Of a DNA stretch of 64,000 nucleotides, positions 1 to 64,000 are shown one piece after another. The notes under the pieces were generated by a model that had not been told where the DNA came from, searched no databases, and saw nothing but the letters and a program-made list of their open reading frames with translations. Every line of letters begins with the position of its first letter. The first letter of the stretch is position 1. The stretch comes from Candidatus Iainarchaeum sp. (GTDB lineage Archaea > Iainarchaeota > Iainarchaeia > Iainarchaeales > GCA-2688035), in contig NZBU01000009.1 of NCBI GenBank assembly GCA_002688035.1, positions 25,929 to 89,928 of the forward strand. Direction: 5' to 3'. The translations under genes were made by a program, and so were the position numbers.

Positions 1-933
1 GTTACCCACTGCCCACTCAATGTCCTGTGGAGACTTGTAGTGCCGCTCAATCTGTTTTCCAATCTTGGCTATGTCAATTATCTGTTTGTCTGTAAGCTTC
101 TGTTTCTTTCCCATTGTCGCGGAAAGCTTTTCGCGGATATTCTCCTTGCCTTTTCTCACAATCTTGAATTCCTGCTGTGCAACTCTCTTGTCCAATAGTT
201 TTGTGCTGCCCTTATCTATAAAGTAAGTATCAGGTGTAACTGCTCCGCTCACAACAGTCTCACCCAAACCAAATGCCGCCTCTATAACTATTTGGCTTTC
301 ATCCCCTGTTGGAGAAGCAGTGAACATTACTCCTGCAACAGCACTGTCAACCATCTTCTGCACTACGGCTGAGATTCCAACCGTTTCTGTTGAAAAACCC
401 TGTTTTTTCCTGTAGTAAACTGCGCGAGCAGTAAAAAGTGAAGCCCAACAGTTTTGCACGGCCGTTACAACATTCCCCTGCCCCTTCACATTCAAATAGG
501 TTTCCTGTTGACCTGCAAAACTTGCTTCCGGCAAATCCTCTGCGGTAGCACTGCTTCTAATAGCTACATAGCATTCCTCACTGCTCGTTAGCCAAGCAAG
601 CTTTTTCTCTCCAAGCTGTTGGTAGGCGCGCTTTATCTCAATGGCCAAATCATCACTCATCAGAGTGTTCCTGATGATCTCACGAACCTCTGCGCTAACC
701 TTGTTTAATTGTTCAGTGTTCTCAACATCAATAGCATCAATCATTGGTATTATTTTCTTGCCAAGTCCGCTTTCTTCCAAATAGTTAAAATAGGCCTGCG
801 CTGTAACACAGAAACCTGGCGGAATGGGAAAATTGGCTGCAGTCATCTCTCCAAGGTTGGCTCCTTTTCCCCCAACTCTTGGAATATCCTTTTTACGGAT
901 ATTTCTAAACCACAGAATATTATCTTCAAACAT
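1..933 (-). CDS. ppsA: PEP synthase / pyruvate,water dikinase, N-terminal ATP-binding (PPDK_N) part; 5' partial, continues beyond window start
   Basis: Minus-strand translation reads MFEDNILWFRNIRKKDIPRVGGKGANLGEMTAANFPIPPGFCVTAQAYF...AIRSSATAEDLPEASFAGQQETYLNV, the hallmark N-terminal motifs of the PEP-utilizing enzyme family. The ATG is at 933..931. Confidence 0.6.
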   Translation of the reverse strand, partial: MFEDNILWFRNIRKKDIPRVGGKGANLGEMTAANFPIPPGFCVTAQAYFNYLEESGLGKKIIPMIDAIDVENTEQLNKVSAEVREIIRNTLMSDDLAIEIKRAYQQLGEKKLAWLTSSEECYVAIRSSATAEDLPEASFAGQQETYLNVKGQGNVVTAVQNCWASLFTARAVYYRKKQGFSTETVGISAVVQKMVDSAVAGVMFTASPTGDESQIVIEAAFGLGETVVSGAVTPDTYFIDKGSTKLLDKRVAQQEFKIVRKGKENIREKLSATMGKKQKLTDKQIIDIAKIGKQIERHYKSPQDIEWAVGN

Positions 934-1003
934 TTCGTAAAGAAAAACGTGTTTATTCTTTAATAATTTAACGCATTCAAAAAATTGGAGTGGCAAAAAA
1001 GAA

Positions 1004-1717
1004 CTATTTCTTTTTCTCTTCGCCTTTGGCTTCTTCTTTCTTGCCCTTGTCTTCCGTTACTTCTTCTTTACCTTCTTCCGTTGCTTTCTCTTCGCCCTCT
1101 TTTCCTTCTACCTTCTCTTCTTCCTTAGGCTTTTCCTCAATCTTGACTTCCTTAACTCTCTTTGGTTTGGTTCCAATGCTTTCAATATCGGTTCCAATCT
1201 TAACAGAGATATTACAGGTTAGTCTTGATTTGGCGCGAAGCAGAGCTTCTTTTGCAATAGTTACATTTGCTTCATCAATAAGAACACTAATAAGCTTTTG
1301 GCCAGGCCTAACTCTTGCAGCCCTTCCAATTGGTTTTCCAAAGGCCTTTGACATTCCTGTCTGGATTCTGTCTGCGTGTGCTCCCTGAGCCTGTTTGTTC
1401 TCTCGCAGGATCTGGAAAGGGTAAATACGAATTTTCATAAAATAGCCGTCTTTTCCAACGTGGTTGGTAAGGTAACGGTTTATTGCGATTCTTGCAGACT
1501 CAATGCTGTTGTCGCGAACCTGAACATGTTCGTTGGAAACAAGATCAAGAATATGTGTAAAGTTCTTCGCAGGATTTCCCATGTTAAACTGTCTGGTCCT
1601 TAGACCTGGAACAGCGCCAATATAGTTACGCCTATGCACCCTTACGGCTGTTCTAGAGTATGCTCTGTCCTTCTTTGTCCTATAGCATCTTCCTGGCCGT
1701 AAACCCATGCAAATCAC
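1004..1717 (-). CDS. rpl10e: 50S ribosomal protein L10e (uL16) with a ~65-aa K/E-rich C-terminal extension
   Basis: MICMGLRPGRCYRTKKDRAYSRTAV...NMGNPAKNF is the L10e signature. The C-terminus is KIEEKPKEEEKVEGKEGEEK...EEKKK. Confidence 0.85.
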   Translation of the reverse strand: MICMGLRPGRCYRTKKDRAYSRTAVRVHRRNYIGAVPGLRTRQFNMGNPAKNFTHILDLVSNEHVQVRDNSIESARIAINRYLTNHVGKDGYFMKIRIYPFQILRENKQAQGAHADRIQTGMSKAFGKPIGRAARVRPGQKLISVLIDEANVTIAKEALLRAKSRLTCNISVKIGTDIESIGTKPKRVKEVKIEEKPKEEEKVEGKEGEEKATEEGKEEVTEDKGKKEEAKGEEKKK

Positions 1718-1842
1718 TCTTTTTGATAAAAAAACCTGAAAATCAGGACGATTTATACTATCAATAGTGGCGGTTAAGATTTAAAAAGCTTTATCTAGCC
1801 CTGTTTTTTTACTAATGATTCAGTGTAGTTTAAAAACATTGA

Positions 1843-2490
1843 TTGCAAGCATTTAATAGTATGTTCAACAAAAAAGCCATTCTAGGTTTTCTTCTACTGT
1901 TGTTGCTGTTTGGTTGTGTACAACCAGGCCCTGAGCCGGAGCAGCCATTGCCCCAAGATACTGAGCAAGTTCAAGACCAGGAAGACCTAGAGCCAGAGCC
2001 TACTCTCGTTCGCGGCAGGGCCGAAGACCTCATTCTCTCGCTGGACGATTTTGACGAAGAATTCAAGTTCTCGCAGTTTGAAGGTGCCTACTCCGAGGAC
2101 AGCACTTTTATCCAGCAGTTCAAGACATTCTTCAAGCCACAGGCCTACCCAATAAAGCCCCTTGACGAGAATACCTTTGTTTTAACGCAAACTCTTACAA
2201 TAATAAACAGTTCAAGTGCAATTCAGGAGATTACACAGTTGTATGAAACCGAGCTTTCTACAGAAAAAGAAAAGCGCACTATCACAATTTCCGAAACCAA
2301 TTTTTTAGGCGAAAAATCGATCCTCATGGTCTCAATCCTTGAGGGAAATGACCTATATAAAGTTCTTATAATAGAGGCAAACACTTTGCATGAGCTCTCA
2401 CTTCTAACAATTGGAATGGATGAAGAGCAGGCAAAAGAAAAACTCAAATTTTACTCACAAAAGGCAGTTGAAAAAATAAAAGCGGGGTGA
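1843..2490 (+). CDS. hypothetical secreted protein, putative lipoprotein with an acidic low-complexity N-region
   Basis: There is an N-terminal hydrophobic signal followed by a lipobox-like LLFGC. The remainder is acidic and proline-rich with no recognisable domain. Confidence 0.4.
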   Translation: MQAFNSMFNKKAILGFLLLLLLFGCVQPGPEPEQPLPQDTEQVQDQEDLEPEPTLVRGRAEDLILSLDDFDEEFKFSQFEGAYSEDSTFIQQFKTFFKPQAYPIKPLDENTFVLTQTLTIINSSSAIQEITQLYETELSTEKEKRTITISETNFLGEKSILMVSILEGNDLYKVLIIEANTLHELSLLTIGMDEEQAKEKLKFYSQKAVEKIKAG

Positions 2491-2551
2491 GGGAATTGAA
2501 CCCTCTTCCTCGGCTCTGCAGGCCGGCGCATAACCATTCTGCCAACCCCGC
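2481..2551 (-). tRNA. tRNA-Cys (anticodon GCA)
   Basis: The reverse complement folds as a cloverleaf. The acceptor stem is GCGGGGT/ACCCCGC and the T-arm is GAGGG-TTCAATT-CCCTC. The anticodon loop CTGCAGA gives GCA, and the discriminator is U, which is typical of tRNA-Cys. Confidence 0.7.
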
Positions 2552-2677
2552 ACACCTTTTCTTTTTAGACAAAAAGAAAAGCTGTACCAAAAGAAAAACT
2601 TACTGAATCCTTATCGAATTTCTTTTGGATGCGTACTAAATAAATTTTTCCCTGCAAGTGTTTTTATTTGTTCCCAT

Positions 2678-2905
2678 TCAAGCGCAAGCTAGACAAAGTG
2701 CATCACCTAACTCAAACTCTTTTTGCCGTAAATCACCCCAAACAATTCTCTCGCGCACAAGCCCTTGCTCAAGCAACTTTGAAAGGTTGTAGCGAACTGT
2801 TCTCTCGGGAACTTGGCTATGCTGCACAATCTGTTTCTGAGATAGTTTCCCATGGCTGTTCAAAACACTTAGAATAAGTTCACTGGCCTTGACAAAGGCG
2901 CTCAC
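2678..2905 (-). CDS. small winged-helix (wHTH) transcriptional regulator
   Basis: KLSQKQIVQHSQVPERTVRYNLSKLLEQGLV is a helix-turn-helix plus wing pattern. It was preferred over the overlapping + strand ORF 2668..2877. Confidence 0.45.
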   Translation of the reverse strand: MSAFVKASELILSVLNSHGKLSQKQIVQHSQVPERTVRYNLSKLLEQGLVRERIVWGDLRQKEFELGDALCLACA

Positions 2906-2931
2906 TTCTTTCAGCCATAATTACTTAATGC

Positions 2932-3867
2932 TTGCTTTTCCTTAAATACTTTATGGTAGAGGCAATTCCAAAGAACACCAACTGCCTACTCGTAAAGACA
3001 AGCAGCGAAATAGCTCTCAAGAGCAATCAGGTTAGACAGTACTTTACAAAAAAGCTTGTTGCAAACATCAAGCTCTCCCTTAAGAAAAACAATATTCCTT
3101 TGGAGAAAATTACCAAGGGTGGAGGCCGCCTATATATTTTCTCTCCAGATCTCCAAGCCGTTGCCAAGATAATGCAGACTCTTGTAGGAGTTCACGCAAT
3201 AGCCCTTGCGGTAAGTACAAAATTCAAAGAACATGAGGAAATAGAAAAACTGGTTGTTGAGGAAGCAAAACAATATCTCAAAAAAGGAGATTCTTTTGCA
3301 CTGCGCGCAAAAAAGTCGGTTGAAGGTCCTCCTTCCTCAAAGCATTATGAGAACACGCTTGGTCAAGCAGTAATGGATTCAATCCAAGGTTTAATAGTGA
3401 ATCTTTCAAAACCAGAGAAACAAATTTTTATTGAAGTGCGTAAGCGCGACTTCTTTGTTTACTTTTCCAATATCCCCTGCCTACGTGGTCTGCCACTTGG
3501 AGTGGAAGGAAACGCATCATTTTTTTTTGAGGGAAAAAAAGAAGAGCTGCCAGCAGCATACCTCTTGCTCTACAGGGGCTGCAACATCTTTCCAGTCGTA
3601 GAGAAGAAGAGAGCAAAGCTTGAAGCACACATCAACAAGCTTGTTCCCTACAACTCTTATCGTGGCTTTGTTATAACAGAACAAAAGGACTCCCAAAAAC
3701 TTGTTGAGGAGAGAAAAATCCAAGCAATTGGAACAGCGGATTCAGGCACAACCGAAAAGGATTTTACAGAATATAAAAAATTCGACTCAAACCATCCGGA
3801 AGTTGTCCTAAGGCCACTACTCCTTTATCCAAAAGAACTAATCCAAGAGAAGCAAAAACTATTCTAG
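2932..3867 (+). CDS. ThiI-like THUMP-domain protein with a degenerate (SGGxDS-less) PP-loop region
   Basis: The N-terminus LLVKTSSEIALKSNQVRQYF matches the ThiI N-terminal ferredoxin-like/THUMP region. The segment GLPLGVEGNASFFFEGKKEELPAAYLLLYRGCNIFPV aligns to the ThiI stretch GLPVG..LLSGGFDSPVAAYLMMKRG, but the SGGFDS PP-loop is replaced by EGKKEE. Confidence 0.5.
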   Translation: MLFLKYFMVEAIPKNTNCLLVKTSSEIALKSNQVRQYFTKKLVANIKLSLKKNNIPLEKITKGGGRLYIFSPDLQAVAKIMQTLVGVHAIALAVSTKFKEHEEIEKLVVEEAKQYLKKGDSFALRAKKSVEGPPSSKHYENTLGQAVMDSIQGLIVNLSKPEKQIFIEVRKRDFFVYFSNIPCLRGLPLGVEGNASFFFEGKKEELPAAYLLLYRGCNIFPVVEKKRAKLEAHINKLVPYNSYRGFVITEQKDSQKLVEERKIQAIGTADSGTTEKDFTEYKKFDSNHPEVVLRPLLLYPKELIQEKQKLF

Positions 3868-4307
3868 CCGCTTACAAGAATTCCGCCAACAACTATTAGA
3901 ATTGCGCCAACTATAACCTTTAACCTGACGTCTCCTGCCGGAACCTCTTTCAACAAAATCATTCCAAGTGCAACAGCCACCAGAGTATTGGTGTTGAAGA
4001 TTGGTGTTAATCTTGCAACATCAGCGTTGTTCAACAAGGCAAAGATAACAAATAATTGTCCTATTCCCCAAAGAATTCCCGCGAGCAAGGATAGGCCGAT
4101 GGTTGTGGGGTTTGCTTTAAGATCTGGATTTGTGAATAGCATTGCAATTGCAAATACCCCAAGAATCCCTAGTGCCATGAGTACCAGCATTAGGAAAGGA
4201 TCCATTCCTTTTCCCAGCGTAATCTTGTTTAGCACTACAATGCTTCCAAAACTCAGGGAAGCTAAAATTCCATAGATTATCCAAAGTTCCATTGCCATCC
4301 ACTTCAT
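3864..4307 (-). CDS. EamA/DMT-like small membrane protein (4 TM)
   Basis: The protein is 147 aa and all hydrophobic helices, with a half-size drug/metabolite-transporter-like pattern. Confidence 0.4.
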   Translation of the reverse strand: MKWMAMELWIIYGILASLSFGSIVVLNKITLGKGMDPFLMLVLMALGILGVFAIAMLFTNPDLKANPTTIGLSLLAGILWGIGQLFVIFALLNNADVARLTPIFNTNTLVAVALGMILLKEVPAGDVRLKVIVGAILIVVGGILVSG

Positions 4308-4349
4308 TTATTAATTCTTAAACTATTTAACTCTATTGGGGTAAGAAGA

Positions 4350-5009
4350 TTGAAAATAGATCTGCATGTTCACAGTCAGTACAGCAAGGATGCTTTAAGC
4401 AAGCCGGAAAGTATAATTCGGGAAATCAAAAACAAGGGGCTTTCCGGAATTGCCATTACCGATCACAATACTGTTGATGCTTGGTCAAAACTCATTCCCC
4501 TCGCAAAGAAGGCTGGTGCGCTTGTTGTAAAAGGAGAGGAACTTAAAGTGCAGGAACAGGGCCAAACAATTGGCGAGCTCTCAGCACTCTTTTTACAAGA
4601 AGAAATAACTGTAATAGATTTTACTGAAATTGTTGATGAGGCAAAGGCACAGGATGCACTGCTCATAATTCAGCACCCCTTTGATTTGTTCCGCCACTAC
4701 TGGAAGCGCCCCGAATACTGGGAAAAGCTTAGTGGGATAGAAGCATTCAACTCACGTTGCATTTTAAATTCCTGGAACAAGAAAGCAATGGCTTTTGCCC
4801 GCGAACACAATTTTCCCGTAACTGCAGGAAGCGATGCCCACACTCCACAGGAAATAGGTCGCGCCTTTGTGGAGTGTGATGCACAAAACGAGGAAGAGCT
4901 TAGAAAAGCAATTATCAAAAAAGAAGTACATATTGCAGGAAAACTTTCCTCTCCACTAATCCACGCTTATTCTACTATAGCAAAACTTAATCTAATGCGA
5001 CCCTTCTAG
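4350..5009 (+). CDS. PHP-domain metal-dependent phosphoesterase
   Basis: The N-terminal MKIDLHVHSQYSKDA...GIAITDHNT carries the HxH and DH motifs of the PHP family. Confidence 0.65.
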   Translation: MKIDLHVHSQYSKDALSKPESIIREIKNKGLSGIAITDHNTVDAWSKLIPLAKKAGALVVKGEELKVQEQGQTIGELSALFLQEEITVIDFTEIVDEAKAQDALLIIQHPFDLFRHYWKRPEYWEKLSGIEAFNSRCILNSWNKKAMAFAREHNFPVTAGSDAHTPQEIGRAFVECDAQNEEELRKAIIKKEVHIAGKLSSPLIHAYSTIAKLNLMRPF

Positions 5010-5629
5010 GTTGCCAAACCCTTTGCAATTAAAATCCTCTGGATTGCGGAAAGATTTGTGAGAACAGCCAGACCTGCAACAACATAAATCAAGTAAAGTG
5101 GGTTTAGTGCGGCTAAAAGAATTCCAACAAAAAGGATTAGTAGTCGCTCGGCTCTTTCAAGTAACCCACCCTTTAATTCTTGCCCTTCCGGGACCAATTC
5201 CTTTTCTTTTGCAGCGGCTTTTACATAAGTGGTCATCATGCTGCCAAAAAGATAGAGGAAAATCCAGGCATATGCTGGAACGAAAACTTCGGGCAATTGT
5301 ACAAACAAGAGCCCAAAAACAATTATCACTTCAACGTAACGATCAACAATTGTGTCAAGGTATGCTCCAAATCTGCTAACAGTGCTTGTGACCCTTGCAA
5401 CAGAGCCGTCAATCAAATCTATAAAAGCGGAAACAATGAAGAAAGCCCCTGCTAACAGGAATTGTTCCTGTGTCAAATAGTACAGAGCAATAAAAGCAGG
5501 AACAAGGGAGAGCACTGTCCACTGGTTAGCGGAGAGCGGGAGTTTGCTGAAGGCAAGCCCTATTTTAACTGAGAGCTTGCCAAACCTCTCCCTCTGTTTG
5601 TAAAGTGTCATGGAATCATCTCTTTGCAA
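5006..5629 (-). CDS. CDP-alcohol phosphatidyltransferase, likely archaetidylinositol-phosphate synthase
   Basis: DGSVARVTSTVSRFGAYLDTIVDRY fits the D-G-x2-A-R-x8-G-x3-D-x3-D motif. It is multi-TM, ~207 aa, and lies next to myo-inositol-1-phosphate synthase. Confidence 0.7.
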   Translation of the reverse strand: MQRDDSMTLYKQRERFGKLSVKIGLAFSKLPLSANQWTVLSLVPAFIALYYLTQEQFLLAGAFFIVSAFIDLIDGSVARVTSTVSRFGAYLDTIVDRYVEVIIVFGLLFVQLPEVFVPAYAWIFLYLFGSMMTTYVKAAAKEKELVPEGQELKGGLLERAERLLILFVGILLAALNPLYLIYVVAGLAVLTNLSAIQRILIAKGLAT

Positions 5630-5759
5630 TAATTGTGATTCATTGTTTTTAAATTAATAGTGGAAATTCTATTGAAGTAATTAATACTGGAAATACACTC
5701 TCTTTGCAAGTGGCTTTAAAAGGCAAGAGCGAACTCTTAGTGGTGAGAGCATACTTGTT

Positions 5760-6545
5760 TTGAATGAGAGTCGATTTATAGCAAGTTACGCCAGGCAGGG
5801 ATCAGCTAAAAATGCTTTAGATAACATTAATTGGTTACCGTTGGTTAAAACAAAAGAACTAGCGGAGTTAGTGGGCTACGTTTTTGCTGACGGATCAGTC
5901 GAACATTCTTATGACAAAATAAAAATAAGGCCAAAGGGGGCAGATTTCATTTCAGACAGCTCTGTTCTGAGAAACAGAGTTCGTTTTCTCTTTAACACTG
6001 TTTTTAATGTTGAGCCTAAAGACCATTTATTTAGAAATACAAAAGGATTGAGACTAAGAAATGCCGCGGCTGCGAGAGCATTATGGTTATTGGGAATTCC
6101 AATGGGGCGGAAGGTCTCGCAGTATTATAATGTTCCCGGTTGGATAAAGATTGCTAACAAGGAAATCAAAAGCGCTTTTATAAAAGCTTATTTTGATTGT
6201 GATGCGAGTAAACCGTATAAGCTTTTCAAAAAGAAAGCGACTTTTGGCATACGCCTTACAGTAAATAAGGAGGAGGAAAAAGTGTCTAATGGGCTAGTTT
6301 TTTTAAATGCAATAAAAGAGATGCTACAAGAGTTTGAAGTGGTGTGCAATGGACCGTATGTTAGAAAATCAAAAATTTATATAAACAAAAAAGGGGTGAA
6401 AACCATTATGCTAGAATTGCTTGTTCAACGCCAACAAGCGTTTCTAAACTATTTCAAGCACATTGGTTTCACCGAACCTTCTAAAAAAGAAAAAATAAAG
6501 GAATATGCGAAAGTGATAATCTCCAATACTAATTATCGATTATAA
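5760..6545 (+). CDS. free-standing double-motif LAGLIDADG homing-endonuclease-like protein
   Basis: There are two LAGLIDADG-type motifs, LVGYVFADGSV and IKAYFDCDASK. Both retain the acidic residue at the catalytic position. The protein is 261 aa. Confidence 0.65.
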   Translation: MNESRFIASYARQGSAKNALDNINWLPLVKTKELAELVGYVFADGSVEHSYDKIKIRPKGADFISDSSVLRNRVRFLFNTVFNVEPKDHLFRNTKGLRLRNAAAARALWLLGIPMGRKVSQYYNVPGWIKIANKEIKSAFIKAYFDCDASKPYKLFKKKATFGIRLTVNKEEEKVSNGLVFLNAIKEMLQEFEVVCNGPYVRKSKIYINKKGVKTIMLELLVQRQQAFLNYFKHIGFTEPSKKEKIKEYAKVIISNTNYRL

Positions 6546-7652
6546 CTATCTTTCGCGTTTGCCTACAATAAATTCCTCTACCATTTCCCTTGCTATTGGG
6601 TCTGGATATTGTTCTTTTGGATGTTTCATTGTCCACGCTGAGATTGATGTAATGGCGCCTGAAACCCCTCTATCCAAAGCAATTTTCAATGCCCTGATTC
6701 CATCGATTGTGCATCCAGCGCTGTTTGGACTGTCTTCAACACTAAGTCTTACTTCGATGTTTACTGGAACATTTCCAAACTTCTCTCCCTCGATTCTACA
6801 GAAGCAAATCTTCTGATCTTTAATCCAAGGGATCCAGTCACTTGGTCCAATATGGATGTTATCGTCTGGTAGTGGTTCGGGCAAAACACTTTGCACGGCC
6901 TCTGTCTTTGAGATCTTCTTGAACTTTAGCCTATGGTGCCTCTTCATGTTCAAGAAGTCAGTGTTTCCACCAACATTCAACTGGTAGGTTCCATTAATTT
7001 TTACCCCCCTATCTGCAAACAGTTTTGCAAGAGTTCTGTGTGTAATTGTTGCACCAATCTGTGCCTTGATGTCATCTCCTGCACAAGGCAAACCCTTCTC
7101 AACAAACTTTTTCTCCCACTCAGCATTGCTCACAATGAAAACAGGCATGCAGTTTAGAAAAGCACAACCCGCATCCAATGCGGCTTGCGCATAGTGCTCT
7201 GTTGCCTCTTGACTTCCAACAGGCATGTAATTCATTAAAATTTCTGCACCTGAATCTTTCAAAACCTGTGTAACATCAACAGGCTTTTGGCTCTCGTCAA
7301 CTCTGAAAGACTGATCCTCAGGATACTCAGCCATGTGTTCAGCAACTCCGTCCAAAACAGGACCCTTCTGAACAACTACATCGCCCCACTTTGTAACTTC
7401 CTGAAAAATCTTTGTGTTGTTTGGTTTTTCCAAGATTGCTTTGTTCAAAGGCTTGCCGACTTTTCTTTTATCAACATCAAAAGCTGCGACAAACTCTATA
7501 TCGCTTACTTTATATCCTCCAAAAACATTGTGCATTAGGCCTGGGACAACTTCATCCCCTTCTCCAACATCTTTGTAGTATTCAACACCTTGAATCAAAC
7601 TGCTTGAACAGTTTCCGATTCCGGCGATTGCAACTTTAATTTTTCCTGGCAT
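6546..7652 (-). CDS. myo-inositol-1-phosphate synthase
   Basis: This is an NAD-binding protein with N-terminal GxGxxG (IAGIGNCSSSLIQG). Its length, spacing and overall similarity match the archaeal/bacterial MIPS family. Confidence 0.75.
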   Translation of the reverse strand: MPGKIKVAIAGIGNCSSSLIQGVEYYKDVGEGDEVVPGLMHNVFGGYKVSDIEFVAAFDVDKRKVGKPLNKAILEKPNNTKIFQEVTKWGDVVVQKGPVLDGVAEHMAEYPEDQSFRVDESQKPVDVTQVLKDSGAEILMNYMPVGSQEATEHYAQAALDAGCAFLNCMPVFIVSNAEWEKKFVEKGLPCAGDDIKAQIGATITHRTLAKLFADRGVKINGTYQLNVGGNTDFLNMKRHHRLKFKKISKTEAVQSVLPEPLPDDNIHIGPSDWIPWIKDQKICFCRIEGEKFGNVPVNIEVRLSVEDSPNSAGCTIDGIRALKIALDRGVSGAITSISAWTMKHPKEQYPDPIAREMVEEFIVGKRER

Positions 7653-7684
7653 TATATCATCACTCCCAAATCATTTTTTTTGAT

Positions 7685-7705
7685 GAAACTTTTCGGAAAA
7701 GTTTC
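7685..7705. promoter_or_regulatory. perfect 10-bp inverted repeat GAAACTTTTC-G-GAAAAGTTTC in a divergent intergenic region
   Basis: The palindrome was seen directly. It lies between the MIPS start (7652, minus) and the PadR start (7771, plus). Confidence 0.5.
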
Positions 7706-7770
7706 CAAATGTTTTACTACTGTAAAATAGTATTTTATGCTTATAAAACTTTCGCCCTTATGTATAAAAC

Positions 7771-8091
7771 ATGGCGGTTAAGGAAAGTAGAGAAATTGTA
7801 AGGCTGCGAGAAAAACTGGGCATTAAAGTGCTCTGGGTATATATTCTGTCCTTACTCAACAAGGCTCCAAGTCATGCTTATATTCTGCGAAATAAAATTG
7901 AGGAACGCTTTGGTTTTAGAACAGGAAATGTTACTGTTTATGTTGTGCTCTACAAATTAGAGGGTAGAGGCTTTGTTACTGCAAAAAGAGAGAACAATCG
8001 CAAAGTCTATACTATAACTACCAGGGGCAAAACCTTGCTCAAAGAAGCCGAGAAAGAGTTTAAGGACAAGCAGAAGCTGATTTTCTCCTAA
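7771..8091 (+). CDS. PadR-family transcriptional regulator
   Basis: YILSLLNKAPSHAYILRNKIEERFGFRTGNVTVYVVLYKLEGRGFV is a PadR-like wHTH. Confidence 0.7.
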   Translation: MAVKESREIVRLREKLGIKVLWVYILSLLNKAPSHAYILRNKIEERFGFRTGNVTVYVVLYKLEGRGFVTAKRENNRKVYTITTRGKTLLKEAEKEFKDKQKLIFS

Positions 8092-8134
8092 GGCTACAAC
8101 AATTAAAATAACAACTAGCCATAATCTGCTTGGG

Positions 8135-9373
8135 TTGGACATGAAGGTAGCTATTCTCTCTGATTTTCATCTAGGATTTGGAGAAGGGACAGAGCGGGCG
8201 GAAGAAAGCTTTGAGCAAGCAGCATCGGCACTCAGGCTAGCACTTGACAATAACGCGGAACTAATTCTTCATACCGGGGATCTCTTTGATGAGGACATTC
8301 CTTCCCAAGAAACATGGGACAAAACATTCAAACTATTTTCAATCCTCAATGAGAAAAAGTCCGATGTCCTAGTTGTGAAAGAAAAGAAGGATGAGAAAAA
8401 AGAATTCCACTTTTCCCACTTACCATTAATCGCAATTCATGGAACACACGAGTATAGGGGCAAAGAACTCAAGAATGCACTTGAAGTACTTGAGTCAGCC
8501 GGCTTGCTCGTACACCTGCACGCCTGCACGGCAACAATTGGAAATTTGGTTGTTCATGGTTTGGGTGGAGTTCCAGAAAAGAAAGCGCTGGACGCACTTA
8601 AGATGTGGGGCCCAAAGCCTGTTGAAGGCAAGAAGAATGTTATACTCTTGCATCAAAGCATCAAAGAGTTCCTGCCGTTTGATGATGATATGATTGCAAC
8701 CATTTCCCTTGCCGATCTTCCTAATGGTTTTGATCTTGTTGTAAATGGACATTTACATTGGACTAGCGAACAGAACGTAGCTGCGGGTCGCTTTATCATG
8801 CCGGGCAGCACAATCATTACACAAATGAAGAGGCTTGAAGCAGAAAAAGGAAAAGGAATTTTTATATGGGATACAGAAGCAGATGCTCTTGAATTCCTGT
8901 CGATTCCGAATCAAAGAAAATTTTTCTACAAAAAGCTTGAGTTCAAAGAGGCTGAGCGCGATAAGATAAAAGCACGGGTTGAGAAAACCCTTGAGGAAAT
9001 TCTCGCACCAACATTTCCACAAAAACCATTAGTTAAAATAAAACTTGTCGGAAGCCTTGCCAAAGGGTTGCAGCAAGGAGACATTTCTCTCAAACAACAA
9101 ACGGAAAAATTTAAAGACAAGGCACTAATTTCTGTTTCAAGAAACTTTGAAGCAATTTCTTTTGCAAAAAAGCTTGAGGAACTTCGCTCACTTCAAAAGA
9201 GCCGCAAGAGTGTTACAGCCATGGGCTTAGATTTGCTGGAGAAAAATCTTTCACAAACCTCTTTTGGAAACGCGTTTGATCCACGCGACTTGTTTGAAAT
9301 GCTTGCAATTGGAAAGATTGATAAGGCAGTGGAAAAATTCCTAAACAATGCTCCAAAACGGGAAAAGGTTTAA
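8135..9373 (+). CDS. mre11: Mre11-family DNA repair nuclease (calcineurin-like phosphoesterase), no adjacent Rad50
   Basis: The phosphoesterase motifs are present: DFHLG, HTGDLFD, IHGTHE, LLHQS and VNGHLHW. Confidence 0.6.
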   Translation: MDMKVAILSDFHLGFGEGTERAEESFEQAASALRLALDNNAELILHTGDLFDEDIPSQETWDKTFKLFSILNEKKSDVLVVKEKKDEKKEFHFSHLPLIAIHGTHEYRGKELKNALEVLESAGLLVHLHACTATIGNLVVHGLGGVPEKKALDALKMWGPKPVEGKKNVILLHQSIKEFLPFDDDMIATISLADLPNGFDLVVNGHLHWTSEQNVAAGRFIMPGSTIITQMKRLEAEKGKGIFIWDTEADALEFLSIPNQRKFFYKKLEFKEAERDKIKARVEKTLEEILAPTFPQKPLVKIKLVGSLAKGLQQGDISLKQQTEKFKDKALISVSRNFEAISFAKKLEELRSLQKSRKSVTAMGLDLLEKNLSQTSFGNAFDPRDLFEMLAIGKIDKAVEKFLNNAPKREKV

Positions 9374-11348
9374 AAGAACCATTTTCCTCTTGTATAACAT
9401 GCCATTTATTTGGATTAGTTTTATTGCAATTGTTGCACTTGCCTTCGCGCTCTTCACCTATCTAAGAATAATGAAGCGCAGTCCTGGCTCAAAAGAAATG
9501 CAGGAAGTAAGCGATCTTGTGCATGATGGCGCACTAGCCTTCCTAAACAAAGAATATCAAATTCTCATAGTCTTTGTAGCAATTGTTTCAATACTCCTCT
9601 TTTTTGGGCTGGGAACAATTACTGCCGGGGGCTTCATTCTTGGAGCGTTCCTTTCTGCGTTAAGTGGAAACATTGGAATGAGAATTGCAACCAAGGCAAA
9701 CGCTAGAACAGCCGAGGCCGCAAAAAAAAGTGTTGGAGATGCTTTGAGGCTTGCATTCTCCAGTGGAATGGTTTCAGGCATGACTGTTGTGGGCTTTGGA
9801 CTACTCGGCCTAACTGTATTATACTATTTTGTCAATGATCCTGTTTTACTCTATGGCTTTGGTTTTGGAGCAAGCAGTGTCGCGCTATTCGCAAGGGTTG
9901 GAGGTGGCATTTTCACTAAGGCCGCAGATGTTGGGGCAGACTTGGTTGGAAAGGTTGAAGCAGGAATTCCTGAGGACTCTCCAAAGAATCCAGCCACAAT
10001 CGCGGACAATGTTGGTGACAATGTTGGGGACGTAGCGGGAATGGGTGCAGACCTGTTTGAAAGCTATGTTGACTCAATTATTGCCGCAATGGTTCTTGGA
10101 GTATTGGTTTTGCCAGAGCTAGGTGCTCTTATCCCACTTTCTCTTGCAGCACTTGGAATTGTTGCAAGTATTATTGGAAGCATATTTGTAAGAACAAAAA
10201 ATCACGATGTGTTCTCTGCGCTTGATCGGGGGATTATTGCGTCCGCCGTTATAACCGCAATATTAGCCTATATTCTGATAAGCCAAACTATGCCCGATCT
10301 AAATGTTTTCTATGCAATGCTTTCCGGTATTATCAGTGGAGTACTAATTGGGTATAGCATCAAATATTTCACTTCAAGTGAACACTATCCAACAAGAGAA
10401 ATTGCAATGTCCGCGCAAACTGGTGCAGGAACAAGTGTCATAAATGGTTTGAGCGTTGGAATGATGTCAACTATTGGACCTATACTATTTGTCAGCATAG
10501 CAATCCTTGTTTCATATTACTTTGCAGGATTATTTGGAATAGCAATCGCGGCAGTAGGAATGCTTAGCATTGTTGGAGTAACTCTTGCAACAGATACCTT
10601 TGGAAGTGTTTCTGACAATAGTCAGGGCATAGCAGAAATGACTGGCATGGGCAAAAAGGTTCTGGAGCGTACAGCTGTGCTTGATGCGGTTGGAAACAGT
10701 ACCGCTGCCATTGGAAAGGGCTTTGCAATTAGTTCTGCAGCACTCACAACTATTGCACTCTTTGCTTCTTATATTCAGATAACAGGCCTTGCTTCAATAG
10801 ACCTTAGTATTCCAGTTGTTATGGTGGGATTGTTCCTTGGCGCGTTTGTGCCATTCCTGTTTTCCTCTCTCACAATGAGTGCGGTTGGAAAGGCTGCGCA
10901 CGAAATGGTAAAAGAGGTTAGAAGACAGTTTAAAGAAATTCCCGAGATTTTGCAGGGAACCGCAAAGCCTGATTACAACAAGTGCATTGAGATTAGTACC
11001 GAGGGCGCGATAAAATCAATGATTATTCCAGGGCTTATAGCAATCTTGTTTCCACTTGCAGTTGGATTGTCCTTGGGTGTAGAAGCTTTAGGTGGGTTCT
11101 TGGCAGGGAGCATTGCAACAGGTTTCTTAATGGCTGTTTTCATGGCAAATTCTGGGGCGGCATGGGATAATGCAAAGAAATGGATTGAACAAGGAAATAT
11201 CGGAGGCAAAAAAAGTCCTGCTCACAAGGCGGCAGTGGTTGGAGATACTATTGGTGATCCTTTCAAAGATACTGCAGGGCCGTCTCTAAACATCCTAATA
11301 AAACTGATGACAATCGTTGCCCTTGTTGTTGCACCATTAATTATTTAA
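9348..11348 (+). CDS. hppA: membrane-bound proton/sodium-translocating pyrophosphatase
   Basis: The protein is 666 aa and multi-TM. It has the typical V-PPase motifs GGG(I)[25 protein letters not shown] and [15 protein letters not shown]. Confidence 0.9.
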
Positions 11349-11379
11349 ACAACAAACACGTTCTTCTTTTTGAAGTAAC

Positions 11380-13353
11380 ATGACTGATAAAACTAAGTGG
11401 GTTGTCAAGGATCCTAAGCGAAAAAAAGTTTTCCTGCCAAGCCCAGCTATGAAGAAGCGAGCCTACTTCTCTAGTACTTCTCTTTACACTACTGCTGCCA
11501 AAAACCCTAAAAAGTTCTGGGGGGATATGGCAAAAGAAGCTATTGACTGGAAACAAAAGTGGAACAAGGTTTATGAGGAAAAGCCCCCTTACTTCAAATG
11601 GTTTTTGGGCGGAAAACTAAATGTTTCTTACAATTGTTTGGACAGGCATCTTGAAAAAAGAGGTAACAAAGTAGCCATGATCTGGGAAGCAGAACCGCTG
11701 GGAGAAAGGGAGAGAAAATATACTTATCGTGGTCTCTATAGGGAGGTTTGCAAGTTTTCAAATGTACTAAGAAAACTAGGGGTCAGGAAAGGAGACAGAG
11801 TTGGAATATACTTACCAATGATTCCTGAAACAATGATTGTAATGCTTGCTTGCGCAAGGATTGGCGCGATACACTCTGTTGTCTTCAGCGCTTTCAGTGG
11901 TGTAAATTTCAAGAAGAGAGTTGATGACTGCGAGGCAAAAGTATTAATTACCTGTGATGGGTACTGGAGAAGAAATAAGGCCATAAACCTCAAGTCTCAA
12001 GCTGACATTGCGGCAAAAGCCAAAAGCGTAAAAAAAGTTGTTGTAGTAAAAAGGTTTGAAGGAAAATCTCCTGTAAAAGTTGTAATGAAGAAGGGCCGTG
12101 ACCTCTGGTACCATGAACTCATGGAGAATGCTAGCGAGGACAGCAAACCAGTTCCCGTCGAATCTAATACTCCTTTATTCTTGCTTTACACTTCTGGAAC
12201 AACCGGGAAGCCTAAAGGAGTTATCCATGACACCGGGGGCTACTTGACTCAAGCTTATTTGACCACCAAACTTGATTTTGACTTGCATGACGACGATGTT
12301 TTCTGGTGTACCGCGGACGTTGGCTGGATTACAGGGCACACTTATGCCTGCTATGGTCCACTTTCACTTGGTGCGACAATGGTAATTTACGAGGGTTCGC
12401 CTGACATGCCGGACTGGGGCAGGTTGTGGGCAATAGCTGATAAGTTTGATGTAAGCGTGTTCTATACCGCGCCAACAGCAATTAGAATGTTTAAAAAGAT
12501 GGGTAAGAAGTGGCCAAAGCGCTATGACCTTTCAACATTAAGAATTCTTGGAACGGTTGGAGAACCAATTGACAAGGAAACCTGGGATTGGTATTTTGAT
12601 TATATTGGGCACAAGCGCTGTCCTGTAATTGACACCTGGTGGCAAACAGAAACTGGCGGTACACTAGTTAATGCCCTGCCAGGCATAGGTCCGTTCATTC
12701 CAACCGTTGCTGGCAGACCATTCCCTGGAACCAGAGCAGCAATTCTAGATGATAAAGGTCAACCCGTGAAGAAGGGAGAAACAGGGTACCTTGTTTTTAA
12801 GAGCCCGTTCCCACCAGGATTATTACGTGGAGTCTGGAAGAACCCGAAGAAATACAAGGACACTTATTGGGGTGAGTATGGCAACAGGACGTACTTTACT
12901 GCGGATGGTGCAAAGTGGTATGATAAGCACAACATTAGGATTACTGGGAGAGTTGATGACGTGATGAAGGTTGCTGGGCATAGATTGTCTAGTGCAGAGG
13001 TTGAGGATGCAATAACTTCGCATCCACTAGTAATTGAGTCAGCAGTTGTCCCAAAGCCGGATGAAATCAGGGGTCAAGTGCCAATAGCCTTTGTTGTTTT
13101 GAGACCGGGGATAAAAGAGTCTGAGGCTCTTGGAATAGAATTAGTAAAGCTTGTGAGAAAAGTTATCGGTCCAACAGCAAAGCCACACAAGGTTTACTTT
13201 GTAGAAGGCTTGCCAAAAACCAGGAGCGGAAAAATCATGCGCAGATTCCTGCGCTCAATGCTGGTAAACGAAAAGCTCGGGGACAAAACTACGTTACAGA
13301 ACCCACAAATCGTAGACTACTTGAAGAAAGTTGTTGGCTACAAGAAAAAGTAA
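11380..13353 (+). CDS. acs: acetyl-CoA synthetase (AMP-forming)
   Basis: The AMP-binding motif YTSGTTGKPKGV is present, the protein is ~650 aa, and it has the typical Acs C-terminus. Confidence 0.9.
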   Translation: MTDKTKWVVKDPKRKKVFLPSPAMKKRAYFSSTSLYTTAAKNPKKFWGDMAKEAIDWKQKWNKVYEEKPPYFKWFLGGKLNVSYNCLDRHLEKRGNKVAMIWEAEPLGERERKYTYRGLYREVCKFSNVLRKLGVRKGDRVGIYLPMIPETMIVMLACARIGAIHSVVFSAFSGVNFKKRVDDCEAKVLITCDGYWRRNKAINLKSQADIAAKAKSVKKVVVVKRFEGKSPVKVVMKKGRDLWYHELMENASEDSKPVPVESNTPLFLLYTSGTTGKPKGVIHDTGGYLTQAYLTTKLDFDLHDDDVFWCTADVGWITGHTYACYGPLSLGATMVIYEGSPDMPDWGRLWAIADKFDVSVFYTAPTAIRMFKKMGKKWPKRYDLSTLRILGTVGEPIDKETWDWYFDYIGHKRCPVIDTWWQTETGGTLVNALPGIGPFIPTVAGRPFPGTRAAILDDKGQPVKKGETGYLVFKSPFPPGLLRGVWKNPKKYKDTYWGEYGNRTYFTADGAKWYDKHNIRITGRVDDVMKVAGHRLSSAEVEDAITSHPLVIESAVVPKPDEIRGQVPIAFVVLRPGIKESEALGIELVKLVRKVIGPTAKPHKVYFVEGLPKTRSGKIMRRFLRSMLVNEKLGDKTTLQNPQIVDYLKKVVGYKKK

Positions 13354-13480
13354 GCATTTTTTTCATTCTTTTTCTTTTTAATTTTATAAATATATCACAT
13401 ATTCTATTCCAGATTATAAATCCAAAGATAGTTTTCACCGCAACCATACAATTTAATTAAGAGAAAAGTAATTATTAAGT

Positions 13481-14140
13481 ATGGCAAAGGACAATATCCC
13501 ACGTGGCCAGGATGGGCGCTTTGAAGAGATTTCCCCTGGAGTAGCTAAACAGGTAGTTAGAAGTATTCTATTTTCCAAAAGGACTATTAGGCAGATTGCT
13601 CAAAAGCATGGTGTTTCTTCTGCATATGTTTCAAATGCAAGAGACGCCTTAAGGATGTATGGGGGTCAGGCTCCACATCTAAATACTAGGGAGGCGGCTT
13701 TGCTTGAGCGCGAGTATAAAGTCATGCAATTTATTTTCAATGCCTGTCATAATGCGCAGCAAACAGGACGAAAAGTTCCTTCTGCAGCAAAAATCAAAAT
13801 TTCAGCCGACAAAGTATTGTTAGGTATTACCGGAAGCGTTTCACTAAAAATGGTTAACAGAGTTCTTGATACATTCGCAGTGCAAGGAATAATTCCTCCC
13901 CGAAAAAAACCCGGGCCGAGAAAACAGGTTTCAGTTAACGCACAGCAAGATCCTATCATAAAGCTTATTCGTGAAAAGCCTGCGATTTCAAACGCAGAGC
14001 TAATGCGCATAACTAGGTTAACTCAATCAAAATTAAACTTGAGATTACGAAAGCTTCGTGACCTTGGTGTATTGCCTCTAAGACAACGGCCTGGCGGAAA
14101 ACCTTTTAGGAAAAGAAGAACAAGAATAAAAAGGAAATAA
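13481..14140 (+). CDS. hypothetical double-HTH protein with a basic C-terminal tail
   Basis: Two HTH-like segments are present, RTIRQIAQKHGVSSAYVSNA and ISNAELMRITRLTQSKLNLRLRKLRDLG. The C-terminus is arginine- and lysine-rich. Confidence 0.35.
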   Translation: MAKDNIPRGQDGRFEEISPGVAKQVVRSILFSKRTIRQIAQKHGVSSAYVSNARDALRMYGGQAPHLNTREAALLEREYKVMQFIFNACHNAQQTGRKVPSAAKIKISADKVLLGITGSVSLKMVNRVLDTFAVQGIIPPRKKPGPRKQVSVNAQQDPIIKLIREKPAISNAELMRITRLTQSKLNLRLRKLRDLGVLPLRQRPGGKPFRKRRTRIKRK

Positions 14141-14161
14141 TAACACAAATTTAGATGGTTC

Positions 14162-15310
14162 TTATGGTAAGAAATCCTTTTCCTTGATTTTCTTTGGCAA
14201 ATATTCTGTTGCAACGAACTCAAGGCTTTTGTTGGCGAGAGCTTGCTGTTCTATTCTGATCTTTTCTCTTATTGCTTTTTTGAGTTGGTTCTGCCATAGC
14301 TTATTTTTAAACCAAGGATACTCCAACATTTCCTTTGCACGTTTGATATCTCCGTCTTTCATTCTCTCAGTTACATTCTCTAGTCCATATGTTTCAACAT
14401 CGTGCAAAGTCATTCCAACATATTGGGCCTCAGGGCATGCTAGGTACTGTGAGTGCGCTGCGAGTGCCATTGAACCCTGTTTTATAACACTGTAAATATA
14501 CCAGCCATAAGGGTCACCATCTGTAAACACTATTACCGGGAGTTTTTTCTCGGAGTTAAGTCTATTGATAAGTCTCCTTGTTCCCCTTGCAGCCTGTCCT
14601 CCTGTACTGACAAGTATGCAATGGTTCTTCTTTGCAAACTGCTCCTCAACAAGCCTTTCATACATTGCCTCGGTCTCAATCACTAGAACATACTTTGCGT
14701 TAACACTGACAATCTCTATTTCCTCGGGCTCAAGGCGTGACATTACGCTCCAGCCACCCCTTCCAAGCTTTGCACAGTTGAACTTGTCATTGTGATGCAT
14801 TTTATCCTTGAGTGTAATATCTCCATAAAGTGTCCCCTTTGGGTTTGCATGCAAGTTGAGCTTTTCGCGAATTGTGTTAACACTGTGTTCCAGGTCAACA
14901 ATTACAGCATCACTCTCTGTTTGTCCGTCAAAAGTGTTCTCTTTGCTGTTTGGAACAGTGTGCTTTAACTCATAATAAACTTCTCTGATTGAAGCAGTCT
15001 TGTTCTGATTTAAGTAGTCACGGGTCTTTGCGGCAACCATTGTTGTCTGCATGAACTTTCTTGCGTGTCCAATGTTCAAAAAGTTTCTCGTGGTCTCTTT
15101 ATCTCCAAGTGTAAGAATTCCTCTGTCCTCATCAAATTCTACATTGCTTCTGCCTCTCAACTGGGTTTTGAATGACGGATCTTTTCCCTTTTTGATGTCG
15201 GCAACCATTCCATCCCCTATCCCCTCCAGCTTCTTCGCAATCTGCTTTGGGGTTTCTTTTCCCTTACTTTTTGCCTTTGGCTTTCTTGTCTTTGCCTTCA
15301 TCATCTTCAC
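14162..15310 (-). CDS. top6A: DNA topoisomerase VI subunit A (Spo11 homolog) with a K-rich N-terminal tail
   Basis: This is a TopoVI-A/Spo11 family protein with 5Y-CAP and Toprim regions (VIVFTDGDPYGWYI). It is adjacent to top6B. Confidence 0.85.
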   Translation of the reverse strand: MKMMKAKTRKPKAKSKGKETPKQIAKKLEGIGDGMVADIKKGKDPSFKTQLRGRSNVEFDEDRGILTLGDKETTRNFLNIGHARKFMQTTMVAAKTRDYLNQNKTASIREVYYELKHTVPNSKENTFDGQTESDAVIVDLEHSVNTIREKLNLHANPKGTLYGDITLKDKMHHNDKFNCAKLGRGGWSVMSRLEPEEIEIVSVNAKYVLVIETEAMYERLVEEQFAKKNHCILVSTGGQAARGTRRLINRLNSEKKLPVIVFTDGDPYGWYIYSVIKQGSMALAAHSQYLACPEAQYVGMTLHDVETYGLENVTERMKDGDIKRAKEMLEYPWFKNKLWQNQLKKAIREKIRIEQQALANKSLEFVATEYLPKKIKEKDFLP

Positions 15311-16964
15311 CCTTTTTGTTTTCTTCAGTGCTGTTTTCCTCTAGCTCCTCAACCTCTTCGGCTTCATCAAGTCTCAATTTCTCAAGAACCATTGTTTCAA
15401 GTTTTTTCTGCAGCAACTTTTTGTCAGTTCCTGTTAACTCGTTCAAGGCCATAACTATTTCAGGAATGTATTTGTAGAACAATTCTCTCTTAAGCTGCTT
15501 CTCGCGCTCCTTTCTCTTACCACTAATATAGCGCCCTGCTTTCCTGCCGGACTGCATCAAAGCAAGTCTGATTTCCTCAATAACTTCGTCTTCATCAGCT
15601 ATAGCTTGTTTGCCGGCTCCAGTGTAGGGAATGTGCACTGAAACAAAATTGACAAGGACAGTAAGAGGCGCTTTGTCAACATCTTTTATGTCATAGCGCT
15701 TCCAGTCAATGCTGTGCACAGACTTTGTGATTGCACAGTTTCCCGCGTCAAATAAAAGTGGTGCGCGATTCGCAAACCTCATAATTTCAAGTCTTTTCTC
15801 CATTCCCTCTGCACCCGAAACAGTTCTGCCTGCTTTTCCGCCATAAGCTATTGCTATCTCAACTTGAAAAGGAAATCCTCCAGCATAAACCTGTGGCCTT
15901 CTTGTAAGAACTGTTAAAAATTCTGGATCAACAATACTTTGTAAGCTCTTTCCAACTTGCGCCTCGCCAATTGGCCTTAGTGCATCTCCGCCAGGTGAGA
16001 TAAAATCAACTTCTTTGAATGCGTTAATTAACTGCTCTGCCTCATCCCAGCCCAGTTGCCTAGGGTCTTTATTGAGGTCAAATTGGACTTTTTTACCTAT
16101 TGACTCAACACTTTTTTGACCCATCCTATCAAAATCTTTTTTCAGGAAGCTGATAACTTTTCTTGAATCAGTATATTTTGCAAGTGTAACAATTTCATCA
16201 ACAGTAACTCCTTTTGGATGGGGCTTCACAACTTTTGGTCTTTCAGGAACTTTGTTCAGTGTTCGTTTAAAAGTAATCTTTTGTCCGGCAGGATCCCTAA
16301 AACTTATTTGGGCATGTGGGTTTGCAATAGCAGTTCTACGCAAATACTCCAAGGCCCCCTGCTCACTATCCCTGTACAGGACTCCCTTAAACTTGGCTTG
16401 AACAGCCAATCCTCTAAAATTCTTTGTCAAATCTTTCTTGTTTGCAATCTTTGGCTCATTCCTCTTTGGATCAATGCTCAGTTGCAGTGAGATAGTCTTG
16501 CCGTCTCCTGTCCCGGTAATAACCTTTATTGGTTTCCCTGTAGTCATTTGACTAAGCATTGTACAGCCACTTGACCCAATTCCCTGCTGTCCTCTGCTCT
16601 GCATCATTCTGTGGAACTTTGTTCCGGCCAAAAGTTTTCCAAGGGCCTTTCCAACTGTTTCCTCTGTTAACCCTGGTCCATTGTCTTTGATCGTAATCTC
16701 GTAATACTCTGAACCAAGTTCGTCAATCTTAACATCGATGTCAGGGAGAATGTTTGCTTCCTCGCAGGCATCCAAAGAATTTGTTACATATTCGTGAATA
16801 ACCGTTGTAAGTGTTCTAACTTTTCCATAAAGCCCTAGCATCTGCTTGTTCTTTTTGAAGAACTCTGCAACACTGTGCTCTTTGAACTCTTTGGATAGCT
16901 CTTCAGCGTCAACTATTTTTCCCGCCAGCTTATCCTCAAGTTTTCCGTCAGCCATTTTTTTCAC
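15264..16964 (-). CDS. top6B: DNA topoisomerase VI subunit B
   Basis: This is a GHKL ATPase (NGPGL, GQQGIGSSG). Its length and its pairing with top6A support the call. Confidence 0.85.
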   Translation of the reverse strand: MKKMADGKLEDKLAGKIVDAEELSKEFKEHSVAEFFKKNKQMLGLYGKVRTLTTVIHEYVTNSLDACEEANILPDIDVKIDELGSEYYEITIKDNGPGLTEETVGKALGKLLAGTKFHRMMQSRGQQGIGSSGCTMLSQMTTGKPIKVITGTGDGKTISLQLSIDPKRNEPKIANKKDLTKNFRGLAVQAKFKGVLYRDSEQGALEYLRRTAIANPHAQISFRDPAGQKITFKRTLNKVPERPKVVKPHPKGVTVDEIVTLAKYTDSRKVISFLKKDFDRMGQKSVESIGKKVQFDLNKDPRQLGWDEAEQLINAFKEVDFISPGGDALRPIGEAQVGKSLQSIVDPEFLTVLTRRPQVYAGGFPFQVEIAIAYGGKAGRTVSGAEGMEKRLEIMRFANRAPLLFDAGNCAITKSVHSIDWKRYDIKDVDKAPLTVLVNFVSVHIPYTGAGKQAIADEDEVIEEIRLALMQSGRKAGRYISGKRKEREKQLKRELFYKYIPEIVMALNELTGTDKKLLQKKLETMVLEKLRLDEAEEVEELEENSTEENKKGEDDEGKDKKAKGKK

Positions 16965-17504
16965 CTATAACTCAAATTTGCTTGATTCAATTTCTTTTCT
17001 CTTCAAAAATCCTAATACACTACTATGCTTTGCTCCGCCCAACAACATTTCTATTGCTCGTCTTGCATTCTCTACATTTTCAACATTGCCAATTATGGAA
17101 ACCGTTTTTCCGTAAACAGAAATAAAACAGTTCGTTGATTGCTCAATACTGTCCCTGGCTTTTCCTTTTCTGCCAATTATCCTGCCTTTCTTGACTTCTA
17201 ACTGTTTTTTGCTTCCGCCAACTATTTCGGCAAGGTCAATTATGTCAAGATAATTTTCCTCATCTGAAAGCAAAAAGGCCTTTTCAGGCGCAAAACCGCG
17301 CCCAATAGCTTTGATGATGCTAAGTGCATTATAAAAATCTAATCCCTTTTCCTTTGCCTCAATCAAGACATTTCCTGTTTCACTTTCCACATTGACCTTG
17401 GTGTTGGTGAGTTTCTCTATTTTCTGCTTAATCCGCCCGTTTTTTCCGATCAAAGCGGCAATTCTTTCCTTTGGAATTTTGATTGATTCATCCATAAAAA
17501 CCAC
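16965..17504 (-). CDS. KH-domain RNA-binding protein (Dim2/Pno1-like, two KH domains)
   Basis: Two KH motifs are present, IGKNGRIKQKIE and IIGRKGKARDSIE. It is adjacent to the RIO kinase. Confidence 0.7.
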   Translation of the reverse strand: MVFMDESIKIPKERIAALIGKNGRIKQKIEKLTNTKVNVESETGNVLIEAKEKGLDFYNALSIIKAIGRGFAPEKAFLLSDEENYLDIIDLAEIVGGSKKQLEVKKGRIIGRKGKARDSIEQSTNCFISVYGKTVSIIGNVENVENARRAIEMLLGGAKHSSVLGFLKRKEIESSKFEL

Positions 17505-17586
17505 TAGAAGGGCTTTTTTACGGCTCTATATATTAATAAATGATATATAAGGTTATAAAGCTTTCGTGAAACCGCTTCACAGGATT

Positions 17587-18417
17587 CTATTTCTTAAATA
17601 AGGCTTTTTTTGCCTTTATTTCGTCCATCAAGGACTCTTTAGTTATTTTTAGGCCCTTTTTCCTCAGATAATTGCTTATATTGGTTATATCTCTCTCAAA
17701 AAAGCTTTTTGCTTCGGGGTGTGAGTTCAATACTGCTTGCGCACAATCAATTACCACTAATTCGCCGTTTTTGTTCAGTATATTGTACTCTGATATATCT
17801 GAATGGATCAATTCTGCCTTGAAAAGCATTTTTGCTAAGAAATCCACCAATGTGGAGTGCAATTTCTCCACATCCTCCAAGGGTTTCTCCTTTAATCTTG
17901 GGCTAGCTTCACCTTTTTTCCCCACAAACTCCATGACCAGAACATTGTTTTGGAATGCCAGTGGTAAAGGGGCTCTAACCCCAATCTTATGCAATAGTAG
18001 CAAGTTCTTGAACTCTTTTTTTGTCCAAGCATAGACAAGGCTTCTGCGCGTCTTCTTTACCCTTCCAAATCTTACGTCTCCCTCAATATACTGGGACATG
18101 CGCTTGAAGTCAGTTGTCTCAATCTTGTAGATTTTTACTGCGCGAAAATTCCCAGTCCTATCTCGTGCCCTGAAGACATGGGCTTCTTTTCCAGTGCTTA
18201 TCACAAATTCTAGAACATCAAAGTAACCCTTTGAAGCGAGCGCATGCACAGACTCGATTGTCTGCCTGTCAAAGACCTTTGCAAAGATCTTTCTTGCGCT
18301 ATCATCAGGCACAAATTTCATCAGACTGAATTCCTCTTTTTTCTCCTCTTTCATTAAAAAAGGTTGGAGAGAGCAGTATTTATTATTAAGTGGAACAATT
18401 CTTTGCTCCAAAAACAA
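17587..18417 (-). CDS. rio1: RIO-type serine protein kinase (Rio1)
   Basis: ISTGKEAHVF, LVMEFVG and IHSDISEYNIL are RIO-family motifs. Confidence 0.8.
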   Translation of the reverse strand: MFLEQRIVPLNNKYCSLQPFLMKEEKKEEFSLMKFVPDDSARKIFAKVFDRQTIESVHALASKGYFDVLEFVISTGKEAHVFRARDRTGNFRAVKIYKIETTDFKRMSQYIEGDVRFGRVKKTRRSLVYAWTKKEFKNLLLLHKIGVRAPLPLAFQNNVLVMEFVGKKGEASPRLKEKPLEDVEKLHSTLVDFLAKMLFKAELIHSDISEYNILNKNGELVVIDCAQAVLNSHPEAKSFFERDITNISNYLRKKGLKITKESLMDEIKAKKALFKK

Positions 18418-18446
18418 ATTTAAACCAGTTCAACACTATTTACTTT

Positions 18447-19463
18447 ATGGCAAAGGCAAGAAGAAAATCTACCCAGAACATGACACTTAGGTTTGGTGAT
18501 AAATCTGCTTTGCGCTTCTCGCAGATAAGGGAGCTCTACTTAAAACGCGATGCATGGAAAGGCATAAAGCCTGAGCAGATGCGCGCAAGACTCGAAAAGA
18601 TGCGTGCAGAATTTGAGAAAGTGGACAGTGCACTTACAAGGCTTCGCGGAGGCGAAAGCCCGGCATCAATTGGTAAAAGCATTGGTGTTGGAGCGGACAC
18701 GATTACAAAGTGGGCGGCAGGCAAACAACTGCCAAGATCTATCTCTTCCAAAATGCTGCAATCCAACCTGGCTCGCAGAAAAAAATATATTACTGAAGTG
18801 GCAATGAAAAGTCCTAGAACCGCGTATCTTCTTGGAATTAGGATGACCGGGCAAATGGGGGCCTATGCAGGAAGAAGAGGCGGAATGTCTATAATGCTTG
18901 ACGTGAAAAAAGGCACCATTGAAAAAGAAGTTAAAAGCGCCTTCGAATCTGTCTTCCACCCGCACATCGAGGAAACTGCAAAGAGGCATAGTAATGTTGA
19001 TTCATCCGCTCTTAGAGTTAGTGCCACTGAGATAGGCCAGTTCCTAAATCGCACTACTTTTTATGGCAGGCAAATTCCGGAAAGATTTCTTAGAACAAAG
19101 GCTGCGAGAAGGCAATTTGCCATGGCCTTGGTTGATGCAAGTGCCTTTCCATTCCAAAAGTCTCGTGCAGGAAGAAAAAAACAGACACGCGGAATTCTTC
19201 TCAGGACAAGTAATCGCGAAATCCGTGATTACCTTGCAAAAACACTAACAAAATTTGGAATAGAGAATAATCCAAGAGGCGGTGCAATTCTCTCCAAAGA
19301 AGAGAAGTGGCGAGAATTCAAAGAAGGTGAAGCCCCTAAAAGAGGAAAAAGATTTTCATTATATATTCCGGAAAAGGCTTTTGCAAAATTCCAAAAAGAA
19401 ATCGGTTTTAGGGATAAAGAAAAAGAAAGGAAGCTTGCCCGTTTTCTTGGACAAGCCTCCTAA
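18447..19463 (+). CDS. HTH plus degenerate double LAGLIDADG-fold protein (likely nuclease-dead)
   Basis: The N-terminus has the HTH ASIGKSIGVGADTITKW. Two LAGLIDADG-like motifs follow, AYLLGIRMTGQMG and FAMALVDASAF. Both lack the acidic residue at the catalytic position. Confidence 0.45.
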   Translation: MAKARRKSTQNMTLRFGDKSALRFSQIRELYLKRDAWKGIKPEQMRARLEKMRAEFEKVDSALTRLRGGESPASIGKSIGVGADTITKWAAGKQLPRSISSKMLQSNLARRKKYITEVAMKSPRTAYLLGIRMTGQMGAYAGRRGGMSIMLDVKKGTIEKEVKSAFESVFHPHIEETAKRHSNVDSSALRVSATEIGQFLNRTTFYGRQIPERFLRTKAARRQFAMALVDASAFPFQKSRAGRKKQTRGILLRTSNREIRDYLAKTLTKFGIENNPRGGAILSKEEKWREFKEGEAPKRGKRFSLYIPEKAFAKFQKEIGFRDKEKERKLARFLGQAS

Positions 19464-19474
19464 ACTAGGGGGAG

Positions 19475-21427
19475 TTATTCGAAAACAAATTCTTTTAACT
19501 CTTCCAAATTGTCAAGAGAGTTTGCTTTCAGCACTTGGTTTGACAGGGTGTAGAGCACATTTCCAATATACAGGCTGCGCTTTACACTGTAGTCGTCGCC
19601 AAAGTAGTAACCTCTCTTCAGCTCGTCTTCCTCTGTGACATGAGTTATCCTTCCTCTTTCCTCAAAGCCGTTCTCAAGCGTTAACTTGAAAACAAATGCT
19701 CCTTGGAAAACTGGTTCGCCGTAAGCAGGCCAATCTGGATTCCATTCAGGCTTTTTGTAGTCCTCAGGAATCTCTGCCAGCATTATTGGCAGAACCAAGA
19801 GATCCTTTTCCTTGTCATAAAGGAAAGCCTTGTGGTCTCTTAGAGCATAGCTGTCTGTTCCTCTGTCCCCAATAACAATCTTGTGCATCTCCTTGGGGTT
19901 GGCAACATCGCTTACATCAAAGACCGCCATCTTAAGGCCCTGATACCATGCAAAGTCTCCTTTCACAGACTCGATTGCTTCCTTACCCACACCAATCAAA
20001 TGTGTTTCATCAATTGGATGCAGGTAGTCAGAGTAACCTGGAATCTTTAGCTTTCCAAGTACTCTAGGGTTGGTTGGATCGCTCACATCAATTACAAACA
20101 AGGGATCAGCTTTCTTGAAAGTAACCATGTATGCTTTGTTGCCCATGAACCTTGCACTGTAAATGCTTTCTCCAGGAGCCAAATCCTCTAGGCTTCCTAT
20201 AGTGTTCATTTCCTTGTCGAGCACATACAGGTTGTTGTATCCATTCCAGCCAACCGTTGTCGCAATTCTGAAATTGCTGTTAAATTCGTCCATGGAAAAC
20301 TGGTTTAGGATGCGGCCAGGAACGCTTCCCTGTCCAAGAAAACCAATCTTTCCGTTATCCAGTCCGAATTTGTTTATTACTGTGTTCTCTACGTCTCCTA
20401 CTATTATCTCGCTTGCCTCTCTTGCGATAGGAATATCTGTTACAGGTTTCCAGATTGTACCGGCCAGATAAATATTGGTCTGTGAGGCAAAGACATTTTG
20501 TGCATTACCCACAATTGTTTCTTTCTCTGTTTCCGCGGTCTGCAGGTTTATCGAACTTATTGTGATAAAGTTCTGTGCAGGCATTGGCGCTATGTAACCA
20601 ATCTCTGTTGCCTCTGCAACCTTCTTCTCCACGCCATCCTCTCGCATTAGAGGAATGATATCTTTCTCTGCGTCTCCTTCCAAAATTCTGTAGTCAGGCC
20701 AACTTGTGACAACAAAGTATGCGTCATCCTCAATAAGTCTTGAGGAAATATAGTTGCCCTGAAACTCAAGTTCTTTATCAAGAACTGGATTGCTTCGATC
20801 TGAAATATCGTAGAGTTGAACCAGCACGTTAGAACTTCTGCCCCAACAACCAAGGCAGTCTACCATTGATTCTACCGCAATTCCTGGTGCGCCAGTTCTT
20901 TTGTCCTCATACTCGTATGTCCTGTACTTGTTTCCAAACAACAAGAGTTTGTCGCCTGAAATAAACATTTCTATTGGATTGATTTCCTCCAATTTTGTCT
21001 GCGAAGCTATCTTTGCAGTGTTAATTGGATAGGCATCGGTTATAACCAAACTTTTTCTTGTAAGATTGTAGATATATTTTCCATCGCTCTTTACAATATC
21101 TGCTTCATCCACACCCTCAACTTGTACATTGGTCGTGGAGAAATCCGAGCTTCCACCATCCTTGGCTGCTCCAACGGCACTTTCACTCATGGCCATTGGT
21201 GCGCCAAGTGTTCTCATTGTAGTATTCATTATTCCGTACTGTCTGCCTTCTGCTCTTGCTTGCTCAAATGCTGAGACAAGTGCAGCATGGCTATCGAATC
21301 GCGGAATTTCCTTGAATTGAACCCCATCAATTTCTCCGGGTTCTATTCCAAGGAGCATTGAAAAACCAAAGACCGCGACTCCAATTACTATTAGAAGGCC
21401 TAATAATTCTAATCTTGAATTCATCAA
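19475..21427 (-). CDS. secreted or membrane-anchored beta-propeller-domain protein
   Basis: There is an N-terminal TM/signal (LLGLLIVIGVAVFGF). The large ~600-aa extracytoplasmic domain has the repetitive strand pattern of the archaeal/bacterial beta-propeller family. Confidence 0.45.
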   Translation of the reverse strand: MMNSRLELLGLLIVIGVAVFGFSMLLGIEPGEIDGVQFKEIPRFDSHAALVSAFEQARAEGRQYGIMNTTMRTLGAPMAMSESAVGAAKDGGSSDFSTTNVQVEGVDEADIVKSDGKYIYNLTRKSLVITDAYPINTAKIASQTKLEEINPIEMFISGDKLLLFGNKYRTYEYEDKRTGAPGIAVESMVDCLGCWGRSSNVLVQLYDISDRSNPVLDKELEFQGNYISSRLIEDDAYFVVTSWPDYRILEGDAEKDIIPLMREDGVEKKVAEATEIGYIAPMPAQNFITISSINLQTAETEKETIVGNAQNVFASQTNIYLAGTIWKPVTDIPIAREASEIIVGDVENTVINKFGLDNGKIGFLGQGSVPGRILNQFSMDEFNSNFRIATTVGWNGYNNLYVLDKEMNTIGSLEDLAPGESIYSARFMGNKAYMVTFKKADPLFVIDVSDPTNPRVLGKLKIPGYSDYLHPIDETHLIGVGKEAIESVKGDFAWYQGLKMAVFDVSDVANPKEMHKIVIGDRGTDSYALRDHKAFLYDKEKDLLVLPIMLAEIPEDYKKPEWNPDWPAYGEPVFQGAFVFKLTLENGFEERGRITHVTEEDELKRGYYFGDDYSVKRSLYIGNVLYTLSNQVLKANSLDNLEELKEFVFE

Positions 21428-21513
21428 GTATCACCCGAAACAATTATACGCTCCGGTATTTAAATACTGCTTTTTTTGTTTAGGTGAACACCTAAGGATA
21501 CAAATTAGCGGGC

Positions 21514-21843
21514 CTATATTGACAGGCCTTCCAAATGCCCGTTCCTTCTCAACCATTCTACTTGGTTTCCCAAAAAGCGCCAAACGACATCTGCTTTGCT
21601 TGGCTGGAAATCCCAAAGCTTTACTATTACCAAATCGTTCTGGCGCATCCAAACACGCTTCCTCATTTTTCCAGGGATTCTGCACATTCTCTCTTGGCCG
21701 TCGGCACAGGCAATTCTAATCTGGTTTGAACCATGCAACTGTGCTACAATACCAAACATTTCCCCCTCATCTTCATGCGGGAGCCTAACCCTTGTTATTG
21801 GCGCCTCCGGAGTCTTCTTTTTTTTATGTGATCTTCGCTGCAT
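21514..21843 (-). CDS. eif1a: translation initiation factor 1A (aIF-1A)
   Basis: GEMFGIVAQLHGSNQIRIACADGQERMCRIPGKMRKRVWMRQNDLVIV is the eIF1A S1 fold. Confidence 0.85.
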   Translation of the reverse strand: MQRRSHKKKKTPEAPITRVRLPHEDEGEMFGIVAQLHGSNQIRIACADGQERMCRIPGKMRKRVWMRQNDLVIVKLWDFQPSKADVVWRFLGNQVEWLRRNGHLEGLSI

Positions 21844-21845
21844 CT

Positions 21846-22097
21846 TTACACCATCATTATTTGAACATGTTTTATGCCATCTATTTTCATGACTTGTTTT
21901 TCGCTAGCAAGCTTTTCCTCTATTGCCACTCCGACTGCCTTGTTTCCAACAAGATTGATATTGCCGTACTCACGCAACAATGTCTTTAACTCTTCTTTAG
22001 AGATCTCTTCTCCATTATAAAACTTCTCTCTTACCTCAAGTTCTATGTTTTTGTCTTTGAGAGTTTTTCCAATAAGTTCTTTGTCAGCAACTGCCAA
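21846..22097 (-). CDS. hypothetical small protein
   Basis: This is only an ORF with no recognised motif. It sits between the aIF1A and aIF2-beta genes. Confidence 0.3.
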   Translation of the reverse strand: MAVADKELIGKTLKDKNIELEVREKFYNGEEISKEELKTLLREYGNINLVGNKAVGVAIEEKLASEKQVMKIDGIKHVQIMMV

Positions 22098-22149
22098 AAT
22101 CTCGCGTTCCCCAGCTGCCTTGTGAATCTTGTAAAAAATAGTTTTTCAC

Positions 22150-22557
22150 CTATAAACCCTTTACTGTTGAAAGGGCACCGCATGCCTCACACTTCAACAT
22201 CTTTACTCCTTGCTTCTCCTTGACTTTGGTGTCAGGGCGGGAGCACTCCGGGCAGAGCACAAACTGTTTGATATAAGTTTGAAGCAAATTGTTTACTTGC
22301 TCCTGCGAAAATTTTCCATTAAGTATAAGTCTGCTTAAATCATCCACGCTTGCTGCTGTAGCTGTTTCCTTTGCAAGAAACTTGAACAAGTGTTTTTCAT
22401 CCCTCTTAATAATCTTGAGTATTGCTCCAAAATTCTTGACAATTGTTTTTGTACCCTGCACAAAAGATTCGGCCTGCGGCATCTCAAAGCGCTCGCGCTT
22501 CTTGGTCTTCTCCGGAAGCGCAGTATACAATCTGTCAAGCATATTTTCATACTTCAT
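22150..22557 (-). CDS. eif2b: translation initiation factor 2 beta subunit (aIF-2 beta)
   Basis: The N-terminus is MKYENMLDRLYTALPEK. The C-terminal zinc ribbon CPECSRPDT...CEACGA is present. Confidence 0.85.
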   Translation of the reverse strand: MKYENMLDRLYTALPEKTKKRERFEMPQAESFVQGTKTIVKNFGAILKIIKRDEKHLFKFLAKETATAASVDDLSRLILNGKFSQEQVNNLLQTYIKQFVLCPECSRPDTKVKEKQGVKMLKCEACGALSTVKGL

Positions 22558-22653
22558 TTAACACCACTAAAGATAATTCTGGTATTCAAGTATTTTAAAT
22601 GCTTCTATTGCTGTTTGGGGGGAGGGGGTAAGACAAACAATTATTAACAAGTT

Positions 22654-23178
22654 TTGGTTTCTTCCATACTGATGTTTGAACTAGCATGGTTACTTGATTT
22701 TATTTATGGCCGTTATGGGCTGTTAGGCTTGTTTTTTGTAGCATTGGTTGGCAATGCAACAATATTCCTGCCTGCTCCAATCGACTTGTTGGTGTTTGCT
22801 GTTGGTGCTCTAGTAGATAACCCGGTCTTTTTGCTTGCAGTAGTTTTTGTTACTGCTCTTGGAGCAGCATTAGGTGAAATGTCCGCCTATATCCTTGGGC
22901 TTTTGGGTGTGAAAACACTACAGAAAATGAGTGAAAAGCGCGTTGAAAAGATTTTTGAAATAGGTGAGAACCTTGCAAACAAGGGCATTATCATAATTTT
23001 CTTTGGTTCCTTCACTCCCTTTCCCTTTGATTTGATAGGAATTGCGGCAGGCCTTGTTCGCTACGACTACAAAAAATTCTTTGTCGCAGCATTCGCTGGA
23101 AAGCTGGCTCGTTATTTAGTAATAGCTTTTGCAGGTTTTTTGGGTGCAACCTGGGTTAAAGGCTTTTTTTTGATATAA
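22654..23178 (+). CDS. DedA/SNARE-associated (VTT domain) membrane protein
   Basis: The GNATIFLPAPIDLLVFAVG pattern and ~4 TM segments fit the family. Confidence 0.6.
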   Translation: MVSSILMFELAWLLDFIYGRYGLLGLFFVALVGNATIFLPAPIDLLVFAVGALVDNPVFLLAVVFVTALGAALGEMSAYILGLLGVKTLQKMSEKRVEKIFEIGENLANKGIIIIFFGSFTPFPFDLIGIAAGLVRYDYKKFFVAAFAGKLARYLVIAFAGFLGATWVKGFFLI

Positions 23179-23226
23179 GAAACGTTTAAAAACAGTGAAA
23201 ACAGGAAGTATGTAAGGTGAATAAAA

Positions 23227-23409
23227 ATGCCAAGAAAACCTAAATCCAGTGGTAGTGTTATTAGTACATTGAGACGAAGGATAGGCTTAGCACCTTCTGA
23301 AATTGAGAAAGAGGCTTTGCGAAGATCTCTTGCAGCAGCAAAGCGTAGGTATGAGGCTGCCCAACATGGATCAAAAAGGCGAATTCGTCGAGCAAAAAAA
23401 GTAGCCTAA
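23227..23409 (+). CDS. hypothetical small basic protein
   Basis: The ORF is 60 aa and R/K-rich. It has no assignable family. Confidence 0.3.
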   Translation: MPRKPKSSGSVISTLRRRIGLAPSEIEKEALRRSLAAAKRRYEAAQHGSKRRIRRAKKVA

Positions 23410-23415
23410 TTTTTT

Positions 23416-24255
23416 TTAGAAGCCAATCGCTTTTGCAATTACCCACACTACAAGCATTAAGACTGTTTGTGGTGGAAGGGCAGGCAAAGCCTTTCCAACA
23501 TTCTTGCTGCTATAATCAATGGTCCAAAGAAGACCAGCCAGTGAAGCTACAAGGATCATTGCGCCCGGAATCAAATAATTTGGGAAAACAATTCCGGCTA
23601 GCGCGCTTGAATTCATTGCGCTCACAGCAAATGCCAATGGGATCGCCATGTCTCCGGTTCCAAGTTCAAATTGGTGTTCCAGCTTTTTGCTTGGTATGGC
23701 AAAAGTAAAAGAGAGATTCTTGTTGGTAATGCCTTTGGCTAGTGTAACCATATGCTTGGTTTTGAACACTGCGATAAAGTCATATGCTGAAAGAATGATG
23801 ATAAACAATATTATTGGAATAGCTCCAAGTGAAATTCCGATAAGCGGACCGACTGCCGCCACTGCTATTACACTGCTGACGTTTCTCAGCATCACATTCT
23901 TTGGGAAAAGAATTCTAAGTGCAACAAGCAAAGCCGCAAGCATGAAAGCAATTGTAGGGAAGAAAACTCCAAAAGTAATCCAGGATGTTGAGAAGACAAC
24001 TATGGACTCAAGTACTTTGAATAATCCCACGCCCTTAAAGAAATGCAGGAACAAGAGGAACATTGCCGTGAAAACCAAGATATATACAAACAGTCCAACA
24101 GCATTCTCCACATCATTTGGATTATCGGTAACAATACCGCTTTGCTCCAGTTCTCCTGTTTCAATTAGGCCTATGAGATTTGCTGCAACCCCTATTCCAA
24201 GAAGCTGTGTTACAATAAAGAGTGCTCCAAGCTTGAGCAGTAATTCTTTCTCCAT
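23416..24255 (-). CDS. presenilin/signal-peptide-peptidase-like intramembrane aspartyl protease (A22 family)
   Basis: It is multi-TM with a YD motif (SAYDFIAV), a GxGD-like motif (LGTGDMAIP) and a PAL motif (PALPPQ), in the canonical order. Confidence 0.6.
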   Translation of the reverse strand: MEKELLLKLGALFIVTQLLGIGVAANLIGLIETGELEQSGIVTDNPNDVENAVGLFVYILVFTAMFLLFLHFFKGVGLFKVLESIVVFSTSWITFGVFFPTIAFMLAALLVALRILFPKNVMLRNVSSVIAVAAVGPLIGISLGAIPIILFIIILSAYDFIAVFKTKHMVTLAKGITNKNLSFTFAIPSKKLEHQFELGTGDMAIPLAFAVSAMNSSALAGIVFPNYLIPGAMILVASLAGLLWTIDYSSKNVGKALPALPPQTVLMLVVWVIAKAIGF

Positions 24256-24288
24256 ATTGAAAACAAAGTAGAACTAGTTAAAAAGGAT

Positions 24289-26496
24289 TTAGCTTCTGTG
24301 AGTTGGCTTTAGGAAGCCGTGCCTTGGCTTATAAATTTCACCTTTCTTCTCAAGCTTGTCAATTATATCGCGGGCTTTATCCTCATCAATGCCCTCGGTC
24401 TTTGCTTCCTCAAGAACTTCCTGTAAAGGCACCATATCTACATCGGCAGCCTTACTCTTTACAATCCCTAGGATCTTCTTCATGTTTGTTATCTGTGTGT
24501 GAGTCTGCCCTGTGGCAATAATATCATAATCAATCTTTCCTGTCTCAGGGTCAGTAACCATATCTTTCAATGATGACCTAACAAGTCTAATTGCACGCGC
24601 CGCATCCTGTGGTTCAACCACATCACTTAGTCTTACTCGCGCCGAAGCCTCACTTAATCGCACGAGTCCTTCCAACTGCCTATGTGTTGCGGCATAACTT
24701 CCTTCATCCCTACCCATGTCCCTGAGTTCCAAGTAAAAGTCGTTTATCGCCTGTGTTGCTTCCATGCTTAGTATAGGGGAAACAGTTTGTCTTGCATATG
24801 AAATATATTTCCTAAGCATATCGGCATCAATTTCAGGGGTTGCAATTTTCTTTAGGGCCTCTTCCTCAGTCTTCTTCATTTTCTTTCCCTTTTTGGAGTA
24901 TTGGGAAATCATTTCCCCTAGTCTATGTGTTTTCAAAATGTGTGAAGAAATCTGCTCATCCTTTGTCCTGTCAAGAACATCTCTAATCATATAAAATAAG
25001 TCAAAGCGACTGATAAGTGTTGGAGGCAATTCTATTTGGGATATGAAAGGAGTGTATGGGTCAAAGCGCGAGAACTTCGGGTTTGCAGCAGCAAGAATAC
25101 TTGTGTCAGACTTGAACCTTGTAACAATTCCGGCTTTTGCAACAGAGACCATTCCCTGCTCCATTGCCTCGTGCAATGCAACTCTATCATCATTGTTCAT
25201 TTTATCTAACTCATCAGCCATACACAGTCCGCCGCTCGCCAAAACTAGTGCACCGGCCTTTAATGTCCAGCCGCCCTCGCCAAAATCGTCTTTGACTGCA
25301 GCCGCAGTCAAACCAACACCACTCGTTGTCCTGCCTGCGGTGTAAATGCTCTTCGGGGCAATACTGTTTGTTGCCTGCAAAATCTGTGATTTACCTGTTC
25401 CAGGATCACCGACAAGTAGAATGTGAACATTTCCTCTGATAGTCTGGTTTCCAGGCAGTTCCTTTTTTACTCCGCCAAACAATTGTAGTACAATGCTTTC
25501 TTTCACAGACTCATGCCCATAAATTGCAGGGGCAATGCTCCCAATAAGCATCTCATAAATCTTTGGGTCTTTGGACAGTTTTCTGATTTCTTTCTCTTCC
25601 TCAGGGAGGACCTCTACTTCCTCAAACTCGCGCTGGGTCTCCTCAACATGTAAGACCTCCAAAAACCTGCCGAAAACAATTTTCTTTCCCTGGGCTGGTG
25701 ACAACCTCAGTATTCCAACAAACCTCACAGTGTTTCCCGCGCTCACCTTGTGCACAAGATCGTCGCCCAAATAAACGTCAAGGTTTGAAGCCTGCTCATT
25801 ACCCTTAAGTTTTTCCAATGGCTCTTGGATTTTTATTTTTTGGTAATCAACAAATTCTGATTGGTTCTGAACAAGAGTAAAATCGCGGTGTCTGCACTCG
25901 CAGAAAGCCGGCTGCTTGAGCTCTTGTCCTTCCTGCGGCGTCTTGTAAGTATTTCCACAGCGTCTGCATTGCCATGTCGCAATTTTTAGTTTTGGAAGTG
26001 CATCAGTTATCTGACTTACCGCGCCCTCAACAGAAATTAGTTTGTTTAAATATTCTGAACCAATGTTTCTAACAAGAATCTCTCGATCCTTTGGAATGTT
26101 GTGGAAGCGAATGTGTGGTGCAAAGCTCTCAATTTCTAGAGCAGGGACTTCAACACTCTGTATTGCGGTTCGTGCAGCCTCAAGCAAATAGTCAGGGTTG
26201 TCAAGCAGCTCATCAGCCAATTCATAGTCAAACTCTTCCAATTCCTTGAAATCAATTTCAAGACTTCTCTTCTTAGGATACTCTGATACGCTACGCTCAA
26301 TGCGTGGTTTGCCAACGCTTTCAAAGAAGGCAAGGAACTTGGCCACATAAGGGTTTTCCTGGGGCTCGCGTTCCCTTTCAATACTTTTTTCATCCTGTTC
26401 CAACTTAACACCACTAATAATTGCCGTTTTACTGTTTAAAACTGCTTTCGAGAGACAGCGGATTTCCACTGTTCTATGCCCTTGTGCAATTTCCAC
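24289..26496 (-). CDS. mcm: minichromosome maintenance helicase MCM
   Basis: There is a zinc finger CRRCGNTYK..CECR, the Walker A GDPGTGKSQ, an arginine finger and a C-terminal wH. The protein is 735 aa. It starts with an alternative GTG start. Confidence 0.9.
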   Translation of the reverse strand: MEIAQGHRTVEIRCLSKAVLNSKTAIISGVKLEQDEKSIEREREPQENPYVAKFLAFFESVGKPRIERSVSEYPKKRSLEIDFKELEEFDYELADELLDNPDYLLEAARTAIQSVEVPALEIESFAPHIRFHNIPKDREILVRNIGSEYLNKLISVEGAVSQITDALPKLKIATWQCRRCGNTYKTPQEGQELKQPAFCECRHRDFTLVQNQSEFVDYQKIKIQEPLEKLKGNEQASNLDVYLGDDLVHKVSAGNTVRFVGILRLSPAQGKKIVFGRFLEVLHVEETQREFEEVEVLPEEEKEIRKLSKDPKIYEMLIGSIAPAIYGHESVKESIVLQLFGGVKKELPGNQTIRGNVHILLVGDPGTGKSQILQATNSIAPKSIYTAGRTTSGVGLTAAAVKDDFGEGGWTLKAGALVLASGGLCMADELDKMNNDDRVALHEAMEQGMVSVAKAGIVTRFKSDTSILAAANPKFSRFDPYTPFISQIELPPTLISRFDLFYMIRDVLDRTKDEQISSHILKTHRLGEMISQYSKKGKKMKKTEEEALKKIATPEIDADMLRKYISYARQTVSPILSMEATQAINDFYLELRDMGRDEGSYAATHRQLEGLVRLSEASARVRLSDVVEPQDAARAIRLVRSSLKDMVTDPETGKIDYDIIATGQTHTQITNMKKILGIVKSKAADVDMVPLQEVLEEAKTEGIDEDKARDIIDKLEKKGEIYKPRHGFLKPTHRS

Positions 26497-26695
26497 TGTT
26501 GTGTTGGGATTTAAAATTTGTGTCGGGGTGTCGGGAAATTTATTCCATATTTATTAAGTCTCGCTTGTTAATAACCCTGTTCAATTAGAAAACCAAACCG
26601 CTGCTCCCTTGCTGGGAAAGAAAAGCGAAACGGTTTTTACATAATTTCTGCAGCGGCAATTGGTTTAAAATGCTTTTTTTGCTCAAAAGATTGTT

Positions 26696-28186
26696 ATGAC
26701 TGGAAAGTTTTACATTACAACTGCAATAGACTACCCTAGTGGAAAGCCGCATTTGGGTCATGCATATGAAAAGGTTTGTGCTGACTGCATTGCACGCTGG
26801 CATCGTTTACTGGGTAAAGAAGTTTTCTTTCTTACCGGGACAGACGAGCATGGCAGCAAGATTGCGAAAAAAGCAAAGGAAGCAGGCAAAGAGCCAGAAA
26901 AATTTGTTGAGGAAATGGTTGTTTTTTTTCGCGAGCTTTGCGAAAAGCTGAACATTTCCAATAACCGCTTTATTCGCACAACAGATGAAGATCACATTAA
27001 GATTTCTCAGGATATTTTTAAGGCAATTCACGACAAGGGAGAAATAACTCTTGGAGAGTACAGTGGCTGGTATTGCAGTGAGTGCGAAACATTTTACACT
27101 GAAAAGGATTTGAAGGAAGGTTGTTGTCCAACTCACGGGCAAAAAGCTGAATGGTTAAGTGAAGAATCCTACTTTTTCAAAATGAGTGCTTATGCCCAAA
27201 AAGTTTTGGATTATTTGGAAAAAAATTCTAGTTCTGTGCTCCCTTCCGGTAAGCGCAAAGAAATTATTAATCGTGTGAAAGACGGCTTACAGGATTTGAG
27301 TGTTAGCAGGGTAAATGTTCCTTGGGGAATTCCTGTTCCAATCAATGATAAGCACACTCAGTATGTTTGGATGGACGCTTTGATTAACTATATTTCAGGA
27401 GTGGGTGTTTCTGCAGGTGGCAAGGGGGACAAACTCTCACACTTTTGGCCTGTTGATGTACATCTTATAGGAAAAGACATTTTGTGGCACCATACTGCGA
27501 TTTGGTATAGTATTCTAATGGCTGCTGATATTCCTTTACCAAAAACTGTTTTCTCCCATGGCTTTATCAATACTGATACTGGGGAGAAGATGAGCAAAAG
27601 CAAGGGAACGGTAATCGATCCAATTGCTCTCGCCGACAAATATAGTGCGGATGTGCTGCGCTACTTCCTTTTGCGAGAAATTCCATTTGGACAGGATGGG
27701 AATTTTAGTGAAGAGCTTCTTACTGACCGCCTTAACAACGAGCTTGCAAACGAACTTGGAAACCTTGTGAACAGAACGATTGTCATGATTGAAAAGTATA
27801 ACAAGGGAGCAGTGCCTAAAGGAGAAGCTGATAAGGGACTGCAGGAAAAGTTGAAGCTTGAGAAAATCAAAGAACAGATGGAGAAACTTGAGTTGCATCA
27901 CGCCCTTTCAGAAGTTTTCGCATTTGTTTCGGCCTGCAACCAATTCATTAACGAGAAGGAGCCCTGGAAGATGGAGGGCGAGGCTCGTGATAATGTGCTT
28001 TACTCTCTTGCAGACTCACTGAGAATTATTGCAATTCTTCTCCAACCATTTATTCCAGAAACAAGCGAAAAGATTAATGCGCAACTTGGAGTGAAGTTGG
28101 GCAGCATTGCAGCCTGTAAGTTCAACAAGCTGAAAGCTGGAACAAAGGTTAAGAAAGCCGAAATTCTGTTTAAGAAGATTGGATAG
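26696..28186 (+). CDS. metG: methionyl-tRNA synthetase (core, no C-terminal tRNA-binding domain)
   Basis: The HIGH-like HLGHAY motif, a Zn knuckle CSECETFY..CCPTHG and KMSKS are all present. Confidence 0.9.
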   Translation: MTGKFYITTAIDYPSGKPHLGHAYEKVCADCIARWHRLLGKEVFFLTGTDEHGSKIAKKAKEAGKEPEKFVEEMVVFFRELCEKLNISNNRFIRTTDEDHIKISQDIFKAIHDKGEITLGEYSGWYCSECETFYTEKDLKEGCCPTHGQKAEWLSEESYFFKMSAYAQKVLDYLEKNSSSVLPSGKRKEIINRVKDGLQDLSVSRVNVPWGIPVPINDKHTQYVWMDALINYISGVGVSAGGKGDKLSHFWPVDVHLIGKDILWHHTAIWYSILMAADIPLPKTVFSHGFINTDTGEKMSKSKGTVIDPIALADKYSADVLRYFLLREIPFGQDGNFSEELLTDRLNNELANELGNLVNRTIVMIEKYNKGAVPKGEADKGLQEKLKLEKIKEQMEKLELHHALSEVFAFVSACNQFINEKEPWKMEGEARDNVLYSLADSLRIIAILLQPFIPETSEKINAQLGVKLGSIAACKFNKLKAGTKVKKAEILFKKIG

Positions 28187-28600
28187 CTACAGCTTGTCTT
28201 TCACTAGCTTTGCATACTTTTCCAATTCTTCCTGTTCTGCATTGCCTTGTTCCCAAGCAAAGTTCAGCTTGTCGTCTTTGCTTCTTGGAATTATGTGAAA
28301 GTGCACGTGTGGAATTACTTGTCCTGCAACTTCGTTGTTGCTCTGAATAATGTTGAAGCCCTCTGTTCCAGGAATAGTTGTCATTACTGCCGCAGCAATC
28401 TTTTGCACTATCTCCATTACTTCTTTCATTTCCTCATGTGGCATGTCAAGTAGCGTGTGATAGTGTTTTTTTGGAATCACAAGCGCGTGCCCCTTTGAAG
28501 CAGGATTAATGTCCAAAAATGAAAGAACATTACCGCCCTCATAAAGCTTTGTGCTTGGAATTTCCCCCTTACCAATCTTACAAAAAATACAGTCATCCAT
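28187..28600 (-). CDS. HIT-family (histidine triad) hydrolase
   Basis: The HVHFHIIPR histidine triad is present. The start was taken at MDDCIFCKI rather than the upstream in-frame Met, which would overlap uppP. Confidence 0.75.
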   Translation of the reverse strand: MDDCIFCKIGKGEIPSTKLYEGGNVLSFLDINPASKGHALVIPKKHYHTLLDMPHEEMKEVMEIVQKIAAAVMTTIPGTEGFNIIQSNNEVAGQVIPHVHFHIIPRSKDDKLNFAWEQGNAEQEELEKYAKLVKDKL

Positions 28601-28637
28601 CAAACCACCTCGATAATACTTGTGTCTGGAACTTTTT

Positions 28638-29384
28638 TTAAATAAAAGCCAGGGCAATGTAAGCCAATCCAAACACAATGCAGAAAATAGAGAAGTTTAT
28701 TTTCCTCGCAATGTTAATCAGAAAGTCGATTGAAGCATAACCCACAATTGCCGCAACAGCTATTGCAATCAGCATGTTGGGTTCGAAAGAAATGCCTTCA
28801 ATTGTGGCAAAAACAACTTCCGCCGCAAACACCGAGGGAATACTAAGCAGGAAAGATAACCTAAAAGCCTGTTCTGGATCAAAGTCCTCCATCAAGAGTA
28901 CGGCTGTCGTAATTCCACTTCTGCTTATACCAGGTATTACCGCAATTCCCTGCGCAAGCCCGGTGAGAAAACCATGTCCAACATTCTCCTTTCCCTGTGC
29001 AATCTTTTTCTTGAATTGTATTATACCTATTAGTATAAGTGCGGCTCCAACCAAAAGCATTACTAGAAAGGTGTCACCCATTACTCCCTTGAAAACGAGG
29101 TAGATTGGAATAGCAGTTATAGCTGAACCGATTAATGCTGTTAGAAAGAATTTTAGCAAAGGCTTATCCTTTAGCAACACTATTTCCACGAGCTCTTTGC
29201 GAAAGTACACTGTTGCTGCAATCAAAGTTCCAATATGCAGTGTGATAGCGTGCCTGAACGCTTCTTCCGCTGTAACTCCAAAGAGGCTTAGTGCAGCAAC
29301 CATTACCTGCCCCTGGCTACTTATTGGCAGCCACTCTGTAACGCCCTGTAACAATCCAAGGAACAACGCCTGTATTAAATCCAT
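28638..29384 (-). CDS. uppP: undecaprenyl-diphosphatase (BacA/UppP)
   Basis: It is an 8-TM protein. The motifs GISRSG and VSRSGITTA, and the N-terminus MDLIQALFLGLLQGVTEWLPISSQGQ, are typical of UppP. Confidence 0.8.
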   Translation of the reverse strand: MDLIQALFLGLLQGVTEWLPISSQGQVMVAALSLFGVTAEEAFRHAITLHIGTLIAATVYFRKELVEIVLLKDKPLLKFFLTALIGSAITAIPIYLVFKGVMGDTFLVMLLVGAALILIGIIQFKKKIAQGKENVGHGFLTGLAQGIAVIPGISRSGITTAVLLMEDFDPEQAFRLSFLLSIPSVFAAEVVFATIEGISFEPNMLIAIAVAAIVGYASIDFLINIARKINFSIFCIVFGLAYIALAFI

Positions 29385-29502
29385 GTAATTAAAACATTGT
29401 TAGCAGATTAAATACTTTTTCCCTCTATCCATTATTCGTTTCAGAATATTTGTTGCAGAATGTTATTTATTTTAGAATAAGTACTTTTTCTTATGGTGAG
29501 CG

Positions 29503-30648
29503 TTGTTGAGTGATGTAGTAATTGGGGATACCTTAGGCTCTGCCGTCGAAACGCCTAACTTACAGACTGTTTCTTTTTCAAAGAATATTCGCTTTCGGCT
29601 TGAGTCTGGCCAGCGCTTTGGTCCAATAAACATTGCATACAAAACATTTGGAAAATTGAACGAGGACAAATCAAACGCTGTTCTAATATTTCCAACACTT
29701 ACAGCCACGCCGCAGGTTGCATCAGAAAAAATTCGGGGCAAAGTTTTTCATGGGTGGTGGGAAGGGCTTGCGGGAAAAGGAAAAGTGATTGACACTAACA
29801 AGTTTTTTGTTATTTGTGCGGATCATTTTGGGGGATGCTACGGGAGTATTGGCCCAAGTTCTATAAATCCTGATACCGGAAAACCGTTTGGCTTAAAATT
29901 TCCGGGTTTTTTCATTCGTGATATGGTAAATGTTGTCATAGAATTTCTCAAGCACATTGGAGTAAGAAAATTGCACTCTGTTGTTGGTGCCAGCCTTGGT
30001 GGGCTTCTTTCTTTGGAATTGGTTGCCTTGAGCAAGAACATTGCAAAGAATGTGTTTGTGATCGGTTCTTCTCACAAGGTTTCCGCACAGTACCTTGCAC
30101 TGAACTATATTGCCCGGCAAGCAATAATGCTTGATCCTGCTTGACGCAATGGAAACTATTAGGGGGCATCATTTCCAGAGCAAGGTCTTTCTATTGCAAG
30201 GTAGATAGGGCACATTTCTTATCTTTGCCAGCCTCTTCTGGAAGAAAAGTTTGGCAGGCAAGGTTTTGGCAAAAAAATAAGAGATCATGTAAGCCTTGAC
30301 CGCCAATATCAGATTGAGAATTACCTTGACTACCAAGGAAAAAAGTTCTGCAAGCGCTTTGACCCAAACACCTACATTTATTTGTCAAAGGCAATTGACA
30401 CCTTTGATTTGGAGAAAGAGTTTGGCAGCATTGAAAATGCGTTTGCAAACACTAAAGCAAGAATTCAGTTTATTTCAATCTCTTCAGATCAACTATTTCT
30501 GCCAGAGCAAACAAAAAAACTACACAAAATCCTTCTTGCCTGCGGTGTTGATTCCAATTACAGTGAAATTGATTCTTTGAAGGGGCATGACGGGCTGTTC
30601 ATTGAGGATGACAAGACATCAAAGATAATTGGAGAAAAGTTAAAGTAG
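29503..30648 (+). pseudogene. metX: homoserine O-acetyltransferase (MetX) interrupted by three in-frame stop codons (TGA at 30142, TAG at 30160, TAG at 30202)
   Basis: A single reading frame gives a full-length MetX. The catalytic Ser (GASLGG), Asp (SSDQLF) and His (KGHDGLF) are intact. Three nonsense codons fall at positions that are W/F, Y and M/L in homologs. Confidence 0.7.
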
Positions 30649-30661
30649 ACACCGGCTTCTT

Positions 30662-31768
30662 TTAAGGCGAGTGCTTTAGTTTCTCTATTTCATAGAGTTT
30701 CTGCAAATCCCTGGCGTAAATAACTCCAATGAGTTCATGCTGTTGCACAATTGGAAAAATCGAGTAGCCCTTTGTCATAACTTTTTCCATAAGCTCTGCT
30801 GGATCAGCGTCAATCTGGACTGTGGGGAGTGGTTGCGCAACAGTCTTTGCTTTCACGTTTGGCCACTGCCCCCGTGGCATTTTCTCAAGTGTCTCAAAGC
30901 TAACTAGTCCAAAGCCCTGCCCCAATTTAACGAGCAGCGCAAGCCTCCGGTTCTGAATCATTGTCGCGAAAATATCCTGCAGGTTATCATCGCCCTGCAC
31001 AACCAAGGACCGTTTCTCAAGTATTGGTAATAGGCTTGTCCCCCTGAGTGTTTCCTTAATCTCAACTCTCTTGTTCTCTTGTTGCGAACCGAAGAAAATG
31101 AAGATTGCTATTACTGCAGCTATTATCGCGCCCTCCAAAAAACTTATTATAAACAGCAATACCGCAAGCACTATGCTCACTCTTGAAATAATTCTGGTTG
31201 CTTTCCTCCACCCTATAAAGTAGGCCAGCAAAGACCTTGCAACTCTCCCTCCATCCAGTGGGAGAGCTGGAAAGAAAAGATTGAATGCTCCAAGAACAAC
31301 ATTAACATAAAACAGGCTTAGCAAAGGGGATTCAAACACCGCTTCAAAACCAGCGTTTGCAGCAAGCTTTTCCAATCCAAGTGGAATGTTGAATACCGAA
31401 GCTATCACAAGTATTGATCCGGCAACAAAAAAATTGAACAATGGTCCGGCAATACTAACTTGAAATTCGTCTCCCGGCTTTTCAGGGAGAGATTCACTAA
31501 CACTTATTCCGCCAATTGGCAGCAAAATTATTTTCTGGACTTTGAAGCCTTTCTCCAACAGTACTACGCTGTGCGTGAGTTCATGGAAGAAAACTGAGAG
31601 GAAAAGAAAGAAGATGAAAATGAGTATAGGAATTATTCCTGACAACGGGAAAAGATTGCTGAATGAGAACAACAACATTACTGCAACAAGCAGTACTGCG
31701 CCAATCACAAAGCTGCTGTGCAACTCTATCGGGATTGAAAAGATTTTTCCTATTCTGAGCGAGCGCAT
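30662..31768 (-). CDS. site-2 protease (M50 family) with a C-terminal CBS pair
   Basis: The zinc motif HELTHS is present with multiple TM segments. The C-terminal CBS-like region is VVQGDDNLQDIFATMIQNRRLALLV. Confidence 0.75.
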   Translation of the reverse strand: MRSLRIGKIFSIPIELHSSFVIGAVLLVAVMLLFSFSNLFPLSGIIPILIFIFFLFLSVFFHELTHSVVLLEKGFKVQKIILLPIGGISVSESLPEKPGDEFQVSIAGPLFNFFVAGSILVIASVFNIPLGLEKLAANAGFEAVFESPLLSLFYVNVVLGAFNLFFPALPLDGGRVARSLLAYFIGWRKATRIISRVSIVLAVLLFIISFLEGAIIAAVIAIFIFFGSQQENKRVEIKETLRGTSLLPILEKRSLVVQGDDNLQDIFATMIQNRRLALLVKLGQGFGLVSFETLEKMPRGQWPNVKAKTVAQPLPTVQIDADPAELMEKVMTKGYSIFPIVQQHELIGVIYARDLQKLYEIEKLKHSP

Positions 31769-31851
31769 GCTTTACCCTACAAAGAAAAGCCGCCAGATAT
31801 ATTTAAGCATATGCAAAAAAACAAAAAAAAAAGAAAAGAAGGAAGGTATAT

Positions 31852-32175
31852 TCACACGAGATCTATCTTGATTCCGCCAACCTTCCCGGCAACGAAGTTG
31901 TAGATTACTGCGCCAATTGCGCCGACAATAAATCCGCCAACTGCTCCCGTAATAACCAATACAACAGTGGTAATTAATCCGCCAACAAGCCCTGCGCCAG
32001 CAAAGGCTGCTGTATTTGCACCAGGAATAGCTGCAGCCATTGAACCAATAAAGCCCATAAATAGCGTTAGCATTAGTCCCATAATCAAATAGACTACTGC
32101 CAAAATTACAGCCATGACCTTTCCATATTGAACCGGATCAACTCTTGCTATTGTTTGCGTAGCCATAGATTTCAC
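31852..32175 (-). CDS. small membrane protein, paralog 1 of a tandem pair
   Basis: The protein is ~100 aa with 2 to 3 TM. It shares the motifs RVDPVQYGK and KVGGIKIDLV with the next gene. Confidence 0.5.
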   Translation of the reverse strand: MKSMATQTIARVDPVQYGKVMAVILAVVYLIMGLMLTLFMGFIGSMAAAIPGANTAAFAGAGLVGGLITTVVLVITGAVGGFIVGAIGAVIYNFVAGKVGGIKIDLV

Positions 32176-32283
32176 CTCCTAAAAGCTTTAGTAATATTTG
32201 ATTAGATTAAACGATTCTGCTATTTAAAGCTATTCTTAGCTTAAAAATCGGCATTTTTGCCAAAAATAGTAAAAGAGGCGGGG

Positions 32284-32577
32284 TCAAGCAATATCTACTT
32301 TTATTCCGCCGACTTTTCTTGCTACAAGATTATAGATCCAGGCTATGATTGCGCCAAAGACAAATCCTATTACACCATACAAAGCAGCGCCTAGGACGGT
32401 AACCAACAATGCGCCTAAAAGCACGAGGATTCCATTTGCTCCTGCAATTGCCATTGTACCAATTCCACCGAACAATGAAACGATTACTCCAAAAATAAGC
32501 ACCATTCCAGCCATCAGTGCTGCATAGATTTTTCCTAATGAAACAGGATCAATTCTTGTAAGTGTTTTTGTAACCAT
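32284..32577 (-). CDS. small membrane protein, paralog 2 of a tandem pair
   Basis: It has RIDPVSLGK and ARKVGGIKVDIA, the same architecture as 31852..32175. Confidence 0.5.
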   Translation of the reverse strand: MVTKTLTRIDPVSLGKIYAALMAGMVLIFGVIVSLFGGIGTMAIAGANGILVLLGALLVTVLGAALYGVIGFVFGAIIAWIYNLVARKVGGIKVDIA

Positions 32578-32612
32578 TCTTTCACCTCCCTGCTTTTAGT
32601 AGGTGTTTTGTC

Positions 32613-33251
32613 TTATTTAATTGTTTTGCACTGCATTTTGCCCAATGCATTCTTTGCAAGTGCCTCAATATCAAGCTCTTTTCCCTCAAAACCAATTTTT
32701 TCCTCTGTGGCCTTGGTAGCGGGCTTAACAGGAATAGAGCAGCAAGCGCTTGGCAAAATGCTTGTCTCAAACGTTCCAAATTTTCTTGCGAGCTTCTCTA
32801 TCTCCAGCTTGTCCATTCCAAGCAGCGGCTTTATTATTGGTAGGTCTGCAGCAGAGTGCTCTGCATTAAGGTTGTAGAGAGTCTGCGAGGCAACTTGCCC
32901 AAGGCTTTCTCCAGTGAGTAGGGCAGAAGCCTTCTCTTTCTCAGCAAGCTTTGATGCAATGTGCATCATCATTCGCCTGCATAGCACACAACTGTATTTT
33001 CTGTTAGCTTTTTTTGCAATCTCAAAGAGAGTTGGACCATGAGGTACAACGCAAACCTTGATTTCTTTTCCAAACTTTTTGCCGAGCAGTTTTGCAAGCT
33101 TCTCTGTCTTCTCAATGCCACGCGTGTTTCCAAGTGGTTTTGTGTCAAAGTGAAGCATCACAATATCCAATCCATTCTCAAGAGCCATGCTGCTAACAAC
33201 AGCACTATCAATTCCACCCGATACTAGTGCGATAATCTTAGTCATTTTCAA
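32613..33251 (-). CDS. ThiI-like PP-loop ATP pyrophosphatase domain protein (no THUMP domain)
   Basis: The PP-loop SGGIDSAV and the ThiI motif LTGESLGQVASQTL are present, with a CxxC near the C-terminus. The protein is 212 aa. Confidence 0.65.
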   Translation of the reverse strand: MKMTKIIALVSGGIDSAVVSSMALENGLDIVMLHFDTKPLGNTRGIEKTEKLAKLLGKKFGKEIKVCVVPHGPTLFEIAKKANRKYSCVLCRRMMMHIASKLAEKEKASALLTGESLGQVASQTLYNLNAEHSAADLPIIKPLLGMDKLEIEKLARKFGTFETSILPSACCSIPVKPATKATEEKIGFEGKELDIEALAKNALGKMQCKTIK

Positions 33252-33993
33252 TCACCTTTTCAACAATCCTCTTTGCAAGTTCAACAGTTCTCCCTTCCAC
33301 ATCCTTCAAAGGGTTTACTTCAACCAAATCAATTCCCCTAGCCTTCCCGCTTTTAAGCAAGGCATCCAACAGGGGCATGAATTCCTCTTCCAACAAGCCG
33401 TTTGGCACCAAGTAACCTGTGCCTGGAGCAATGCTTGGGTCAAATCCATCTATGTCAATGCTCACATATATTTCATCATTCAATGCAATTAGTTCCAGCA
33501 GCTTATCCATTACCTGCACCGGCTTTGACTTAACTTCAACTGCGCTCACGACTTTTATCTTGTTGTGCTTTATGTACTCTGTTTCAAGGGGGTCCACTTT
33601 CCTAATCCCGATTTGCAAAATGTTCTCTCCCTTAACTAACTTTTCTTCCACCACTCCCTGGATCCAGTCCTCATGGCTCAGTGGAGCGAAGAACTGCACG
33701 CAGTCAGGATGAGCATCAAAAACCACAAGCGCCTTTTTGCCATCTGTAGTTTCAGAGAATCCTTTCACAAGTGCATAACTTATTGAGTGGTCCCCTCCAA
33801 CAAATAATGCCTTCTCTTTTGCCAAAACTTCTTTGGCTTTTGCATAAATGGCTTTATCTGTGTCCTCAATATTGCTTGGCACGATTGGAGTTTCATCAAA
33901 CTCTCTGCCCTCCAAAATGAGCGGGGGGGCTTTTCCACAACCCTTGTTTTGGTCCAAGTTTCCCTGTTCACTCGGAACACTTAGTATTCTCAT
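33238..33993 (-). CDS. speB: agmatinase / ureohydrolase family
   Basis: GGDHSISY, DAHPD and SIDIDGFDP are the arginase-fold Mn-binding motifs. It is adjacent to aIF5A, a conserved linkage through the hypusine pathway. Confidence 0.75.
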   Translation of the reverse strand: MRILSVPSEQGNLDQNKGCGKAPPLILEGREFDETPIVPSNIEDTDKAIYAKAKEVLAKEKALFVGGDHSISYALVKGFSETTDGKKALVVFDAHPDCVQFFAPLSHEDWIQGVVEEKLVKGENILQIGIRKVDPLETEYIKHNKIKVVSAVEVKSKPVQVMDKLLELIALNDEIYVSIDIDGFDPSIAPGTGYLVPNGLLEEEFMPLLDALLKSGKARGIDLVEVNPLKDVEGRTVELAKRIVEKVIEND

Positions 33994-34029
33994 AAGAAAA
34001 AGATTGCAAGGAAACTTAATTAAGGGCTT

Positions 34030-34431
34030 TTACTCGCTTCTAATCCGGACAACTTTGATGAGGTCGCCCCATCTAATATATTCTACGTTGCCGCCTTGTT
34101 CCACCGTAAGGTTCTTTGGCTTTGGAGAATTGAACATCTCATAGGTCTCGATGTCCATGAGCTGTACTTGGCTCCCCATTATTGCGACAACCTGTGCCTG
34201 GCTCCTCTTAATTATTGGCACTTCAACGTCAACGCCTGTTCCCTTCAACAGGTTTCTTTTTTGGTCTGTGAAAACATCAAAAGCCATAATCCTTACTTTT
34301 GCGCTACCGTGCTTTCCTGGCTTGCTTTTGTCCACGCTTTTTACCTGACAAACTGTTCCCTCAATTAGCACAAAACTGCCCGGTTTCAAGGAACCGGCAT
34401 TAGTAAACTTCTTTTCCCCGTCAACCATCAA
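34030..34431 (-). CDS. eif5a: translation initiation factor 5A (aIF-5A)
   Basis: The hypusine loop KPGKHGSAK is present. The protein is 133 aa. Confidence 0.85.
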   Translation of the reverse strand: MMVDGEKKFTNAGSLKPGSFVLIEGTVCQVKSVDKSKPGKHGSAKVRIMAFDVFTDQKRNLLKGTGVDVEVPIIKRSQAQVVAIMGSQVQLMDIETYEMFNSPKPKNLTVEQGGNVEYIRWGDLIKVVRIRSE

Positions 34432-34636
34432 AAAGCACCTTTTCTAACAAACTTACAAAACTAGAGCGAATTTAATTAAAAAGGTTTCTGTGGCAGTCCC
34501 TGCGTCATTGATAGATTTTAATACATTTCCCCATTTCCTTATATTTATCATTAACTATTGTGTGCGCGATGGCGCGGTGTTTCTCTTGGTACTGGATAAA
34601 GTCAGAAAGCGAATCGATTCTGTAGTAAATAAGAGA

Positions 34637-35053
34637 ATGGAGAAGAATATTGCTGTTTTTGTTGATGGCCCAAACATCCTGAGGAAGGAACTGGGCATTG
34701 ATTTGGAGGAAGTAAAAAGTGTTCTCCAAAAGAACGGGAACATTAAGATCGCAAAGGTCTTTTTGAACCAGTTTGCATCCAACAAACTTGTGGAAGCTGT
34801 TGTAAATCAGGGCTTTGAAGCAATAATTACTGTTGGGGATATTGACGTTGCAATGGCGGTTGAAGCAACAGAGTCCTGCTTCAACAAATCAATTCAGGCA
34901 ATAGCCTTTGTAACCAGGGACTCGGATTTTTTGCCGGTAATTGTTCGGGCAAAGAGTCGGGGAAAAGAAACAATCGTGGTTTTGGCTGAGGAGGCCAGTG
35001 CGGCAGCCTTAAAAAACACTGCCGACCAAATAATTATTGTTGGTGGGCGATAA
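34637..35053 (+). CDS. NYN/LabA-like (PIN-related) domain protein
   Basis: IAVFVDGPNI...AFVTRDSDFLPVI is the NYN pattern. Confidence 0.55.
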   Translation: MEKNIAVFVDGPNILRKELGIDLEEVKSVLQKNGNIKIAKVFLNQFASNKLVEAVVNQGFEAIITVGDIDVAMAVEATESCFNKSIQAIAFVTRDSDFLPVIVRAKSRGKETIVVLAEEASAAALKNTADQIIIVGGR

Positions 35054-35056
35054 AAA

Positions 35057-35551
35057 ATGAACATTCCTATCGGAACACTTGTCGAGGAAAACATTTCCCT
35101 AAAGGGAACAGATATCAAACAAAAAATTTCTACCCTGCTTGAACAGGGTTTTACAGGCTACCTTGTTCTAACAGTTGAGGGTAGAAGTGGGATTGAAGAA
35201 GGACTACTGCTTTTGAAAAATGGTTTGGCTGTTGGCGCAATTTACGAGTATGTGAAATTTGCCAAAAGTTTTTATGGGGATCATGCATTCGAACAACTGT
35301 TTAATTCTTCGCTTGCAGAGTTCGGCGTAATGGATATCGGTAGTTTAAGCAAACAGCAAGTTGAACTAATAATTGCGTTCAACGAGAAGATAGAATTCAA
35401 GAAAGCACTTGAGCCAAAGGAATTGGAGAAGCTTGTTCCAAAGAAATTTGACGCCGATGTGGCTGAAAAGGCGTTGGGAAAGAAATTTAAAAAGAAGGAA
35501 TCAAAATTTGATGTATTCAAAAAACTTGGATTAGGTGGAGTTAGTAAATGA
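35057..35551 (+). CDS. hypothetical protein, possibly Roadblock/LC7-like
   Basis: TGYLVLTVEGRSGIEEGLLLLKNGLAVGAIYEY resembles the Roadblock beta-hairpin. It is only weakly supported. The C-terminus is K-rich. Confidence 0.3.
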   Translation: MNIPIGTLVEENISLKGTDIKQKISTLLEQGFTGYLVLTVEGRSGIEEGLLLLKNGLAVGAIYEYVKFAKSFYGDHAFEQLFNSSLAEFGVMDIGSLSKQQVELIIAFNEKIEFKKALEPKELEKLVPKKFDADVAEKALGKKFKKKESKFDVFKKLGLGGVSK

Positions 35552-36009
35552 GAAAGAAAATTGGTTTCCTTATAAGGCGAATCGCTGGAAGCATACTTGA
35601 CATGGATGACACAACAGTTCCATATGAACAACTGGAAATCCTCAACGACTTCCTATCAAAGCACCAGTTTGATCTTAATCAGGCCGACTTAAATATTTTG
35701 ATGCGGGAGCTAAAACGTAAGCACATGGTTGACAGCATCAGCATTATTGACACTAACGGGGAACTTGTTATCAGCAGCGAGGGCAACGGCAAGAAAGAGG
35801 CAAGCCTTGCTTCATATTTGATGGGTTATATTGATAGTGAACTTGCAACCCCTGAAAGTGTTCTGATAAAGGGAAACAACAGTTGGTTCATGGTTTTCCC
35901 GTTCAATGACCAAACTTATATTATAAGAGCACAAGCCTCATTGTCTAACACAGAATTGAAGGCACTGGCTAGAGAACTTGAGTCATTCAAGGTGGGCAAC
36001 AGCGGATAA
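35548..36009 (+). CDS. Roadblock/LC7 (MglB-like) domain protein
   Basis: The segment MVDSISIIDTNGELVISSEG...ASLASYLMGYIDSEL...SWFMVFPFNDQTYIIRAQ has alpha-beta-beta-alpha-beta order and a residue pattern typical of Roadblock/LC7. Confidence 0.45.
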   Translation: MRKKIGFLIRRIAGSILDMDDTTVPYEQLEILNDFLSKHQFDLNQADLNILMRELKRKHMVDSISIIDTNGELVISSEGNGKKEASLASYLMGYIDSELATPESVLIKGNNSWFMVFPFNDQTYIIRAQASLSNTELKALARELESFKVGNSG

Positions 36010-36096
36010 AGTGCGCAGAAATACTTATTTTGCGACTTCTCTTATAAGAAAAGATTTTTAAGGAATACAATCTATTAAACCTATAACATTGGTGTT

Positions 36097-36927
36097 TTGA
36101 TGGTTAGAATTATTACTATTGCATCTGGAAAAGGTGGGGTCGGAAAAACCACTATTACCGCTAACTTAGGAATTGCCCTTGCGCAACAAGATTTGAGAGT
36201 ACTTGTAATTGATGCCGATATTGCAATGGCAAACTTAAGTCTGCTACTTGGAATGCAGTCTTCCCCCATTACTTTACATGATGTGCTTCTCGGGGAAAGC
36301 AATGTTCACGACGCAATTTATGATGGGCCCGGCGGAATACACTTTATTCCAAGCGGTCTAAGCATTGAAAGCTATCGTAGAGTTGATGCCGAGCGCCTTG
36401 AATCTCTTGTGAGGGAAATAGCGGAGAGCTATGACTTTGTTTTAATGGATGCTCCAGCCGGAATAGAGAAGAGCGTGATGGCCGCACTCTCTGCAGCCGA
36501 TGAAGTTCTACTTGTAACAATGCCAAATTCTCCAAGCGTTGCAGATGTCCTGAAAACAAAGATTGTGGCGCAGCGCATTGGGAGTCATCCTGTCGGAATT
36601 GTACTGAACTTTTTGCGTGGAGAAAAAGGCGAAATTAGTGACGATGATATTATGAAGATGCTTGAACTCCCAATCTATGGGATGATTCCATATGATTCCG
36701 AGATCAGGAAGAGTTTTATGCAGGAAAACGTTGCACCAGTAATGATTCGTGTTCCTAATAGCCCCGCATCCATTGCAATAAGAAAGATGGCGGCAAAACT
36801 CTCAGGGGTTAGTGTTGCCCCACAAATAACTAAGGTTAAAAAACCAGGATTCTTATCCAGACTTTTTGGCTTCTTCAGGAAAAAGAAGAAAGCCAGTGCA
36901 GAAGAAATAAAAAAGGAAACAGAATAA
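36097..36927 (+). CDS. minD: MinD/ParA-family deviant Walker-A ATPase
   Basis: The deviant Walker A GKGGVGKTT and the family motifs DAPAG and VVLN are present. Confidence 0.8.
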   Translation: MMVRIITIASGKGGVGKTTITANLGIALAQQDLRVLVIDADIAMANLSLLLGMQSSPITLHDVLLGESNVHDAIYDGPGGIHFIPSGLSIESYRRVDAERLESLVREIAESYDFVLMDAPAGIEKSVMAALSAADEVLLVTMPNSPSVADVLKTKIVAQRIGSHPVGIVLNFLRGEKGEISDDDIMKMLELPIYGMIPYDSEIRKSFMQENVAPVMIRVPNSPASIAIRKMAAKLSGVSVAPQITKVKKPGFLSRLFGFFRKKKKASAEEIKKETE

Positions 36928-36943
36928 AAGGAGGAATTTGATA

Positions 36944-37162
36944 ATGGCAAACAGACCATTCGATCTGCTCAACGAAGCAATCGGTAAAGAAGTACTTGTC
37001 ATGCTAAAGGGGAACATACAAGTTCGAGGCACATTGAAAGCATTTGATGTGCACATGAATATTGTTCTTGAAAGCGCGGAGCAGCTGGAAAACGGCGAAG
37101 CAAAAACAAAGTACGGAAAGCTGATGGTTCGCGGGGACAACGTAATTCTAATCAGCCCGTAG
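36944..37162 (+). CDS. Sm-like archaeal protein (SmAP/LSm)
   Basis: Sm1 and Sm2 motifs are present, KEVLVMLKGNIQVRGTLKAFDVHMNIVL and VRGDNVILI. Confidence 0.75.
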   Translation: MANRPFDLLNEAIGKEVLVMLKGNIQVRGTLKAFDVHMNIVLESAEQLENGEAKTKYGKLMVRGDNVILISP

Positions 37163-37223
37163 TTCTCCTACTTCCACCCCAAAGAATTCCTTTAAATTAA
37201 TTACTGGAACGTTCTTCTTACAG

Positions 37224-37295
37224 GGGCCCTTAGTCTAGTGGTATGACGCTCGGTTGGCAATCGGGAGATCCCGGGTTCAATTCCCGGAGGGTCCA
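37224..37295 (+). tRNA. tRNA-Ala (anticodon GGC)
   Basis: The cloverleaf has acceptor GGGCCCT/AGGGTCC with the G3:U70 Ala identity pair. The anticodon loop is TTGGCAA, the T-arm is CCGGG-TTCAATT-CCCGG, and the discriminator is A. Confidence 0.8.
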
Positions 37296-37351
37296 TTGCT
37301 CTTTTTCTATGTAATTTCCAAAATCCTAAAACTAAATTCTTTTATACTCCT

Positions 37352-39010
37352 TTGGCTATTTTCTATTCGGTTATGGCTAATAAAAAAAAGATTCTGATTG
37401 GCAGTGTCAAAAAACTTATTGCACTCAAAGTTCCTGATAAGGAGATTGTGGTTAACCTGCGTGATGTCGGCATTGATGAGAAGCAGGCAAAAAATTTAAT
37501 TAAACTTGCGAAGCAGACCCCCTCAGAGAAAGAAGTTAAGAAGCCCGAGTCTAATCCTGAACCAAAGCCACTACCAAAACCAGTTGCCAAAGAAGCCACT
37601 CCAAAGGTTGCTGAAGAAAAATCTCTTGATCAAATAAAGAATGAGTTGCAAAAGAAGGATTTTGTCAAGGATGAGAAGATGAGTGAGGGTGACAAAAAAA
37701 GTTTTTTTGAAAAGCTTGTAAATCGCTCTGCCAAAGAACCTTCAAAAAAGAGTAAGATTGATGAGATTGCAGAGGCAATTCAACCAAAAGTTGAGGGAGA
37801 GAAGCCAAAGCCTGTAGTCGAAATCCCTGCCCCAAAACCTGAGCCCAAATCAATTGAGCAGAAACCAATTCCGGCAGTGGTTCCCAAACCTGTTATGCCG
37901 CTTCCAAAATCTGCGGCTCAGCCAAAATCTGTTGTTCAACCCAAACCAATTCCGGCCCAAAGAACTTCATCACTTGATATTTCAAAACTATGGGAGAAAG
38001 GGATTCTCTCATCTGTTAATGACAAGCTCAAAGAAATAAAAGAGATAAAGGCGGATGTTGATATCGCGATCGAAAAAAGGGCCGATGAGGTAGCCAAAAA
38101 GGAGATTAACAAGATCCAGGTTTTGTTTGATTCCCAACAGAGTCTTTTCATGGAAAAAGTAAATGCAAAGTTGGATGAAAAAGGAAAAGAAGTTGAGGAA
38201 CTAATTGACAAGAAGATCGTGGAGATGAAGCAAACATCCTCCACACTCGAAAAGGAGATGGGTGACCTTGAGGTCAATAGAAAACAATACAAGGATTTCA
38301 TAAGCGAGATGACCACAAAGCTTACCGAGTTGGAGCACACCAAAAACAAGCTTGTGAGTGGAATGAATTCAGAGCTCATAAAATCGAAGAGCGAGATGCA
38401 AGAGTTCATGGATTCTTCTCAGAGCAAAGTAAGAGATATTGATGACAGGGTTAACAAAACTCTAGAAGTGGGTTTGAGTGTAATTGATGGTTTAAAGGTT
38501 GATGCTGAAACCCAATTAAAGGATTTTGCGATAAAGAGAAGTGATGACTTGAACCATGACATGCGCGAACAGTTGGGCGAGCTTAAGGATACTAAGGGTG
38601 CCTTTGAGAATCAGATAAAAGAGAATCTTGCCATGTTAAAGGAAATGAAGACAACGTATGAATCACAGATCGAGGGAAGATTAAAAAGGCTTGATCATTT
38701 AGAAGCAGCTATAAGGAAAGAGTTTGATCCCGCAATGTTCAAACAGCAGATGAATGACTTAGAGGGTTTCAAGCAGCAGTTTGTAAAGGTTATCGAGACA
38801 AATGTTGGCAAATTTAACCAGGCCATCCAGGAGATAAACGAGCAGGCCAATCAAGCCGAATCCAAGATAAACGGCCAAATAAGACTGATTGACAAGAAGA
38901 TGACAGAGCTTGACGAATTTGAGAAGACCTTTGCAGAAGAAATGGGTCTGTCAGTAGAAAAAGCCTTTGAGAAAAAGAAACAAGCCAAGTCAAAGAAAAA
39001 GAAGAAATAG
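37352..39010 (+). CDS. long coiled-coil protein with a Pro/Lys-rich linker and polylysine C-terminus
   Basis: The protein is 552 aa. It has a ~50-aa N-terminal domain, a PKP-repeat linker, then ~330 aa of heptad-like charged low-complexity sequence ending KKKQAKSKKKKK. Confidence 0.5.
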   Translation: MAIFYSVMANKKKILIGSVKKLIALKVPDKEIVVNLRDVGIDEKQAKNLIKLAKQTPSEKEVKKPESNPEPKPLPKPVAKEATPKVAEEKSLDQIKNELQKKDFVKDEKMSEGDKKSFFEKLVNRSAKEPSKKSKIDEIAEAIQPKVEGEKPKPVVEIPAPKPEPKSIEQKPIPAVVPKPVMPLPKSAAQPKSVVQPKPIPAQRTSSLDISKLWEKGILSSVNDKLKEIKEIKADVDIAIEKRADEVAKKEINKIQVLFDSQQSLFMEKVNAKLDEKGKEVEELIDKKIVEMKQTSSTLEKEMGDLEVNRKQYKDFISEMTTKLTELEHTKNKLVSGMNSELIKSKSEMQEFMDSSQSKVRDIDDRVNKTLEVGLSVIDGLKVDAETQLKDFAIKRSDDLNHDMREQLGELKDTKGAFENQIKENLAMLKEMKTTYESQIEGRLKRLDHLEAAIRKEFDPAMFKQQMNDLEGFKQQFVKVIETNVGKFNQAIQEINEQANQAESKINGQIRLIDKKMTELDEFEKTFAEEMGLSVEKAFEKKKQAKSKKKKK

Positions 39011-39020
39011 TTTTTGCTAA

Positions 39021-39093
39021 TGGGCCTGGGCGGAATTGAACCGCCGATCTCCCCGATGTCAACGGGACGTCATAACCACTAGACCACAGGCCC
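39021..39093 (-). tRNA. tRNA-Val (anticodon GAC)
   Basis: The reverse complement folds as GGGCCTG...TTGACAT...GGCGG-TTCAATT-CCGCC-CAGGCCC with anticodon GAC. Confidence 0.8.
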
Positions 39094-39102
39094 TTTCATT
39101 TA

Positions 39103-40044
39103 CTATTTCGCATCCGTAATTTTTTTAATGAGTTTGCAAGCCGCACATTCTTTCCCACTAGTGGGTTCGCCGCATTCTTTGCAGGCATTTAGCTTTACTT
39201 TTGCGCTTTTGCCAGCAAGCTTTGGTTTTGCCTGCTTCAAAAAACTGAGTATGCTGTACATGGTTCCCGGGAACTGTGACTCAAGATGATTGAGAACTGA
39301 ACGATAAGTATTTCTCTTTGCCTGCCACTTGAACGGACAGCATTGTTCCTCATAGTGTTTTACTCCTTTGTAGTGAGCAAAAGCAATTATCTCTATCTCA
39401 GGGGAGTCCCACAGTGGCTTTATCCTTGGAACAAAACCCTTTCCTTTCTTCATGCGGGTTATTGGTCCAAGCCTAACAAGTCTTTGAATATCTGCCTCGC
39501 ACACATTCATCAGCGTGCTCTGTGTTTCATCATCCAGGTTGTGTCCTGTAACAAGCTTGTTTGCCCCAAGTTTTTTCGCATACTGATTCATAATCTTCCT
39601 GCGCAGTACTCCGCAAAAACTGCAGGTTCCACCTATTCTTTTTTTCGCACCGGTCTTCTTCATCACATCAACCATTGTGAAACCAAACTCGTCCTTGAAG
39701 CTAATTCGCGTGAATGGAATTCCCCAGGCCTTACAGTTCTCCTCGGCAAAATTTAATGCCGCGTCCCTATAACCCTCTATTTCCTCATCAATAAGGAGGG
39801 CTTCAAGTTCATTGCTCTTTCCAAAAATCTTATGCATCAAGTAAAGCGCAACACAACTGTCCTTTCCACCGCTCACTGCGACCAATAGCTTTTCGCCTTT
39901 TCCAACAAGGCCATTTGTCCTGCAGGTTCTCTTAACTCTCTTCTCAAAAAAGTGCGTAAAGTGATCTTTGCAAAACTTGTGGGGGCCATAAAGAAGTTCT
40001 ATTGCTGCCTTGCTTTCGCATCTATCACATTTTCCTGTTACCAT
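39103..40044 (-). CDS. tRNA 2-thiolation PP-loop ATPase (TtuA/Ncs6/TtcA family)
   Basis: There are N-terminal CxxC pairs and the PP-loop SGGKDS. Cys clusters follow (CSFCGV, CPFK), ending in a C-terminal zinc ribbon. Confidence 0.7.
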   Translation of the reverse strand: MVTGKCDRCESKAAIELLYGPHKFCKDHFTHFFEKRVKRTCRTNGLVGKGEKLLVAVSGGKDSCVALYLMHKIFGKSNELEALLIDEEIEGYRDAALNFAEENCKAWGIPFTRISFKDEFGFTMVDVMKKTGAKKRIGGTCSFCGVLRRKIMNQYAKKLGANKLVTGHNLDDETQSTLMNVCEADIQRLVRLGPITRMKKGKGFVPRIKPLWDSPEIEIIAFAHYKGVKHYEEQCCPFKWQAKRNTYRSVLNHLESQFPGTMYSILSFLKQAKPKLAGKSAKVKLNACKECGEPTSGKECAACKLIKKITDAK

Positions 40045-40284
40045 AAAAAAACTGCCCTAGTATCCTTTAATTAATTTATTGATTCATTCTTTATCTTATG
40101 AAGAAGCAAACCAAGTTTCTGAAGGAAGAAACAAGGGTAAAGCAGAGAATGGGCCGAGGGAAAACAGGCAAGAAGGGCAGCAAGGGCGAGTAAGGCAAAC
40201 ATTAGCTTTAAATTCCTTCTCTTTGAAATAATTTGTATTAATTAACTTCTTTTAACGCATCTTTTGTGCTAGTGAAGTGAGATT

Positions 40285-40890
40285 ATGAGTGCGACAAAAG
40301 CAATACAGGAAACGTTTGCAAAAGAATTTGCCGGTAAGAAAGATAAGTCTTACGATTACAAGGCAATCCAGCGTGAGCGCATGATTGGCTTCAGGAAAGA
40401 GAAGCAGGCTATTGTTCGTCTTGACAAACCAACAAATATTGCCAAGGCTAGAACCTTGGGCTACAAGGCAAAGAAGGGCCTTGTTGTTGTAAGGGTTAGA
40501 GTGCGCAGAGGAAGTGGTGCACAGCGTAGGCCAAAGAAGGGTAGAAAGCCAAAGCGCATGGGTGTAAATAAGCTGACAAGAGCAATTAGCATTAAGGGCA
40601 TTGCAGAGCAGCGCGCTTCAAGAAAGTATGAGAACTGCGAAGTTTTGAATTCTTACAAGATTGGTGCAGATGGAAAGCATCATTATTATGAAGTAATTCT
40701 GGTTGACACTTCAGCACCTGAAATAAAATCTGATAAAGATCTAAATTGGCTTTGCGAGAAAACCCAGAAAGGAAGAGCCGAGCGTGGTTTAACTTCCGCT
40801 GGAAAAAAGAGCAGGGGTCTTCGCAGAAAAGGCAAGGGTGCAGAAAAAATCAGGCCATCTCTGAGAGCAAAGGGCAGAAAGGGAAAGTAA
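40285..40890 (+). CDS. rpl15e: 50S ribosomal protein L15e
   Basis: YKAIQRERMIGFRKE...VVRVRVRRGSGAQRRPKKGRKPKRMGV is the L15e signature. Confidence 0.85.
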   Translation: MSATKAIQETFAKEFAGKKDKSYDYKAIQRERMIGFRKEKQAIVRLDKPTNIAKARTLGYKAKKGLVVVRVRVRRGSGAQRRPKKGRKPKRMGVNKLTRAISIKGIAEQRASRKYENCEVLNSYKIGADGKHHYYEVILVDTSAPEIKSDKDLNWLCEKTQKGRAERGLTSAGKKSRGLRRKGKGAEKIRPSLRAKGRKGK

Positions 40891-40976
40891 AAGCACTTTT
40901 TCTTTTTTTTGTTAAAAAATAAAACCTGCACTAAAAGAAAAACACTTTTTAAAATGAAGCAGGCTAATTCTTCTCA

Positions 40977-41816
40977 ATGCCAGCAAAAGTTTTTCTAATC
41001 CAAAAAGAGTTTCTGCAAAAGCTGCCCGCTACTTTTCAAAAACTCGGTTTCAAGCAGCGCTTTGAAAACAAGTCTACTGCCGTAAAAGTTCACATGGGTG
41101 AGTATGGGAACCTGAATTATGTGAGGCCGCCGATTGTTGGCAAGTGTGTTGAAGAGCTATTGGCAGTTGGAGCAAAACCATTTCTGTTCGATTCTCTCAC
41201 CAAATATCACGGGAACCGTTTTACTGTTGAAGATTATAAGGAAACCGCACGCAAGAACGGTTTTACCGAGGAAACAATTGGCTGCCCCATTGTGATTAGT
41301 AATGAAACCGTGAATGCAGAAGGATTCATGGATCGGGAAGTCGGGCTATGCAAAGACGTGGTTGATGCAGACGCCATCTTCACAATAAGTCATTGCAAGG
41401 GACATGGCTTTGCAGGATTTGGCGGGGCAATTAAAAACCTTGGATTTGGCGCAGTAAACCAGGAAACAAAAAATGTTGTTCACGGGAACAAAAGAAAGCT
41501 CCTGGAATTTATTGCAAACCAGTGCTTTGCAGTGCTCAAACAATTTGAAAACGGAAACTCTATTTATGTAAACGTGCTCAACGATATCTCAAAGCTCTGC
41601 GACTGTCATGGTGATGCCGGGTTTGGGATAATGAAAGGGATAGGGATTGCGGTAAGCGATAATATTGCGGCAATAGATAGGGCTTCAATAGATTTAATCA
41701 ACAAAGAGTTTGGCCAAGACTTTTTCGAGCATTTGAATCATATTGATCCCAGGCCGCAGTATGAACTGTTGGAACAACATGGGATTTTATCTGATTATTT
41801 TCTTGAGGTGATTTAA
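40977..41816 (+). CDS. DUF362-like protein (putative Fe-S/ferredoxin-related)
   Basis: VKVHMGEYGN...ISHCKGHGFAGFGGAIKNLGFG is the DUF362 pattern. Confidence 0.45.
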   Translation: MPAKVFLIQKEFLQKLPATFQKLGFKQRFENKSTAVKVHMGEYGNLNYVRPPIVGKCVEELLAVGAKPFLFDSLTKYHGNRFTVEDYKETARKNGFTEETIGCPIVISNETVNAEGFMDREVGLCKDVVDADAIFTISHCKGHGFAGFGGAIKNLGFGAVNQETKNVVHGNKRKLLEFIANQCFAVLKQFENGNSIYVNVLNDISKLCDCHGDAGFGIMKGIGIAVSDNIAAIDRASIDLINKEFGQDFFEHLNHIDPRPQYELLEQHGILSDYFLEVI

Positions 41817-42316
41817 TGAGATTCAAACTTTTGAAAGGAGACATTGCAGACGCAGTTGTAGACGCAATAGTTAATGCTGCAGGAACCTCCCTTCATATGG
41901 GTGGGGGAGTAGCCGGTGCCTTGAAGAGAAAAGGCGGACAGGAAATAGAGGACGAGGCCCTAAAAAAAGCACCCATTGGATTAGGCAAGGCCGTTGAAAC
42001 AAATGCAGGCAAGCTAAGCGCCAAGTATGTGATTCACGCAGCGGCAATGCCGCACTCAGGGGATGAAAGGGCAACATCGGACAGTATTTCCCAGTCAACA
42101 AGACATGCTTTAAAACTGGCGGACGAATTAGAATGTCAGACAATTGCAATTCCGGCGGTTGGGTGTGGCATAGCCGGCTTTCCCCTAAATCAGGGTGCAA
42201 AAATTATTCTAAGAGAAATTTTTCGCTTTCACGGAAAAAATTTGGAGAAATGTATTGTAGTATTGTTCTCTGATGCAGAGTACAAAGCTTTTGACCAGGC
42301 TTCAAGGAGAGTTTAA
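41816..42316 (+). CDS. macro domain (ADP-ribose binding/processing) protein
   Basis: IVNAAGTSLHMGGGVAGAL and VIHAAAMP are macro-domain signatures. Confidence 0.7.
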   Translation: MRFKLLKGDIADAVVDAIVNAAGTSLHMGGGVAGALKRKGGQEIEDEALKKAPIGLGKAVETNAGKLSAKYVIHAAAMPHSGDERATSDSISQSTRHALKLADELECQTIAIPAVGCGIAGFPLNQGAKIILREIFRFHGKNLEKCIVVLFSDAEYKAFDQASRRV

Positions 42317-42862
42317 ATGTCTAAAAATATTCCCACTCCTGAAGAGTGCATTCCACTCCTGAAAAAGTACGGGGCCACTGAAACAATTATTGGACACTTG
42401 AAGCAAACCGCAAAAGTTGCAGTATTCCTCGGAAAAAAATTGGCTGAGAAAGGAGAAGAGATTGATTTACCACTTTTGGAAGCTTCTGCTTTGCTGCATG
42501 ATATTGACAAGAAGATTACTCTTGATGATCATTCAAAAAAGCATGCCGTGGAAGCAGAAGCAATTCTGAAGAAAGAAGGTTTTCCAAAGATTGCAGAAAT
42601 TGTGAGACAGCACAGGTTGGGATGGATACGCGAGAACCAATTTTCAGGGTGGGAGGCAAAGCTTGTTTACTATTCGGATAAAAGGGTTAGGCATGATCAA
42701 ATAGTTTCGCTTGAAGAGCGCTTTGAATACTTGCTTGAGAGATATGGCTCCATTTCAAAGGAGGCCAGAGAAAGCATTCTGAAAGCCAAGCCAAAAGTAT
42801 TTGAATTAGAGGAGGAAATTTTCTCCAAAATTGATGTTGACAAGAATTTGAAGGGGATTTGA
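42317..42862 (+). CDS. HD-domain phosphohydrolase
   Basis: The H...HD pattern (ALLHDIDK) is present. The protein is ~180 aa. Confidence 0.5.
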   Translation: MSKNIPTPEECIPLLKKYGATETIIGHLKQTAKVAVFLGKKLAEKGEEIDLPLLEASALLHDIDKKITLDDHSKKHAVEAEAILKKEGFPKIAEIVRQHRLGWIRENQFSGWEAKLVYYSDKRVRHDQIVSLEERFEYLLERYGSISKEARESILKAKPKVFELEEEIFSKIDVDKNLKGI

Positions 42863-43149
42863 TGCAAAAACAACAGCAGAGAACAAAAATCAGGCCCTCG
42901 CAGAGGATGAAGAAGCGCTATATGCTATTCGAGTATATGGCGAGTGATTCTTTCGAAAGGGTTCGGGAAGCTCTTTTTGAGTTGGGAGTAAAGCCCCTGA
43001 AGCTTGTAGAGTTCAATTCTCAGACAAAAAAGGGAATTGTGCGCTGCGAAAGAGGCAAAGAATCTGCTTTGAAAACAGCGATGACAAAGGTCGATTTTAA
43101 GCCGATTAAGACTAGCGGGACCATCAAAAAGCTACGTAGCCTGCCTTAA
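42859..43149 (+). CDS. rnp2: RNase P protein component 2 (Pop5/Rpp14)
   Basis: KKRYMLFEY...GIVRCERG...SGTIKKLRSL closely parallels the Pyrococcus Pop5 stretch KKRYIAF...GIVRCDR...SGTIKRLKRK. Confidence 0.7.
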   Translation: MMQKQQQRTKIRPSQRMKKRYMLFEYMASDSFERVREALFELGVKPLKLVEFNSQTKKGIVRCERGKESALKTAMTKVDFKPIKTSGTIKKLRSLP

Positions 43150-43235
43150 AACGCATTTGACAATAGCTTTTTAATCTCTTTCAAACACACTAGTCTTAGG
43201 CTCACAGTAGTGAAATTTATTTTAGGTAGATAACT

Positions 43236-43409
43236 ATGGCGCTAGTCAATGCATTAAAGGCAAAGTGTACCAAGTGCGGTTATGGCATTCCTTTGAGTAG
43301 CCAAGAGTATGAAAAAGCCGAGGGAGTACAGTGCCCAAAATGCAGTTCTGATTGGACAATTCTAAGGGATGACGGCGAACTCTTTCTTGAGCTAAAGAAG
43401 AACCAATAA
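43236..43409 (+). CDS. small zinc-ribbon protein (57 aa), absent from the ORF track
   Basis: The product is MALVNALKAKCTKCGYGIPL...VQCPKCSSDW, with two CxxC pairs. It lies between pop5 and psmA. Confidence 0.45.
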   Translation: MALVNALKAKCTKCGYGIPLSSQEYEKAEGVQCPKCSSDWTILRDDGELFLELKKNQ

Positions 43410-43486
43410 GCTCGAGGAAGAAGCTTTTTATAGTTAACGTAGATAAAATTCTTTAAACTGGAAAGATAAGGAGATTAAGGGTTAAA

Positions 43487-44212
43487 ATGTATCCTGTTTC
43501 TAGAAAAGGCTCAGCCTATGACCGTGTTGCAACGATGTTTTCTCCAGACGGCAGACTATATCAGGTTGAGTATGCCGGCAAAATCGTGGAGCAGGGAACC
43601 ATTGGCGCAGCCCTAGTATACGATGACGGAGTTCTTTTTGGCGCCGACAAAAAGATTTCAAGCAAGCTTATTATTCCAAAAAGTGTTGAAAAATTATTCA
43701 AGATTGACGATCATGTAGGCGCAATTTCCGCAGGACTAGTTGGGGATGCGAGAAGGCTTGTCCAGATCGCGAGAAAAGAATCCCAGGAAAACAAAATGTA
43801 CTACGAGGAAAAGATTCCTGTGGAAACACTTGTAAAACACGTTAGTGGAGTAAAACAATTATTCACACAGTATGCTGGAATGAGGCCTTTTGGAGTGAGT
43901 TTTATTATGGGTGGCGTGGATGACACCGGCCCAAGGCTTTTTGAAACAGAGCCAAGCGGTGCACTTGCCGAGTACAAGGCAATAGCAATTGGCAAGGACA
44001 GGAAAGAGGCAATGAAGGTCTTTGAGAAAAAGTATAAAGAGGGAATTGATTTTGAGGCCGGTATAAAACTGATTACCGAGGCTCTTGAGGCTGCGCGCGA
44101 TGACAAGGAAAAATCTGATGTTAATAGGTTAGAGTTTACTTTCATTTCAAATGGCGGTTCTTTTGAAAGGATTGAAACACAAAAATTGAAATCTATTTTA
44201 GGGAAAAAATAA
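43487..44212 (+). CDS. psmA: proteasome alpha subunit
   Basis: The N-terminus YDRVATMFSPDGRLYQVEYA is the alpha-subunit signature. Confidence 0.9.
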   Translation: MYPVSRKGSAYDRVATMFSPDGRLYQVEYAGKIVEQGTIGAALVYDDGVLFGADKKISSKLIIPKSVEKLFKIDDHVGAISAGLVGDARRLVQIARKESQENKMYYEEKIPVETLVKHVSGVKQLFTQYAGMRPFGVSFIMGGVDDTGPRLFETEPSGALAEYKAIAIGKDRKEAMKVFEKKYKEGIDFEAGIKLITEALEAARDDKEKSDVNRLEFTFISNGGSFERIETQKLKSILGKK

Positions 44213-44245
44213 TTAAAGTAAATAATTTAAGAGGTTTAAAAAACC

Positions 44246-44947
44246 ATGGTGAAATTAGAGGACGCGGTAATCGCAAGAATCGAGAAAAATGGTGAACACT
44301 TCGAAATTCTTGTTGATCCCGCACTTGCTTTAAAACTAAAGAAAGGTGAAACAGTGAGTTTTAATGATTTACTAGTAATCGATACAGTTTTCAAGGACGC
44401 CAAGAAAGGCAGCGAGCAGAGCCCTGAATCCCTGAACAAGGCTTTTGCCACAGTTGAGATAAACGAAGTTGCAGAGAAAATTATTATGCAGGGAGAAGTG
44501 CAGCTCACAACCGATCAGAGAAGAACAATGCGCGAGGCAAAGAAAAAAGAGATAATCGCGATTATATCCAGAAACGCTTTGAACCCGCAAACCAATGCAC
44601 CTCATCCACCAAAAAGAATTGAGATTGCATTGGAAGAAGCAAAGATAATGATTGATGAGAACAAGAGAGCGGACGAGCAAGTTTCTGATATTTTGAAGGA
44701 GTTGAAAAAGATAATCCCGATTTCATTTGAAAAACAGCAGATTGCAATAAAGGTTCCTGCAGAGCAAGCGGGCAGAGTATCAGCTTTCCTGCACAAGCAC
44801 GATCTCAAAAAGGAACAATGGATGAATGACGGAAGCCTTGTCGCTATAGTTGAAACTCCGGCAGGTCTAAGAAACGAGTTTTTGACAGAATTGAATCATT
44901 TAACACACGGAGACGTGGAAACAAAAATAATGGAGAAAGGTGACTGA
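44246..44947 (+). CDS. sdo1: SBDS/Sdo1 ribosome maturation protein
   Basis: The SBDS N-terminus is present, and the gene is at the SBDS position in the exosome superoperon. Confidence 0.7.
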
Positions 44948-44949
44948 AT

Positions 44950-45573
44950 TTGAGTGAGAAAAAAATTGTTATACCCGGAGACCTGGTTACTGAGGAGAGA
45001 AAGAAGCTCGGCAGCCATGTTTTTGTTGAAAATGGTAAAGTATTCAGCGATTCCCTTGGTTTGTTTTATCCTGGGAAAGACATAGCATCTGTGGTGCCGC
45101 TGCATGGGAAATATATTCCAAGAAGAGGAGATTTGATAGTAGGAATAGTTGTAAGTCAAACCTACTCAGGATATATTGTGGATATTAATAGCATTTATTC
45201 AAGCTATATTTCAAAAGAATTAACTCGCGACAGGTTAAAGCGAGGCGCCGTAATATCGGCAAAAGTAACCGATGTAAACGAAGTAAATGAGGCTGACTTG
45301 GATGACGTGCGAGTATTTTATGGCGGCGAAGTTCTATCTGTAACCCCTGTAAAAATTCCAAGGATGATTGGAAAGAATGGAAGCATGTTAAACGCTTTAA
45401 AGGACGGAACCGGTTGTAGTCTACTTATTGGTAGGAATGGCTGGGTATGGGTAAAGGACGGAAATGTTCCTTTACTGGTAAAAGCAATCGATCTTATTGA
45501 ACGAGAAGCCCACTTAAACAATCTTACAAATAAAGTTGGAGACTTCTTAAATAAAAACAAGGGTGAAAAATGA
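44950..45573 (+). CDS. rrp4: exosome RNA-binding subunit Rrp4 (S1 and KH domains)
   Basis: It has an S1 region (GDLIVGIVVSQ) followed by a KH region (IGKNGSMLNAL). It lies upstream of rrp41. Confidence 0.75.
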   Translation: MSEKKIVIPGDLVTEERKKLGSHVFVENGKVFSDSLGLFYPGKDIASVVPLHGKYIPRRGDLIVGIVVSQTYSGYIVDINSIYSSYISKELTRDRLKRGAVISAKVTDVNEVNEADLDDVRVFYGGEVLSVTPVKIPRMIGKNGSMLNALKDGTGCSLLIGRNGWVWVKDGNVPLLVKAIDLIEREAHLNNLTNKVGDFLNKNKGEK

Positions 45574-46370
45574 TGGCTAAGAAAAAAGATGAAATTGAGT
45601 ATGTGAAAAACGGGAAAAGAGTTGACGGCAGAAAGGTTGATGAACTAAGGCCGTTGAAAATCGAAGTTGGAGTTATTGACAGAGCAGACGGATCAGCTTA
45701 TGTTGAATGGGGACAGAACAAGGTTCTTGCCGCAGTGTATGGCCCAAGAGAGGCCCTGCCAAAACACATTCAGAATCCTTACAAGGCTCTGGTTAACTGT
45801 CAGTACAGAATGGCAACATTCAGTGTTCCAGACAGAAAGAACCCAAGACCTGGGCGAAGGGAAATAGAAATTTCAAAGGTCTGTAGTGAAGCTCTTGCAA
45901 AATCAATATTCATAGAGAGATTTCCAAACACTAAAATTGATGTGTTTGTGCAAATACTTGACAGTAATGCCGGGACAAGAGTAGCCGGATTGATTGCTGC
46001 AAGTGTAGCATTAGCTGATGCAGGAATTCCAATGAGGGATTTGGTAGCAGCAACAGGTGTTGGTAAAGCAGGTGGAGAAATAATTCTTGACCTCAACAAA
46101 GAGGAAGAAGATGCGCCTGATGCAGTTGACATTCCACTGGCAATATTGCCAGGAACAGAGGAAATAGTTTTGCTTCAGATGGATGGACTACTCACAAAAG
46201 AAGAGTGGAAGAAATCAATTGAGCTTGGAATAAAAGGCTGTAAACAGGTTTACGAGGTGCAGAAAGAGGCTTTGCGAAAAAAGTATGGCGAAGCTGAGAA
46301 GGAAACTGCAAAAGCAAGAGAGCCCAGTGCCAAAGAAACCAAACCAAAAAAAGAAGAGAAGGTGAATTAG
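45570..46370 (+). CDS. rrp41: exosome catalytic subunit Rrp41 (RNase PH family)
   Basis: It has the RNase PH fold and the phosphate-binding region GTRVAGLIAASVAL. Confidence 0.85.
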   Translation: MMAKKKDEIEYVKNGKRVDGRKVDELRPLKIEVGVIDRADGSAYVEWGQNKVLAAVYGPREALPKHIQNPYKALVNCQYRMATFSVPDRKNPRPGRREIEISKVCSEALAKSIFIERFPNTKIDVFVQILDSNAGTRVAGLIAASVALADAGIPMRDLVAATGVGKAGGEIILDLNKEEEDAPDAVDIPLAILPGTEEIVLLQMDGLLTKEEWKKSIELGIKGCKQVYEVQKEALRKKYGEAEKETAKAREPSAKETKPKKEEKVN

Positions 46371-47150
46371 ATGGATGACGTTATATGGGACTTAAGAGTA
46401 GACAGTGCTGTAAAACTTATCAAAGAAGGTAAGCGTATTGACGGAAGGGCATTGGACGAATACAGGAAAATTGATATACAAAATCATATTAGTGAAACTG
46501 CAGAGGGCTCCGCAATAGTTAACCTTGGAAAAACAAGGATTGTTGCAGGAACCAAAATGATTTTGGGAACCCCCTATCCTGATTCACAGGACCAGGGAAC
46601 AATCTCAGTTGGAGCAGAATTATTTCCAATTGCATCCCCCTCATTTGAATTTGGCCCTCCAAAAGCCGCGGCAATAGAATTGTCAAGGGTTATTGACAGG
46701 GGTATCAGAGAAAGCAAGTCCATAGATTTCAAGGACCTTTGCATAACCGAGGGAGAACAAGTGTGGATTGTCTTTGTTGACCTCTATACTATGAATGACG
46801 ATGGGAACTTCTTTGATGCAGGCAGTATTGCTGCACTATCAGCTATGCTGGAAACAAAGATCCCAAAGGTTGAGGATGGGAAAATAGTGAAGAAAGAGTA
46901 TAGCGGAAAGCTAAAACTCTCAAAGAAACCTTTGCTATGCACTTTTGCAAAGATTGCAAATAAGATAGTTATTGATCCAACTCTGGTGGAAGAGAAAGCA
47001 CAGGATGCAAGGTTCTCTGTTTCAACAGCTGACGACAAGCACTTGTGCGCATTCCAGAAGGGTGAGCAAGGTTCTTTTACAAGAAGCGAAATAGACGAGT
47101 GCATTGAAATAGCTTTCAAGCGCGGAAAAGAAATAAGGAAAACATTATAG
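46371..47150 (+). CDS. rrp42: exosome subunit Rrp42 (RNase PH-like)
   Basis: It has the RNase PH-like second ring subunit pattern, and gene order supports the call. Confidence 0.8.
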   Translation: MDDVIWDLRVDSAVKLIKEGKRIDGRALDEYRKIDIQNHISETAEGSAIVNLGKTRIVAGTKMILGTPYPDSQDQGTISVGAELFPIASPSFEFGPPKAAAIELSRVIDRGIRESKSIDFKDLCITEGEQVWIVFVDLYTMNDDGNFFDAGSIAALSAMLETKIPKVEDGKIVKKEYSGKLKLSKKPLLCTFAKIANKIVIDPTLVEEKAQDARFSVSTADDKHLCAFQKGEQGSFTRSEIDECIEIAFKRGKEIRKTL

Positions 47151-47160
47151 GTGAAAAGAA

Positions 47161-47709
47161 ATGGGAAAGACTGCAAAAGTAAAGACCACAGGCCGATTTG
47201 GTTCACGTTACGGAGTGGGCATTAGAAAACGCGTGGTAAAAGTAGAGAAAGTCCAAAAACAAAAACACCGTTGTCCAAAATGTGGTTTTATAAGAGTCAA
47301 AAGGCTCGCAGCCGGAATATACACTTGCACTAAATGCAACATAAAAATTGCAGGCGGAGCATATATTCCTGAGACCATGAGCGGCAGCATTGTAAGAAAA
47401 ATGGTCGCCCAAAAGCAGTTCCTACCCTATATGAAAGATTTGATTGCAAGTAAGGAGCCCGGAGCCAAGGAAGAGGTTTTAGAGGCTGTCGGGGAAAAAG
47501 CTGAATCTGTGGAAGAAAAACCAAAGGCAGAGAAAAAAGTGAAGAAAAAGGCCAAGGCAAAATCCGCGGAGAAAGCCGAGAAGAAAGAGAAAAAGGCAAA
47601 GACTGAGAAAAAGCCTGTGAAGAAAAAGGCAGCTGCAAAGAAAGATGCTAAGCCAAAAAAGGGAAAAAAGGAAAAGAAAGAAAAAAAAAGAAAAGAAAAA
47701 ATGAGGTAA
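47161..47709 (+). CDS. rpl37ae: 50S ribosomal protein L37Ae with a ~100-aa Lys/Ala/Glu-rich C-terminal extension
   Basis: The N-terminal ~85 aa (GRFGSRYGVGIRKR...CPKCG...CTKC) is the L37Ae Zn ribbon. It is followed by KAEKKVKKKAKAKSAEKAEKKEKKAKTEKKP.... Confidence 0.8.
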   Translation: MGKTAKVKTTGRFGSRYGVGIRKRVVKVEKVQKQKHRCPKCGFIRVKRLAAGIYTCTKCNIKIAGGAYIPETMSGSIVRKMVAQKQFLPYMKDLIASKEPGAKEEVLEAVGEKAESVEEKPKAEKKVKKKAKAKSAEKAEKKEKKAKTEKKPVKKKAAAKKDAKPKKGKKEKKEKKRKEKMR

Positions 47710-47720
47710 GGGGTAATTGA

Positions 47721-47852
47721 ATGTATAAATGCGGAAAATGTGGAGAAAAATTTGAGAGCCTTCCGGACGGCATTGTGCGATGCCCCCAGTGTGCCTATAA
47801 GGTTCTTTACAAACTTAGGGATCCTTTGGCAAAAGAAGTAAAAGCACGATAA
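47721..47852 (+). CDS. rpoP: DNA-directed RNA polymerase subunit P (Rpo12/RpoP), 43 aa, absent from the ORF track
   Basis: The product MYKCGKCGEKFESLPDGIVRCPQCAYKVLYKLR is a zinc ribbon. Its position after rpl37ae matches the conserved superoperon order. Confidence 0.75.
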   Translation: MYKCGKCGEKFESLPDGIVRCPQCAYKVLYKLRDPLAKEVKAR

Positions 47853-47854
47853 AA

Positions 47855-48103
47855 ATGAAAGCGGAATATGCTTGCAGTGTAAAACTGCATTTTGACACAA
47901 CAGAACAGGCAGAAAATGTAATGAATGCGATTTTGCCTGATCTCAATTCTGTGCGCAATCATCGCTCGGAAACAGAAATTAAGGTTAATAAAGCTATTCT
48001 AATACTGAATATTAAAGCACAAGATGCGGTTGCATTGAGGGCTTCGATGAATGGCTGTTTAAAATTAATTGGATTGGTTCAGAAAATATTGGAGGTTAGA
48101 TAG
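47855..48103 (+). CDS. pcc1: KEOPS complex subunit Pcc1
   Basis: KAILILNIKAQDAVALRASMNGCLKLIGLVQKILEV matches archaeal Pcc1 (KIILDIKATDSSALRGTVNSYLRWIKAAIDVIEV). Confidence 0.7.
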   Translation: MKAEYACSVKLHFDTTEQAENVMNAILPDLNSVRNHRSETEIKVNKAILILNIKAQDAVALRASMNGCLKLIGLVQKILEVR

Positions 48104-48104
48104 T

Positions 48105-48488
48105 ATGGCTGAAAACATTCAACAACAAATCATGGAGTTTGAGAAGAACAGAAACCAGTTACTTGGTATTTCCGCTCAAAAGCAACAGCTTCAGGTTCAA
48201 AGTCAGACTTTGAAGATAACGCTTGAGGAATTGGATAAAACAACGGAAAAACAGGTGTATAAAGCTACTGGGAATATTCTTATTCTTGCAGACACGGACA
48301 AGGTGAAGAAAGAAACCAAGGAGAAGATGGAAAGTGCTGATCTTAGGTTAAAGACCATTGTGAAGCAGGAAGAAAGTCTTGTTAACAAGCTGAACAAGCT
48401 TAGAAGTGAGATCGAGACTGCCCAAAAAGAATTAATGGGAAACCAGGTAATTCAAGCAGATGATGGAGAGAAGAAAGCCAAGAAGTGA
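48105..48488 (+). CDS. pfdB: prefoldin beta subunit
   Basis: The protein is ~127 aa with a coiled-coil, beta-hairpin, coiled-coil layout. A GGAGGT RBS lies upstream, and the gene is at the superoperon position. Confidence 0.7.
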   Translation: MAENIQQQIMEFEKNRNQLLGISAQKQQLQVQSQTLKITLEELDKTTEKQVYKATGNILILADTDKVKKETKEKMESADLRLKTIVKQEESLVNKLNKLRSEIETAQKELMGNQVIQADDGEKKAKK

Positions 48489-49495
48489 GATATTTGATTT
48501 CACTCTCCAATATCAAAAATAAGAATATTTTTTTGATAACACATAGTGGTGCCGACGTGGATGCTATTGCATCCGCTGGTGCACTTTCCCTAATTCTCGA
48601 AGAAAATAATTCGGTGCAGATAGCTGTTCCGGAACACATTGCAATTCCTGCGAAAAAACTCGCGAAAAAAGCAGGAATCAACTATAAGATTAGCCCGAAT
48701 TTTGGCCAAGCGGATACAATAATTCTCCTTGATTTTAACTCTTGGGATATGGTTGGGGGTATGGCTCCAGCTATAAAGGCTTTTAGTGGGAAAAAGTATC
48801 TTGTTGACCATCACACTAAGAGTTCAGACCAACTTGTTCCAAGCAAAAACACTTGGGTTGAAGCTGAAGCGGTTGCAACCTGCATAATGATTTATAATTG
48901 GGCAAAAAGTTCTAAGATTGCCCTTGGTAAAGAGGCCGCTGCACTACTTGCAGCAGGCATTACTGCCGACTCAGCCCACTTCCTCATAGCAGATGCAAAC
49001 ACTTTTCTTGCAATGTCCGAACTGTTGCGAATGGGTGAGAACAAATTTTCTCAGATTCTTGAATTTTTAAGAGTAGAGCGTGATTTTAGTGAGAAAATTG
49101 CAATGTTAAAAGCTGCAAAAAGAAGCAGGATATTCAAGCTCGGGAATTTCATTGCGGTTATTTCAGAGGTTGGTGCCTTTGAGGCAGACTCAGCAAATGC
49201 CCTTATAAGGATAGGTGCGGATCTTGCTTTTGCAGGTAATAGTGAGAATAACGAGCTCAAAATTAGTGGGAGGGCAAGCCAAAGCGTACAGAAAAAGGCA
49301 GGATTAGATCTTGCAAAAGATGTTTTCCAGCCCCTTGGAAAATTTTTTGAGGGAAGCGGGGGAGGCCATGCTGGAGCCGCAGGCTTCAATGGAAAGAATG
49401 CGAGTGCTTCCAAAGCACTTCTAAAATGCGTTGAACTTTCAAAGAAAAGCATTGCAAGGAAAGTTCCAAAGCTACAACTAAAAGAATACACTTAG
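48485..49495 (+). CDS. DHH/DHHA1 phosphoesterase (NrnA/RecJ-like)
   Basis: The motifs HSGADVDAIAS and LVDHH are present, with a DHHA1-like GGGH at the C-terminus. Confidence 0.7.
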   Translation: MRYLISLSNIKNKNIFLITHSGADVDAIASAGALSLILEENNSVQIAVPEHIAIPAKKLAKKAGINYKISPNFGQADTIILLDFNSWDMVGGMAPAIKAFSGKKYLVDHHTKSSDQLVPSKNTWVEAEAVATCIMIYNWAKSSKIALGKEAAALLAAGITADSAHFLIADANTFLAMSELLRMGENKFSQILEFLRVERDFSEKIAMLKAAKRSRIFKLGNFIAVISEVGAFEADSANALIRIGADLAFAGNSENNELKISGRASQSVQKKAGLDLAKDVFQPLGKFFEGSGGGHAGAAGFNGKNASASKALLKCVELSKKSIARKVPKLQLKEYT

Positions 49496-50166
49496 CGGTG
49501 GTAGTCCACAGCTTTTAACAAATCCTTAACACTTTTTAGCTCGTGATCAGCTTTATTGGTTCCCTTCATCAGTTGCCCATATTTTGCAAGGGCTGTGTGC
49601 ATTCCGCTTTGCTTTGCTCCCTTAATATCTCTTCCAGGATTATCGCCGACAAAAAGAAGCTCCTTTGGATTTAAACCAAGTTTTTCTATTGCTTGTTTGA
49701 ATGGCATCTGGCTTGGTTTTAATTGACCAGTATCTTCTAATGCAATCACAACATCAAAGAACTCAACAAGATTCATCTCAGCCAAGCGCAACCAGGCCTG
49801 CAACCTTGGTGCATCGGAAACTATTCCAAGTTTTAGGCCCCGCTCTTTAAGTTTTATTAGGGTTTCTCTCACATGGGGGTAGGGTACAAGTTGGCCTGCC
49901 TTAACTCGTCTGTAAGCTGCGATGCCTGCTGCTAAAATCTTGTAATCTATTTCCCCCATCACTGTTTTCAAAAAGCTCTCAAAGATAGTCTGGTTTTCTA
50001 TTCCAACGGTTTTATACATTTTAAACAATTTTTTTGTAGCCTTCTTCTCATCCAAAGGTAGACCAGCCTCAATCATAGAGTGAATGGCTGCCTCACTGCA
50101 AGCCTCCTTCATCCTCATAAAATCAACGAGGGTATTATCCAAATCAAACAAAACAGCTTTCAACAT
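49492..50166 (-). CDS. HAD-superfamily hydrolase/phosphatase
   Basis: It has the N-terminal motif FDLDNTLVD and the later HAD motifs (GIVSD, VGDNPGRDI). Confidence 0.7.
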   Translation of the reverse strand: MLKAVLFDLDNTLVDFMRMKEACSEAAIHSMIEAGLPLDEKKATKKLFKMYKTVGIENQTIFESFLKTVMGEIDYKILAAGIAAYRRVKAGQLVPYPHVRETLIKLKERGLKLGIVSDAPRLQAWLRLAEMNLVEFFDVVIALEDTGQLKPSQMPFKQAIEKLGLNPKELLFVGDNPGRDIKGAKQSGMHTALAKYGQLMKGTNKADHELKSVKDLLKAVDYHR

Positions 50167-50227
50167 GATTTATCCTATAATTCGAACCCAGTTATCATTT
50201 TATTACTTTTCGTGCATTCGTTTTTTG

Positions 50228-50350
50228 ATGAAGTGCCCAAAGTGTGGATCCAAAATGATTCGTGTGGATATTCCCCAAGTTGAGGGTGGCAGGATAACTT
50301 CCTGGGTTGAGTGCCCAAAATGCCGCTTCAGAACACAAGAGGAACAATGA
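50228..50350 (+). CDS. small zinc-ribbon protein (40 aa)
   Basis: The product is MKCPKCGSKMIRVD...CPKCRF, with two CxxC pairs. Confidence 0.35.
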   Translation: MKCPKCGSKMIRVDIPQVEGGRITSWVECPKCRFRTQEEQ

Positions 50351-50356
50351 TTCCAA

Positions 50357-51004
50357 GTGTCTTCCCAGATTTCTTCCAACCTGCAGAATATAACCGCTCA
50401 AATAGATGCATCCTGTTCAAAGGTAGGCCGAACACCAAATGTTTCAATTCTCGCAGCGACCAAAGGTCGTTCAATAGAACAGATTAAAGAAGCAGCTTCG
50501 CTCGGAATCACTCTCTTTGGCGAAAACTATTTGCAGGAAGCAGAGAAAAAAATCACTGCTTTCCCTAATATGGAATGGCACTTTATTGGTCATCTTCAAA
50601 GTAACAAAGCAAAAAAAGCAGTTGAACTATTCAACTGTATTCAATCGGTTGACTCTGCAAAGCTTGCGAGCAAAATTAGTGATGCCGCAGAAAAACCTTT
50701 CCCTATTTTTCTTGAAGTGAACATTGGTTCAGAGGAAAGCAAGTTTGGTGTGCTTCCTGAGAACATTCCTTCTTTTTACAATGAGGTAAAAGATTTGCCA
50801 AACCTTGCGATTCGCGGTTTGATGTGCATGGCCCCATTCATTGACAAGGAGCAAACTCGCTCATACTTCCAAAACATGAAACAGCTTGCGCAGCAGCTTT
50901 CCCTTAAAGAACTTAGCATGGGAATGAGTAACGATTATCCTATTGCAATTGAAGAGGGTGCAACAATAGTGCGTTTAGGCACAGTTCTCTTTGGCGCAAG
51001 ATAA
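50357..51004 (+). CDS. YggS/PLPHP-family pyridoxal-phosphate-binding protein
   Basis: It has an alanine-racemase-N-like TIM barrel, with ILAATKGRS and the C-terminal ELSMGMSNDY. Confidence 0.7.
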   Translation: MSSQISSNLQNITAQIDASCSKVGRTPNVSILAATKGRSIEQIKEAASLGITLFGENYLQEAEKKITAFPNMEWHFIGHLQSNKAKKAVELFNCIQSVDSAKLASKISDAAEKPFPIFLEVNIGSEESKFGVLPENIPSFYNEVKDLPNLAIRGLMCMAPFIDKEQTRSYFQNMKQLAQQLSLKELSMGMSNDYPIAIEEGATIVRLGTVLFGAR

Positions 51005-51047
51005 AAAAAATAAAAAAGAAGGGAGAAAGGCCAAAGGCCTTTTCCAT

Positions 51048-52778
51048 TTACTGCCCTGTTAAGAACTTTACAAGAGCTTCCAGGATATTTGGTGCGGCAG
51101 ACTGTTCAGGGGCTTTCTCACCCACTATTTCCGCGGCCTTTATTATTCCCCTGATTGGTTCTGTTGGACAGTCTTTTGCCTCAAAACCATCAGTGCACAC
51201 CTTTACTTCACATCCATTTGCACTCTCATAGGTCTTACATTCTACTGTTGATTCCTCTGTTTCTTCTTCCGGACAATCTTTTATTTCATAGCCATCAGTG
51301 CACTCCTTTATCTTACACCCGGCGTCATTAGTGTACTCCTTACACTCTACATCTGTTTCTTCTTCCGGACAATCTTTTACACTGTAACCGTTTGTACACT
51401 CTTTTACTTTACAGCCGTCCTCGTTCTCATACACCTTACACTCAATATCTTCGGTGCTGTCAGGACAAACTTTCTCTTTATCTCCGTTTGTGCACTCCTT
51501 TATTTTGCATCCGTTTTCAGTCTCATACTCTTTGCACTCAACAATTTCTCCAGGACATCTAACAAGTTCCTCTCCGTTTGTGCATGACTTTACTTTACAT
51601 CCGTCATCTCTCTCGTAGACTTTACACTCTACATCTTCTGTAGGGCAATCTCTAGTTTCATAGCCATTACTGCACCTTTTCACAGTGCATCCCTGCTCGT
51701 CCCTAAACTTCTTGCATTCTACGACAGGACAGACGTTTTGTAGTTTGCATGAGTTGAAAGTGTAACCGTCTGTGCATGATATCACAATACAGTCCCCTTC
51801 AACATATTTTTTGCACTCCACAGTGTCTGTTGTGGGTGGCTCCGCACAATTCACTTGTCTACATCCCTTGCTATCAACATAGGTTTCGTATTCAAGCTTG
51901 CGGTTCCTGCATGCATCTATCTTTCTGTCGATTGTACGTTCGTCAGGACAAATTATACCTGTTTTGATACACTCTATTTGTGCACAACTTGTTCCATCAA
52001 CATACTTTTGGTAGTCCATGCCTTGTACCCTGCATTTGGAGATTTGTCTGCCAATTTCTTCATCACTTGGACAAATTCTTTCTCTGCAGCGCGCCTGCCT
52101 ACAGTTGGCAGAATCTACATAGAACTGGTAGTCGAGTCCGCGAGCCTTACACTTGCGGATCATTGATTCAAGTGCGTTTCCTGTTGGGCAAGACGTTGTT
52201 GACTCAATACACTTAACATATTCACAGCCGTCTTCCACATAGTAAAGCCAAGGGGCGAGACTGTACTCTCCGCCCTTTACCTCTTTGCATGCCGCAACTT
52301 TGGCATCATTTTCTTCTTCGGTAGGGCATGAGCTCACAGGCGGTTTCACACACTCGATTTGCCTACAGCCTGAATTATCTGTAAATGTTTCATAGCCATA
52401 GCCAGCCTCTTTACATCTTACAATTTCTTGTTCAAGTTTTTCGCTTGTAGGGCAGACAATTGGTTTTATGCAGTTCACATATTTACAACCGTTCTCTTCA
52501 ATGTATATTTTGTACTGCATGTCATCTAGTTTACAAGCTCTTATTTTGTTTTCAATCTCTGTTTCCGAGGCGCAGATACTATTACACATACCCTCATACG
52601 CTACTTTAACCCCAGCAACATCAGCAAAACAATCATTACTGTATGTTTTATCATTTACTCCACAGACAGGATCATACTGTGCTGTGCATATAGTGTCCTG
52701 AGTCTCTACTGTTTCAGCACTAGTGGCTGCTAGTAGTAATACAAAAAACACTGCACTAAATCCAATTCTCTTATTCAT
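51048..52778 (-). CDS. secreted cysteine-rich multi-repeat protein with an N-terminal Kazal-like domain
   Basis: A signal peptide is present. CTAQYDPVCGVNDKTYSNDCF...GMC fits the Kazal core, including PVCG and KTY-N-C. About 6 repeats of ~45 aa follow, then about 7 repeats of ~27 aa of the form ECKxYExxDGCKVKxCTNGxExKDCP. Confidence 0.6.
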   Translation of the reverse strand: MNKRIGFSAVFFVLLLAATSAETVETQDTICTAQYDPVCGVNDKTYSNDCFADVAGVKVAYEGMCNSICASETEIENKIRACKLDDMQYKIYIEENGCKYVNCIKPIVCPTSEKLEQEIVRCKEAGYGYETFTDNSGCRQIECVKPPVSSCPTEEENDAKVAACKEVKGGEYSLAPWLYYVEDGCEYVKCIESTTSCPTGNALESMIRKCKARGLDYQFYVDSANCRQARCRERICPSDEEIGRQISKCRVQGMDYQKYVDGTSCAQIECIKTGIICPDERTIDRKIDACRNRKLEYETYVDSKGCRQVNCAEPPTTDTVECKKYVEGDCIVISCTDGYTFNSCKLQNVCPVVECKKFRDEQGCTVKRCSNGYETRDCPTEDVECKVYERDDGCKVKSCTNGEELVRCPGEIVECKEYETENGCKIKECTNGDKEKVCPDSTEDIECKVYENEDGCKVKECTNGYSVKDCPEEETDVECKEYTNDAGCKIKECTDGYEIKDCPEEETEESTVECKTYESANGCEVKVCTDGFEAKDCPTEPIRGIIKAAEIVGEKAPEQSAAPNILEALVKFLTGQ

Positions 52779-52858
52779 TGATTAACCTCCTATTAGCAAG
52801 ACAAATATCTTATTTAAAGTAGGCCTTTATTGTTTAAATAGCTTTTGGAATGCTTAGT

Positions 52859-53182
52859 CTAACGCAGATTCTTTAGTTTTACAAAACAGTTGTCGCAAAT
52901 GAATTTTTCGCTAAAGTCTATTCCAATTTCGCTCTTGTTTTCGCAGAGAGCACAATCTCTTCCAGCGCTTTCTTCTTTGAAATCGCTTGCCCAATCGTAG
53001 AGCAAATCCCATGAAACCCATCTTGGGAGAAAAAGTTCAGCCATAACTTTTTTGTCATTCTGATGAATGCGCTTGAGTTGCGAGGGCATAACTTTTTTCC
53101 GCAGCCCCCTGAGAAACTTTACTCTATCCACTACTCCCTTGCGTGTGAACTCCAATATTGTTTCATCAAAAAGTTTTCCCAT
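52859..53182 (-). CDS. hypothetical protein with a C-terminal Cys4 zinc ribbon
   Basis: The C-terminus carries CALCEN...CDNCF. Confidence 0.3.
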   Translation of the reverse strand: MGKLFDETILEFTRKGVVDRVKFLRGLRKKVMPSQLKRIHQNDKKVMAELFLPRWVSWDLLYDWASDFKEESAGRDCALCENKSEIGIDFSEKFICDNCFVKLKNLR

Positions 53183-53186
53183 TTCA

Positions 53187-53597
53187 TCACTTCAAATAAA
53201 TTGTCGTGTCTCCTTTTTTAATCTTGTCCCGGTGGGCATAGTTCACAAGATAGTGCACCGTGCTTTTTGGCACGTCTGTCAAACGCTCTATCTCGCGCAG
53301 GCTTTGGTAATCCTTTCTGAGTTCAATAACCTTGACCATTTTTTCCAGCGGAACAGCAATTGCCCTGCCCCTCTTTGACTCAACTTCCACTCTAATTCCA
53401 TACTTTTCAAAAAGTTTCCTGCTTTTATGAGGGAGTCTTTTGAAACAGCTTTTGCTCATGCTCACATCCCTGCACTGTGGACACTTGCCCAAAACCTTTT
53501 CAAGTTTCTTTAACTCAACAGGCCGGACAAGGTGAATTCCATTAGTCTCGATAGGAATGCTCCCCACGGGGGTTTCAGGATATAATGCTAACTTCAT
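53187..53597 (-). CDS. hypothetical zinc-finger plus HTH protein
   Basis: A CPQCR...SKSCF zinc knuckle is followed by a resolvase-like HTH, SLREIERLTDVPKSTVHYLV. Confidence 0.3.
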   Translation of the reverse strand: MKLALYPETPVGSIPIETNGIHLVRPVELKKLEKVLGKCPQCRDVSMSKSCFKRLPHKSRKLFEKYGIRVEVESKRGRAIAVPLEKMVKVIELRKDYQSLREIERLTDVPKSTVHYLVNYAHRDKIKKGDTTIYLK

Positions 53598-54592
53598 TCC
53601 TTCACTCTCTTTATTCTCTTTTTTATTTTAGAACCCAAATTTCCCAAACCCTTTTTGCCTGTTGAAATAGTGGCATACTTTAAGCCTGAAATAATCTCGC
53701 TTCTGTAAGGCCGCTCTTTCACAATTTTGTAGCTTCCGTCCTTTCTCTCTTCAACGAACGGGCCAGCCCAAACAACATTGCTCCTGTCCCTTAGCGCGGC
53801 AATAATCTTTTCAGCATTAAGCTTTTGCTTTCTCATCTTAATCTTGAGTATTCCAGAGCCGATTCGCGATGCAGAGTGCGCATCACTCCCGGCAGTTATG
53901 AATGAGGCGCTTCCGCCGAGTTCTATTGGCTTTGTGCATCTCTCTGCAACTTCCCTGCTTTTAATATCAAGCTTCTTCCTAATCTTCTTCCCAATTTTAT
54001 CCAACCTTGCTTTCCTTGTTATTCTGTTTTTCTCCAAAAAATCCAAAAAGTTTAACGGCTTTCTGACCCAGTCAGTCCCATAAACAAAACTGCCGACATG
54101 CCCCATCATTCCGTTGAATGCCTCAACCCCAATATCATTTTCTTTCACAAACCTCGTAAGCCTCTTTTCCCCTAAAAGGGAGTAAGCACTATCATACTTG
54201 AAGCCCCAGGGATGAGCAATGCTGAGCAAAACATTGTTTTTCTTTGCAATCTTAATGGCCTTCTTTATATCAACCCCTTTCTTCATCAAAGGCGCCAGTT
54301 TATATATGCTTGGAGACGCACTCAAAGCAACAACATGCCCAATGCTTGTGTTCAGTTCCATGCCGGGGATAAGCACGACGTTCCTTGGCTTGTTCTTTGA
54401 AACAGTTTCAAAAGCCAGTTTAGGATCCTCTTCAATGTGCTCTGTAATCGCAACAACATCGAGTTTCCTCTTCTTCACTCTTCCCCAGTATTCCTCACTC
54501 TTAATCTTCTTCTCAAGCAAGTGAGTGTGCAGGTCCATAGTCAAAATAGCCATAATTAAATCAAAGCAGTAAAAGTTTTTAAGCAGAAACAC
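53594..54592 (-). CDS. PHP-domain phosphoesterase (second paralog in the window)
   Basis: The motifs MDLHTHLL and VVAITEHIE are present, with later His and Asp ligands. Confidence 0.55.
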   Translation of the reverse strand: MFLLKNFYCFDLIMAILTMDLHTHLLEKKIKSEEYWGRVKKRKLDVVAITEHIEEDPKLAFETVSKNKPRNVVLIPGMELNTSIGHVVALSASPSIYKLAPLMKKGVDIKKAIKIAKKNNVLLSIAHPWGFKYDSAYSLLGEKRLTRFVKENDIGVEAFNGMMGHVGSFVYGTDWVRKPLNFLDFLEKNRITRKARLDKIGKKIRKKLDIKSREVAERCTKPIELGGSASFITAGSDAHSASRIGSGILKIKMRKQKLNAEKIIAALRDRSNVVWAGPFVEERKDGSYKIVKERPYRSEIISGLKYATISTGKKGLGNLGSKIKKRIKRVKE

Positions 54593-54605
54593 CGTATTCT
54601 ACTCT

Positions 54606-55304
54606 ATGTTATTGCCCTTTGTACTGGCGTTTATTCTGGCTTTGCTGCACTTTTTCAGCGAAGAGTACAGCGAAAAAATTGAGAAACATCACACAAAGCT
54701 AATATCTTTTTCAGCAGGGCTTTTCATAACCTTTATTTTCCTTGATCTCTTTCCAGAATTTTTTAAGGGAAGCGCTTTTGTTGGGGACAACATTTTCCTC
54801 GCAATGCTCATCGGTTTCATCTTGTTTCACTTAGGCGAAAAATATGTGTACCAACATATAACCAACAAGCGCGAGCTCCTGACCGATCTCAAGGAAATCC
54901 ACGTAATCGGATTTTTCATTGACCACTTCACAGTTGGTTTGGCCCTATACTTTGCTTTGAGTGTTTCAGACTACTTGTTTGGAATAATAATCTTCATTCC
55001 ATTGGTCTTACACACTATTTCAAGTTCTCTAAGTCTAAATCATCTTGACGAAGTCTACAACCGGAAAAGCCCGTTTGGTTTACTACTGTCACTATCCCCT
55101 GTAATTGGTGTAGCAGTTGCATTTTTCCTCAATCCAGCTAAGGATATTTACTACCTCTTATTCTCGTTCGTTATTGGCGCGCTGCTTTATGTGGTGATAA
55201 GAGATATGATTCCCCAAGGGAAGAAAGGAAGCCTGCCTGCCTTTGTGTTTGGTTTTCTCTTAAGTCTTGTAATTCTTTCCGCAAGAAACCTTATAGTGAT
55301 CTAG
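54606..55304 (+). CDS. polytopic membrane protein, possibly a ZIP-family metal transporter
   Basis: It has 7 to 8 TM helices. His-containing TM segments (FHLGEKY, FIDHFTVGLAL) weakly resemble ZIP motifs. Confidence 0.35.
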   Translation: MLLPFVLAFILALLHFFSEEYSEKIEKHHTKLISFSAGLFITFIFLDLFPEFFKGSAFVGDNIFLAMLIGFILFHLGEKYVYQHITNKRELLTDLKEIHVIGFFIDHFTVGLALYFALSVSDYLFGIIIFIPLVLHTISSSLSLNHLDEVYNRKSPFGLLLSLSPVIGVAVAFFLNPAKDIYYLLFSFVIGALLYVVIRDMIPQGKKGSLPAFVFGFLLSLVILSARNLIVI

Positions 55305-55426
55305 ATGAACTTTGGATTGAAAGTGCTGCCGATTCTCCTCAAGCAAAAACATATAAAAACTCTAATTCTGGCATGCCAGAGTCTAAACACAATATTTTTA
55401 TATAACCTGCTTGTTTCTCCTATTGG

Positions 55427-55747
55427 ATGCATACAAATTCTGCCAAGCCAGAAGTTTTGCACAACTTGAATAGTTCTACCCTTTCTCAAAAAGAACAAGA
55501 TATATTTGCCCTTATCCTTGAATCCTGGCCAACATCTGCTGTGGAGATAGCGGAGCATTTTGGAGAAGATCTTTCTTCCAGAGAATCCAAAAAGAAAGCA
55601 AGCACCAAATACTCCTACTATTTGCAAAAGCTTGTTGAAAAACACCTTTTGATGAGCAAGCGTGTTGGCAACGCGCTAATTGTCTGGCCGGTTCGCGCGG
55701 AAAAACTTCGCACAATCCACAATATTCTTGAGAACGAGGTGCAATAA
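55427..55747 (+). CDS. wHTH regulator (same family as the N-termini of 61808 and 62665), operonic with a V4R protein
   Basis: QDIFALILESWPTSAVEIAEHFG...YYLQKLVEKHLL parallels LIIRVLSESWPLSVKEIY...VLNELVEEKIL. Confidence 0.5.
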   Translation: MHTNSAKPEVLHNLNSSTLSQKEQDIFALILESWPTSAVEIAEHFGEDLSSRESKKKASTKYSYYLQKLVEKHLLMSKRVGNALIVWPVRAEKLRTIHNILENEVQ

Positions 55748-56313
55748 TGCTTAACACTTTCTACGACAAATTCATTTTCACCAATGGCCTCAAATACAAG
55801 AACAACAACTTCTATCTCCTCAACATGCCCTTTGTTATTGCGCCAAGCGAACTCTTCATTGGCCTACTGGAAGTGGATGACGAGGACTTCAAGAGAAAAC
55901 TTTATTATGCTACAAAGGATTCTGTTAGAAAGCATTTGATAAAAGAATTTGACCTTGACTTTGGTTTTAAGGGAGCAAAGCTTGTCACTTTCCTCGAAAC
56001 CTATTTTGTTGCTAGTGGCTGGGGCAAAATCCAAACTGTAGATCTCAATATGGGTGGCAAAAAAGCCATTGTGAAAGTTAGGAATAATCCTTTCTCCTCA
56101 CACCTACACAAAAAAGTCTCCCGCCCCTGTGACCACTTCATTCGCGGAATTCTAGCAGGGGTATTCAGCCGTGTGTTTAATGCCAAGGTTGATTGTGTAG
56201 AAGTGCACTGCGCAGCTCTCGGAGAACAAGACTGCGAGTTCATAATAAAAAAACAAGGCGAATTCAACTTAGAGAACAAGCATGTGCGAAGGCAGCTCGA
56301 ATTGGATATTTAA
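55747..56313 (+). CDS. V4R-domain protein
   Basis: The C-terminus CDHFIRGILAGVFSRVFNAKVDCVEVHCAALGEQDCEFII fits the V4R Cys/Gly pattern. Its start overlaps the stop of the upstream gene (TAATG). Confidence 0.5.
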   Translation: MLNTFYDKFIFTNGLKYKNNNFYLLNMPFVIAPSELFIGLLEVDDEDFKRKLYYATKDSVRKHLIKEFDLDFGFKGAKLVTFLETYFVASGWGKIQTVDLNMGGKKAIVKVRNNPFSSHLHKKVSRPCDHFIRGILAGVFSRVFNAKVDCVEVHCAALGEQDCEFIIKKQGEFNLENKHVRRQLELDI

Positions 56314-57413
56314 GAAATCTTTTTCAGTACAATTTGAAGCATTCTGCGAACTGGTTCTGCAGCGCCCCACAACAGCTGGTCTCCTACTGTGAAGAGTGTA
56401 ACAAAGCTAGCATCATTGTTGATGTGGCGAATTCTTCCTACTGGGACTGTGAGTTTTCCGCTGACCGCAATCGGTGTGAGTTGCCTAATGCTATCTTCCT
56501 TGTTGTTTGGAATAACCTTAACCCATTCGTTTGCTTTAGCGATTGTATTTTCAATTTCTTTTAGTTCCATTTCCTCTTTGAGTTTAATGGTGATTGCCTG
56601 GCTATGGCAGCGCATGGCCGGAACTCTTACGCAGATTCCATCTACTGGAATTTGCTGTTTTGAATTCAGTATTTTGTTTGTTTCAGCGCTTCCCTTCCAT
56701 TCCTCTCGGCTTTGTCCGTCCTCTACTTCCTTGTCAATCCATGGAATGAGGTTGCAGGCTAGTGGAACTGTAAAATTTTCTGTTGGAAAATCTGGATTTT
56801 CAATTGTTTCTTGAACTTCACGGTCTAGCTCGAGCACAGGCATTTTCTTTCCCTCGGTTGCTTTGGAGATTGTCTGCATTTGCTCCACCAGTTCAGCCAT
56901 GTTCTTGCTTCCTGCTCCTGAGGCTGACTGGTAGGTCATTGAAGTAAGCCAGTCCACCTTATTTTCTTTAAACAAACCGCCAATTCCCATTAGCATCAAA
57001 CTAACTGTACAGTTTGCTCCAATATAATTTTTCACACCTGATTCAAACGCCTCGTCTATCACTTCTCGGTTAACTGGATCCAAAACAATTACACTGTCTT
57101 TTTCCATTCGCAGGGCTGAAGCCGCATCAATCCAGTAACCATCCCATCCTTCCTTCCTTAGCTTTGGATAAACTTCTTTTGTATAGTCTCCGCCTTGGCA
57201 GGTTACAATTGCATCCAGTGAGGAAAGGGTTTTGATATCAAAAGCATCGGCAAGTTCTGGCACTTCCATGCCAATTTCTGGGCCTTTTTGGCCTACTTGT
57301 GAAGTTGAAAAAAACAATGGTTTCAATCCCTGGAAGTCGTTTTCTTCCAGCATTCTTTGCCTTAGCACTGATCCAACCATTCCTCTCCATCCGACAAAGC
57401 CAACTTTTACCAT
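56310..57413 (-). CDS. asd: aspartate-semialdehyde dehydrogenase, bacterial (gammaproteobacterial) type
   Basis: The protein is collinear with E. coli Asd and by eye roughly 60% identical to it as recalled. Shared blocks are MVKVGFVGWRGMVGSVL, IVTCQGGDYT, GANCTVSLMLM, GQSREEWKG-AETNKILN, RCHSQA-TIKLK and FTVGDQLLWGAAEP-RRML. Confidence 0.85.
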   Translation of the reverse strand: MVKVGFVGWRGMVGSVLRQRMLEENDFQGLKPLFFSTSQVGQKGPEIGMEVPELADAFDIKTLSSLDAIVTCQGGDYTKEVYPKLRKEGWDGYWIDAASALRMEKDSVIVLDPVNREVIDEAFESGVKNYIGANCTVSLMLMGIGGLFKENKVDWLTSMTYQSASGAGSKNMAELVEQMQTISKATEGKKMPVLELDREVQETIENPDFPTENFTVPLACNLIPWIDKEVEDGQSREEWKGSAETNKILNSKQQIPVDGICVRVPAMRCHSQAITIKLKEEMELKEIENTIAKANEWVKVIPNNKEDSIRQLTPIAVSGKLTVPVGRIRHINNDASFVTLFTVGDQLLWGAAEPVRRMLQIVLKKIS

Positions 57414-57494
57414 ATAATCAATCTCCTTTTTTTGCTTGAAATAACCTGCGTACGAAAAATTTTAAAAATAGATTTAACGAGTGCGAGATTCGAA

Positions 57495-58145
57495 CTAGGT
57501 TAATTCCCAAATGCTTTCCCCGAATAGTCTTCCCTTGTCTTCCCAGAAAGGTCTCTCGTCTGCGTGAATCCTTTTCAATTCTCTGCCAAGGCCCTTTGCA
57601 GCGTTCTCAATAGTCCTCTTGTAATAGCTGGTTATTTCAGGACTCATTCCCCGTCCTGCTTGCAAATGCAATGCCCTATAATATTCGGGGTGAACAGCAA
57701 ATAGTCTGATTCCATTTCTCCTACAGTATTCCATTGCAGTCATTGCTGTTGCAACATTTCCTTGATAATAAAACCTTTTTTCTTTCGAAGTCAAATCCGC
57801 TTTTTTCAAGTTTGCTGTCGGCTGGACAACAGTTAACATCGCCTGTTTGTTTGGAAAAAGCCAAATCGCAGTATGAGTTACGCTGCCTTTTCTCGCCCAG
57901 GCTTCTGTTCGTACTTTCGCAATTTTTGAAACATGCTCAGGCAATGCATTCAGGTGAAAAACAAGCTCTCTGCCCTCCCTGGGTTTCTCGCCCCTAAAAT
58001 TCCCAAAATAACCACTGCCCTTTCTCGAAACAACAAGTCTTCCAGCCGGAGCCCTTGCCTTCTCGCCAAACACTCTTTTGAACGCAGCATTAACGCCCCG
58101 CACATTTATTTGGGCATATTTCGCACCAGCAACTCTTTTTCGCAT
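57495..58145 (-). CDS. hypothetical conserved-looking basic protein of unknown function
   Basis: The protein is 216 aa, R/K-rich and non-repetitive. No family could be assigned by eye. Confidence 0.3.
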   Translation of the reverse strand: MRKRVAGAKYAQINVRGVNAAFKRVFGEKARAPAGRLVVSRKGSGYFGNFRGEKPREGRELVFHLNALPEHVSKIAKVRTEAWARKGSVTHTAIWLFPNKQAMLTVVQPTANLKKADLTSKEKRFYYQGNVATAMTAMEYCRRNGIRLFAVHPEYYRALHLQAGRGMSPEITSYYKRTIENAAKGLGRELKRIHADERPFWEDKGRLFGESIWELT

Positions 58146-58420
58146 AATACTTTTATGTTCTCAAGATTTAAGATTCTTCCTCAAAATGCGTTATGTAGAA
58201 GTCTAATCCCTATTTGTGCGCTTTTCGCCCAAAAGGGCAAGTTTTATATATGGGATTCGCCCCAATTTTCTTAACAGGTTCTTTTGTGAGCCTGTCAGGG
58301 TGCGTTTCTGCTTGGTCTTCTCGACTCGGGAATGCATCCGTCCTTCTTATCTTTTTTCTCCAATCCAAACAACCTCAACATTTAAATACAAGTGCGGGAT
58401 TATTATATTGGTTTTTGCTT

Positions 58421-59179
58421 ATGGTTCGCACTAAGACTGGTATCCAGGGCCTTGACAAAGCTCTTATGGGTGGAATCCCTGAGGGTAACATTGTTTTACT
58501 TAGTGGTGGAGCCGGAACAGGTAAGTCAACTCTTGCAATGCAGTTCTTGATGAACGGCGCTTCTCTTTTTGGCGAGCGCGGTCTCTATATTAGTACTGAA
58601 CAAGACCGCGATGAACTAATGAAAGCAGCCAACAATTTCGGCTGGAAGCTTGATGACCTCGAGAGCAAGAATCTCGTCAAAATCGCTTACTTTGACATTA
58701 CTGAGGGAAATGACTTCCTCAACAGGGTCGATACCCTTGTCCAGAACTTTAAACCAAAGCGAATAGTAATTGACAGCATGACAACTCTCACAGATTCCCT
58801 GATGATTTCCGGCATAGGCAAAAAAGATGCCTTTTCCATGGTTCAAATACAGGAAACAGTTTCCCCTATTCCCCGAACCGAAAAGGTTGTCGCAAAAAGC
58901 ATCCTCTACAATCTCATCAAAAAACTGAAGCACTACAAGGTTACAACACTTCTTACGAGTGAACTTCCCGAGGAACACAAAGCACTGAGTGCAGATGGGA
59001 TAAGCGAGTTTATTACAGATGGTGTGATTGTATTACACTATTTGGGGATAGGGTCGGCTAATTTTAGAAACCTTCAAATTAGAAAAATGAGATATAGTAG
59101 TCATGAGAAAGATATAATTTCATATTCAATTGCCTCTAAGGGGATTGAAATCCAAGCGGAGGAGAGCTTGGAAATCTAA
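58421..59179 (+). CDS. KaiC/RadA-like single-domain RecA-superfamily ATPase
   Basis: GIQGLDKALMGGIPEGNIVLLSGGAGTGKSTLAMQF contains the Walker A, and Walker B is IVIDSMT. The start was taken at the internal ATG 58421 rather than the track start 58214. Confidence 0.65.
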   Translation: MVRTKTGIQGLDKALMGGIPEGNIVLLSGGAGTGKSTLAMQFLMNGASLFGERGLYISTEQDRDELMKAANNFGWKLDDLESKNLVKIAYFDITEGNDFLNRVDTLVQNFKPKRIVIDSMTTLTDSLMISGIGKKDAFSMVQIQETVSPIPRTEKVVAKSILYNLIKKLKHYKVTTLLTSELPEEHKALSADGISEFITDGVIVLHYLGIGSANFRNLQIRKMRYSSHEKDIISYSIASKGIEIQAEESLEI

Positions 59180-59181
59180 TC

Positions 59182-59769
59182 TTGGGGGAAAGAATGTACA
59201 AGACTTTTGCCAATCTAATACTTCATAACCAGGTTTCTTTTGAAAAGGGTAAAATGAGTCTCTTGGGGCAACCTATTGCTATACTGCCTATCGAAGAGTA
59301 CTACTATATGCAGAGAATCTTGGAGAAAAAGGGGTTAGAGAATATTATTTATTATAGTGCGAAAGAGTCTGGCATTTTGTGGTTAGATAATATGATTCCT
59401 AAATTTAAAATGAAATTAAATGATGTAGTTAAATGGGGTATTGAAATCCTGTCCATTTCAGGGTGGGGAAATCTTAAATTGAAGTTAATCGATAAAACAA
59501 ATAATAAGATGATTTTTAACTTGAGCGAGGCAACAATTGCTAAGAAATACGGTACTCATTCTTCCTCTGTTGACCATTTGCTTAGAGGATATGTTGCAGC
59601 GGCGGGAACAAAGTTTCTAGGTATTGATGTGGATGCAATTGAGCATAAATGTGTGGCAAAAGGAGATTCTTATTGCCAATATATAATTAAACCGAAAAAA
59701 GACTTCGATCAGTCCAGCCCCATTGTCAAAATCCAATTAAAAAAAGATTTTGATACCGCTATTTATTAG
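59182..59769 (+). CDS. V4R-domain protein (second copy), operonic with the KaiC-like ATPase
   Basis: The C-terminus HLLRGYVAAAGTKFLGIDVDAIEHKCVAKGDSYCQYII shows the same V4R pattern as 55747..56313. It lies 3 bp after the kaiC-like stop. Confidence 0.5.
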   Translation: MGERMYKTFANLILHNQVSFEKGKMSLLGQPIAILPIEEYYYMQRILEKKGLENIIYYSAKESGILWLDNMIPKFKMKLNDVVKWGIEILSISGWGNLKLKLIDKTNNKMIFNLSEATIAKKYGTHSSSVDHLLRGYVAAAGTKFLGIDVDAIEHKCVAKGDSYCQYIIKPKKDFDQSSPIVKIQLKKDFDTAIY

Positions 59770-60603
59770 CCAAGGTAGCACATAAATCATCTCAATAGCT
59801 AGAAGAGATATCATCGCTTTTGTAACTATGCTTCCTTGAGTGATGACTTCTTTATCTTCGATTTTTTGGTTTTTCAATAGTAAAGGGATAGAAAGGGAGA
59901 CTATAGTTGGAACTAAGTAAATCTGCTCTATAAAACCAAAAAGAATTAATATCAATGTTATAATTAATAGTCCCTCCATGGCCACAATTATTGACCTAAA
60001 AGTGTTGGTTTTCCCAAAAGTATTTGCCCAACTTCGAATATTAAATTTCTTTTCTATCTCACTATCCTCAAACTCTTTTGTTGTAGCAATTATGCCTGTT
60101 AATATAGTAAATAAGATGAAGATTTCGAGAGGGAAGAGTCTTTTGTTAATTGTCCAGGCAGCAATAAAGGGAATCACTGAATAAAATATGGCGCCAAAGA
60201 GATTGGTCGAAAACAAATATTTCCTAAAATAAAAATAGGGGTGGGTGTATAACAAAGAACAAACTATAAAAAATATAATTAACCCGGCTAGATATATACT
60301 GTAGTTTAAAGCGATAAAAATTGAAATAACATAAAAAAATAAGGATGCAAATAAAACTGTATTTGGAGATATCTCTTGTTGCGGCAAAGGTCTATCTGGT
60401 TTACTAAGCTTGTCAATTGCCAAGTCAAAAAACATGTTCAATGAATTAAATCCCATTATTGAAAGCGACAAGGTAATTAGGGGAATTAGTAATGGGCCAA
60501 AATCGACGATTCCTTGATTGAGTAAGAGGTAAAACAAAATCATGTTAATTAAATTTAAAATAACAAATTCAGGACCAATTAGTGCCATCCACTTTTTTAT
60601 CAT
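59737..60603 (-). CDS. UbiA-family prenyltransferase, likely digeranylgeranylglyceryl-phosphate synthase
   Basis: It has 8 to 9 TM helices and the Asp-rich motif NSLNMFFDLAIDKLSKPDRP. It is adjacent to geranylgeranyl reductase. Confidence 0.65.
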   Translation of the reverse strand: MIKKWMALIGPEFVILNLINMILFYLLLNQGIVDFGPLLIPLITLSLSIMGFNSLNMFFDLAIDKLSKPDRPLPQQEISPNTVLFASLFFYVISIFIALNYSIYLAGLIIFFIVCSLLYTHPYFYFRKYLFSTNLFGAIFYSVIPFIAAWTINKRLFPLEIFILFTILTGIIATTKEFEDSEIEKKFNIRSWANTFGKTNTFRSIIVAMEGLLIITLILILFGFIEQIYLVPTIVSLSIPLLLKNQKIEDKEVITQGSIVTKAMISLLAIEMIYVLPWLINSGIKIFF

Positions 60604-60608
60604 AAGGC

Positions 60609-61703
60609 TTACCTCAAATTTGTTACAATATTTCTAAATAAATCATTTATCAATCCTTTTCCTTCTATTTCTCGTCCATCAAGTTTTTTGAATATCCTAT
60701 CAAAGTCCGCATTTCTAGCAGTATCTAACATTTTCCTTATCTTCCTTTGACTTTCATATTCTTCACCTAATATGTTGTCCCATTCAACTTCATATTTTCG
60801 CATAGAAAATAGTTTTCCTTGCATATTTTCTTGAATTACTTTACTAGCCATTTCTGCTTCATCAATGCATTTGTGTATTGACCCTCCTAACATAGGTTCG
60901 CCTCCTGCAGCATCACCTATCACAATCCAATTCTTATTAGCTTTTTTGTCAATCATGCCGGTGGGAATAAAGCCACCATTAACTCGAATTATTTTTTTAT
61001 TTTTATACTTTTTTAAAATAGAAAGCGAGTAAAGACGTCTTCTAATTTCGCGATGGTCTCGAATATTCAATTCCTCTGCTCCAAAACCTAATTCTATTAT
61101 CTCGTCTCCTAAGGGAATTATCCACCCGTAAAAACCAGGGGCTAGTTCATTGTCTAGAATGGTGGTTATTTCATCTTTTGCTTTTATTTCAACCGCATAA
61201 CAAAAAACATTCTTAGGATGCGATATGCGCAATTTGTTCCTAAATTTTACTCCCAAAACGCCTGTAGCAAATATTAATACCTTAAATCCAATATCTTGGC
61301 CATTAGATAGTTTTACTGTGTGTTGTTCTAGATCAAAGTCTACCACATTCTGTTTTAATTTAATTTTGTTCTTTTCTTTTATTGAGTTGTAAAGATGCAT
61401 TTCTATTTCTCTAAGATTTACAACATATCCTCTCGTACTCTTGTCACTTTTTGAGATTATTAACCCCCCTGGGGAATAGAAGTTGATTTTTCGTATCGCT
61501 TTTATTAGGTTTTCTTTAGGTAAGGATAATTTTTCCAGGGTTTCTAAATTTATTATCCTGGGGCCATAGGTGCCAACTTCCATCCTTTTTTCTAGTGTAA
61601 CAAAATCTATTCCTTCCTTTTCAAGTGATCTAGACAAAGAAAGACCCGCGATTCCTGCGCCAATAATCACTACGTCGTGTTTTTTCATGCTATAATAAAA
61701 CAT
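60609..61703 (-). CDS. geranylgeranyl reductase family FAD-dependent oxidoreductase
   Basis: The N-terminal FAD motif HDVVIIGAGIAGLS is present. Length and the UbiA neighbor are typical of archaeal lipid saturation genes. Confidence 0.7.
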   Translation of the reverse strand: MFYYSMKKHDVVIIGAGIAGLSLSRSLEKEGIDFVTLEKRMEVGTYGPRIINLETLEKLSLPKENLIKAIRKINFYSPGGLIISKSDKSTRGYVVNLREIEMHLYNSIKEKNKIKLKQNVVDFDLEQHTVKLSNGQDIGFKVLIFATGVLGVKFRNKLRISHPKNVFCYAVEIKAKDEITTILDNELAPGFYGWIIPLGDEIIELGFGAEELNIRDHREIRRRLYSLSILKKYKNKKIIRVNGGFIPTGMIDKKANKNWIVIGDAAGGEPMLGGSIHKCIDEAEMASKVIQENMQGKLFSMRKYEVEWDNILGEEYESQRKIRKMLDTARNADFDRIFKKLDGREIEGKGLINDLFRNIVTNLR

Positions 61704-61807
61704 TAGCCTGATTTAAATAACTTTACTTGTTTCTTTTCTAACCCGAACAGACTAAATCAACCTTTTAGTTGATTTTTTAACCTTTTCTTTTCTATTAAAT
61801 ATATTAG

Positions 61808-62668
61808 ATGACTATTACTGTTCCAGAGTTGGGTGCGGGGAAGAAAGACTCTACCAAAGACCTAATTATTAGAGTCCTTAGTGAGTCGTGGCCTTTATCT
61901 GTAAAAGAGATTTATGTGCGAATAAGTCAGCATGGGAAAAATATTTCATATCAGGCTGTTCATAAAGTGTTAAACGAATTAGTTGAAGAAAAAATTTTGT
62001 CTCACTCTGGGAAAACTTTTCAGTTGAATTCTGAGTGGGTGAGGTCTTCGAAGAGTTTTTTTCACAATTTGGAAAAAAAGCTCTCTGGGAAAGCTTTGGA
62101 GGATCTAAAATATCTAAAGCCCCGGGAGTCCATTATTTTTAACTTCAATAATCTAACTAATTTTGCTCTTTTTATTGCACAAGCTTATGCTGATAAGGTT
62201 ATGATTACCGATGGGGACACAAAGGCAATAGGTATCTTCCATCATTTATTTTGGACGCCTCGCTTTAGATTTGAAGATATTTTGTTATCGAGGAAAGTAA
62301 TTGATAGCAGTCTTAGTGGGTATGTGTTAAGTGGGGGGAATTCTCCTTTTGATCAATGGGTAAAGAAACAATATTTGGCAGCAGGCTTTAATGGAGTAAA
62401 GCTTGGGGTAGATTTATCTGATTTTGAAGATGATCTATTTGTTCATGGGGACTTTGTTGCCCAAGTACACATTAGTGAAGAAGATAGAAAAAAGATTAAA
62501 GAATTGTATAATTCAGTTGGAACCGTATTAGACTTGTTCAAACTTTATATTACCAAGTTCGGAAAACCTGATACCATCAGAATCAAAGCAACGTTTTCTC
62601 GAAATCCAGTAATGGCTAAAATGGTGAGAAATCATGTTCTAAAGTTTTTTGAGGAGGATGTGAAATGA
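61808..62668 (+). CDS. wHTH plus uncharacterised ~200-aa C-terminal domain protein (paralog A)
   Basis: The N-terminal wHTH is LIIRVLSESWPLSVKEIYVRISQHGKNISYQAVHKVLNEL. It is homologous end to end with 62665..63492. Confidence 0.5.
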   Translation: MTITVPELGAGKKDSTKDLIIRVLSESWPLSVKEIYVRISQHGKNISYQAVHKVLNELVEEKILSHSGKTFQLNSEWVRSSKSFFHNLEKKLSGKALEDLKYLKPRESIIFNFNNLTNFALFIAQAYADKVMITDGDTKAIGIFHHLFWTPRFRFEDILLSRKVIDSSLSGYVLSGGNSPFDQWVKKQYLAAGFNGVKLGVDLSDFEDDLFVHGDFVAQVHISEEDRKKIKELYNSVGTVLDLFKLYITKFGKPDTIRIKATFSRNPVMAKMVRNHVLKFFEEDVK

Positions 62669-63492
62669 CTTCCCTTCCAACTCTCTTTCGTTTGAATGGT
62701 TCCTCTTCTACAAAAGAACAAATTATTTCGATTTTGTCCCATGAATTTCCTTTAAGCGCTAAGCAGATCTTTAATTATGTGTCAAAGAATTCTGGGGGTG
62801 TGAGCTATCAGGGTGTGCACAAAGCACTACAGGAGCTTGCGTTGGATAAAGTTGTGGAAAAGAGGGGCAGGGAATTCTTGCTTTCTTCTAATTGGATTAA
62901 TTCTCTTAATACTTTCTCCGGGCAGTTAAAGTACGTTTATAGCAATAACCTAAGTGAAACATTGGATAACAAGAATTTTGTGTTTAAGACAATTCATGAC
63001 TGCGACCGCTTTTTGATTGAATCTGTTGTAAAAATAGCTGGTTCTTTACCAACTACTGAGAAACCGCTTTTCGTGATGCATTGTAGGCATGCTTGGGTGC
63101 CCCTGTTCATCTCTAGAACTGAGTACAGAAATATGGTGGAATCATTAAAGTCTACAGATTGTTATGGGCTAGTGAAAAGTGAAGCCCCTATTGATAGGTG
63201 GTGCTGCAGCTTCTGGGAAAAGCAAGGCGTGAAAGTGCGTTTTGTCAGGGATATAGCAACACTTTCTGATGCATATGCATTAGGGGATTACGTTATTGAA
63301 GTATTCTACTCACCAGAAGTAAGACAAGAAATGGACAAAATTTACGACAAGACAAAACAGGTTTCTGATTTGAATATGGATGATTTATTCCACTCAGTAT
63401 TCGAAATGGAAACGGAAATCGCTGTTACCATTAACAAAAACAAGCTTATTGCAGATCAAATTCGAGAGCAGACGCTTGCTTATTTCAAGTGA
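62665..63492 (+). CDS. wHTH plus uncharacterised C-terminal domain protein (paralog B)
   Basis: The N-terminus IISILSHEFPLSAKQIFNYVSKNSGGVSYQGVHKALQEL is a wHTH. The C-terminus aligns with paralog A (LGDYVIEVFYSPEVRQEMDKIYD vs HGDFVAQVHISEEDRKKIKELYN). It overlaps paralog A by 4 nt (ATGA). Confidence 0.5.
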   Translation: MTSLPTLFRLNGSSSTKEQIISILSHEFPLSAKQIFNYVSKNSGGVSYQGVHKALQELALDKVVEKRGREFLLSSNWINSLNTFSGQLKYVYSNNLSETLDNKNFVFKTIHDCDRFLIESVVKIAGSLPTTEKPLFVMHCRHAWVPLFISRTEYRNMVESLKSTDCYGLVKSEAPIDRWCCSFWEKQGVKVRFVRDIATLSDAYALGDYVIEVFYSPEVRQEMDKIYDKTKQVSDLNMDDLFHSVFEMETEIAVTINKNKLIADQIREQTLAYFK

Positions 63493-63745
63493 ATCTAACG
63501 TTTTGTCCTTTCCTTAATCTTACGTTAAGCTTGTCTGCAAGCTGCCGCATAAAATATTCCTTTTCAGCCTGGCGCGTATAGTGTATGCTGATTACCCCGC
63601 AGAGGATTTCACACAACCCCTTTTTTGATAGCTTCCCATAATCTTCAATGTATTCTTCTCCTTTTCCATTCAATGCCGGAAACACATAGTCTTTGGAAGT
63701 CCCTGCAACAAACCTGTTCTCATGGCCTGGTCTTATATAACTCAT
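63485..63745 (-). CDS. hypothetical small protein (86 aa)
   Basis: This is only an ORF. It is convergent with and overlaps the end of 62665..63492, and lies downstream of a small wHTH gene. Confidence 0.3.
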   Translation of the reverse strand: MSYIRPGHENRFVAGTSKDYVFPALNGKGEEYIEDYGKLSKKGLCEILCGVISIHYTRQAEKEYFMRQLADKLNVRLRKGQNVRFT

Positions 63746-63789
63746 TTTATCACCTCAAGTTGAATTATTTAACTAATAACTCACGCAAA

Positions 63790-64000
63790 TCACTTGCACT
63801 TCACAATCTCTTCCAGTGCAATTCCATCGCACCTGTAGAGGCAGCCTTCTTTTTCTATTAGACGGTTTTCTGTGAGCTCCTCGAGAACTAGACTGACGAA
63901 GCGCTCGTATGTCTTGGTTTCTTCGGATATTTCTTGTACAGTGAAGTATTCTCCTTTCTGTATCATGAACTCGAAGATGCGCAAGTGCTGTGGGGTTTTG
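63790..64000 (-). CDS. small wHTH protein, N-terminus may lie beyond the window end
   Basis: FMIQKGEYFTVQEISEETKTYERFVSLVLEELTENRLIE is a wHTH. The frame is still open at the window edge. Confidence 0.35.
   Translation of the reverse strand, partial: KTPQHLRIFEFMIQKGEYFTVQEISEETKTYERFVSLVLEELTENRLIEKEGCLYRCDGIALEEIVKCK

Follow-up and report, generated by a model that had tools for sequence, protein, structure and literature searches.

No group of putative signaling proteins is more expanded in archaea than the KaiC-like ATPases. These ATPases reportedly act as signal transduction hubs, a description that Makarova, Galperin and Koonin are said to have given in 2017 (mBio 8:e01959-17, cited in PMC5847659). 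To our knowledge, the input, partner or target is known for almost no archaeal KaiC-like ATPase. The lipid metabolism of DPANN archaea is likewise debated. Among proteins with a V4R domain, MsvR is a methanogen-specific redox regulator, whose redox-sensitive V4R cysteines are C206, C232 and C240 in M. acetivorans (PMC3729527). Archaeal terpene synthases consisting of a single alpha domain have recently been reported (bioRxiv 10.1101/2024.01.29.577750), in a text that contains no mention of KaiC (0 occurrences).

The DNA analyzed here, called the window, is a 64,000-nt stretch from Candidatus Iainarchaeum sp., a marine DPANN archaeon of the Iainarchaeota (assembly GCA_002688035.1, contig NZBU01000009.1, positions 25,929-89,928, forward strand), and all positions below refer to it. 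The contig occurs in mesopelagic samples of Tara. The feature under study, at 58421..59769 on the plus strand, consists of a KaiC-like ATPase gene and the gene of a small V4R protein, V4R-B. Like the KaiC hubs, it combines a single-domain KaiC ATPase with a small sensory protein in a proposed operon. Related loci carry other inputs (FIST, MEDS/iKaiC), and an iKaiC-V4R fusion exists. KaiC is thus genomically coupled to sensory domains, as seen in 14 of 14 loci, in an iKaiC-V4R-V4R fusion and in a KaiC/FIST variant.

The KaiC-like ATPase

The product of the first gene (58421..59179, +) is a KaiC-like ATPase of the RecA superfamily, with a single domain and a length of 252 aa. The Pfam KaiC model PF06745 matches residues 5-244, the whole domain, with 188.8 bits (E=1.2e-55) against a gathering cut-off of 26.6. 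This HMM search, which the initial annotation had proposed as a check, confirms the single-domain KaiC-like ATPase that it had recognized by the Walker A motif GAGTGKST. PDB matches include the CI and CII domains of KaiC, PH0186, PH0284 and SSO2452. The ATG at 58421 is the correct start, because all orthologues begin at the same MVRTK/ERVKTG position; the longer TTG or GTG reading frames chosen by some gene callers were rejected, as the orthologue starts align with this ATG.

A TATA-box-like TTTAAATA can be read at 58381..58388 (+), 33-40 nt 5' of the ATG. It is a candidate archaeal promoter, which would give a KaiC mRNA with a short leader. A scan of the locus with bacterial-type promoter and terminator models, which are not applicable to archaea, gave none above the shuffled expectation. 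In three intergenic regions, the only short repeats were two-copy repeats of 10-15 nt, probably due to chance.

The catalytic motifs all lie on the plus strand. Walker A occupies residues 30-37 (58508..58531), as seen in the sequence and the orthologue alignment. The catalytic glutamate E60 (58598..58600) was placed by HMMER alignment to KaiC, where it matches the leading residue of the "EE" pair; a Gln replaces the other Glu in the window protein. The Walker B aspartate is D118 in RIVIDS (58772..58774; KaiC and orthologue alignments). Ten residues are invariant in eight KaiC orthologues: G32, T33, G34 and K35 of Walker A, E60, D118, R216, K222, R224 and H228. The Arg finger is intact in the window protein, as is the K/R finger (K222, R224). 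As judged from these motifs, the best explanation is that the protein is a catalytically competent ATPase.

An insertion of about 27-30 aa (LMISGIGKKDAFSMVQIQETVSPIPRTEKVV; 58799..58891, +) follows the Walker B strand. The 8zn5_B sequence has a gap there when aligned, and the insertion is without counterpart in cyanobacterial KaiC. In the orthologue alignment it is present in the window and in loci L001, L014, L019 and L021 and absent from L013, L020 and L023. The Thermoplasmatales KaiC with a linked terpene-synthase-like gene has kept it as well.

The V4R-B protein

V4R-B (59194..59769, +) is a stand-alone protein of 191 aa. Pfam, profile searches, and AlphaFold2 with Foldseek predict a sensor fold of the DmpR/PoxR/MopR type that includes a C-terminal V4R domain. 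We take the gene to begin at the ATG at 59194, because all 24 family members begin at the matching Met and a GGGGGA run precedes this ATG. This run (59184..59189, +), 5 nt before the start, is Shine-Dalgarno-like. The TTG at 59182, which gives 195 aa and is also the NCBI annotation, is probably four codons too early. The order of the two genes stands as first described, with the start, the length and the distance of 3 bp to KaiC corrected to ATG 59194, 191 aa and 14 nt between the KaiC stop and the V4R-B start.

On the window protein, the V4R model PF02830 scores 26.3 bits (E=7.7e-6), the Pfam gathering score being 31. Membership in the V4R family is nevertheless secured by three results: the V4R-B family profile matches the sensor domain of MopR (E=2.5e-8), precomputed Pfam annotation places PF02830 on all 25 relatives, and the fold search agrees. 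The V4R identity first proposed for the product starting at 59182 is thereby upheld. In the orthologue from L024, PF02830 reaches 47.7 bits. A single-sequence homologue search yielded three clusters of relatives and a profile search 25; the family seems small and confined to Iainarchaeota/Diapherotrites.

The AlphaFold2 model (pLDDT 91.5) was compared with known structures by Foldseek, which gave a TM of 0.73 to the DmpR/PoxR/MopR sensor domains. Complete effector-sensing domains, those of DmpR, PoxR and MopR (TM 0.70-0.75), take the first 18 places among the PDB matches; the V4R protein MJ1460 and the lipid-binding Bet3/TRAPP fold come next. An NtrC-type aromatic-sensing activator was considered and rejected, V4R-B being a stand-alone protein of 191 aa, to which the MobR model gives 17 bits where its cut-off is 999.

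The family alignment points to four likely metal ligands: D127 (59572..59574), E150 (59641..59643), C153 (59650..59652) and C161 (59674..59676), all on the plus strand. The cluster E-x2-C-x7-C formed by the last three is invariant among 24 members, and position 127 is Asp in 21 of them and Cys in the other three. All four positions align with the Zn ligands of MopR and likely form a metal site. The possibility that V4R-B has lost the first Zn ligand was rejected, as both the MopR alignment and the MsvR spacing place this ligand at D127.

Conservation of the gene pair

In each of the 14 distinct loci with a 5' flank, the gene directly upstream of V4R-B is a co-directional KaiC gene, and the intergenic gap ranges from -8 to +44 nt. 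Genes further upstream vary between loci. Sequence identity falls to 34% for V4R and to 32% for KaiC across about 14 Iainarchaeota/Diapherotrites loci, and the pairing is far beyond chance. Conservation of the pair, which the initial annotation had proposed as a check on its reading, is therefore found in about 14 distinct loci of Iainarchaeota/Diapherotrites. The best explanation proposed is that the two genes form one operon. In a Helarchaeota protein, a degenerate KaiC (iKaiC) domain is fused to two V4R domains; Walker A has been lost from this KaiC domain, whose sequence is very divergent. The literature searched, in which Makarova et al. 2017 was not covered, contained no link between KaiC-like proteins and a V4R partner.

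Flanking genes

A paralogous V4R protein, V4R-A (188 aa; 55747..56313, +), is encoded upstream. It matches PF02830 above threshold with 48.9 bits and is 25% identical to V4R-B in an alignment. Its start overlaps the stop of a 106-aa open reading frame (55427..55747, +), and the two are thus translationally coupled. The 106-aa protein is possibly a wHTH protein: Pfam gave weak HTH matches only (HTH_27 E=0.055, Penicillinase_R E=0.073), the best being E=0.002 in an orthologue, and a PDB profile search gave no match. The first reading of a second V4R gene in an operon with a wHTH gene 3 kb upstream is therefore right as to the V4R domain, tentative as to the wHTH, and amended as to the distance, V4R-A ending 2.1 kb before the KaiC start. 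The two genes are conserved together in L012, L015 and L019. They occur near the KaiC pair in only four distinct loci (the window, L012, L014 and L019), and since the wHTH call is also weak, their place in a KaiC circuit is only suggestive. A 322-aa Burarchaeum protein (P0203) was considered as a fusion of the 106-aa protein and V4R-A and rejected, its N-terminus not being similar.

Beyond the isoprenoid genes described below lie two further paralogous genes on the plus strand. The first, w286 (61808..62668), encodes an N-terminal wHTH-like region, with weak FUR and Penicillinase_R matches, and an uncharacterized C-terminal domain of about 190 aa. The second, w275 (62665..63492), was assigned by the family alignment. 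From one to six tandem paralogues of this family lie by the KaiC/V4R-B cluster in the window, L001, L005, L012, L019, L021 and L024. Profile searches with the family gave no significant PDB match and, in Pfam, weak HTH matches only.

Isoprenoid enzymes next to the pair

The gene directly 3' of the KaiC-V4R-B pair always encodes a prenyl-diphosphate enzyme, which is either a UbiA-family prenyltransferase (seven distinct loci) or a terpene-synthase-like (TS-like) protein (six to seven loci). This conserved neighbor, missed in the initial annotation, is the most informative context of the locus. We know of no earlier description of a consistent link between KaiC-V4R and UbiA or terpene-synthase-like genes.

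The window has a UbiA gene and is without a TS-like gene. UbiA (59737..60603, minus strand; PF01040 110.8 bits) is convergent with V4R-B, and their 3' ends overlap by 33 nt. Its best PDB match is DGGGP synthase (6m31), and its scores against the NCBIfam equivalog models are all below cut-off. It is followed by a gene for a flavoprotein of the geranylgeranyl-reductase (GGR) family (60609..61703, minus strand), which scores 112.8 bits with TIGR02032 GG-red-SF, below the cut-off of 158.8; in Pfam it matches Pyr_redox_2 and, below threshold, GGR_cat. The UbiA and GGR-family genes are apparently in one operon. Across loci, the gene after UbiA encodes GGR, a CruF-like protein or a cis-prenyltransferase. 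In the window, these isoprenoid genes are convergent, and not co-transcribed, with the KaiC-V4R-B pair.

The TS-like family has no Pfam, NCBIfam or sequence-level PDB profile match, and its fold was found only by structure prediction and Foldseek. The model (pLDDT 90.5) matches class I terpene synthases almost throughout the top 50 PDB matches, with a few prenyl-diphosphate synthases that share the fold, and TM values reach 0.68. In 34 sequences, D75, D76 and D79 (DDxxD) and N210, T214 and E218 (NxxxTxxxE) are invariant, the two motifs being 135 aa apart. The family is thus predicted to have the all-alpha class I terpene synthase fold with DDxxD and NSE motifs, and a corresponding enzyme function is predicted. 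At L023 and L024, the KaiC, V4R-B and TS-like genes follow one another in this order and in one direction, the last two overlapping. In Thermoplasmatales (L025, L043), the TS-like gene is preceded on the same strand by KaiC, u128 and FIST genes. In Bathyarchaeia and in 57 of 80 metagenome loci, it is flanked by a gene for a MEDS-domain membrane protein with weak matches to iKaiC-like DUF families. At most soil TS-like loci, the KaiC HMM found no KaiC within 7 kb, and only the MEDS-domain membrane protein adjoins. Part of the neighborhood signal may be synteny inherited within one phylum, because compact DPANN genomes conserve gene order.

Proposed function and alternatives

The reading that we favor, by a modest degree, is that KaiC and V4R-B form an uncharacterized two-subunit signaling switch of the archaeal KaiC-hub kind, tied to isoprenoid metabolism. 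The KaiC-like protein would probably be a hexameric RecA-fold ATPase, with V4R-B as its dedicated input subunit, a domain with a metal site that would bind a small hydrophobic ligand and act in trans on KaiC. In the DmpR/XylR/MopR activators, a domain of this kind controls an AAA+ ATPase, to which KaiC is non-homologous. Once bound, the ligand may alter KaiC in its ATPase activity, oligomeric state or autophosphorylation, and this change may be passed on to the neighboring isoprenoid genes or enzymes, possibly via the adjacent wHTH-type proteins. Because the 3' neighbor always is a prenyl-diphosphate enzyme, the molecule that is sensed or the process that is controlled most likely derives from isoprenoids (a lipid, a quinone-like compound or a terpenoid). 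The analysis shows the identities of the domains, the intact motifs, the predicted fold, the strict pairing, the constant 3' neighbor and the fusion; we infer the physical interaction of the two proteins, the ligand, the direction of signaling and the output. A sensory role fits the resemblance of V4R-B to the DmpR/PoxR/MopR sensor, the iKaiC-V4R-V4R fusion and the joining of KaiC to FIST in Thermoplasmatales. It had been proposed at the outset as part of an uncharacterized sensory or regulatory circuit shared with the wHTH-V4R pair; the sensory part is supported by the predicted fold, the fusion and the FIST variant, and the joint circuit is only suggestive.

A carrier or handling system, in which V4R-B binds a hydrophobic prenyl substrate or product and KaiC loads, unloads or delivers it to or from UbiA or the TS-like protein, seems to us improbable. 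It would draw on the relation of the V4R fold to the lipid-binding Bet3 fold (Bet3 binds palmitate, and prenyl binding has been proposed for BchJ), on a 3' neighbor that always uses a prenyl diphosphate, and on the overlapping V4R-B and TS-like genes of L023 and L024, an arrangement that suggests coupled translation with matched stoichiometry. However, the position of V4R is taken by FIST in Thermoplasmatales and by MEDS in Bathyarchaeia, which are sensory domains and not lipid carriers, the best structural matches of V4R-B are sensor domains of transcription factors, and we know of no KaiC-family ATPase that serves as a lipid chaperone. There is a similarly small chance that V4R-B is an MsvR-type redox or metal sensor whose Cys/Asp/Glu cluster responds to oxidation or metal status and gates KaiC, the isoprenoid neighbors being inherited synteny without functional meaning. 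Against this, the MopR/PoxR residues aligned with the cluster form what we take to be a structural Zn site rather than a sensor, and passive synteny poorly explains why the 3' neighbor is now one, now the other of two unrelated prenyl-diphosphate enzymes and why its strand sometimes differs. The D/C-x25-C-x7-C spacing of V4R-B does match that of C206/C232/C240 in the M. acetivorans MsvR (PMC3729527), and V4R-A, coupled to a wHTH-like gene, weakly matches the MsvR model; yet 21 of 24 V4R-B proteins have Asp as the first ligand, and therefore no disulfide can form at that position.

The remaining alternatives concern the identity of the ATPase. That it is an aRadC-like recombination paralogue of the RadA/RadB type with a role in DNA repair, next to an unrelated V4R-B, is very unlikely, in agreement with the initial annotation, which had already set a DNA-repair RadA paralogue aside. 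The protein is indeed a RecA-superfamily member that distantly matches SSO2452 (69.8 bits), but Rad51 (20.9 bits against 22), RecA (26.8 against 27) and RadB (30.5 against 172) all fall below their cut-offs, as does RadA (18.1 against 259), whereas KaiC scores 188.8. Moreover, it starts at the ATPase core, without an N-terminal HhH or DNA-binding domain, and its gene is strictly paired with that of a sensor protein. We give still less credence to a KaiC-based timing oscillator homologous to the circadian clock. The best PDB matches are indeed cyanobacterial and other double-domain KaiC proteins, but the window protein has one domain of 252 aa instead of the duplicated CI+CII architecture of about 500 aa, the circadian KaiC models (TIGR02655 / PRK09302) stay below cut-off at 114.9 bits against 546 and 141.5 against 408, and E196/F197 stand in place of S431/T432, a feature shared with the CI domain, which is non-phosphorylated. 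No KaiA or KaiB was seen among the annotated neighbors scanned. An identity as the archaellum KaiC-like protein ArlH/FlaH was rejected (ArlH 61.4 bits against 215, no arl genes nearby).

Returning to the two-subunit switch, we tentatively consider a wider reading, in which KaiC modules with interchangeable sensors are dedicated partners of prenyl-diphosphate enzymes and make up an unrecognized archaeal system for sensing a hydrophobic metabolite and controlling the synthesis of terpenoids or isoprenoid lipids. The sensors would be V4R in Iainarchaeota, FIST in Thermoplasmatales and membrane-anchored MEDS/iKaiC in Bathyarchaeia; the enzymes would be the widespread, unannotated archaeal TS-like family and, in the clade of the window, UbiA. 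The control could be post-translational or transcriptional.

The locus is a minimal testable case, with one single-domain KaiC that is predicted to be active, one dedicated small sensor, whose predicted fold is of a kind known to bind small hydrophobic effectors, and a specific candidate target, the prenyl-diphosphate enzymes, represented by the UbiA prenyltransferase in the window and by the TS-like protein at related loci. Should this link be borne out, the KaiC-hub hypothesis would gain its first defined pathway from input to target, and a regulatory handle would be obtained on the newly recognized archaeal terpene synthases and on DPANN lipid synthesis.

Comparison with known systems

The TS-like family and the reported archaeal terpene synthases are both widespread in archaea, and they share a single alpha domain, the lack of a Pfam match and the DDxxD and NSE motifs. 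The likeness to A0A5E4I9B1, A0A537EJD0 and A0A0E3NXY0 lies in these described features.

MJ1460 (PDB 2oso/2osd) and the Bet3/TRAPP proteins have the same core fold as V4R-B (Foldseek E about 1e-5, TM about 0.5). They are shorter (about 150-160 aa), because the beta-hairpin and helix portion at the N-terminus of both V4R-B and the DmpR-type sensors is absent, and we know of no ATPase partner for either. MsvR, with its wHTH and a V4R domain having conserved cysteines at the same spacing, resembles the pair of the 106-aa protein and V4R-A, but MsvR is one polypeptide whereas these are two genes. The MsvR model (NF053755) matches V4R-A in the V4R part only, with 33.7 bits against a cut-off of 220. 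MsvR has three conserved cysteines, the first of which corresponds to an Asp in the window V4R.

The sigma-54 activators DmpR, PoxR, MopR and XylR (XylR_N and V4R) are matched over their full sensor domain by the whole 191-aa V4R-B (TM 0.70-0.75), although sequence identity is only 13-18%. Their Zn-site positions are conserved in V4R-B as D/C, E, C and C. In contrast, the phenol-anchoring His106 of MopR is not conserved and aligns with a hydrophobic residue (Leu/Ile at profile position 86 of V4R-B). The activators have the sensor fused in cis to a bacterial AAA+ sigma-54 domain, whereas V4R-B is a separate polypeptide paired with a RecA-fold KaiC in an archaeon. Both systems couple a ligand-binding domain, in V4R-B a predicted one, to an oligomeric P-loop ATPase.

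Conservation of the KaiC/V4R-B Gene Pair

The KaiC-like ATPase gene (252 codons; 58421..59179, + strand) and the gene of V4R-B, the V4R-domain protein encoded directly 3' of it, form a conserved pair. About 15 distinct loci were recovered. Of these, 14 have a 5' flank, and in each the gene directly 5' of V4R-B is a co-directional KaiC gene, separated from it by -8 to +44 nt. Between loci, identity drops to 34% for V4R-B and 32% for KaiC, and the genes beyond KaiC on the 5' side vary. Among 5.8 billion proteins, the V4R-B family comprises 25 clusters, all of ~185 aa. Every cluster with a named source is from Candidatus Diapherotrites/Iainarchaeum, and so is each related locus found by scanning genomes; the window corresponds to a marine Diapherotrites MAG (MAG22289.1).

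An exhaustive HMM search yielded 2,579 representatives (E ≤ 1e-3) of the wider, large full-length V4R family, which occur as stand-alone proteins, as tandem duplications, with an N-terminal extension or fused to Roadblock/LC7. One 599-aa Helarchaeota protein combines a degenerate KaiC domain, which has lost its Walker A motif, with two V4R domains. In two database proteins (P0251 and P0279), two V4R domains are fused to a Roadblock/LC7 (MglB-like) domain. Such fusions hint that V4R domains feed NTPase-based switches.

The KaiC-Like ATPase

The single-domain KaiC-like ATPase proposed in the initial annotation is confirmed by PF06745 (188.8 bits, E = 1.2e-55). The closest solved structures are the CI/CII domains of KaiC and the single-domain archaeal proteins PH0186, PH0284 and SSO2452. 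The Rad51, RecA, RadA, RadB and ArlH models each scored below their own cut-off. These membership tests contradict a RadA paralogue, in line with the initial annotation, which favoured a sensory or regulatory role over DNA repair. A clock component is contradicted as well. The protein is not of the clock type, since it is unduplicated and carries Glu/Phe at the positions aligned with the phosphosites S431/T432, as the CI domain does.

An active ATPase is expected, because the Walker A residues G32, T33, G34 and K35, the catalytic E60, the Walker B D118 and the K222/R224 finger are all kept in eight orthologues from related loci. The Walker B strand is followed by a ~27-residue insertion that is missing in cyanobacterial KaiC and in some orthologues. 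One lineage has the KaiC gene 5' of V4R-B as two ORFs, of 84 and 161 aa (L018:6238-6983, +; L026:1651-2408, -). This arrangement is present in two independent assemblies and may be a real frameshift/pseudogene or a split gene. Upstream of KaiC in the window, a direct repeat TTCGCCC(A/C)AA is found at 58224..58233 and 58256..58265, 32 nt apart; with two copies only, it may be due to chance.

Predicted Structure and Putative Metal Site of V4R-B

The V4R-B gene had been started at TTG 59182, which is also the start annotated by NCBI. This is probably four codons too early, as all 24 family members begin at the equivalent of the Met at ATG 59194. The revised gene (191 codons; 59194..59769, +) begins 14 nt past the KaiC stop and is preceded by a Shine-Dalgarno-like run, GGGGGA. 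The Pfam V4R model gives 26.3 bits (E = 7.7e-6), under its gathering score of 31, while the family profile matches the MopR sensor domain with E = 2.5e-8. An AlphaFold2 model based on the 24-sequence alignment (pLDDT 91.5, pTM 0.87) is matched over its full length by the complete effector-sensing domains of DmpR, PoxR and MopR (TM 0.70-0.75). The shorter V4R protein MJ1460 and the Bet3/TRAPP subunits are poorer matches. With this V4R identity and the pairing in 14/14 loci, both points on which the initial annotation depended have held.

E150, C153 and C161 of V4R-B are invariant; at position 127, 21 of the 24 relatives have Asp and three have Cys. A metal site is likely, because these four residues align with the Zn ligands C155/E178/C181/C189 of MopR and the cluster is spaced like the MsvR cysteines C206/C232/C240 (PMC3729527). 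His106, which anchors phenol in MopR, has no conserved counterpart in V4R-B.

Prenyl-Diphosphate Enzymes at the 3' Side

In the recovered loci, the gene directly 3' of V4R-B always encodes a prenyl-diphosphate enzyme. Seven distinct loci, the window among them, have a convergent UbiA-family prenyltransferase there (59737..60603, -, with a 33-nt 3' overlap with V4R-B), followed by a geranylgeranyl-reductase-family flavoprotein (60609..61703, - in the window), a CruF-like protein or a cis-prenyltransferase. The GC content is 0.33 over this region (60001..62000) vs ~0.41 in the remaining window.

In six or seven other loci, the neighbour is a ~300-aa terpene-synthase-like (TS-like) protein, absent from the window. 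It has no sequence-level match in Pfam, NCBIfam or PDB. Its DDxxD and NxxxTxxxE motifs are invariant and 135 residues apart. The predicted fold (pLDDT 90.5) is confidently class-I terpene-synthase-like: all 50 top matches are class-I terpene synthases, apart from a few prenyl-diphosphate synthases, which share this fold (TM up to 0.68). TS-like genes lie on the - strand at L013:2659-3573, L018:7550-8428 and L022:745-1608 and on the + strand at L023:1327-2337, L024:6001-6993 and L025:6001-6966. KaiC, V4R-B and TS-like are in order and co-directional in L023 and L024, where the latter two genes overlap.

The TS-like family is widespread in archaea, with at least 175 members/clusters from Diapherotrites, Aenigmatarchaeota, Thermoplasmatales, Promethearchaeota, Bathyarchaeia and further groups. 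Four consecutive same-strand genes of a Thermoplasmatales genome and of a metagenome contig encode, in this order, KaiC, a protein of 128 aa, a FIST sensor protein and finally TS-like (L025:3394-6966, +; L043:10087-13660, -). This KaiC is 31% identical to that of the window and keeps the post-Walker-B insertion. In one Bathyarchaeia genome (L106:6987-8819, -) and in 57 of the 80 metagenomic TS-like loci (L026-L105), on Bathyarchaeia-like soil contigs, TS-like adjoins a convergent 610-aa protein, with versions 47-93% identical pairwise. This protein combines a membrane region at the N-terminus with a MEDS domain and gives weak, sub-threshold matches to DUF7090 and DUF7504. MEDS, DUF835 and domains akin to them are considered inactivated relatives of KaiC. 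A 2024-26 preprint, which does not mention KaiC, describes the first reported archaeal terpene synthases as single alpha domains without a Pfam match (bioRxiv 10.1101/2024.01.29.577750); the TS-like family may belong with them.

Other Neighbours of the Gene Pair

The proposed operon of a wHTH regulator and V4R-A, the paralogous V4R protein, stands in part. A 106-aa protein and V4R-A (55427..55747 and 55747..56313, +) are translationally coupled, and the two are conserved together. The wHTH assignment comes from sub-threshold matches, and the pair is close to KaiC in four loci only (window, L012, L014, L019). It looks like a split MsvR, but V4R-A reaches 33.7 bits against the MsvR cut-off of 220. 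In L015, a 1150-aa Cys-rich protein adjoins V4R-A; it is comparable to a 576-aa Cys-rich repeat protein of the window (51048..52778, -) with a signal-peptide-like N-terminus, a Kazal-like motif CTAQYDPVCGVNDKTYSNDCFA and many ~35-45-aa repeats ending in ...GC..V.C.

In seven loci, the KaiC/V4R-B cluster is flanked by members of a 275-aa family, as one to six tandem paralogues (61808..62668 and 62665..63492, + in the window); one Diapherotrites genome has an array of five or six (L024:7271-11536, -). They consist of an N-terminal wHTH-like segment (WPLTAKQI...SYQAVHK) and a ~190-aa C-terminal domain. The aspartate-semialdehyde dehydrogenase at 56310..57413 (-) scores far higher with bacterial gamma-type models (PRK06598, 593 bits; TIGR01745, 556 bits) than with the archaeal asd_EA (82.7 bits), which suggests a horizontal gain by this DPANN archaeon.

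A Proposed KaiC/V4R-B Signalling Module

KaiC hubs with varied inputs were reportedly proposed in 2017, and no paper linking KaiC-like proteins to V4R partners was found in the searchable literature. The best-supported reading of the pair is such a KaiC-hub signalling module, in which V4R-B would be the ligand-sensing input, modulating the active ATPase in trans, presumably within a complex and towards a so far conjectural output. Its constant prenyl-enzyme neighbours suggest that the signal or the target is isoprenoid-derived. A less likely rival, which these neighbours would also suit, is a lipid carrier or handling system formed by V4R-B and KaiC. Another is a redox or metal sensor resembling MsvR, which would agree with the cysteine spacing and leave the neighbours to coincidence. 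A tentative and rather doubtful extension is that modules of the KaiC superfamily serve archaeal TS-like and UbiA enzymes as dedicated partners; if true, it would be of considerably greater interest. As a signalling module, KaiC/V4R-B would resemble DmpR/XylR, where the A domain controls the protein's own AAA+ domain, although the KaiC ATPase is not homologous to AAA+.
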